Source of the DNA: Candidatus Brocadia sp.
Lineage (GTDB): Bacteria > Planctomycetota > Brocadiia > Brocadiales > Brocadiaceae
Assembly: GCA_021650915.1 (NCBI GenBank)
Contig: CP091279.1
Span: 1,230,001-1,262,000 of the forward strand
DNA: 32,000 bases
Direction of reading: 5' to 3'
The notes under the pieces are model-generated. The model searched no databases and had not been told where the DNA came from. It saw only the letters and a program-made list of their open reading frames with translations. A program made the position numbers and the translations under genes. This document shows, one piece after another, positions 1 to 32,000 of the stretch (the first letter of the stretch is position 1; every line of letters starts with the position of its first letter).

Positions 1-1268
1 TGGGCGCCACGGTGAAACCCACCGCTACCCGCGAATACGGAAGAACGGCCTGTACCGTCAACCACGAAAGCAAGCTCTTCAAAACCATGGCCAAAGAGAC
101 CACTGTCTGGATGAGCCATGGCGATCAGGTGGTTGAATTGTCCGCGGACTTCGAGTCGCTTGCATTCACCCAAAGCTGTCCTTATGCCGCAGTAAAACAT
201 AAAAAGAAGACATTCTATGGGGTACAATTCCATCCCGAAGTTACGCACACGCCACAGGGCGGCCAGATCATTCGGAATTTTTTGTATGAAATCTGTGGTT
301 GTGCCGGCGACTGGGAGATGCATTCATATATAGAACATGCCTTGCCCGACATCCGCCGGCAGGTCGGGGAAGGAAGGGTGGTATGCGGGCTCTCCGGCGG
401 GGTCGATTCAGCAGTGACGGCAGCCCTCATCTATAAGGCCATAGGCAATCACCTGTCCTGTATCTTTGTTGATAACGGTCTTTTAAGGAACAATGAGGCC
501 GAAGAGGTTGTTAAAACGTTTAAAGAGAATTTTACGGTAGATCTGCATGCCATTGATGCGCGGGAGCGGTTTCTTGATAAATTGAAAGGCGTAACCGATC
601 CGGAAAAAAAACGCAAGATCATTGGTCACGAATTTATCGAAGTTTTCAAGGAAGAGGCAAAGAAGATATCCCAGGCAAAATTCCTGGCACAGGGCACGCT
701 CTATCCTGATGTCATTGAGAGCATCCCCGCACACGGGGGCCCGACCGTAGTTATTAAGAGTCATCACAACGTGGGGGGACTACCGGCAGAGTTAGGCTTT
801 GAATTAATTGAACCCCTGCGGTTTTTATTTAAGGATGAGGTGCGAAAGATCGGGGAAGAACTCGGATTACCGGAAGAGCTGGTCTGGCGTCATCCCTTTC
901 CCGGCCCGGGACTCGCCATCCGGATTATTGGCGAGGTGACCAAGCCCCGTTTGGAAATCCTTCGCAATGCCGACCGGATTGTTATCGGAGAAATCCACAA
1001 GGCAGGGCTCTATCGTTCCATTGCCCAGTGTTTTGCCGTACTCCTTCCCCTCAGCACGGTGGGGGTCATGGGAGACGAAAGGAGCTATGAAAACGTTATC
1101 GCCGTCCGCGCCGTGGAGACAACCGATTTTATGACCGCGGACTGGTGCCGCATCCCCCACGAGGTTATGGGCATTATTTCCAGCCGGATTATTAACGAGA
1201 TCAAGGGAGTTAATCGGGTCGTTTACGATATTAGCACAAAGCCGCCCAGCACGATCGAATGGGAATAG
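1..1268 (+). CDS. guaA: GMP synthase (glutamine-hydrolysing), 5' end truncated by window edge
   Basis: Frame 3 is open from the window edge. The translation shows the end of the GATase domain ([15 protein letters not shown]), the ATP-pyrophosphatase P-loop [10 protein letters not shown], and the typical C-terminus KPPSTIEWE. Confidence 0.9.
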
Positions 1269-1353
1269 CTGCGTTGATGTATCCGTTTTTGTGCCTTGCA
1301 ATAAGCTGAATATGCGCAATACATAGAAACCCTTTTTAATAAGGAGCCTGGGA

Positions 1354-2016
1354 ATGAAATGTCCGCATTGTTTAGAATCATTCCACGACTTTTATGAAGT
1401 AATACCCGTGGGCAACGATGCAAATGGCGATTGGGGCGTTATTAGCAGAAAATGCCCGTCCTGTGAACGGGTAGTATTGGTGTTGGGGAGCGGGAAAATC
1501 GGCAGCATCGGAGGACGCCACGTCCTTGAGTACATCAGGGATGAGCGTCTCATTTATCCCAGGGCGCCCAGTCGTGCGCCGCTCTCAAAGGAAGTCCCCG
1601 AGGTATTTGCAAGCGAGTATCGGGAGGCCTGTACCGTGCTGACAGACAGCCCAAAGGCAAGCGCGGCGCTGAGCCGCCGGTGTCTGCAGCACCTGCTGCG
1701 GGAAAGAGCGCAGGTTAGGCCGTCCAATCTTGCAGATGAAATTCAGCAAGTAATCGGTGACGGGACGTTGCCGGTATACATCGCAGAGTCGATTGATGAC
1801 GTCCGGAATATTGGCAATTTTGCAACCTACCCGATCAAGAGCGAAAGGCCGGGCGAGATTGTAGACGTTGAGCCAGGCGAGGCCGACTGGAATCTCGATG
1901 TGCTGGAGGCGCTCTTTAATTTTTATTTTGTCCAGCCAGCAATCATAAAGAAGAAACGGGAAATCCTGAGTCTCAAACTGAAGGAAGCTGATAAAAAAGG
2001 AGCAAAGAGGGGTTAA
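1354..2016 (+). CDS. Zinc-ribbon plus DUF4145-like domain protein (hypothetical)
   Basis: AAGGAG RBS upstream of the ATG. The N-terminus has CPHC...CPSC (4-Cys ribbon). The C-terminal half (EYREACTVL..ASAALSRRCLQHLLRE...DDVRNIGNFA...EADWNLDVLEALFNFYF) matches my recollection of the DUF4145 pattern. Domain assignment is from memory, not a search. Confidence 0.5.
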   Translation: MKCPHCLESFHDFYEVIPVGNDANGDWGVISRKCPSCERVVLVLGSGKIGSIGGRHVLEYIRDERLIYPRAPSRAPLSKEVPEVFASEYREACTVLTDSPKASAALSRRCLQHLLRERAQVRPSNLADEIQQVIGDGTLPVYIAESIDDVRNIGNFATYPIKSERPGEIVDVEPGEADWNLDVLEALFNFYFVQPAIIKKKREILSLKLKEADKKGAKRG

Positions 2017-2101
2017 CTCCTCGATCCCAGTCTTTCAGCGCGTTTCAGGGTAATGTCTGCAACCAGTATATCCGTTTTCTCTTTTCCCGGGAGCGTATCT
2101 G

Positions 2102-3199
2102 TTAAAATACCCGATAGTACAGATCCCGCTGTCTTGCCGTGTATCCAAGGTCGTTGATAAGGAATTCAATTTCATCTTTGCCCATCTGATAGCTGACTCC
2201 GGCCGCCCGAACGACATTTTCTTCAATCATGGTGCTGCCCATGTCGTTGGCGCCACATTTCAAAGAGAGCTGCGCAATTTTAGCCCCCTGGGTTACCCAC
2301 GATGCCTGAATGTTGGAAATATTGTCCAGGTAGAGACGCGCTACGGCAAGGGTTTTCAGGTAATCATAACTCCCGATGAGTCCCATGTCCTGATATTGCG
2401 AAGAGAGGAAAGGATCCAACTGGGTATTCCTCGGCTGGAATGTCCAGGCAATAAAGGCAGTGAAACCGCCCGTTTCATCCTGGACGCCTCGGATCTTTTC
2501 GAGGTGTTCGATGCGTTCTTCTATGGTTTCGATGTGCCCAAACATCATGGTTGCCGTGGTGCGCATGCCAAGCTTATGCGCCTCGCGCATGACGTCAAGC
2601 CATTCCTGCGCCGTGCACTTGTTTGGACTCAGAAGACTGCGGCACCGGTCGACCAGGATTTCAGCGCCACCGCCAGGAATCGAGTCGAGTCCGGCGTCCT
2701 TAAGCCTTTCTATGACGTCACGAACAGGAATACCCTGCAATTTCGAGAAATGCACAATCTCCGGCGGAGAAAAGGCATGGATATGGACGGCAAATTCCTT
2801 CTTTATGGACATCAGAAGGTCCGTGTAAAAATCCAGGATTAACGACGGATGCAGCCCGCCCTGCATGAGGATTTGCCGCCCTCCCAGGGACAAGGTTTCT
2901 TCAATCTTTTTAAACAAGGCATCCCGGGGAATGACGTAGCCGTCACGGTGTTCTGACGTCTTATAAAAGGCGCAGAATTTACAACCCGACGTACAGATAT
3001 TGGTGTAATTTATATTTCGGTCGATGATGTACGTACGGTAATTTTCCGGATGCTTCCTCTTACAAACTTCATCCGCCGCTATCCCAAGAATGGTAATGTC
3101 CTTGACCGAAAAGAGCCTTATACCCTCCTCCGGAGAGAGTCTCTTGCCATGAATCGATTTTTCGATGATTTCTTCGATCTCACAGGATATCGTATCCAT
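2102..3199 (-). CDS. mqnC: Radical-SAM menaquinone (futalosine pathway) enzyme, MqnC-like (MqnC vs MqnE not resolvable by eye)
   Basis: 365 aa with the radical-SAM cluster motif CTSGCKFCAF. MMFGHIETIEERIEHL and DETGGFTAFIAWTFQP are typical of the CofH/MqnC/MqnE clade. It lies next to mqnA. Confidence 0.65.
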   Translation of the reverse strand: MDTISCEIEEIIEKSIHGKRLSPEEGIRLFSVKDITILGIAADEVCKRKHPENYRTYIIDRNINYTNICTSGCKFCAFYKTSEHRDGYVIPRDALFKKIEETLSLGGRQILMQGGLHPSLILDFYTDLLMSIKKEFAVHIHAFSPPEIVHFSKLQGIPVRDVIERLKDAGLDSIPGGGAEILVDRCRSLLSPNKCTAQEWLDVMREAHKLGMRTTATMMFGHIETIEERIEHLEKIRGVQDETGGFTAFIAWTFQPRNTQLDPFLSSQYQDMGLIGSYDYLKTLAVARLYLDNISNIQASWVTQGAKIAQLSLKCGANDMGSTMIEENVVRAAGVSYQMGKDEIEFLINDLGYTARQRDLYYRVF

Positions 3200-3314
3200 A
3201 GTGTCTCATAAAAAATATTTTGAAATTTTTGCCAAAAGGTGAATAGACATAACCCTGACAGGGTTGACTCATTTTTCCGGCCCGTTCGGGTTGAGTTCTT
3301 AATAAAATTCCAAC

Positions 3315-4109
3315 TCAGGTATCGTTAAAAACAATCTCCGCCCCTCCGGGCGCGAGTCCCAGAGCCGCCGCATACCGGTAAAATGCCTGAAGCCCTTGTA
3401 TCTCTTCTGCGCCCAGATTATACCGAATCGAGTTGGTAAGATAGCGCAAACATCTCTCCGGCGTTAGCTGAAGACGCCGGGATTCAATGGCTGCCAGATC
3501 CTGAACAGCCTGCATCCCCCCTTCCTTCGCATCTTTCAACAACTTGTTTATGCCCGGTATCCGGCTATCCTTCTTTACAACCCATACGGCATAGACAAAG
3601 GGAAGGCCGGTATATTCATACCAAGCCTGGCCCAAATCCACCGTGAAGTATCCGTTGTCAGAGACCTTCATGGCATTATCGCCAATAACGAGGACGGCGT
3701 CTGCATCTGCCTGTGAAATATCATCGTGCTTATCCCATTGGGTATACTGAGGTGACAGGTGGTATCTTTCATGCAGGATAATTTTCGTGAGTGCACAGGA
3801 GGTTAAGGAACTTTTGTCCAGCGCCGCGGTGCGTATCTGCTGAATCGGCACCCGGGAAAATATCTTTACGCTCTCAACGGCTTCATACGAGGAGATGCAA
3901 ATGTCAGGGATGATGGCATACCTGCCGCTTCTGAAATACTCAATGGAGGGGATAATGGCCGCATCGATCTGATCCTGCTTCAGCATGGCTGGCAGGAGGG
4001 AAGGCACTTCGAACGATAACTCAATCGAACCCGGGTGTTGATTTAACCTGTAAATCAATGGTTTGGCGTTCATGTAGGGAACAACGCCAATTCTGATTTT
4101 TTTTGCCAT
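3315..4109 (-). CDS. mqnA: Chorismate dehydratase MqnA (futalosine pathway)
   Basis: 264 aa. The N-terminus KIRIGVVPYMNAKPLIY and the periplasmic-binding-protein-like fold pattern are typical of MqnA. It is adjacent to the MqnC-like gene on the same strand. Confidence 0.8.
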   Translation of the reverse strand: MAKKIRIGVVPYMNAKPLIYRLNQHPGSIELSFEVPSLLPAMLKQDQIDAAIIPSIEYFRSGRYAIIPDICISSYEAVESVKIFSRVPIQQIRTAALDKSSLTSCALTKIILHERYHLSPQYTQWDKHDDISQADADAVLVIGDNAMKVSDNGYFTVDLGQAWYEYTGLPFVYAVWVVKKDSRIPGINKLLKDAKEGGMQAVQDLAAIESRRLQLTPERCLRYLTNSIRYNLGAEEIQGLQAFYRYAAALGLAPGGAEIVFNDT

Positions 4110-4260
4110 GACGCCTGAATACTCTTGCCTAAATACGGTTTCTTTTATAAACTATGGTATTATAAATTTTCATAGTGTATTGTATATGACTTTTCTGAGT
4201 TCTTCAATAAAGAATTGTGGCACGGACCGTGCGCCGCTCTGTAAGGAAAGGGAAAATGGC

Positions 4261-5013
4261 ATGAAGAATAGATTCTGTCAGACTGGTTCATTGAAAGGGT
4301 TTATTGCATGGTTAGGCATTGCACTTATCACCGGTAGTGTTGCCATACAGAACCCCGTCAATGCCGAGGGCCAGACAAAATACAGCCGGGATTTTTTTGA
4401 TACAGGCGAGCTCATAAAGATGAAAGACCCCCTGGCCAGTATGCTCGGTGCTATGGATAAAGGCGACGTGTTTGTTTACACCTATGCCGATGCGGTAAAA
4501 TTTGCAGGACACTCCTGTCCGGCAGTTGCCGGTGCCTATAAGTCGACACAAATGGCGCTGAAGGCCTTATACGGCAATGAAATACCGGTGCGGGGAAATA
4601 TCAGGGTCACTTTTAAAGGAGGTGTTGACTATAAGGTAAACGGGCCGATATCACAGATAGTAACCATGATAACCGGGGCAGCTGCGGAAAGCGGATTCAG
4701 GGGATTCGGTCCGGCAGGAAAACATGAGAGGCGCAATTTGATGACGTTTGATCAGGAACACACCCCTGAACCTATCGCAACCTGCGCCATGACATTCCAA
4801 AGGACCGACACCGGAAAAAAGGCGGAAATAATGTATTGCGTTGACCATGTGCCAAGCAATGAACGCATGGATAAGCTCATCCCCCTCGCGCTTTCCGGCA
4901 AGGCTTCGGAAGATGAATTGAAGGAATTTGGCAACTTGTGGCAGGAACGGGTAAAAACCATACTTCTCAACCCGCCTGAAGGCGCCTTTATCGTTAAAGA
5001 AGTGAAAGAATAA
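4261..5013 (+). CDS. Secreted FmdE-like domain protein (hypothetical)
   Basis: I prefer the internal ATG at 4261 (GGAAAGGGAAAA upstream) over the ORF-track start at 4108. The signal-peptide-like N-terminus is MKNRF..FIAWLGIALITGSVAIQNPVNAEG. FAGHSCPAVAGAYKSTQMALKAL resembles the HGHxCPG core of FmdE-family proteins. Confidence 0.45.
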   Translation: MKNRFCQTGSLKGFIAWLGIALITGSVAIQNPVNAEGQTKYSRDFFDTGELIKMKDPLASMLGAMDKGDVFVYTYADAVKFAGHSCPAVAGAYKSTQMALKALYGNEIPVRGNIRVTFKGGVDYKVNGPISQIVTMITGAAAESGFRGFGPAGKHERRNLMTFDQEHTPEPIATCAMTFQRTDTGKKAEIMYCVDHVPSNERMDKLIPLALSGKASEDELKEFGNLWQERVKTILLNPPEGAFIVKEVKE

Positions 5014-5063
5014 GTACCGAAGCTCCGCGTTGAAACGCCGGAGTGAAGCTAGAATGCAGGTGA

Positions 5064-5252
5064 ATGCCTATGCCGTTTTATCATGACGACGGATCGGAAA
5101 TCAACCCGGATTTAGTGCCAAAACCGAGCCTTTGTGTGACCTGTAGAAGGAATGATGATCCAGGGGAGGAGATTCTCTGTATCCTGACCCGGGCAGATCA
5201 ACAGGAACAGTCTGAATTTCAATGTTTTGCCTACACGCCCAGGAAAAAGTAA
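5064..5252 (+). CDS. Small cysteine-containing hypothetical protein (62 aa)
   Basis: Intact ORF in an otherwise empty spacer. It has a CxxC (CVTC) plus two further Cys. No recognisable family and no strong RBS seen. Confidence 0.35.
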   Translation: MPMPFYHDDGSEINPDLVPKPSLCVTCRRNDDPGEEILCILTRADQQEQSEFQCFAYTPRKK

Positions 5253-5303
5253 CGGCTGTGTGGCTTCATTGTTAACTTTGCAATTTCTTCGCAGGTAAGA
5301 CAA

Positions 5304-5813
5304 GTGCTGAAAAGAGCAATGCAAATACCGATTCCGAGAACGCTTCTTGCAGGATTGGCTGGTGGTGCGGTGCTGAATCTTGTGATGGTGTTTACGTTTC
5401 GCTTGGTTGGGTTTGGATGGAACGGAGGTGGAATACTCCTCAATCCTTCCGTACAAAGCCAGAAACTCATTACGGTATGGACCAGGATGGAGCCATTGCC
5501 ACTAGTGGTTACTCGTCCGGCACCAATTATCACAGGGCTTATGCTCTTTGGTATGGGGCACGCCGTTATCTATCGATGGCTTTCCCCATCATGGCCTCCC
5601 GGTTGTATGGCGAGGGCAATCAGGCTGGCCGCGCTTATCTTTTTCCTCTCTTTTGTATTCTGGGAATTTTTTACCCCGTTTAACCAGTTTGGCGAGCCGT
5701 TTCTTCTTATCGCGCTCGAACTGGTGTTTTGGGCAATCATAGCCCTTTCTGAGGCGTGCACCATCGCCTGTATCCTGGAAGTACGAACAACACACACGCG
5801 CACAAGTGATTGA
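5304..5813 (+). CDS. Integral membrane hypothetical protein
   Basis: 169 aa with about 4 hydrophobic segments. The start is uncertain (GTG 5304 or ATG 5319). Confidence 0.5.
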   Translation: MLKRAMQIPIPRTLLAGLAGGAVLNLVMVFTFRLVGFGWNGGGILLNPSVQSQKLITVWTRMEPLPLVVTRPAPIITGLMLFGMGHAVIYRWLSPSWPPGCMARAIRLAALIFFLSFVFWEFFTPFNQFGEPFLLIALELVFWAIIALSEACTIACILEVRTTHTRTSD

Positions 5814-5881
5814 AAATATCGTACTGCTGATTATCATTACGATACCCTCATGCCGGTAATTTTCAACAGGAGGTTACATCG

Positions 5882-6835
5882 ATGAAGAGGCTATTGGTAA
5901 CTATGGTTATTTCGCTGATTTGCTTATCCACTGTCCGATATGCCCATGCACAGCAGGAGCAGAAATTTCCCCTTTCGAATGCGCCGGGTAATTTGAGCAT
6001 ATCGGAAACCCGTAAATCGGAAGGCACTCAGCAGCACATCTCGTCGTATGCCTTTGAATATGCAGCCCCCTTTCTTTGTGGTATACAAACAGATCAGGGA
6101 AATACCAGGCTTGCAAGGGGATGTTACCTAACGTCAATAACGATACGTAATCCAAATGATACCGAAGTAAAGTATTCTAAAAATCTCGTGTTGACATATC
6201 CGTCGGGAGAGCAAACGATGGGTAAGGGAATGCCGTTGGGTGAGGATGTCCTGAAGGCCGGTGATGCGCGAGATATAACGGGAGAGGAGATTCAGCAGGG
6301 GTTGTTTCCTAACGGATTCCCGGCATCGTATCTGAAAGGGTTGTTTGTTATCCGGAGTATGGAGAGTCTGGACGTTTCCGCACTCTACGAAACTGCAACA
6401 ATCAGTGCGGAAAACAAGATTGAAGCCCTTCTGGGTATAGAGGTAAAAGCGATTCATGAGCGGAAAATCAGACAGCAGAACCTCCCTGACCTCATCATCC
6501 GGGACTATGACGTAAGCCAGCTCGATGTTAATTGCTATGATTGGTCGGAAACCTGCGTTACCAAGGTGACCTTTACGATTGAAAATACCGGAACTAAAGA
6601 TGCCGGATCGTTCCTGGTCAGGGTGGTATTTGATCCCATACAGTCTGTGGTCGTCAACCTGGGGGTTGTGGGCCTGGATGCCGGTATGTCACAGGTATTT
6701 ACCGTCAAAACTCCCCCGGGAGGAAATTGCTTTGATCCGGACTGTACAGTATGCGTCCTGATCGATAGCGAAAGCCGGATTGCCGAATTGGATGAGGACA
6801 ATAATTACCGTTGCATTAACAAGTTAGAAAAATAA
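5882..6835 (+). CDS. Secreted protein with C-terminal CARDB-like domain
   Basis: GGAGG RBS. Signal peptide MKRLLVTMVISLICLSTVRYAHA. The C-terminal segment LPDLIIRD..VTFTIENTGTKDAGSFLVRVVFD...AELDEDNN fits the CARDB pattern (PDL..., N.G...A, E.nE.NN). Confidence 0.65.
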   Translation: MKRLLVTMVISLICLSTVRYAHAQQEQKFPLSNAPGNLSISETRKSEGTQQHISSYAFEYAAPFLCGIQTDQGNTRLARGCYLTSITIRNPNDTEVKYSKNLVLTYPSGEQTMGKGMPLGEDVLKAGDARDITGEEIQQGLFPNGFPASYLKGLFVIRSMESLDVSALYETATISAENKIEALLGIEVKAIHERKIRQQNLPDLIIRDYDVSQLDVNCYDWSETCVTKVTFTIENTGTKDAGSFLVRVVFDPIQSVVVNLGVVGLDAGMSQVFTVKTPPGGNCFDPDCTVCVLIDSESRIAELDEDNNYRCINKLEK

Positions 6836-6967
6836 CTCCGTCAGGGTTGAAAACCCTGGCAGAGATGGTTCGTGGCGGTGGTAAAAAGCCGCGCAGAGAA
6901 AGGCCGGTTTTCATACCGTCACGTGTGAAAGAATATTTTTAAAATCAGGCACAAGGAGACTGAGAAC

Positions 6968-7726
6968 ATGAAGTATTTTAAGGGAACTATCTATGGATTT
7001 CCTGCGTCACTGCTGCTTGCCGCCGTATTGCTGCCAGGCGTTTTGGCGAATAGTTTACCGTCGCATACCGAGCTCAGGGAAGCCTTAAAGACGGTGGTAA
7101 AAGAGGAGAATGGCGGCTTTGGTTTTCAGATGTGGGCAACGGTGGTAGACCGCGACGGCGCCGTGAAAGCAGTGGCATTTTCCGGAAAGGACCGGGGAGA
7201 CCAGTGGCCAGGCAGCCGGGTTATTTCAGCCCAAAAGGCCAACACCGCAAATGCGTTTAGCCTGCCGGGGTTTGCACTGTCAACCGCAAACCTCTTTTCG
7301 GCGGTGCAACCGGGCGGGAGCCTCTTTGGGCTGCAGGAGAGCAATCCTGTTTCTCCGGAAATCGCATATCAGGGTCCATCAGAAAAGATTGGCACGGAAA
7401 AAGACCCCATGGTAGGCCATAAGATAGGCGGAATTAATGTCTTTGGCGGCGGGCTGGCGCTCTACAACAACGAGGGACGGCTGCTTGGAGCGCTGGGGGT
7501 GAGCGGCGACAGCTCGTGCGCAGACCACAATATCGCATGGAAGATACGACACCGGTTGCAACTGGATTACGTTCCTGCCGGCGTTAGCCCAACAAAGGAC
7601 GATAACATTGTCTATGATATAAACGCTGGCGTGAGCGCCAGTGGCTGGGGACATCCGCAATGCTCCCCGGAGGCGGCCCGCATTGCGCAGGAGTTGCCTA
7701 AAACACATCCGGTAAGAAAGAAATAA
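6968..7726 (+). CDS. Secreted GlcG/HbpS-like (DUF336) haem-binding-family protein
   Basis: AAGGAG RBS and a signal peptide. The motifs VVDRDGAVKAV, ISAQKANTANAFS and GGGLALYNNEGRLLGALGVSGDSSCADHNIAW are typical of DUF336/GlcG. Confidence 0.7.
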   Translation: MKYFKGTIYGFPASLLLAAVLLPGVLANSLPSHTELREALKTVVKEENGGFGFQMWATVVDRDGAVKAVAFSGKDRGDQWPGSRVISAQKANTANAFSLPGFALSTANLFSAVQPGGSLFGLQESNPVSPEIAYQGPSEKIGTEKDPMVGHKIGGINVFGGGLALYNNEGRLLGALGVSGDSSCADHNIAWKIRHRLQLDYVPAGVSPTKDDNIVYDINAGVSASGWGHPQCSPEAARIAQELPKTHPVRKK

Positions 7727-8080
7727 TGTCACCCATTATCTGCTGCATGCGTTTCAACGCCCATTCCTTTATGGCACGCGACAACGAGGGACGAAGGACG
7801 AGAGACGAGAGACGCGAAATCGAATGCCTTTGCAGCATGTTTTAACGGATGTTCACCCCAAGCAAACCACGTAAGTATTTAATATATTGGTAGTTAGTGT
7901 TTGAACGGAAACCTCCCAGAGCCCTGTAAAGTAAGGAGAAGCTGGTGAAAAATGTTCATGAAAGTCATTGAATTTTTTCGGGTAAAAGGGTAAAATATGG
8001 CGAAAATGAAGGGATTCTGGGTATAAAGAGTCCAAATATTCGGTTCATTAACCCACTAGCCAAAGGACATTCGATAGAAG

Positions 8081-9544
8081 ATGAGAAAGAGATTTGAGCA
8101 GCAATTGAAGCTTGGCATCATACCCATTTCAGGGGTAAAACTGCCAATAAAGAGTCGAGATGAGCTACCACCGATACTGAGGGCGTTGCAACATATCTAT
8201 GTTACACCGGAGTTGAACGAGGAGGTATTCCGGATATTAGAGGCGAAGGTAACGAAGGGGAAGAAAAAGACGGGAAGATATGGGATGGATTTATGGCATA
8301 TTTTGGTGTTGTCGGTGGTAAGATTAGGGTTAGATGCCGATTATGACAGGTTGGAGGATTTTGCCAACCATCACAAACTTATCAGGCAGATAATGGGGGT
8401 TGAGACGGCATTTGGAGAGGCGAAGGTTTTTTCGATGCAGAGCATCAAGGACAATATAAGATTGTTGGATGAGGAGACCCTCAGGCAGATAAATGAAGTG
8501 GTGATATCATCGGGGCATCAGTTGGTTAAAAAAAAGGACGAAGGACTGTGTATTAAGGTGGATACGTATGTGTTAGAGACGAATGTACACTTTCCGACCG
8601 ATATGAATTTATTGTGGGATGCGGGACGCAAGAGTCTGGACATGATAGAGGATGCAATAGAGGAAGGCATCCTGGCGGGGAAAGGATGGCGCAAGAGCAA
8701 ATATTGGAGGAGAGAGTTAAAAAAGCTGATGAGGATAAGCGCAAAGGCGTCAAGCAGCGGGGGGAAAAACAAGGAAGAGCATGTGAGGAGTTACTTGGAA
8801 TTATCGAGGGGTTTGAGTGAAAAGATAGGAGCGAGTCTGTTAGCCATCTACGAAAAGGTGCTAACGACGAACCAGGTAGACAAGCATGCAGGGAAAATAG
8901 GGACACTGGAGTATTTTCACGGGATGTTGAATAAACAGATAGACCTGGTGGAGAGAAGGGTGATCCGGGATGAGGTAATACCGGCGGCAGAAAAGGTTCA
9001 TTCGTTGTTTGAGCCGCATACGGAGTGGCTGTACAAAGGCAAGTCAAACAAAAGGGTAGAGTTGGGACATAATATTCTGGTAGCAAGCGATCAGTGGGGT
9101 TTCATCGTGGACCATGTGGTAGGAGAAAAACAGGCGGATGTATCGTTGGTAATTCCATTGGCAGATAGGTTGTTGAGCCGTTACGGAGAAGGCACAATAA
9201 AGAGTATAAGTTTTGATAAAGGTTTTTACAAGAAAGAGAATAAAGAGTTGCTGAGTTTGTATATACCAGAGGTAATCCTTCCCAAGAAGGGCAAGAAGAA
9301 TAAGGCGGAACAGGAAGAGGAATCGGGTAAGACATTTAAGAAGCTAAGGCACAAGCACTCGGCGGTAGAATCGGATATCAATCGTTTGGAGCATCACGGC
9401 TTGGATAGGTGTCCGGACAAAGGGCTGCATGCCTTTAAAAGATATTGTGCAATGGGCGTGTTAGCTGCGAATTTGCACAAGCTGGGAAACGTGCTGCAGG
9501 AGAAGGCACGGAAGCAGTGCGAAAAGTTGCGAAAAGCCGCCTAA
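8081..9544 (+). CDS. DDE transposase of IS-A (IS4/IS5 superfamily; resembles proteins I recall annotated as ISNCY family, family call low confidence)
   Basis: 487-aa intact ORF. The N-terminal pattern is KSRDELPPILRALQHIYVTPELN..GMDLWHILVL..RLGLDADYDRLE. It sits between the IS-A inverted repeats. Confidence 0.8.
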   Translation: MRKRFEQQLKLGIIPISGVKLPIKSRDELPPILRALQHIYVTPELNEEVFRILEAKVTKGKKKTGRYGMDLWHILVLSVVRLGLDADYDRLEDFANHHKLIRQIMGVETAFGEAKVFSMQSIKDNIRLLDEETLRQINEVVISSGHQLVKKKDEGLCIKVDTYVLETNVHFPTDMNLLWDAGRKSLDMIEDAIEEGILAGKGWRKSKYWRRELKKLMRISAKASSSGGKNKEEHVRSYLELSRGLSEKIGASLLAIYEKVLTTNQVDKHAGKIGTLEYFHGMLNKQIDLVERRVIRDEVIPAAEKVHSLFEPHTEWLYKGKSNKRVELGHNILVASDQWGFIVDHVVGEKQADVSLVIPLADRLLSRYGEGTIKSISFDKGFYKKENKELLSLYIPEVILPKKGKKNKAEQEEESGKTFKKLRHKHSAVESDINRLEHHGLDRCPDKGLHAFKRYCAMGVLAANLHKLGNVLQEKARKQCEKLRKAA

Positions 9545-9709
9545 GCAAGCAAAAAACACGAAGAAAAACAGTCTGCCGGGAGGCAGGTACGCCCAGACAA
9601 GGCTAAAATAAAGGGGAAAACAAGGGAAATATGTAAAAGAACAGTATTTTTGCCAAAAACCCTAATCTCAAATCTTAAAATTATCTATTGGTAAATAGAA
9701 AATCGACCT

Positions 9710-9734
9710 CGCACTTTTACAAAAAGTGCGTTTT
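9710..9734 (+). terminator. Hairpin plus T-run downstream of the IS-A transposase
   Basis: CGCACTTTT-ACA-AAAAGTGCG followed by TTTT. It overlaps the start of the right IR. Confidence 0.5.
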
Positions 9735-9837
9735 CGTTCAGACACTAGTTAGTGTGGTTTTGTCTGCAATTATGTAGTCACTAATATATTGTTATTATTC
9801 AATAATATGCTTGAAATGTTGAATAATATAGTATATT

Positions 9838-10416
9838 ATGGTGGACATGCATATTGTGGAAAATAAATCAAAATCCGGTAAAAAAATCTATCGCTCCATC
9901 CTTTTGCGGGAATCGTATCGGGAAGGCGGAAAGGTCAGGAAGCGTACCATTGCAAATCTGTCGAACTGCACATCGCGGGAGATAGAAGCGATAAAGCTTG
10001 CCCTCAGCCATAAAGAGGATCTCACTGCATTGGGGGCATTGTCAGGATCGGTGGAACTCCAGGAGGGGATGTCCGTGGGGGCGATCTGGAGTGTGTACCA
10101 GGTGGCAAAGGAATTAGGGATAGAGGAGGCGTTGGGGAAGGATTTTCAGGGGAGACTGGCGCTGTGGCAGGTAATGGCGCGGGTGATAAATCAGGGGTCA
10201 AGACTCTCGGCGGTAAGGCTGGCGCAGGTGCATGCGGCGGGTGATGTGCTGGGTATGAAGCGGGGGTTCGACGAGAATGATCTCTACGATAATTTATCGT
10301 GGTTATCGGAGCATCAGGCAAAGATAGAGCGAACGTTGTTTGATGCAAGACGGGCAGGCAAAAAGCCGAAGCTGTTTCTGTATGACGTGACGAGCAGTTA
10401 TGTGGAGGGGGAGTTA
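9838..10416 (+). pseudogene. IS-B transposase, N-terminal fragment (IS1634 family), interrupted by IS-C
   Basis: MVDMHIVENKSKSGKKIYRSILLRESYREGGKVRKRTIANL... up to the first catalytic-D region LFLYDVTSSYVEGE(L). After 10417 the reading frame runs into IS-C sequence and stops at 10497. Confidence 0.8.
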
Positions 10417-10417
10417 A

Positions 10418-11925
10418 CCCGACTTTCGCAATTCGCGCCCAAAAAAGTTTATTTTTGGGCAAGAGTCGCCTGGAAAGCCTTGAAATTCAAGGGGTGAATT
10501 TTCAAAACGGCTTGTAGTGCCGACCTACCCTCTTGACGTCTTCACGGTGTCGTGAGAAAATGTTGGCATGTTTCTCCGGGAAAAGACACGAACGAAAGAT
10601 GGAAAAACCCACCGCTATTGGAGCGTGGTAGAGAGCCGCCTGGTCAGCGGAAGACGGTGAAGGAGAAGTGGGGGAAGCTCTTTGGGGCGAAGTACGATGT
10701 GCTGCTGTATGATTTGACGAGTACGTATTTTGAGAGTGAACCGCCACCGGCTGGATCGGGGAGTAAGAAGCGGTTTGGATATAGCCGGGACAAACGTTCG
10801 GATTGCGTGCAGGTGGTAGTGGCGTTGGTGTTGACGCCGGAAGGATTTCCCGTAGCCTACGAAGTGTATCCGGGCAATACCAGAGACACCGCAACGCTGG
10901 AGGAATTTCTGGATCGGATTGAAAAGCAGTATGGGAAATTCCGGCGCACCTGGCTTATGGATCGCGGTATTCCAACGGAGGAGATGTTGGAAAAGATGCG
11001 TGAGCGCGGGATTGATTATTTGGTTGGTACTCCGAAGGGGCATTTAACGAGAGTAGAAAAACCGCTACTCGAACAAACCTGGATGCGGGCGAGGGAGAGC
11101 GTCCGCGTGAAAGTTCTTCGGCAGGAATCGGAGTTTTACGTTTACGTGGAAAGCCATGACCGGGTGTCTAAGGAGCGTGCCATGCGTAGGCGCAGACTCA
11201 GACGTTTGTGGATGGGTCTGCGCGAACTTCGCAATCGAAAAGCCCTCACGCGCGATGACCTGCTCATGCATATTGGCGCGTTAAAGAAAGAAGCCGGACG
11301 AGACTACAGACTGGTCACGATCTCCATTCCCAAACCGCAGGAACCGGTCAATGAGAATACGTTCCGGTTCAGTTTGGATCGGGAACGCCTGAGGCAGGCG
11401 TATCGGCGCGAGGGGCGTTATTTGCTTCGTTCCAACATGCAGGCCGCCGCGCCAGAAACCGTCTGGGAAAATTATTTGCTGTTGACACGGATAGAACAGG
11501 CATTTAAGGACTTGAAGGGGTCTCTTTCCGTCCGCCCCCTATGGCATCAATTGGAACGGAGAATTGAAGCCCATATCTTTGTTTCCTTTTTGGCTTTTTG
11601 TCTCCACACGACACTGCGCAATCTTGCGCGGGGGAGGGCCGGAGGGCTGACGTCTGAAGCGATTTTGGAAAAACTGTCGGGCATTCAAATGATAGACGTT
11701 CATTTACCGACCACGGATGGCCGTCATATTGTCATGAGCCGTTATACCCAGCCGGAGAAGGATATTGCCCTCCTTTTGGCGCAGTTGGGATTGGCGCTTC
11801 CTGAACAACCGCCGCCCAAGGTTTACGCATCCGGACAGGTCGGCCTGTAGTGCCGACCTTTTTACATGACCCCTTGATTTTACTGGCTTAGCGGGTTGCA
11901 TACCCCTCGAATTGCGAAAGTCGGG
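10418..11925 (+). mobile_element. IS-C: compact 1.5-kb IS4-superfamily element inserted in the IS-B transposase gene
   Basis: Perfect 18-bp terminal IRs are CCCGACTTTCGCAATTCG (10418-10435) and CGAATTGCGAAAGTCGGG (11908-11925), flanked by TTAA at 10414-10417 and 11926-11929. Deleting 10417-11928 (1512 nt, the element plus one TTAA) rejoins ...YVEGEL|NHFGEYGYNRDGKKG in frame. Confidence 0.85.
10552..11850 (+). CDS. DDE transposase of IS-C (IS4/IS1634-like)
   Basis: 432 aa (GTG start). DDE-type blocks are VLLYDLTSTYFE, TWLMDRGIPTEE and YLLLTRIEQAFKDLKG. It is homologous in layout to the IS-B enzyme but has only about 50 aa upstream of the first D block. Confidence 0.8.
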   Translation: MRKCWHVSPGKDTNERWKNPPLLERGREPPGQRKTVKEKWGKLFGAKYDVLLYDLTSTYFESEPPPAGSGSKKRFGYSRDKRSDCVQVVVALVLTPEGFPVAYEVYPGNTRDTATLEEFLDRIEKQYGKFRRTWLMDRGIPTEEMLEKMRERGIDYLVGTPKGHLTRVEKPLLEQTWMRARESVRVKVLRQESEFYVYVESHDRVSKERAMRRRRLRRLWMGLRELRNRKALTRDDLLMHIGALKKEAGRDYRLVTISIPKPQEPVNENTFRFSLDRERLRQAYRREGRYLLRSNMQAAAPETVWENYLLLTRIEQAFKDLKGSLSVRPLWHQLERRIEAHIFVSFLAFCLHTTLRNLARGRAGGLTSEAILEKLSGIQMIDVHLPTTDGRHIVMSRYTQPEKDIALLLAQLGLALPEQPPPKVYASGQVGL

Positions 11926-11928
11926 TTA

Positions 11929-13014
11929 AATCATTTTGGTGAGTACGGGTATAATCGTGACGGCAAGAAGGGGAAGAAGCAGATCGTGATTGGTATGCTG
12001 TGTGATGAATTTGGGGAGCCGGTGTCCACGGAGGTATTTCGGGGCAATACCCAGGACCCAAAGACCTTTGAGTCTCAGGTAAAGAAGACGGCAGAACGGT
12101 TTGGGTGCACCGGGGTGACCATGGTAGGTGATCGGGGGATGATCAAGACGATGCAAATCGAATGTTTGCCGGAAGGATTTCATTACATAACGGCGATAAC
12201 CAAGCCGCAGATCGAGTCGTTGATAAAACAAGGGATTCTGCAGTTAGGGTTGTTTGAAGAAAAGCTCTGCGAGATAAAGAGTGAGGGGGTTCGGTATATT
12301 CTGAGACGCAATCCGATAAGGGCAGAAGAGATGGCGAAGACTCGCATGTCAAAACTACAGCATATGGGGAACTATATCGATAAGAAGAACAGCTATCTCA
12401 AAGAGCATCCGAAGGCATCGATATCGAAGGCGCTGGAGGCAGCGAAGGAGAAGCTCGGGAAGCTGAAGCTTGAGGGGTGGGTGCAGATAAAAGACGAGGC
12501 CGGGGCGCTGAAGATTGAGAACAATGAAGAAGCATTCAAGGAAGAATCGTATCTTGATGGATGTTATGTAATCAAGACCGATCTGAAGGAGGGCGATGCG
12601 GATACCGATCTGGTGCACGACCGGTACAAGGACTTGTCAGAGGTGGAGAAGGTGTTTCGGGGGTGCAAGACGGTGAATCTTGAGGTTCGTCCTGTATACG
12701 TGAGGAAAGAAGAGAGTACAAAAGGGCATGTGTTTGTGGTAATGCTTGCGTACCTGATAATCCGAAGGTTACGTGATGCGTGGAAGAGTTTTGATCTGAC
12801 GGTAGAGGAAGGACTCAAACAATTGACTACCATTTGTTCCGTGGAAGTGAAGGTGAAGGGTCAAAAGGCGCATTGCCAGAAGATACCACATCCACGGCAA
12901 CAATCACGTGAATTGTTAGAGGCATTGCAGGTAAAGCTGCCGGAGGCATTGCCAAGCCGGAACCTACGGGTAGTCACAAGAAAAAAACTTACCAGGCAAC
13001 AAATAAGCCAGTAA
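11929..13014 (+). pseudogene. IS-B transposase, C-terminal fragment (catalytic DDE part)
   Basis: NHFGEYGYNRDGKKGKKQIVIGML..., VTMVGDRGMIK and YKDLSEVEKVFRGCK. It continues the frame of 9838-10416 once IS-C is removed. Confidence 0.8.
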
Positions 13015-13018
13015 AATT

Positions 13019-13045
13019 AAGGCTTTCGCAGCCTTTTTGTTTTTT
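13019..13045 (+). terminator. Rho-independent-type terminator after the IS-B transposase
   Basis: AAGGCT-TTCGC-AGCCTT followed by TTTGTTTTTT. Confidence 0.6.
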
Positions 13046-13094
13046 GCCTTGAGGTGAACATCCGTTTTAATGAATAAGAATTTCAAGGTTGCGG

Positions 13095-13125
13095 CTGTAG
13101 AGCGACGAGGCTCGTCGCTCTACAG
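13095..13125. repeat. REP-like perfect palindrome (family TAGAGCGACGAG-n-CTCGTCGCTCTA), copy 1
   Basis: CTGTAGAGCGACGAG-G-CTCGTCGCTCTACAG. The same core recurs at 26857-26881. Confidence 0.8.
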
Positions 13126-13395
13126 TAAGCAGGTCGCCAAAGGCCTAATTAATTAGCAACACGGTCTTAAATCTTCGCCTTCCCCAGTCCTCTGCAAGAT
13201 TAAAGCACCCAGATCCTAATGCCCTGCGTATTTGTTCAGTAAAAAAGTAGAGATCCCCGTTCTCCACCAGACCAGCAAGACAATTATCAATTTACCAGAT
13301 TTCTGTCTCAACCCATTCACAATTCTTCATTCTTCATTAACTTCCAATCCCTTCTACATCAGGTCAATGATTCCTACAGTATCGCTTGCAGCCGC

Positions 13396-13502
13396 CCTTA
13401 TAACAATCATTTGCAAGACCATTTTCTGTAACGAACCACAGGAGTAGTAATGATGGGTGAGGTATCCTTATAACAATCATTTGCAAGACCATTTTCTGTA
13501 AC
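13396..13502 (+). repeat. CRISPR-like mini array: two identical 37-nt direct repeats with one 33-nt spacer
   Basis: CCTTATAACAATCATTTGCAAGACCATTTTCTGTAAC occurs at 13396-13432 and 13466-13502 (37/37). The spacer is GAACCACAGGAGTAGTAATGATGGGTGAGGTAT. A degenerate third copy sharing only the last about 11 nt ends at 13602. No cas genes in the window. Confidence 0.4.
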
Positions 13503-13915
13503 CTCCTTTTTAGGCATTATTTGTCTCCCTCATTTTTTTAAAATCCGAATAAAAACTTGCTATAACCATTCAGTGTCACGGTACTTACAATTTTTCTGTA
13601 ACCACCCTCTCTTTTTATCATGTTTTTGAGTTTCGTCTACTTCTTCGAATACATCACACGGCGAAAACCCCCTCTCTACGGTTTGCGCATCAAACAGGGG
13701 TGGGCTAACCTATGAGTATTTGGCGGGATCGAAGTCGTGTGTGTGCTTGATGTGAAACAACTATACTCAAGAGGCGTACAATTTGTGACTTATAAACTTG
13801 ATACAATCTAAAGGGGTGGCACGGACAAGCTGTGCTTGCCGTGTTTTTGTAATACTGCTCAATACCTTGTGCTTACAATGATCAGACTTGGTTTGTCTAT
13901 CCAATTTTTAAAATA

Positions 13916-14150
13916 GATATTCCATAACGCAGCACAGCCGCAACCAACTTTCCGTTGTGAAAGCGGGAGATTGCTTCGGACAAGACCCTCGCAATGACAC
14001 TGGCTATGCCTTTGATGACATACGGTACGTTGTCATTGCGAGCGGAGCGAAGCAATCCTTCTCTTATAAATAAACGGTACCTTCTGATAAGGAGTAAATA
14101 GGGTTGTAAAAACTTGCAAAAAAAGAAAGATTTTATACGGCAATATTATA
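13916..14150. repeat. ~235-bp repeat element, copy 1 (inverted relative to copy 2 at 19751-19987)
   Basis: By-eye alignment of its reverse complement to 19751-19987 gives high identity over the whole length (roughly 85%, estimated by eye, not computed). It contains two inverted GTCATTGCGAG...GAAGCAATC units (13969-13998 and 14032-14057). Confidence 0.8.
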
Positions 14151-14251
14151 AACAATGTCGTGCAAGTTCAATACGGACAAACAGAGTTTGTCCGTGCCAC
14201 CCTGTTTATCAATCTAAATATTCACTGATGGTGAACCTTTTGAGTATATCA

Positions 14252-14344
14252 TGGCGGAGAGGCCGGGATTCGAACCCGGGGTAGGAATTTTGTTCCTACA
14301 ACGGTTTAGCAAACCGTCGCTTTCAGCCGCTCAGCCACCTCTCC
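14252..14344 (-). tRNA. tRNA-Ser (anticodon GCT), CCA encoded
   Basis: The reverse complement is GGAGAGGTGGCTGAGCGGCTGAAAGCGACGGTTTGCTAAACCGTTGTAGGAACAAAATTCCTACCCCGGGTTCGAATCCCGGCCTCTCCGCCA. It has a 7-bp acceptor stem, anticodon stem ACGGT/ACCGT with loop TTGCTAA, a long variable arm, and T-loop GGTTCGAATCC. Confidence 0.9.
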
Positions 14345-14647
14345 CCAATAGCATTCCGCTGTAAAAACTTTTTAAAAAGTTCCTTCGCGACCCCCCTTTG
14401 TCTCTCTTTGCTAAGGGAGATTCAAGATGGTTGTCTCCCCTTCTCAGGACAGTTGGTTGCGGTGTATGGATTCTGCAATCTCTTTGATGCCGTCATTCAT
14501 GAGGCATTCGGCAACTTTTTATCATAAGACAAAACTCACCCTTGGATCCCCTCCCTGGCGGGGAATTCTTTCGTCCCCTCCTGAGAATGGGTTGGGGGTG
14601 TGTAAGGCAGAAACAGAAAGTTTGAAATTCCTATACATCCGGGTATG

Positions 14648-14737
14648 TGGCGGAGGGAGTAGGATTCGAACCCACGGGAGACTTTCGCCTCCAGCAGTTT
14701 TCAAGACTGCCGCCATAGTCCACTCGGCCATCCCTCC
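14648..14737 (-). tRNA. tRNA-Ser (anticodon TGA), CCA encoded
   Basis: The reverse complement is GGAGGGATGGCCGAGTGGACTATGGCGGCAGTCTTGAAAACTGCTGGAGGCGAAAGTCTCCCGTGGGTTCGAATCCTACTCCCTCCGCCA. It has anticodon stem GCAGT/ACTGC with loop CTTGAAA, a long variable arm, and a canonical T-arm. Confidence 0.9.
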
Positions 14738-14766
14738 TCGCATTCATGAACCGGTTGGGAACGGGG

Positions 14767-15174
14767 TTAAAACTCACTTTCCAATTTGCACACTTCCTCC
14801 AAGACCTTTGTGGCGACAAAGATCGGCGTATTTTTTTGCATTGCCACCGCAATGGCGTCGCTGGGTCTGGAATCGATCTCCACCAATAAACCATTTTGCT
14901 GCAATACAATTTTAGCAAAAAAGGTGTTATTTCTCAGATCACTGATGACCACTTTTATTATGCCCGCATGCAAGCCTTCAATAATGCTTCCTATCAGGTC
15001 ATGGGTTAAAGGGCGCGGAGTCGTAACCCCCTTCACCGCCCGGTCAATTGCCCATGCTTCATGGAGGCCAATAACGATCGGGAAGCTTCGCTGCCCATCC
15101 CGTTCCTTTAGCACAATAATCTGGTGATCGCTGGTCTCCGTAATGATGATTTTTGAAAGTTCCATAGGAACCAT
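14767..15174 (-). CDS. Bifunctional nuclease (BFN/DUF151) family protein
   Basis: 135 aa. FPIVIGLHEAWAI..., RPLTHDL and IDSRPSDAIAVA are typical of the DUF151 bifunctional DNase/RNase family. Confidence 0.75.
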   Translation of the reverse strand: MVPMELSKIIITETSDHQIIVLKERDGQRSFPIVIGLHEAWAIDRAVKGVTTPRPLTHDLIGSIIEGLHAGIIKVVISDLRNNTFFAKIVLQQNGLLVEIDSRPSDAIAVAMQKNTPIFVATKVLEEVCKLESEF

Positions 15175-15495
15175 ACCGCATCCCCTTCTTTAGAACGGCC
15201 ATTTTGCGAGCACAAACCGGCCGCCACCTTGCCTTGCACGGTGCAAATCAGCTAAAATTGTAGCACATCGACCCCCTTTGTCAAATAATTTTTCACTTTT
15301 CACCGTGCTTGTTTGCCGCTGACGGTCTCTCCCTTTTACGGCTATCTGAAACTTTATTGACACCCCCTTGCTCCGGCTGATATACTAGACTCCCGTTGGC
15401 ATTAATCCCTTGTGCGTTTTCTCTCGGAAAGAGGTATGATCCCGTTATCCCCCGGCTTTATAACAAAGCGGCTCAGATAGGCAGGCTTCTTCTTC

Positions 15496-16212
15496 ATGGA
15501 ATCGTATTATCTTCGTTCAAAAAATATTGCCAATAGTTTTTTGTTTATCCTGCCTTTATTGGCCTTATACGAGGTAGGAATCGCATTGCAAGGGTCGAGC
15601 ATTAAAAATGCTTCTGGTGTGTTTATTGAAAATTTTTTTACCTTGTTTGGCAAAAACGGCCATCTCGTTTTCAACTCACTGGTTATCACCTTCTTCCTGA
15701 TATCCATAGTTTATATAGAAAAAAAAGAGCGCCTGAATTTCCAGACCTTCGTCTTCATGTTTTTTGAAAGCATGGTGTACGCCCTTTTTATCGGCACGGT
15801 CCTTGGGTTCTTCGTGTATCAAATACTTTTTCCTTACGCACTGGCACAGCCTTTTTCCATGAATATGTGGCTGGGAGTTATTCTTTCCATCGGGGCGGGG
15901 GTCTATGAAGAAATTGTATTCCGCCTCCTGCTCATCACGGCATTGTCCTTTATCTTTGCAACCCTCCTGAAAGTCTCCAAACCCCTGAGCGCAGTAATAA
16001 GCATCATGACGGCGGCCCTGCTCTTTACTGCCATGCACTATGTGGGAACGTTAGGCGATGTCTTTACGAATGCGAATTTTACCTTTCGTGCATTATCCGG
16101 CGTCATTTTATCCGCGATTTTCCTGTTTCGGGGATTGGGAATTGCCGTTTATACCCACGCTATCTACGATGTGCTTTCCGTGATAAAACCGTTTCATGTT
16201 TCAGGAGGATAG
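15496..16212 (+). CDS. CPBP family intramembrane glutamic endopeptidase (CAAX protease-like)
   Basis: Polytopic membrane protein with GVYEEIVFRLLL (EExxxR motif) and FTAMHY (His motif). Confidence 0.75.
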   Translation: MESYYLRSKNIANSFLFILPLLALYEVGIALQGSSIKNASGVFIENFFTLFGKNGHLVFNSLVITFFLISIVYIEKKERLNFQTFVFMFFESMVYALFIGTVLGFFVYQILFPYALAQPFSMNMWLGVILSIGAGVYEEIVFRLLLITALSFIFATLLKVSKPLSAVISIMTAALLFTAMHYVGTLGDVFTNANFTFRALSGVILSAIFLFRGLGIAVYTHAIYDVLSVIKPFHVSGG

Positions 16213-16213
16213 G

Positions 16214-16837
16214 GTGGAAAATATCGTTGTTGGCATTACCGGGGCAAGCGGCGCTCTCTATGCACAGCATCTGTTACAGGCACTCTGCAAGCTGGGTTAC
16301 CATATCCATTTGGCGCTGTCAGATGCGGGGGCCCTGGTTATGAAGCATGAGCTAGGAATTGATTTCCCTGGCGCTTATCCCCATTTTACGTCTTTTTTCG
16401 ATTGCCCCGCGGATCATGTTACTGTCTACCATAATGCGGATATGAGCGCGACGATTGCCAGCGGCCGCTATCCAATCAAGGCAATGGTCATCGTCCCCTG
16501 CAGTATGAATACCTTGTGTTCCATTGCTCATGGCATCGCAAACAATCTTATCCAGCGTGCGGCAAGTATCAGCATCAAAGAGGGGAGAAAACTGGTGGTT
16601 GTGCCCCGGGAAACACCCCTGTCTTCCATTCATCTGGAGGCCATGCTAAAATTATCGTCTACCGGGGTATGTATCCTGCCGGCAATGCCCGGATTTTATC
16701 ATCACCCAAAGACGATAGACGACCAGGTGAATTTTGTCGTGGCGAAAATACTGGATGTGCTGGGTATACCGCACACCCTCATGCCCGAATGGCATGGCGA
16801 CGACTTTGTTCATGTGTTAATGCAGCAAGAGATATGA
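16214..16837 (+). CDS. ubiX: UbiX/Pad1-family flavin prenyltransferase
   Basis: NIVVGITGASGALYA at the N-terminus, and MVIVPCSMNTL and VVVPRETPLS are UbiX hallmarks. I prefer GTG 16214 (GGAGG 5 nt upstream, 2 nt after the CPBP stop) over the ORF-track ATG 16196. A role with a UbiD-type decarboxylase in late menaquinone steps is inference only. Confidence 0.8.
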   Translation: MENIVVGITGASGALYAQHLLQALCKLGYHIHLALSDAGALVMKHELGIDFPGAYPHFTSFFDCPADHVTVYHNADMSATIASGRYPIKAMVIVPCSMNTLCSIAHGIANNLIQRAASISIKEGRKLVVVPRETPLSSIHLEAMLKLSSTGVCILPAMPGFYHHPKTIDDQVNFVVAKILDVLGIPHTLMPEWHGDDFVHVLMQQEI

Positions 16838-16949
16838 GGAATCATTCCATCAGCAGAGAAACGAAAGGGACGATCCGGAGATACACTGAGGAATGTCCCC
16901 TTTGTAAAGAATACTTTGTATCTGGCAAAGAAAGAGAGAAAGAGGGATT

Positions 16950-18035
16950 ATGACCGATACACAACAAAACAACATACCGCCGGGAACAGGGTGGCAGCCT
17001 GTGTACATAAAAAAATCGCGGGGCGCCGGTTTTTGGGTTGCAGTGGGACTTGCGTCATTCTTTTTTTTGTGCACCCTCCTGTTTTTTATCCTTTTTGTTG
17101 GCTCCCTTGTCCTTAATAAGGCGCTCGTTACGAGCACTTCACTAAGCGCCAGGAAACACGTAGAGGAAACGGTTATCGAAGGAAGCGGGGAAAGCAAGGT
17201 AGCCATCATCCCCATTAAGGGCATACTGAGCAGTGAATCGGCAGAGGGCATCTTTCTGGAAAAACCCAGCATTGTTGAGATTGTAAAGCAACAACTTGAT
17301 CAAGCCGCAGACGATACCCAGGTAAAAGCCGTTCTGTTGGAAGTCGATAGCCCTGGCGGCGGTATTACGGCAAGCGATATTATTTATAATCAGATTACAA
17401 AATTTAAAACCGAAACGCAGAAAAAGGTTGTTGTCTATATGCAGGATGTTGCGGCCTCAGGCGGGTACTACATCTCCGCTGCGGCGGACGCCATTGTTGC
17501 GCATCCTACCACAATTACGGGGAGTATCGGGGTCATTATGCCATTAATCAATGTAGCGGAACTTATTAACCGGTACGGCATCAAGGACAATTCCATTGCA
17601 TCCGGAAACCTCAAGGAAATTGGCTCTCCGCTGAAACAGATGACGGCAGACGAGGCAGACGTGTTGAAAGGCATCATTGATGAATTGTATCTGCAATTTG
17701 TAAATGTGGTTTCCACGGGAAGGAATATGGATCTTGAAGCGGTAAAAAAAATTGCCGACGGAAGGATCTACACCGGCAAACAAGCCCTTGAAAAGGGATT
17801 GGTTGATCAATTAGGGTACCTGGAAGACGCCATCACTCTGACAAAACAACTGGCGGGACTTACCGAAGCAACTATCATACGCTATGAAAAACATTATGGA
17901 ATGGCAGATCTTTTGGGCCTGACGTCCAATAAATTGTTCCAGCAGAATACCATCAGACTAGATATCTCCCAATTGCAAGACCAAAGCGATACAAGACCCA
18001 TGTACCTTTGGAATGGCTATTCCAAGCGAGAATAG
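16950..18035 (+). CDS. sppA: Signal peptide peptidase SppA (S49 family, 36K type)
   Basis: It has an N-terminal TM segment. VLLEVDSPGGGITASD, AASGGYYISAAAD and GSIGV are typical of S49 peptidases. Confidence 0.85.
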   Translation: MTDTQQNNIPPGTGWQPVYIKKSRGAGFWVAVGLASFFFLCTLLFFILFVGSLVLNKALVTSTSLSARKHVEETVIEGSGESKVAIIPIKGILSSESAEGIFLEKPSIVEIVKQQLDQAADDTQVKAVLLEVDSPGGGITASDIIYNQITKFKTETQKKVVVYMQDVAASGGYYISAAADAIVAHPTTITGSIGVIMPLINVAELINRYGIKDNSIASGNLKEIGSPLKQMTADEADVLKGIIDELYLQFVNVVSTGRNMDLEAVKKIADGRIYTGKQALEKGLVDQLGYLEDAITLTKQLAGLTEATIIRYEKHYGMADLLGLTSNKLFQQNTIRLDISQLQDQSDTRPMYLWNGYSKRE

Positions 18036-18179
18036 CTTATGAACGCAGGAATAACGAGTGGACGCAACAACCAGGGCATGCATCGTTGGGTGCGTACGGA
18101 AGACAAATAAAAAATGAGAGGAAACGTAACACTTTGGTTTTTTGGCAAATTCCCATAAAGACGGTGTTTACCATACCGT

Positions 18180-18208
18180 GTAGGGGCAGGTTTGAAACCT
18201 GCCCCTAC
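18180..18208. repeat. REP-like palindrome GTAGGGGCAGGTTTGAAACCTGCCCCTAC, copy 1
   Basis: Perfect hairpin in the sppA-gltX spacer. The same core is at 23093-23117. It generates the spurious peptide VGAGFKPAPT in antisense ORFs. Confidence 0.8.
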
Positions 18209-18273
18209 AAGACAATCGTATCCGGAGAGGGAATTTTCCAAAAAGTTAAAGTGTTGCGAGGAAACTAAACATT

Positions 18274-19731
18274 ATGGTACGAGTTCGTTTTGCGCCTTCG
18301 CCTACTGGTCTGCTGCATATTGGAAATGCGCGCGTGGCCGTTTTCAACTGGTTATTTGCACGACGGCATAACGGCGCCTTTCTCCTGAGGATTGAGGACA
18401 CCGATCTTGCCCGGTCTGAAAAAAAGTACATCGACCAGCTTATCGAAGACCTGCACTGGCTGGGATTGACATGGCAGGAAGGCCCTGATGTGGGCGGTCC
18501 CTATGGCCCCTATTTACAATCAGAGCGATTGCATATCTATCGCGACATCTGTCAGAGATTTTTACAGGAAGGGTGCGCCTACCGTTGTTATTGCACCCCG
18601 GCGGAATTGGAAGAACGCCGTCAGATTGCGAAGCGAACGGGAAAACCTCCGCGATATGATAATCGATGCCGTAACCTGTCAAATGAACAAAGAAAGGCGC
18701 TTGAAACATCCGGACTGAATTGCACCGTCCGTTTCAAGGTGCCGGAAGAGTTGCTGGTATTCGACGACCTGATTCGAGGAACGTGTCAATTTGATATGAG
18801 CCTGGTTGGTGATTTTGTGATCATGCGGTCAGACGGAACGCCCTCATTTCACTTCGCCGTCGCCGTAGACGACATCCTGATGAAGATTACCCACGTCATT
18901 CGCGGAGAGGATCATTTGACCAATACGCCGTGTCATATATTGCTGTTTCATGCATTGGGTCAAAAACCACCGCACTTCGCCCACCTTTCGCTTACCATGG
19001 GTGCAGACCGCACCCTCCTGAGCAAGCGGCATGGGGCGTTTTCTCTGTCGGAGTACCATAACATGGGTTATTTGCCAGAGGCGCTCCTTAATTACATGAT
19101 GCTTCTCGGATGGGCGCCAAAGGATAAACGAGATAAATTTACGGCCAGCGATATTACCGATACGTTTGAGATTGGCACGATGAGCAAGGCGTCCTCGGTG
19201 TTTGACCAGCAAAAACTGAATTGGATGAACGGACAATACCTCCGGGAAGCGGAGATAGAACGGCTTGTCAATTTAGCAATACCTTACCTGCAGGCAGCAG
19301 GGCTTGTTTCCGCAGACGACAATGCGATCGACAGGGCTCAGTTGAGATTGATCGTGGATGCGGTGCGAAACAATATATCCTGTATGTCTCAAATTGCACA
19401 GGAAGCAAATATCTTTTTCAAAGACGTCGTTATCAGCAAGCAACACATTGAGTTTTTATCGTCAGAGATAACACAATCAATACTTTTGTCTTTTTACCAT
19501 GAACTCTGCAAGAGAAACATCCTTTCTCCTGACATTTTTAAAGATATTTTAAAGACTGTCCAAAAAGAAACCAAGGTGCACGGCAAGGGGCTTTACCTGC
19601 CCGTCCGGGTCGCCCTAACCGGCAGAGAACATGGCCCGGAACTCTATGGTATTGCCAATATCTTAGGCCTCGATACCTGCAAGAAAAGGATCGAACGATT
19701 TCTTCTGATAAGAAAGCAAGTAACACTTTAG
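18274..19731 (+). CDS. gltX: Glutamate--tRNA ligase
   Basis: VRVRFAPSPTGLLHIGNAR (HIGH region), LLRIEDTD and LLSKRHG (KMSKS-like). 485 aa. Confidence 0.9.
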   Translation: MVRVRFAPSPTGLLHIGNARVAVFNWLFARRHNGAFLLRIEDTDLARSEKKYIDQLIEDLHWLGLTWQEGPDVGGPYGPYLQSERLHIYRDICQRFLQEGCAYRCYCTPAELEERRQIAKRTGKPPRYDNRCRNLSNEQRKALETSGLNCTVRFKVPEELLVFDDLIRGTCQFDMSLVGDFVIMRSDGTPSFHFAVAVDDILMKITHVIRGEDHLTNTPCHILLFHALGQKPPHFAHLSLTMGADRTLLSKRHGAFSLSEYHNMGYLPEALLNYMMLLGWAPKDKRDKFTASDITDTFEIGTMSKASSVFDQQKLNWMNGQYLREAEIERLVNLAIPYLQAAGLVSADDNAIDRAQLRLIVDAVRNNISCMSQIAQEANIFFKDVVISKQHIEFLSSEITQSILLSFYHELCKRNILSPDIFKDILKTVQKETKVHGKGLYLPVRVALTGREHGPELYGIANILGLDTCKKRIERFLLIRKQVTL

Positions 19732-19750
19732 CTTTTTGAAAAATTCTCTC

Positions 19751-19987
19751 TATAATATTACTGTGTAAAAACTTCTTTTTTTTGTAAGTTTTTTCGCAAC
19801 CCTATCTACCCTTTATCAGAAGGTGCAGTTTGTTTATGAAAGAAGGATTGCTTCGTTTCGCTCGCAATGACAACGTACCGTATGTCATCAAAGACATAGC
19901 CAGTGTCATTGCGAGGGTCTTGTCCGAAGCAATCTCCCGCTTTCACAACGAGGAATTGGTTGCGGCGGTGCCGCGTTATGAATAATA
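19751..19987. repeat. ~235-bp repeat element, copy 2 (inverted relative to 13916-14150)
   Basis: See copy 1. Short AT-rich terminal inverted repeats ATAATATTA (19752-19760) and TAATATTAT (19984-19992) give it a MITE-like look. Confidence 0.8.
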
Positions 19988-20108
19988 TTATCTTGTAGGG
20001 GCAGCGCCACCTTTATTGGAATTTTTCAAAAAACTAAAGTGTTACGAAAGTAATTATTCGCTCGTTGTAACGGTTCACCCGGATAACTCATTTGGTGAAG
20101 GAGTTTTT

Positions 20109-20666
20109 ATGGCACAGATTGTTGTCGAAAAAAAGGCGAAAAAATACACCTACGAGGATTATTGCAAGATCTCAGACGAGAAGAGATACGAACTTATCGA
20201 GGGAGAGTTACTCATGACGCCATCCCCGATTACGAAACATCAAAGAATTTCTGGAAAGCTTGAATTTATCTTAAGAAGATTTTTAACGGAAAATAATCTT
20301 GGAGAACTCTTTTATGCGCCTTATGATGTGTGTTTTGATAACGAGAATGTTGTTCAACCAGACATCCTTTTTATTTCAAAGGACAGAGCAGAGATTGTTG
20401 GAGAGAAAAATGTCCAGGGTGCACCAGACCTTGTGATCGAAATCGTCTCCGAGAGCAGCGCTTACCGTGATATGGTGCAGAAAAAGAAATTATATGCAAA
20501 ATTTGGCGTAAAGGAATACTGGATAGTAATTCCGGAAAGCGAAGAGATAGCGGTTTACACCCTGAAGGATAAGACCTATCAGTTGTGCAAGGCATACGGC
20601 AAGGGTAATACCCTCGAATCCTCCTTGCTAAAGGGCTTAAAGATAGGATTAATGGATATATTTTAA
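20109..20666 (+). CDS. Uma2-family (DUF820) putative endonuclease
   Basis: I prefer ATG 20109 (GAAGGAG upstream) over the ORF-track start 20016. YELIEGELLMTPSP, VVQPDILFISK, APDLVIEIVSESS and EYWIV are typical Uma2 blocks. Confidence 0.8.
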   Translation: MAQIVVEKKAKKYTYEDYCKISDEKRYELIEGELLMTPSPITKHQRISGKLEFILRRFLTENNLGELFYAPYDVCFDNENVVQPDILFISKDRAEIVGEKNVQGAPDLVIEIVSESSAYRDMVQKKKLYAKFGVKEYWIVIPESEEIAVYTLKDKTYQLCKAYGKGNTLESSLLKGLKIGLMDIF

Positions 20667-20852
20667 TGCATACATCTTATACCCAAGCGCGGCATAGCCA
20701 CAACCAAGCCCCCGATCTCATTTGACTGAGCACTCATGAGGAAGTCAAGCGGGAATAAAGGGCATAGTAAGAAACGTACACTAAAAAAAGTTTTTTCTGT
20801 GTAATACAAAAGAACCATTTCAAAATAGATTGGGAATATTAAGAATACAACC

Positions 20853-22346
20853 ATGACGCTAAAATTTTACAATTCTCTGACGAAAAAGAAGGAAGTCTTT
20901 ACCCCTGTGCACGAAGGTCTTGTGAATATGTATGTCTGTGGTCCTACCGTGTATGACCACCCTCATATCGGACACGCAAAGAGCTATGTGAGTTTTGATG
21001 TAATCGTCCGTTACCTCAGATACCTGGGCTATAAAGTCCGTTACGTGCAAAATATTACCGACGTGGGACACCTGACCGACAACGCCGACACCGGCGAGGA
21101 CAAGATACTCAAACGCGCCCAGAGAGAACGGCTGCAACCCGCAGAACTGGTCGAAATCTATACCCGGAGTTACTTTGATGACATGGATGCCCTGAACAAT
21201 GTGAGACCCGACATCTCGCCACGGGCAACGGCGCACATCCCGGAACAAATTGAACTCGTGGAAAAGTTAATTGAAAAAGAGTATGCCTATGCTTCAAACG
21301 GGTCCGTCTATTTCGACGTCAATAAATTCAAGGAATACGGGAAGCTCTCCGGCAGAATACAGGATGACCTTGAGGCGGGCGCCCGGATAGAAATCAACCC
21401 TGAGAAAAGAAACCCCGCTGACTTTGCGCTCTGGAAAAAGGCAGAACCCGGTCACATTATGCGATGGAAAAGCCCCTGGGGTGAAGGCTTTCCCGGCTGG
21501 CATCTTGAATGTTCCGCCATGTCGATGAAATATCTCGGACAGACCCTGGACATTCACGGAGGCGGATTGGAAAACATCTTTCCCCACCATGAGTGTGAGA
21601 TCGCCCAGAGTGAAGCGGCTAACCGCGCGCCTTTTGTAAAATACTGGATTCACAACAACATGGTCACCGTAAATGGCCAAAAAATGGGGAAATCCCTGGG
21701 GAATTTTATTACCCTCAAGGATGCCTTTAAAAAATACAACCCCTTAACCGTCCGCTTCTTTATCCTCAACACTCACTACCGCAGCCCGTTGGATTTTAGC
21801 AATGAAGCGCTGGATGCAGCGGACAAAGGGCTCGAACGCCTGCATAATACCATAAAAAATCTATGGGAGCGGATTGACTCCGTAAAGGATGCGCCATCGT
21901 CTGACACGGCTTACGAAAGATTAGAACATTTCAAGAAGGCATTCATTGAGGCAATGGACGAAGACATCAACACCTCCAGCGCAGTTGCCGTCCTCTTTGA
22001 CTTGTCAAAGGAGGTCAATACCTTGCTGAACTCTGGCCGTGAGATCAGCAAAAAATGCCTGGAAGACATTAACGCTCTGTATCAGCAACTTGGCGGCGAT
22101 ATCCTGGGAATTATCCCGAAACGCAGTGACAGAGCGCCAAAAACGTCTGGCATCATGTTAACCCACGGCTGGCAGGCGCAGGATTCGATCACAGATGAGA
22201 TTATGAAGGTGCTTATCGACATCCGCAATGAACTGCGCAAGGCAAAACAGTGGCAACTATCGGATTTCATCCGAAATAAACTCTCAGAAATTGGTATTGT
22301 CCTGGATGATAAGCCAGACAGCACCACATGGAAAAGGGCAAAATAA
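20853..22346 (+). CDS. cysS: Cysteine--tRNA ligase
   Basis: [20 protein letters not shown] (HIGH), GWHLECSAM (Zn/Cys site) and KMGKSLGN (KMSKS). 497 aa. Confidence 0.9.
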
Positions 22347-22352
22347 CAGGAT

Positions 22353-23006
22353 ATGATTACTCTGGAACAGGTAAAAAACCATCCCGACGTTAAGGTGTAT
22401 ATAAAAAGAGCCAATGATTTTTTAGGAGTAATCGGTTACACCGAACATGGGGAACGTCACGGGAATTATGTGGCGAGAAATGCGCGAAATATTTTACAAG
22501 AACTCGGTTATGATGCAAATATCTGTGAACTTGCGGCTATTGCCGGATATATTCACGATATTGGAAACGTGGTCAGCCGTCATTCGCATCAGGAGCATAG
22601 CGCTCACTTAGCCGGTCAATTCTTACAAGAACTCAACATGCCCGCGGAAGACCGCGTGCTTATCATGAGTGCGGTGGGAAACCACGACGAAGGCACCTGC
22701 GATATCGTCAGCCCGGTAGCTGCGGCGCTTATTATTGCGGACAAATCCGATGTCCACCGTTCGAGGGTAAGAAGCACAAAGGAGATTACCTTTGATATCC
22801 ACGACCGGGTCAATTATGCCGTAACAAAATCCGGGTTGCAAATAGACGTGCCAAAAAGGACAATCACCCTCAATCTCGATATTGACAAGGAAATTTCGGA
22901 CATGGTGGAATATTTTGAGATCTTTACCACCCGCATGGTTGCCTGCCGCCGCGCCGCAAAACTCCTGGGGTGTACGTTTGACGTAAAGGTAAACGGCTCA
23001 CCGTGA
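22353..23006 (+). CDS. HD-domain phosphohydrolase
   Basis: HGERHGNYV ... GYIHDIGN gives the H...HD signature. It starts 6 nt after cysS and is probably co-transcribed. Confidence 0.7.
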   Translation: MITLEQVKNHPDVKVYIKRANDFLGVIGYTEHGERHGNYVARNARNILQELGYDANICELAAIAGYIHDIGNVVSRHSHQEHSAHLAGQFLQELNMPAEDRVLIMSAVGNHDEGTCDIVSPVAAALIIADKSDVHRSRVRSTKEITFDIHDRVNYAVTKSGLQIDVPKRTITLNLDIDKEISDMVEYFEIFTTRMVACRRAAKLLGCTFDVKVNGSP

Positions 23007-23092
23007 GGCCTTATCCTGTTTACCATATACGTATAGTGTCTAATAAAAAATATTTTGACATTTTCGGCAAAAATGTTTTTTTCACACTGTGC

Positions 23093-23117
23093 AGGGGCAG
23101 GTTTGAAACCTGCCCCT
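23093..23117. repeat. REP-like palindrome AGGGGCAGGTTTGAAACCTGCCCCT, copy 2
   Basis: Same core as 18180-18208. Confidence 0.8.
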
Positions 23118-23168
23118 ACCGTATTTCTTTTCCGACTCGTTCGGATTGGGAATTTCAACATTTGTTGT

Positions 23169-23240
23169 AGGGGCGAAGCATTTTGCTGATATTAAATTTG
23201 AATGTCATCTTATATCCTGGACAGCAAATGCTTCGTCCCT
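23169..23240. repeat. Long imperfect hairpin (arms AGGGGCGAAGCATTTTGCTG / CAGCAAATGCTTCGTCCCT)
   Basis: About 19-nt arms with one mismatch and one indel, separated by a 33-nt AT-rich loop (23189-23221). Confidence 0.65.
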
Positions 23241-23346
23241 CCGTGTGACCGCAAACAAAGTTGCCAAAGGCCTAATTAAAAGTTTTTTGCAGGCGATGAA
23301 ACACAAAGGTCACCGAATGCATAATCATCCATTCGGTAACTTCGCT

Positions 23347-23370
23347 GGTTCAATCGTCCACGATTGAACC
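23347..23370. repeat. REP-like hairpin GGTTCAATCG-TCCA-CGATTGAACC
   Basis: Perfect 10-bp stem. A sister copy lies 87 nt downstream. Confidence 0.75.
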
Positions 23371-23433
23371 AAAATAGTTGGCGGAATTGCACCCAATGGC
23401 ATAAGTTCAAGTTTTAGTGTACCGTTCAATGCA

Positions 23434-23458
23434 TGGTTCAATCTGCAAGATTGAACCA
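23434..23458. repeat. REP-like hairpin TGGTTCAATCT-GCA-AGATTGAACCA
   Basis: Perfect 11-bp stem, same family as 23347-23370. Confidence 0.75.
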
Positions 23459-23584
23459 GCCAAGAGCTACAGGGATATGGGTTGCCCCTGCAATGGGTAA
23501 GCCAGTATTGAGGTCTTTGACAATTTTCCCCTCCCTCACCCCGTAAACAGAGGAGATTATGGCGGGAAACTGAGATCCCAATTT

Positions 23585-24406
23585 CTACTTTGAAATACTA
23601 CCCTTCACCTTATTCCAGATAGCATCCATTTCCTCCAGGGTGCATTTCTCAATATCCTTCCCCATGGATGCGAGTTCCATCTCAACCTTTTTAAAGCGAT
23701 CAACAAATTTGCAGATCGTCTTGTGGAGCACGTTTTCCGTATCGAAATTCAGGAACCGGGACAAGTTGACGACAGAGAACAAGAGATCCCCCACTTCCTC
23801 TTCAATATGCCCTGGCTTGTTTTCCCGGATCGCATCCTTAACTTCTCTGAGTTCTTCGTCTACCTTGGCAATCACGTCTTGTATGTTCGTCCAGTCAAAA
23901 CCTACCTTGGCCACCTTCTTTTGTAATTTCTGCGCCTTCTGGAGGGCAGGGAGATGCTTGGGAAGGCCATCCACAATAAATTTTCTCTCCTCATATCCCT
24001 TTTCTGTTTTCTTGATCTGCTCCCACTGATGAATTACCTCTTCGGGGGTGGTCGCTGAGGCATCTCCAAAGACATGCGGATGACGGCGCGTCATTTTGTC
24101 AAGGCAGAGCGCCATGACACTGCCCATATCAAACTCCCCCTTTTCCGTTGCGATCTGACAGTGAAAAATGATATGAAAAAAGAGGTCTGCCAGTTCTTCC
24201 TTGAGTTTCGCAGGGTCGCCGGAATCTATGGCGTCAATTACCTCATACGTCTCCTCCACCAGATGCGGTTTTAAAGACGCGTGGTTTTGTTCCTTATCCC
24301 AGGGGCAACCGTCCTTGCTGCGCAACTTCTGCATCAATTCTACCAAGTCATAAAATAATGAAATAGATTTGTCTTTCGGTGTCTTCATTGAATAGATACT
24401 CTCCAC
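23585..24406 (-). CDS. mazG: Nucleoside triphosphate pyrophosphohydrolase MazG (tandem MazG domains)
   Basis: DGCPWDKEQNHASLKPHLVEETYEVIDAI, HPHVFG and a second EELGDLLF-type block (EEVGDLLFSVVNL). The ORF-track start is a GTG at 24406; ATG 24388 is an equally good start. Confidence 0.85.
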   Translation of the reverse strand: MESIYSMKTPKDKSISLFYDLVELMQKLRSKDGCPWDKEQNHASLKPHLVEETYEVIDAIDSGDPAKLKEELADLFFHIIFHCQIATEKGEFDMGSVMALCLDKMTRRHPHVFGDASATTPEEVIHQWEQIKKTEKGYEERKFIVDGLPKHLPALQKAQKLQKKVAKVGFDWTNIQDVIAKVDEELREVKDAIRENKPGHIEEEVGDLLFSVVNLSRFLNFDTENVLHKTICKFVDRFKKVEMELASMGKDIEKCTLEEMDAIWNKVKGSISK

Positions 24407-24786
24407 ACATGGGGATTCTCGTCTTGATTACGATCAGATTCACAAATTATGATTAAATTAAGGCATTGATTTTACGCCGAATCCACCTTCACTGCATTTC
24501 CAAATGGTGGGTTCGCCCCGCCCTTCGCACACTCAGGACAGGCTTAACCCACCTTGCCCCAACAACACACAAGCAAAATGAATCGTGCTGTACAAAGCAA
24601 CTACGGGATTCTAGCAATTATTGTTATTGAAGTCAAACAAGGAGATAATAAACCATCAGCTATTTCTAAATTATTTATTACAAAAATATGTAAATTTTTG
24701 TATTTTGTGGTAATATATCCGTGTTCTCGGTGCATTCTGTGGCAAACTACGACCCATTCTTCAATCATTTATTAAGGAACGATACC

Positions 24787-25779
24787 ATGGGCTTTCCAAA
24801 ACAACGACTTCGCAGGTTACGTCAGAATGAAAATATCAGAAGGTTGGTAAGAGAAACGCACCTTACCGTAGATGATCTGATCATGCCCCTCTTTGTCCGG
24901 CCTGGAAAAGGCATCAAACAACCAATACCCTCCATGCCGGGAAATTACCAGATGTCCGTTGACAAACTGGTGGAGGAAGTAAAAATCCTGGAAGGGCTGG
25001 GCATCCCAGGAATTATCCTCTTTGGAATTCCGGACAAGAAGGACGAAATGGGCTCCGATGCCTACTCAGACGAGGGAATAATTCAACAGGCAATTATCGC
25101 CATAAAAAAAACCGCAAAAAACATCCTTGTGATCACAGACGTTTGTATGTGTGAATATACCGACCACGGACACTGTGGATTCGTAAGAAGGGATGAAAGA
25201 TCGGGTCACTTTGACGTTGATAATGACATGACCCTGGAACTCCTGGTAAAAGAGGCCGTTTCCCATGCAAAGGCAGGCGCAGACATCATAGCCCCCAGCG
25301 ATATGATGGACGGCCGGGTAGCGGCAATCCGTGACGGACTTGACGAGAATAGTTTTGAGCAGATTCCTATTATGGCATATTCCGCCAAATACGCCTCCGG
25401 GTTTTACGGACCCTTCCGCGAGGCCGCTGAGTCCACGCCGGGATTTGGAGATCGCACTTCTTACCAAATGGACCCGCATAATGCAACAGAGGCGCTCCGT
25501 GAAGTATCTCTGGATATCGATGAGGGCGCAGACATCGTGATGGTAAAACCGGCGCTGGCCTATCTCGACATCATCCGGATCATAAAAGATAATTTCGATT
25601 ATCCCGTTGCGGCCTACAATGTCAGCGGCGAATTTTCAGTCGTGAAGGCCGCTGCAGAAAAGGGTTGGATAGATGAAAAGCGCGTGGCACTGGAAATATT
25701 GACGGGGATAAAACGCGCCGGCGCTGACATGATTCTGACGTATTGGGCAAAGGATGCCGCACAGTGGCTGAAAAAGTAA
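24787..25779 (+). CDS. hemB: Porphobilinogen synthase (delta-aminolevulinate dehydratase)
   Basis: I prefer ATG 24787 ([26 protein letters not shown]...). [12 protein letters not shown] (metal site), [20 protein letters not shown]-like [17 protein letters not shown] and VMVKPA (Schiff-base Lys). Confidence 0.9.
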
Positions 25780-25929
25780 GTTCAGCCACGAAAAACGAAT
25801 ACCTTTGAGTTGGATTTTTCGCTTCGTTCAGAATAACAAACGGTGTCATTCTGAGGGAGTGAAACGGACGAAGAATTTCGGTTTGAAATTCCTGTACGTT
25901 TAATTAGGCCTTCGGCGACTTTTTATCCG

Positions 25930-26647
25930 ATAGGGGTAGGGAAGGCTTTCGCCTCCCCTCCCTCCGAACCATACAGGCGGATCTCCCGCATACGGCTCTC
26001 CAGTCAGCGGTTACCCCTTCGGGATTGACCGTTGAAAATATAAATTGCGGATACGTGAACAATTCATACCTCATAATGATGACATCGATTCTCATCATTC
26101 ACCCTATGCAAGCCGTCAACAGGTAGTCCGCTATAAGCCAGGTTCAAATCCGTTTCTACGGATTTCTCCAACTTGTTTAGGCATTTCTGCCACTCACCTT
26201 GGTTTGTCTTCCCAGCTTACCCACTTCATACCTCCACCTTCCTGCCTCCCTTCGCTCCACGTCCATTACGATGCTTCTTCGCTCTTATGAAGGCTCTGAC
26301 TCCTGACTTTGTCACTCCCTCTGTCAGGTATCCCTGATTCATGCACCTTGTCTTCCTGCCATTCCGTCTCCAACCACCCATTGCTCCCTATCATCGCTTT
26401 ATCACGCTACCCCTCAGCTTGATAGACTTCCTTCTTTTTCCAAAAAGGTCTGGGCTTCACCACTCTCTAGCAGGCTCGCCGTTACAACAGGCCGAATCGA
26501 GTTCGTCATTCTACGGACTAGCTTTTCACCTCCCGTTGCTCCCCACCCCATCTCACGATGACGCAGTTACGGTCGGTTACAGGGTTGGAAAGCGTTTTCC
26601 CTGAAGGGGACTTTCACCCCTCTGACATTGTGCACTCTCAGGCGCAC
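25930..26647 (-). mobile_element. ORF-less group II intron (ribozyme only, 718 nt)
   Basis: The minus-strand 5' end is GTGCGCCTGAGAGTGCACAATGTCAGAGGGGTGAAAGTCCCC (from 26647). Domain V is GAGCCGTATGCGGGAGATCCGCCTGTATGGTTC (25998-25966). Domain VI is GGGAGGGGAGGC-GAAA-GCCTTCCCT[A]CCCCTAT, with the bulged A 7 nt from the 3' end at 25930. No RT-like ORF in any frame. Confidence 0.8.
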
Positions 26648-26856
26648 TAGTGTGCAGACATATTAATTACAAATTATATATTGTGGACAATTTTAGCTAT
26701 ATCGCGCCGCAAAACAGCATTTATATGTTTCGTTATTATTAATCGTCTCATAATAGAACACACATTAAGCTGTCCGTTTAGCGCTTCAATATTGGAGAAG
26801 GAAAGCATACGACGAATCAATACAATTATGAGACCCTTAATAATATGTCTCTACAC

Positions 26857-26881
26857 TAGAGCGACGAGACTCGTCGCTCTA
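26857..26881. repeat. REP-like palindrome TAGAGCGACGAG-A-CTCGTCGCTCTA, copy 2
   Basis: Same core as 13095-13125. It lies 45 nt upstream of the symporter start codon. Confidence 0.8.
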
Positions 26882-26925
26882 CAACTCTTTTCTCATTTAT
26901 CCTACGAACACAACACCGATTCACC

Positions 26926-27078
26926 ATGGAACAAGTATTGAAATTTATGAATCTTCTGAATGCTTATCTCTGGGGAGCCCCGATGATTATTGCTATTATT
27001 GGGGTGGGCGTGTTTCTGACAATACTGAGCCGCTTTATCCAGATGAGACGATTTCTCCGGACGTGGCGCGAGACGTTT
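26926..27078 (+). CDS. Alanine/glycine:cation symporter (AGCS family), exon 1 (gene split by a group II intron)
   Basis: MEQVLKFMNLLNAYLWGAPMIIAIIGVGVFLTILSRFIQMRRF is a typical AGCS N-terminus. The frame then leaves AGCS-like sequence and stops at 27160-27162. The exon end is uncertain (27078 to 27094). Confidence 0.7.
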
Positions 27079-29108
27079 GTGAGGACATTCCGCGGTGAGG
27101 GTGGGCGTGCCTTGAAGTATGGGATACCTGAGTGGTTGAAAATATCACCTCTGCGAGCCTAAATCCTCGTAGAGAAGTTTGTACCTATGCGTATACAAAG
27201 GAGCAATCCGTGTGCGTAGAAGGATAGCGTATTCCCGTGAGGGGTATGACGGAGTTACGAGGTACAGACGACCTTTTGGGGTGTATGAATATGGCGTGTT
27301 AGTTCGTGCCAACTGCCCTTTCTCAGTAAAGCACTGACAAATGTCCTTGTTGGAGATGATGCAAGCGATTCGGTGAAAACATCTCTGGATAATGCGTTTG
27401 AACATACATCACGAAGGGAAAAGGGGTAATCCATATGACCGGGGGAGGACTTACGTCTTGGGAAGAAATTCCCTAACAGCGAGGTATAAGGGAAATCCGA
27501 AATCCAAGCTGTATGAGATGGTGACGGACGACTGGCTCTCACAGGTCTGTCTTTGAAGTCGTCAGCAGTGCTCATAATAGTTTCTGGTGTAAGCCGGAAA
27601 TGAAGGGGCATAACCGTAGTGGAGTTGATGAAAGTGGTAGATTGAATACGTTCCATGAGAAAAGAGACTCTTTGCATGGGCAAGTAGTAGCAAGAGCCTC
27701 TCTTGTTTTGCCTCTGTCAGGAGGAATCTCGACTCAGGAAACACGATTGACAAGTCTATTATCCGGAATCAATCAAAAGGAACATATCGGGAGATGCTTA
27801 AGTATCATTCTTTAAGAGACAAGGTATTCAGTCTGAGAAACCTTTATGCGGCTTTTGGGCACGTAAAGAAGAATAAAGGCAAGGCTGGTCTCGACAGGGT
27901 AAGTATTAAGCAGTTTGAAAGTGACCTTGAGAATAATCTACAAGCTATTCACAAGGAACTGAAAACCGCCATATACAACCCTGCGCCCGTCTTAAGGGTC
28001 TACATTCCCAAAGGCAGGCATGGCAAGAGACCTCTTGGCATTCCCATTGTCAAGGACAGGGTAGTACAGCAGGCGTTCAGACAAATCATAGAGCCAATAT
28101 TCGAGAAAGAATTCTCGGATAACAGCTTTGGATTTCGTCCAAACAGATGCTGTCATGATGCTATCAAACGGATTGAACAGTATAAGCAGCAAGGGTATCG
28201 GAACATTTTGGACGCCGATATAAAGGCGTTCTATGATACCATACCTCACAAGCTTATCATGAACTCCTTGCGTGAGAAAATTGCTGACGGATGGGTGTTG
28301 AACAGTATCGAGAACATGCTCAAGGCAGGGGTCATGGAGGACGGCATCGTGCATGAGACAAATCAAGGCACTCCGCAAGGAGGCGTCATATCTCCCTTGC
28401 TTGCAAACCTTATCGGTGACATCATCGACAAGGAGCTTGAAAAGGCAGAATATAAATTTGTCCGCTATGCCGATGACTTCGTTGTCATGACTAAAACGAA
28501 AGAAGAACTCCCTGCCGCCCTTCAGTACGTCAAGGAAATCATCGAAGGGAAACTTGAAATGAAGCTGAACGAGGATAAAACCAGGCTCACCAACTTCAAA
28601 CGAGGCTTCCGGTTTCTCGGATATAATTTCATGGGCAAGAACAAGGGTGTAAGCATGAAATCCCTGGACAAACTCAAGGACGCCGTCAGGGACATCACCA
28701 AACGCACACAAGGCGTCAACCTGCAAGCCGTCATTGATACATTAAATCCTGTCATAAGGGGACATGTCAACTATTTTCGGCTGGGCAATGTACAAACGGT
28801 ATATCGCTCGTTAGACTGCTGGGTACGCATGAGACTGAGAAGTTTCAAGTTTTCGAGAAAATGGAAAACTGACAACAAACGTTTCCCGGTACACCGATTC
28901 TTTAAGATGGGGTTACTCTCATTTGAAAGAGAATTTCTTAAGGCACGTGCAAAGGCATGATAGGTTACTTTTCTCTGCTCCAGAGCAACACTATGGGGTC
29001 GCTAACTACGGGAAAGCCGTATGGTTTAAAAGGATACTTTGTCACGTTGTCCAAAGTATCTGGCGACGATTGGGGGTTGGAGGCGATTCGCCTCCTCCCT
29101 ACCAGCTA
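27079..29108 (+). mobile_element. Group II intron with intron-encoded RT/maturase, inserted in the AGCS symporter gene (boundaries approximate)
   Basis: The RT ORF lies in the expected DIV position. The DVI-like hairpin GGAGGCG-ATT-CGCCTCC is followed by TCCCT[A]CCAGCTA (29077-29108). In-frame GTGAG candidates for the 5' end are at 27079 and 27095, and a canonical GTGCG is at 27212. A DV-like AAGCCGTATGG is at 29014-29024, but I could not fold a canonical 34-nt DV by eye. Confidence 0.7.
27794..28960 (+). CDS. Group II intron reverse transcriptase/maturase (no endonuclease domain)
   Basis: 388 aa. RT blocks are RPLGIPIVKDRVVQQA, FGFRPNRCCHDA, LDADIKAFYDTIPH, GTPQGGVISPLLANL and VRYADDFVVM. 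The maturase X block is LNPVIRGHVNYFRLGN. There is no HNH/En extension. Confidence 0.9.
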   Translation: MLKYHSLRDKVFSLRNLYAAFGHVKKNKGKAGLDRVSIKQFESDLENNLQAIHKELKTAIYNPAPVLRVYIPKGRHGKRPLGIPIVKDRVVQQAFRQIIEPIFEKEFSDNSFGFRPNRCCHDAIKRIEQYKQQGYRNILDADIKAFYDTIPHKLIMNSLREKIADGWVLNSIENMLKAGVMEDGIVHETNQGTPQGGVISPLLANLIGDIIDKELEKAEYKFVRYADDFVVMTKTKEELPAALQYVKEIIEGKLEMKLNEDKTRLTNFKRGFRFLGYNFMGKNKGVSMKSLDKLKDAVRDITKRTQGVNLQAVIDTLNPVIRGHVNYFRLGNVQTVYRSLDCWVRMRLRSFKFSRKWKTDNKRFPVHRFFKMGLLSFEREFLKARAKA

Positions 29109-30326
29109 GGGGAAGGGGATATCAGCCCGTTCCAGGCCGTAAACGTCGCGCTTGGCGGAACGGTGGGGGTTGGGAATATCGCAGGTGTGGCGACGGCTAT
29201 TGCGGCGGGAGGACCCGGCGCAATCTTCTGGATGTGGGTATCGGGAGTTCTCGGGATGGGCACCAAGTTCTTTGAGGTCGCCCTTGGCATTCACTACCGG
29301 AGAAGGGAACCGGGCGGATCGATGGTCGGCGGCCCTATGACGTACATCAGCTGCGGTATGGGTCCGGCATGGAGATGGTTCGCATTGGTATTTGCACTGC
29401 TCGGTGCACTGACGGCATTCGTAATCGGGAACATGGTGCAATCGAATTCCGTAGCCGAAGGACTCAGCTATTTTCATATCCCGACCTGGATGACTGGCAC
29501 AGGACTTCTCGTTTTTGTCGGGCTGGTAACTATTGGCGGGATCCAGAGGATTGCCCACGTGGCTATCGTCTGTGTCCCGTTTATGTGCATCGTTTACATG
29601 CTGGGCGCCCTTGCAATTATTTTATCGAATATCGCCTCTATGCCATCCGCACTGATGATGATCGTGCAGGATGCATTCCGGCCAACGACGGCTATCGGGG
29701 GATTTGCCGGTGCAGCGCTCATGCAGACGATCCGTTACGGGATTGCCGGAGGTGTTTTCAGCAATGAGGCAGGGCTGGGAAGCGCCCCGATCGCCCACGC
29801 AACTGCCAGGACCGATTACCCTGTACGCCAGGCATTCTGGGGTATGATGGAGGTGTTTGTCGATACGATCATCATGTGCACGGCAACGGCGCTCGTAATC
29901 ATTCTGAGCGACGCCTGGAAATCCGGTGAAACCGGGGCATCATTGACAATTCATGGTTTCTCATCACTGTTTGGCATAGAGGCTGGTTCTGCCATTGTCG
30001 CCTTCTGTATGGCGCTCACCGCTTACGACACCAACATTGCCTGGTGCTTTTATGGGGAGACGTGCGCCGCATATCTCCTGGGTCATGGCCACATCGTCAG
30101 ATATACTTACCGTTTCCTGTGGCTGCCCCTTGTGCTGGCAGGGGCAGTGGTTAAACTGGATATGGTATGGAGTATTGCGGATACCATGAACGGTCTGATG
30201 GCAATACCCAACCTCATCGCACTGGTAGTGCTTGCGCCGGTTGTGGTGCGTCTGATCCGTGATTTCGAAGGAACATTTTCCCGTTCTCACGGTGTCGCTG
30301 GTCTGCACAAAACCCCTCATTCGTGA
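29109..30326 (+). CDS. Alanine/glycine:cation symporter (AGCS family), exon 2
   Basis: GEGDISPFQAVNVALGGTVGVGNIAGVATAIAAGGPGAIFWMWVSGVLGM is the AGCS signature region, followed by multiple TM segments to the stop at 30326. The exon start could be 29103, 29109 or 29110. Confidence 0.8.
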   Translation, partial: GEGDISPFQAVNVALGGTVGVGNIAGVATAIAAGGPGAIFWMWVSGVLGMGTKFFEVALGIHYRRREPGGSMVGGPMTYISCGMGPAWRWFALVFALLGALTAFVIGNMVQSNSVAEGLSYFHIPTWMTGTGLLVFVGLVTIGGIQRIAHVAIVCVPFMCIVYMLGALAIILSNIASMPSALMMIVQDAFRPTTAIGGFAGAALMQTIRYGIAGGVFSNEAGLGSAPIAHATARTDYPVRQAFWGMMEVFVDTIIMCTATALVIILSDAWKSGETGASLTIHGFSSLFGIEAGSAIVAFCMALTAYDTNIAWCFYGETCAAYLLGHGHIVRYTYRFLWLPLVLAGAVVKLDMVWSIADTMNGLMAIPNLIALVVLAPVVVRLIRDFEGTFSRSHGVAGLHKTPHS

Positions 30327-30431
30327 CCAGACTCTTCTCGGACAGAGCAGATTTAAGGAAAATATCGTATCAGCAATATCAGCCCCCCGGGCATCTTGCC
30401 TGACGTGAACAACATCACAGAAAGAACCTGC

Positions 30432-32000
30432 TCAACGAAGAGCAAGAAACGACAGCATTCGTTTTGCCAGCCAGGACATCATTGTTACGGATATTTTGCG
30501 GATAACCGATACGCTGATCGTGTCGCATATAATCTCACGGTATGGTTTTTTCCCTGACACGCTGTCGAATAACGCCTTTCTCAAGGCCGGTTCAGTATGT
30601 GCAATCCGGATAACTGGCGTCAGAAAACCATAATAAGCGCCCCAGATTACCAGTCTCCTCACGGTATGCGCATAGGGAAGGTCCCTTATGACCTCGCGAA
30701 AGCTCTTGAGATAGATCCGAAATGCCTGCCTGGAGATTCCCACGTCCACCATGACCTCCGCCGCTCTGATACCCATCAAACAGGCGGAATTAACCCCTTT
30801 GCCTTTGAACGGGCGAATAAGCCCTGCCGCGTCTCCAATGGTAACATATCTGTCGCCAAAGAGATGTTTGGCAGGTTTTATGGGAAAACAACCACGATGA
30901 TAGTCGAGATTCTTCTGCGATTCATTGAAATTTTTGGGAAGTATTTCCTGAACATCCGTCAGGCGTAAAAACTCGTCCATCGACCGGGAGGAAATCTTTG
31001 CGCCGGCAATGTTGATGGTATAATGATCTGCCTTGGGGGTTATTGCGCCAAACTCTATGCCTTTTATGGGCGGCAGAAAGGCGTGGATATATCCATCCGT
31101 CTCTTCCAAGCTGTGATGCTCCCCCTTCGGGTGAAATTTGGTAAGCAAGGTTAATAAATGTTTGGGCGACCGATAGGGTGTTTCACGCTCAAATATCCTG
31201 TGGGTGTCTTCTTCAAGGCCAAATGCCCCGACAACGGCATCGGCCCGCACGTGTTTTGTTTCACTGTATACCGTAACGATATCGTTTGCAATTTCAATAT
31301 CGGTGACCTTGCTGCTGATGACTGTGGCTCCGGCTTCTTTTGCCTTTTGTAAGAGATAGGCGTCAAACTGTACCCGCCGGAGCGCATAAGAAACCTCTCC
31401 TTTTCCATCGAGTTTCATGACATGGCCGCTGGTATGAAGATAATAGCCAGGAACTTCCCGTTTCACGAGGTGCCAGGGGAAAGGGGCGCCCAGGTTATCC
31501 GCAAGAATATGTTCGATGGGTTGTGAGAGCACGCCGGCGCATTCATTGTGGTCAATCCCCCCTTCAAAGTCCTTGTATTCATAAATAATAACATTCAGGT
31601 TCATATTGCGTTTCTTTGCAAGATTTTTCAGGGCGATTGCGCAACTGGCGCCGGCAGGGCCTCCGCCGATTATTGCAACGGTCTGACCCTCCTTCAGGGG
31701 ACCCAGATATCCTGCCGGGAGATGTTTTTGTCTTTTCATACGCCAGGAGAGTATAGGATGCCGGAAATAATCATATCCCTGCCTCACCGCCGCGCGCACT
31801 ATGTGCGGAAACATGGCAAGGTGCAAGCGCACGTCAATAGCCCTGGAAAATATCTCTTTATAGCTTGCATTGCCGGTAACCATATCCCAAAGGATATGGT
31901 TAATCTGGATCGATTCCCATGCATGCTGTTGATTCGTCAGGAGGTCAATTTGCACGTTTACCAGATGTTTCCTGGACGTGGTATGCTCATGGATGCGGAA
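30432..32000 (-). CDS. FAD-dependent oxidoreductase (geranylgeranyl-reductase-like), N-terminus possibly beyond the window
   Basis: VAIIGGGPAGASCAIAL (Rossmann GxGxxG) and GDAAGLIRPFKGKGVNSA. The frame stays open from the GTG at 31955 to the window edge, so the true start may lie outside. About 90 aa or more lie upstream of the FAD motif. Confidence 0.7.
   Translation of the reverse strand, partial: FRIHEHTTSRKHLVNVQIDLLTNQQHAWESIQINHILWDMVTGNASYKEIFSRAIDVRLHLAMFPHIVRAAVRQGYDYFRHPILSWRMKRQKHLPAGYLGPLKEGQTVAIIGGGPAGASCAIALKNLAKKRNMNLNVIIYEYKDFEGGIDHNECAGVLSQPIEHILADNLGAPFPWHLVKREVPGYYLHTSGHVMKLDGKGEVSYALRRVQFDAYLLQKAKEAGATVISSKVTDIEIANDIVTVYSETKHVRADAVVGAFGLEEDTHRIFERETPYRSPKHLLTLLTKFHPKGEHHSLEETDGYIHAFLPPIKGIEFGAITPKADHYTINIAGAKISSRSMDEFLRLTDVQEILPKNFNESQKNLDYHRGCFPIKPAKHLFGDRYVTIGDAAGLIRPFKGKGVNSACLMGIRAAEVMVDVGISRQAFRIYLKSFREVIRDLPYAHTVRRLVIWGAYYGFLTPVIRIAHTEPALRKALFDSVSGKKPYREIICDTISVSVIRKISVTMMSWLAKRMLSFLALR

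Follow-up and report, generated by a model that had tools for sequence, protein, structure and literature searches.

An ORF-less group II intron with class C-like features, and its probable origin by internal deletion, in an intergenic spacer of Candidatus Brocadia

Bacterial class C (IIC) group II introns include B.h.I1, O.i.I1, GsI-IIC, and E. rectale IIC. Introns of this class recognize a hairpin in their target, pair with it through short EBS-IBS contacts, and insert behind terminators (PMC12584367; PMC4424553). Bacterial group II introns that lack a reverse transcriptase (RT) gene, the so-called ORF-less introns, are the subject of a review (PMC4424553), and catalogues of them come from pipelines such as that of PMC8919778. 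Natural examples that need an RT supplied in trans are the ORF-less derivatives of Thermosynechococcus elongatus (PMC2882425) and the ORF-less introns in dnaN of Trichodesmium (cited in PMC12584367). C.te.I1 of Clostridium tetani is an example of an independent ORF-less intron (PMC4424553).

The element described here lies in a 32-kb stretch of DNA (hereafter, the window) from the anammox planctomycete Candidatus Brocadia sp., and it resembles each of these systems in part. Like the introns of T. elongatus and Trichodesmium, it has undergone an internal deletion of the RT ORF with retention of the ribozyme, it coexists with RT-encoding introns, and it is represented by more than one copy. However, those introns are of the CL/IIB type and are located in genes, their splicing matters to the host, and their helper RT comes from a close relative, whereas the window element is IIC-like, intergenic, and antisense, and the only nearby RT belongs to a different RNA family. 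With C.te.I1 it shares the status of a bacterial ORF-less intron for which no cognate RT has been identified; in contrast to C.te.I1, for which in vitro self-splicing is robust and which resides in a genome devoid of intron RT genes, it occurs in a genus in which RT genes are abundant. It can also be compared with MITEs and other non-autonomous derivatives, in that the cis-acting parts are kept, the enzyme gene is lost, and near-identical copies are scattered, although here the cis-acting part is a ribozyme of the self-splicing type rather than a pair of terminal inverted repeats. Its likeness to class C introns comprises a small domain I (DI; 315 nt), a short EBS1-IBS1 pairing together with IBS3, a partial match to the RF02001 model, and insertion after a DNA hairpin or terminator, the last being seen in the relatives of the element and in the window copy once a 209-bp piece is removed. 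It departs from them in having no RT ORF, in a DI that scores at or under the RF02001 cut-off, and in a present-day 5′ exon without a hairpin. The catalytic triad of domain V (DV) is AGC in the window element and CGC in O.i.I1.

The intron, its boundaries, and its ribozyme domains

The 718-nt intron occupies positions 25930-26647 on the minus strand, in the spacer between hemB and a symporter gene and antisense to both. Its 5′ end is GTGCGCC at 26647, followed by GGTGAAAGTCC. At the 3′ end, the last letters on the minus strand are CCCTACCCCTAT, finishing at 25930; in the RNA the intron closes with CCCUACCCCUAU, whose final CUAU corresponds to 25933-25930, and C is the first nucleotide beyond it. 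These ends are of the kind by which group II introns are recognized (5′ GUGYG and 3′ AY). Such introns are also expected to have a 34-nt DV helix with an AGC triad, a 2-nt bulge, and a GNRA loop, followed by a domain VI (DVI) with a bulged adenosine, and both domains are present. The Rfam model for DV and DVI (RF00029) matched positions 26000-25930 with 51.5 bits (gathering score 40; E = 1.6e-7), its single match in the whole 32-kb window. Both boundaries (5′ GUGCGCC and 3′ CCCUACCCCUAU) agree with the ends conserved in over 10 homologues in other genomes, and two metagenome copies part from the window sequence at 25929/25930. Since the relatives share 5′ GTGCG(C/T)C...GGTG(A/G)AAGTCC and 3′ CCCTACCCCTAT followed by C, the boundaries 25930 and 26647 are those of the family. 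Contig LAQJ01000181.1 (GCA_000987375.1), which is 99.95% identical to the window over 7.6 kb, ends within the intron at window position 26427; breaks of this sort inside elements are often caused by repeats.

Comparative sequence analysis confirmed the 718-nt segment as a group II ribozyme that is complete but has no RT gene. The original prediction, which had placed an ORF-less group II intron at 25930-26647, is borne out by the RF00029 match, the ends, the covariation described below, and the lack of RT similarity. The details it had read from the letters held up as well: the GUGYG-type 5′ end is the GUGCG at 26647-26643 common to more than 10 homologues, the DV that it had placed at 25998-25966, including its AGC triad and GAGA loop, agrees with the RF00029 alignment, and the bulged adenosine of DVI, said to lie 7 nt from the 3′ end, is the A at 25937, which is followed by 7 nt.

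To describe the 5′ domains, we used an alignment (A1) of nine sequences, covering the 5′-terminal ~440 nt of the window element and of eight relatives. DI spans intron positions 1-315 (26333-26647) and is closed by long-range helices between positions 6-24 and 296-315, as judged from A1 and RF02001. It contains the EBS1 terminal loop (CUAGAGAG, 26463-26470), which was assigned through covariation with the end of the 5′ exon. Domain II (DII) is a short hairpin at positions 316-350 (26298-26332; helix 14 of A1). J2/3 (GGAGUCAGAGCC..CAUA) and domain III (DIII) take up 26247-26297, on the basis of conserved A1 columns and our reading of the alignment, and domain IV (DIV) is a stub of ~245 nt at positions ~402-645 (26003-26246), for which the lack of an RT-like ORF and HMM tests are the evidence. 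DV, with its AGC triad, 2-nt bulge, and GAGA loop, follows at 25966-25998 (RF00029 alignment) and DVI, with the bulged A, at 25930-25965 (RF00029 and the family-conserved CCCUACCCCUAU). All of these features are on the minus strand.

RNAalifold predicted 88 consensus pairs in the DI-DII region of A1, and compensatory double changes were found in 61 of them, including 9 of the 12 pairs of DII. Across the 88 pairs, 92.6% of cells were paired, compared with 73.6% after shuffling, and none of 500 shuffles reached the observed value; when the partner column was slid by 1-3 columns as a control, only 33-45% of cells were paired. The window copy keeps 80 of the 88 pairs and the RT-encoding relatives keep 77-87, so that DI and DII of the window copy are no more decayed than those of autonomous copies. 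The terminal hairpin of DIII, with the consensus N5-GUAAU-N5′, is an exception in our own reading of A1, as the window copy pairs there only in a shifted register. Taken as a whole, the ribozyme core of this copy appears intact.

The DI model RF02001, which we take to be of the O. iheyensis type, gave 30.9 bits on 26562-26391 under permissive thresholds (cut-off 32; E = 0.002). Among the relatives, one (L123) exceeded the cut-off with 36.9 bits and five others fell under gathering. With the window copy 1 bit short and most relatives missing gathering, the DI of this family is atypical for the curated IIC model. The Rfam comparison that the original prediction had proposed consequently gave a clear match for DV-DVI (51.5 against 40) and a score slightly under the cut-off for DI (30.9 against 32).

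Loss of the RT gene and the wider intron family

No similarity to an RT or maturase was detected in any frame of the 718-nt segment by tblastn with 14 related RTs and the window's own RT, and the longest ORF in the segment is at most 87 aa. The earlier statement that no frame carries RT or maturase motifs and that DIV must be a stub agrees with these searches, with a negative result from a C-terminal RT HMM, and with the ~245-nt length of the stub. The stub opens with the family-conserved CAGGAAGGUGGA, followed by a Shine-Dalgarno-like GGAGG abutting an AUG without spacing (GGAGG-N0-AUG; ATG at 26229-26227). In introns that have been studied, this 5′ part of DIV holds the primary binding site of the RT and its translation start. 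From the AUG, the frame reads MKWVSWEDKPR, a stop codon, and then VAEMPKQVGEIRRNGFEPGL; it could be what is left of the RT N-terminus, ~33 codons in a decayed state that include an in-frame stop, and MKWVSWEDK can be aligned with the N-terminus of the relatives' RTs, ...GGKW(Y/F)SL(I/M)DKV...NKG..GVD. An HMM for the N-terminal RT region scored 2.7 bits on the stub, a value equalled in any frame by 19 of 1000 dinucleotide shuffles (p~0.02), so the case for an N-terminal relic is weak and is suggestive mainly by virtue of its position and strand. A larger C-terminal relic was considered and rejected, as the C-terminal HMM found nothing; the end of the RT gene is represented by the last codons, QSRRGNR and the stop (26027-26004, positions 621-644), which were recognized through nucleotide homology. 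Between the start relic and these codons lie ~170 nt of AT-rich filler. Because the stub keeps the 5′ segment of DIV, a start relic, and the last codons, the element is best described as an intron that has lost nearly all of its RT ORF through an internal deletion. The original prediction had allowed that RT remnants might reveal nothing other than a decayed ordinary intron; a weak start relic and the last codons are indeed there, which bears this out in part.

The exact DV 31-mer had no match in 185,579 GTDB representative genomes. Relatives were defined instead by a degenerate DV pattern in which loop and bulge were left free, which yielded 120 loci (individual loci carry L numbers). A BLASTN comparison of the 718 nt with these loci revealed two collinear blocks of similarity, at positions ~1-420 and 616-718. 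These are ~1.85 kb apart in a large number of loci, for example in L071, L080, L078, L013, L123, L041 (a Kuenenia MAG), and L088, and in these seven an RT ORF of 405-460 aa is located between the blocks. The RTs of the relatives have the Pfam domains RVT_1 and GIIM only, without an endonuclease domain. Other members of the family are reduced. L106, from a Planctomycetota MAG, is a 695-nt ORF-less relative with other deletion endpoints that still encodes the RT C-terminus (...RWPNDFFVKAGLYSL); L120, L085, and L042 are further internal-deletion forms, again with other endpoints; and L047, L030, L020, and L068 are 5′-truncated 3′ fragments. Independent deletion derivatives are common in this intron family, and they occur sporadically in other, unrelated phyla. 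The window element is one instance of a recurrent process of decay in its family.

The exact DV 31-mer was found in three JGI metagenome contigs. In L125 the last 105 nt of the intron are 99% identical, after which the contig ends. In L126, BLAST aligned positions 527-718 at 97.9% identity over 193 nt; the match takes in ~90 nt of stub-specific sequence, and the two sequences diverge 5′ of about position 529. Upstream of the match, L126 has four CCAAGTTGTGCC repeats and a gene for an IS200-like Y1 transposase (Pfam, 2.4e-15). The 3′ exons of L125 and L126 are unrelated to that of the window copy, with divergence setting in one base past the 3′ splice site (25929) and the C at +1 common to all. 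The element or its immediate ancestor has therefore occupied several sites, and the source of the L125 and L126 sequences may have been either ORF-less or full-length. A cognate RT-encoding parent was not found among the GTDB representatives, in the metagenome contigs, or in protein searches with the L071 and L041 RTs, and no Brocadia-named protein was among the top 120 matches listed for these two RTs, most of which were unnamed. The search for sister copies and for a parent with an IEP, which the original prediction had suggested, was accordingly successful in respect of near-identical 3′ fragments and not in respect of a full-length parent.

Class C-like targeting and the insertion site

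A GC-rich hairpin of 7-11 bp that ends 0-6 nt before the splice site is present in the 5′ exon of all 10 relatives in which that exon is readable. The 45-nt 5′ exons of the relatives have folding energies of -8.7 to -22.5 kcal/mol, as opposed to -2.1 kcal/mol for the present 5′ exon of the window copy, which has no such hairpin. In L078, L013, L071, L042, L106, and L088, the 5′ exon ends in 4-6 nt that are complementary to the EBS1 loop (A1 columns 185-196; CUAGAGAG in the window), and the +1 position (IBS3) is C in 13 of the 14 relatives with intact ends and in the window copy. As regards an EBS2-IBS2 pairing, none of the A1 columns showed consistent complementarity to exon positions -7 to -13; in L078, GGCGU and ACGCC may pair, at a place that overlaps with the arm of the hairpin. 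Compared with RTs of solved structure (PDB), the L071 RT is closest to the GsI-IIC RT (1.7e-65) and the E. rectale IIC RT (2e-61), and much further from the T.el4h RT (4e-40) and LtrA (3e-32). Based on the hairpin-adjacent sites, the short EBS1-IBS1 pairing, and RTs closest to GsI-IIC, we regard the family as class C (IIC)-like, a label short of formal assignment to class C among the endonuclease-less classes, the RTs having been compared with PDB entries.

The surroundings of the window copy point to a similar target. Palindromic hairpin A lies at 26857-26881 (TAGAGCGACGAG-AC-CTCGTCGCTCTA), with perfect 12-bp arms and a match in a scan for terminator-like structures; in general form it is the perfect palindrome TAGAGCGACGAG-NN-CTCGTCGCTCTA, with a second copy in the window at 13096-13124 and no further copies among the fetched loci. 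Its character is both terminator-like and REP-like. Motif B, AATTAGGCCTT(C/T)GGCGAC, occurs four times in the window: at 25902-25919 in the 3′ exon of the intron (plus strand, AATTAGGCCTTCGGCGAC and then T5), and at 13133-13152, 23257-23280, and 14496-14523. At ~13.1 kb, motif B and hairpin A form an uninterrupted arrangement in which they are 10 nt apart. In the spacer downstream of hemB, 10 nt (TTTTTATCCG) separate motif B from a stretch of 927 nt, beyond which lies hairpin A; the 927 nt consist of the 718-nt intron and a further 209 nt. Excision of 25930-26856 restores the same spacing of motif B, 10 nt, and hairpin A that is seen at ~13.1 kb. The 3′ exon of L125 (CAACCGCAACTTTGAAATTCC) resembles the sequence that comes after hairpin A at 13.1 kb (CAGCCGCAACCTTGAAATTC), and L125 is therefore probably also inserted behind a hairpin-A element.

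The additional piece between hairpin A and the intron's 5′ end (26650-26856) is MITE-like. It has terminal inverted repeats (TIRs) of 18-23 bp, TAGTGTGCAGACATATTA and TAGTGTAGAGACATATTA, which belong to a 23-nt inverted repeat (I1) that is 87% complementary; the TIR pattern has two matches, compared with 0.06 expected by chance. TA is found on both sides of the piece, at 26648-26649 and 26857-26858; elements of the IS630/mariner type, like their MITEs, leave a duplicated TA of this kind. The TIR of this 207-bp element was found nowhere else in the window or in 191 fetched loci, and the 209-bp piece, which is presumably a MITE, would be single-copy. Once it is removed, the intron directly follows hairpin A on the minus strand (...CUCGUCGCUCUA running into GUGCGCC), with C at +1. 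At the reconstructed junction, an IBS1 of CUCUA at the end of hairpin A pairs with UAGAG of EBS1 over 5 bp, while the present 5′ exon pairs through CUA only. Hairpin A was hence most likely the original DNA target of the intron, and our first reading, in which EBS1-IBS1 was weak and the site ectopic, was replaced by this reconstruction. As the insertion has cut off the hairpin and most of IBS1, the window copy is probably no longer a good substrate for splicing or mobility. Scans for promoter-like sequences and for terminators gave no more matches than expected from shuffled sequence.

The neighboring intron, competing readings, and significance

The other group II intron of the locus is on the plus strand at 27105-29107. 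It had been described as lying about 430 nt from the ORF-less intron in the same spacer; the measured distance is 458 nt (start at 27105), and the intron does not lie in the spacer but interrupts the coding sequence of an Na+:alanine symporter. Independent copies found in other contexts (L127-L136) define its ends, as do the exons, exon 1 running from the ATG at 26926 to 27104 and exon 2 from 29108; an in-frame junction results only from 27105-29107 or from the shift-equivalent 27106-29108. The RT ORF of the neighbor (27794-28960, plus strand; 388 aa) has Pfam RVT_1 and GIIM domains; its product is closest to the GsI-IIC RT (1e-78) and 98% identical to a protein annotated as 'group II intron reverse transcriptase/maturase [Candidatus Brocadia sp.]', and its protein cluster has members from Ca. 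Brocadia sp. and Ca. Brocadia fulgida. This family is present in multiple copies: one 4.05-Mb Ca. Brocadia sp. genome, which carries UJS20854.1, has at least 10 paralogues. Its DV (28998-29067, plus strand) appears to contain an insertion of ~35 nt, consisting of a hairpin and short flanks (29027-29061), and is followed by DVI at 29072-29103 on the same strand; the structure is compatible with five homologues. RF00029 had no match on this intron, and pipelines that rely on a DV of the RF00029 type would miss the family owing to the ~35-nt insertion, which is perhaps of more interest to specialists. A search of viral contigs with the 5′ strand of the neighbor's DV gave 54 matches, all due to chance or unrelated.

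There is no nucleotide similarity between the two introns, and the earlier remark that the 5′ sequence of the neighbor is clearly different holds for the entire RNA, which belongs to a different family. The neighbor's RT shares only 36-43% identity with the RTs from relatives of the ORF-less intron; no resemblance to the CAGGAAGGUGGA segment is seen upstream of its start codon, and the DIVa regions are unrelated. The idea that the two introns are halves of a single rearranged intron was rejected as unsupported, given that each has its own 5′ end and DVI. The idea that the ORF-less intron supplies DV to its neighbor was likewise set aside, as the latter has its own DV homologue and its independent copies have no ORF-less partner.

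We think it probable that the window element is non-autonomous and arose by deletion from a bacterial group II retroelement of class C (IIC)-like type. The ancestor would have been an ordinary intron of ~1.85 kb that encoded an RT/maturase of ~410-450 aa without an endonuclease domain and that inserted by reverse splicing directly 3′ of a DNA hairpin, using a short EBS1-IBS1 pairing and IBS3. Deletion of nearly the whole RT ORF in DIV would have left DI-DIII, DV, DVI, and the ~245-nt stub. The window copy may then have inserted on the minus strand right after hairpin A downstream of hemB, presumably having been mobilized by an RT supplied in trans. Later, the 207-bp TIR element would have entered the TA at the exon/intron junction, moving the hairpin 209 nt away and leaving CUA of IBS1. 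The identity and integrity of the ribozyme, the loss of its ORF, its family membership, the hairpin-adjacent sites of the relatives, and the presence of further copies are shown here; the order of events is inferred, and the copy in its current state would be a poor substrate for splicing and mobility and would have no host function.

Other readings were weighed against this one. That the DV-like hairpin arose by chance, or that it belongs to a mere intron fragment, has scarcely any probability: although RF02001 is marginally under threshold and many public-genome loci hold only 3′ fragments of this intron family, positions 1-420 and 616-718 of the 718-nt segment are collinear with introns of full length, its 5′ and 3′ ends are canonical, and it shows strong covariation, and the shared ends, the alignment, and the covariation refute this explanation. 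From the intact catalytic domains and the position between two housekeeping-type genes, one might suspect that the element works for the host as a domesticated ribozyme or non-coding RNA, for instance as a regulator of hemB or the symporter. We consider this very improbable, as the element runs antisense to the two genes, promoter-like sites are no more frequent than in shuffles, the same element has unrelated flanks elsewhere, the 5′ junction carries a mobile-element-like insertion, comparable deletion derivatives turn up sporadically in unrelated phyla, and no syntenic conservation was found. The earlier suggestion of domestication is not supported, no copy having been found at a conserved position in other species, no promoter signal rising above chance, and the element lying antisense in a spacer.

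More weight is due to the view that the element is a live non-autonomous retroelement, spliced and mobilized in trans by an RT of the neighbor's family or by an unseen cognate RT, which we nevertheless think rather unlikely. Its ribozyme pairs are as well kept as those of RT-encoding relatives, the conserved 5′ segment of DIV is retained, and two or more other loci have 3′ ends that are nearly identical to its own, in one of them with stub-specific sequence. At a distance of 458 nt there is a gene for an RT of IIC type, of which the 4.05-Mb Ca. Brocadia sp. genome has at least 10 paralogues, and ORF-less introns of bacteria are described as almost always accompanied by related introns that encode an RT, which may act in trans (PMC4424553). 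However, this copy is separated from its hairpin with IBS1 cut to CUA, the terminal hairpin of DIII is off-register, no complete second copy was recovered, and the nearby intron has no nucleotide similarity to it, a different DIVa, and an RT that is 36-43% identical to those of its relatives. Since the RNA family, the RT, and DIVa all differ in this way, action in trans by the neighbor's RT is conceivable without positive support. The initial proposal of trans-mobilization or splicing by a non-cognate IEP therefore stands in so far as sister copies were found as predicted, but not in so far as it looked to the neighbor. That complete ORF-less copies spread, after the deletion, to hairpin-A/REP-type terminators in anammox bacteria by cross-family trans-mobilization through an RT of the neighbor's family strikes us as distinctly improbable.

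On the reading that we favor, a class C-like deletion derivative that is probably now crippled at its splice junction, ~1 kb of DNA would record a life history of hairpin targeting, RT loss, spread to at least two other sites, and then inactivation by a mobile element. ORF-less introns are natural intermediates on a proposed route from a selfish retroelement to an intron that only splices with factors supplied in trans. The element is of a rare but already known kind and leaves the understanding of such elements unchanged; what the Brocadia locus adds is a class C-like example from an anammox planctomycete and a comparative test, namely the restoration of a repeated spacer module. The possibility of greatest interest is a spread of complete ORF-less copies with a borrowed RT.

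Repeated modules, an inserted element and breaks around the ORF-less intron

Short intergenic modules recur in the window. One is hairpin A, a palindrome; another is motif B, in which a T-run follows AATTAGGCCTTYGGCGAC; a third is TTTGAAATTCCTRTAC. Combined in various ways, they lie at positions 13096-13152, 14496-14523, 23257-23280, 25902-25919 and 26857-26881, and also at 14621-14636 and 25882-25897. They look like REP-like or terminator elements, and we infer that hairpin A is the target of the 718-nt ORF-less intron (25930-26647, minus strand). At 26881/26882, shortly before the ATG of the symporter gene, there is a hairpin A site that is unoccupied.

A 207-bp MITE-like element (26650-26856) is inserted precisely where the 5' exon meets the ORF-less intron; it has 18-23-bp terminal inverted repeats, TA flanks and an internal 21-nt inverted repeat (26734-26754 / 26825-26845). 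A second copy was not found in the window or in 191 fetched loci. Assembly breaks also fall in this region. The NCBI contig (LAQJ01000181.1) ends at 26427, within the ORF-less intron, and the Logan unitigs from two samples both end at 25865, 64 nt outside it; this latter break (25865/25866) is not explained by the intron and MITE boundaries. Elsewhere in the window, an inverted repeat of ~236 bp with 88.6% identity (19751-19984 and 13918-14150) links the gltX-cysS region with the tRNA region, and one of its copies overlaps a called 49-aa ORF.

Clustered introns and adjoining transposase genes

On one metagenome contig (L130), a copy of the type of RT intron that neighbours the ORF-less intron is separated by ~45 nt from the 3' end of a second, canonical group II intron (2590-2743, minus strand; RF00029, 46.8 bits), the two being on opposite strands. 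L130 and the window are alike in that unrelated introns are clustered head-to-tail. IS200-like Y1 transposase genes directly adjoin intron copies at two loci, L129 (2058-2489) and L126 (193-1206), the latter being a contig that carries a near-identical 3' part of the ORF-less intron. Just downstream of the Y1 gene in L126 is a run of four CCAAGTTGTGCC repeats, which abuts the point at which the ORF-less intron sequence breaks off (intron position 529).

The neighbouring RT intron and its domain V

The RT-encoding intron interrupts a Na+:alanine symporter gene, leaving it in two parts (26926-27104 and 29108-30326). IIC introns are normally intergenic and positioned after hairpins, so this location is unusual for an intron with an RT of IIC lineage. 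The symporter exons join in frame (…FRGEGG|GEGDISPFQ…) only if the intron is taken as 27105-29107, or as the shift-equivalent 27106-29108. With the former boundaries its 5' end is GCGUG, not GUGYG, and its 3' end is ...CCAGCU, with A at +1.

When the window copy and the fetched copies of this family were scanned with the domain V model RF00029, there was no match. Judging by homology to L137, a relative that is canonical (RF00029, 33 bits; RF02001, 42 bits), the family nevertheless possesses domain V, at 28998-29067 in the window and also in L127, L128, L129-L135 and L136, where it would carry an insertion of ~35 nt, comprising a 9-10-bp hairpin with a conserved GUUGUC loop plus short flanks. 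The insertion interrupts the lower helix on its 3' strand, a single base pair above a CGC triad; when it is taken out, what remains is a lower helix of 9 bp with perfect pairing, an upper helix of 5 bp and a UG bulge. Five diverged homologues fit this structure (96.8% paired, versus ~40% in slid controls), with compensatory changes in the upper helix and the insert. Our literature search found no paper on an insertion within domain V. The family is multi-copy and therefore presumably active, and it would escape intron pipelines that are based on domain V.
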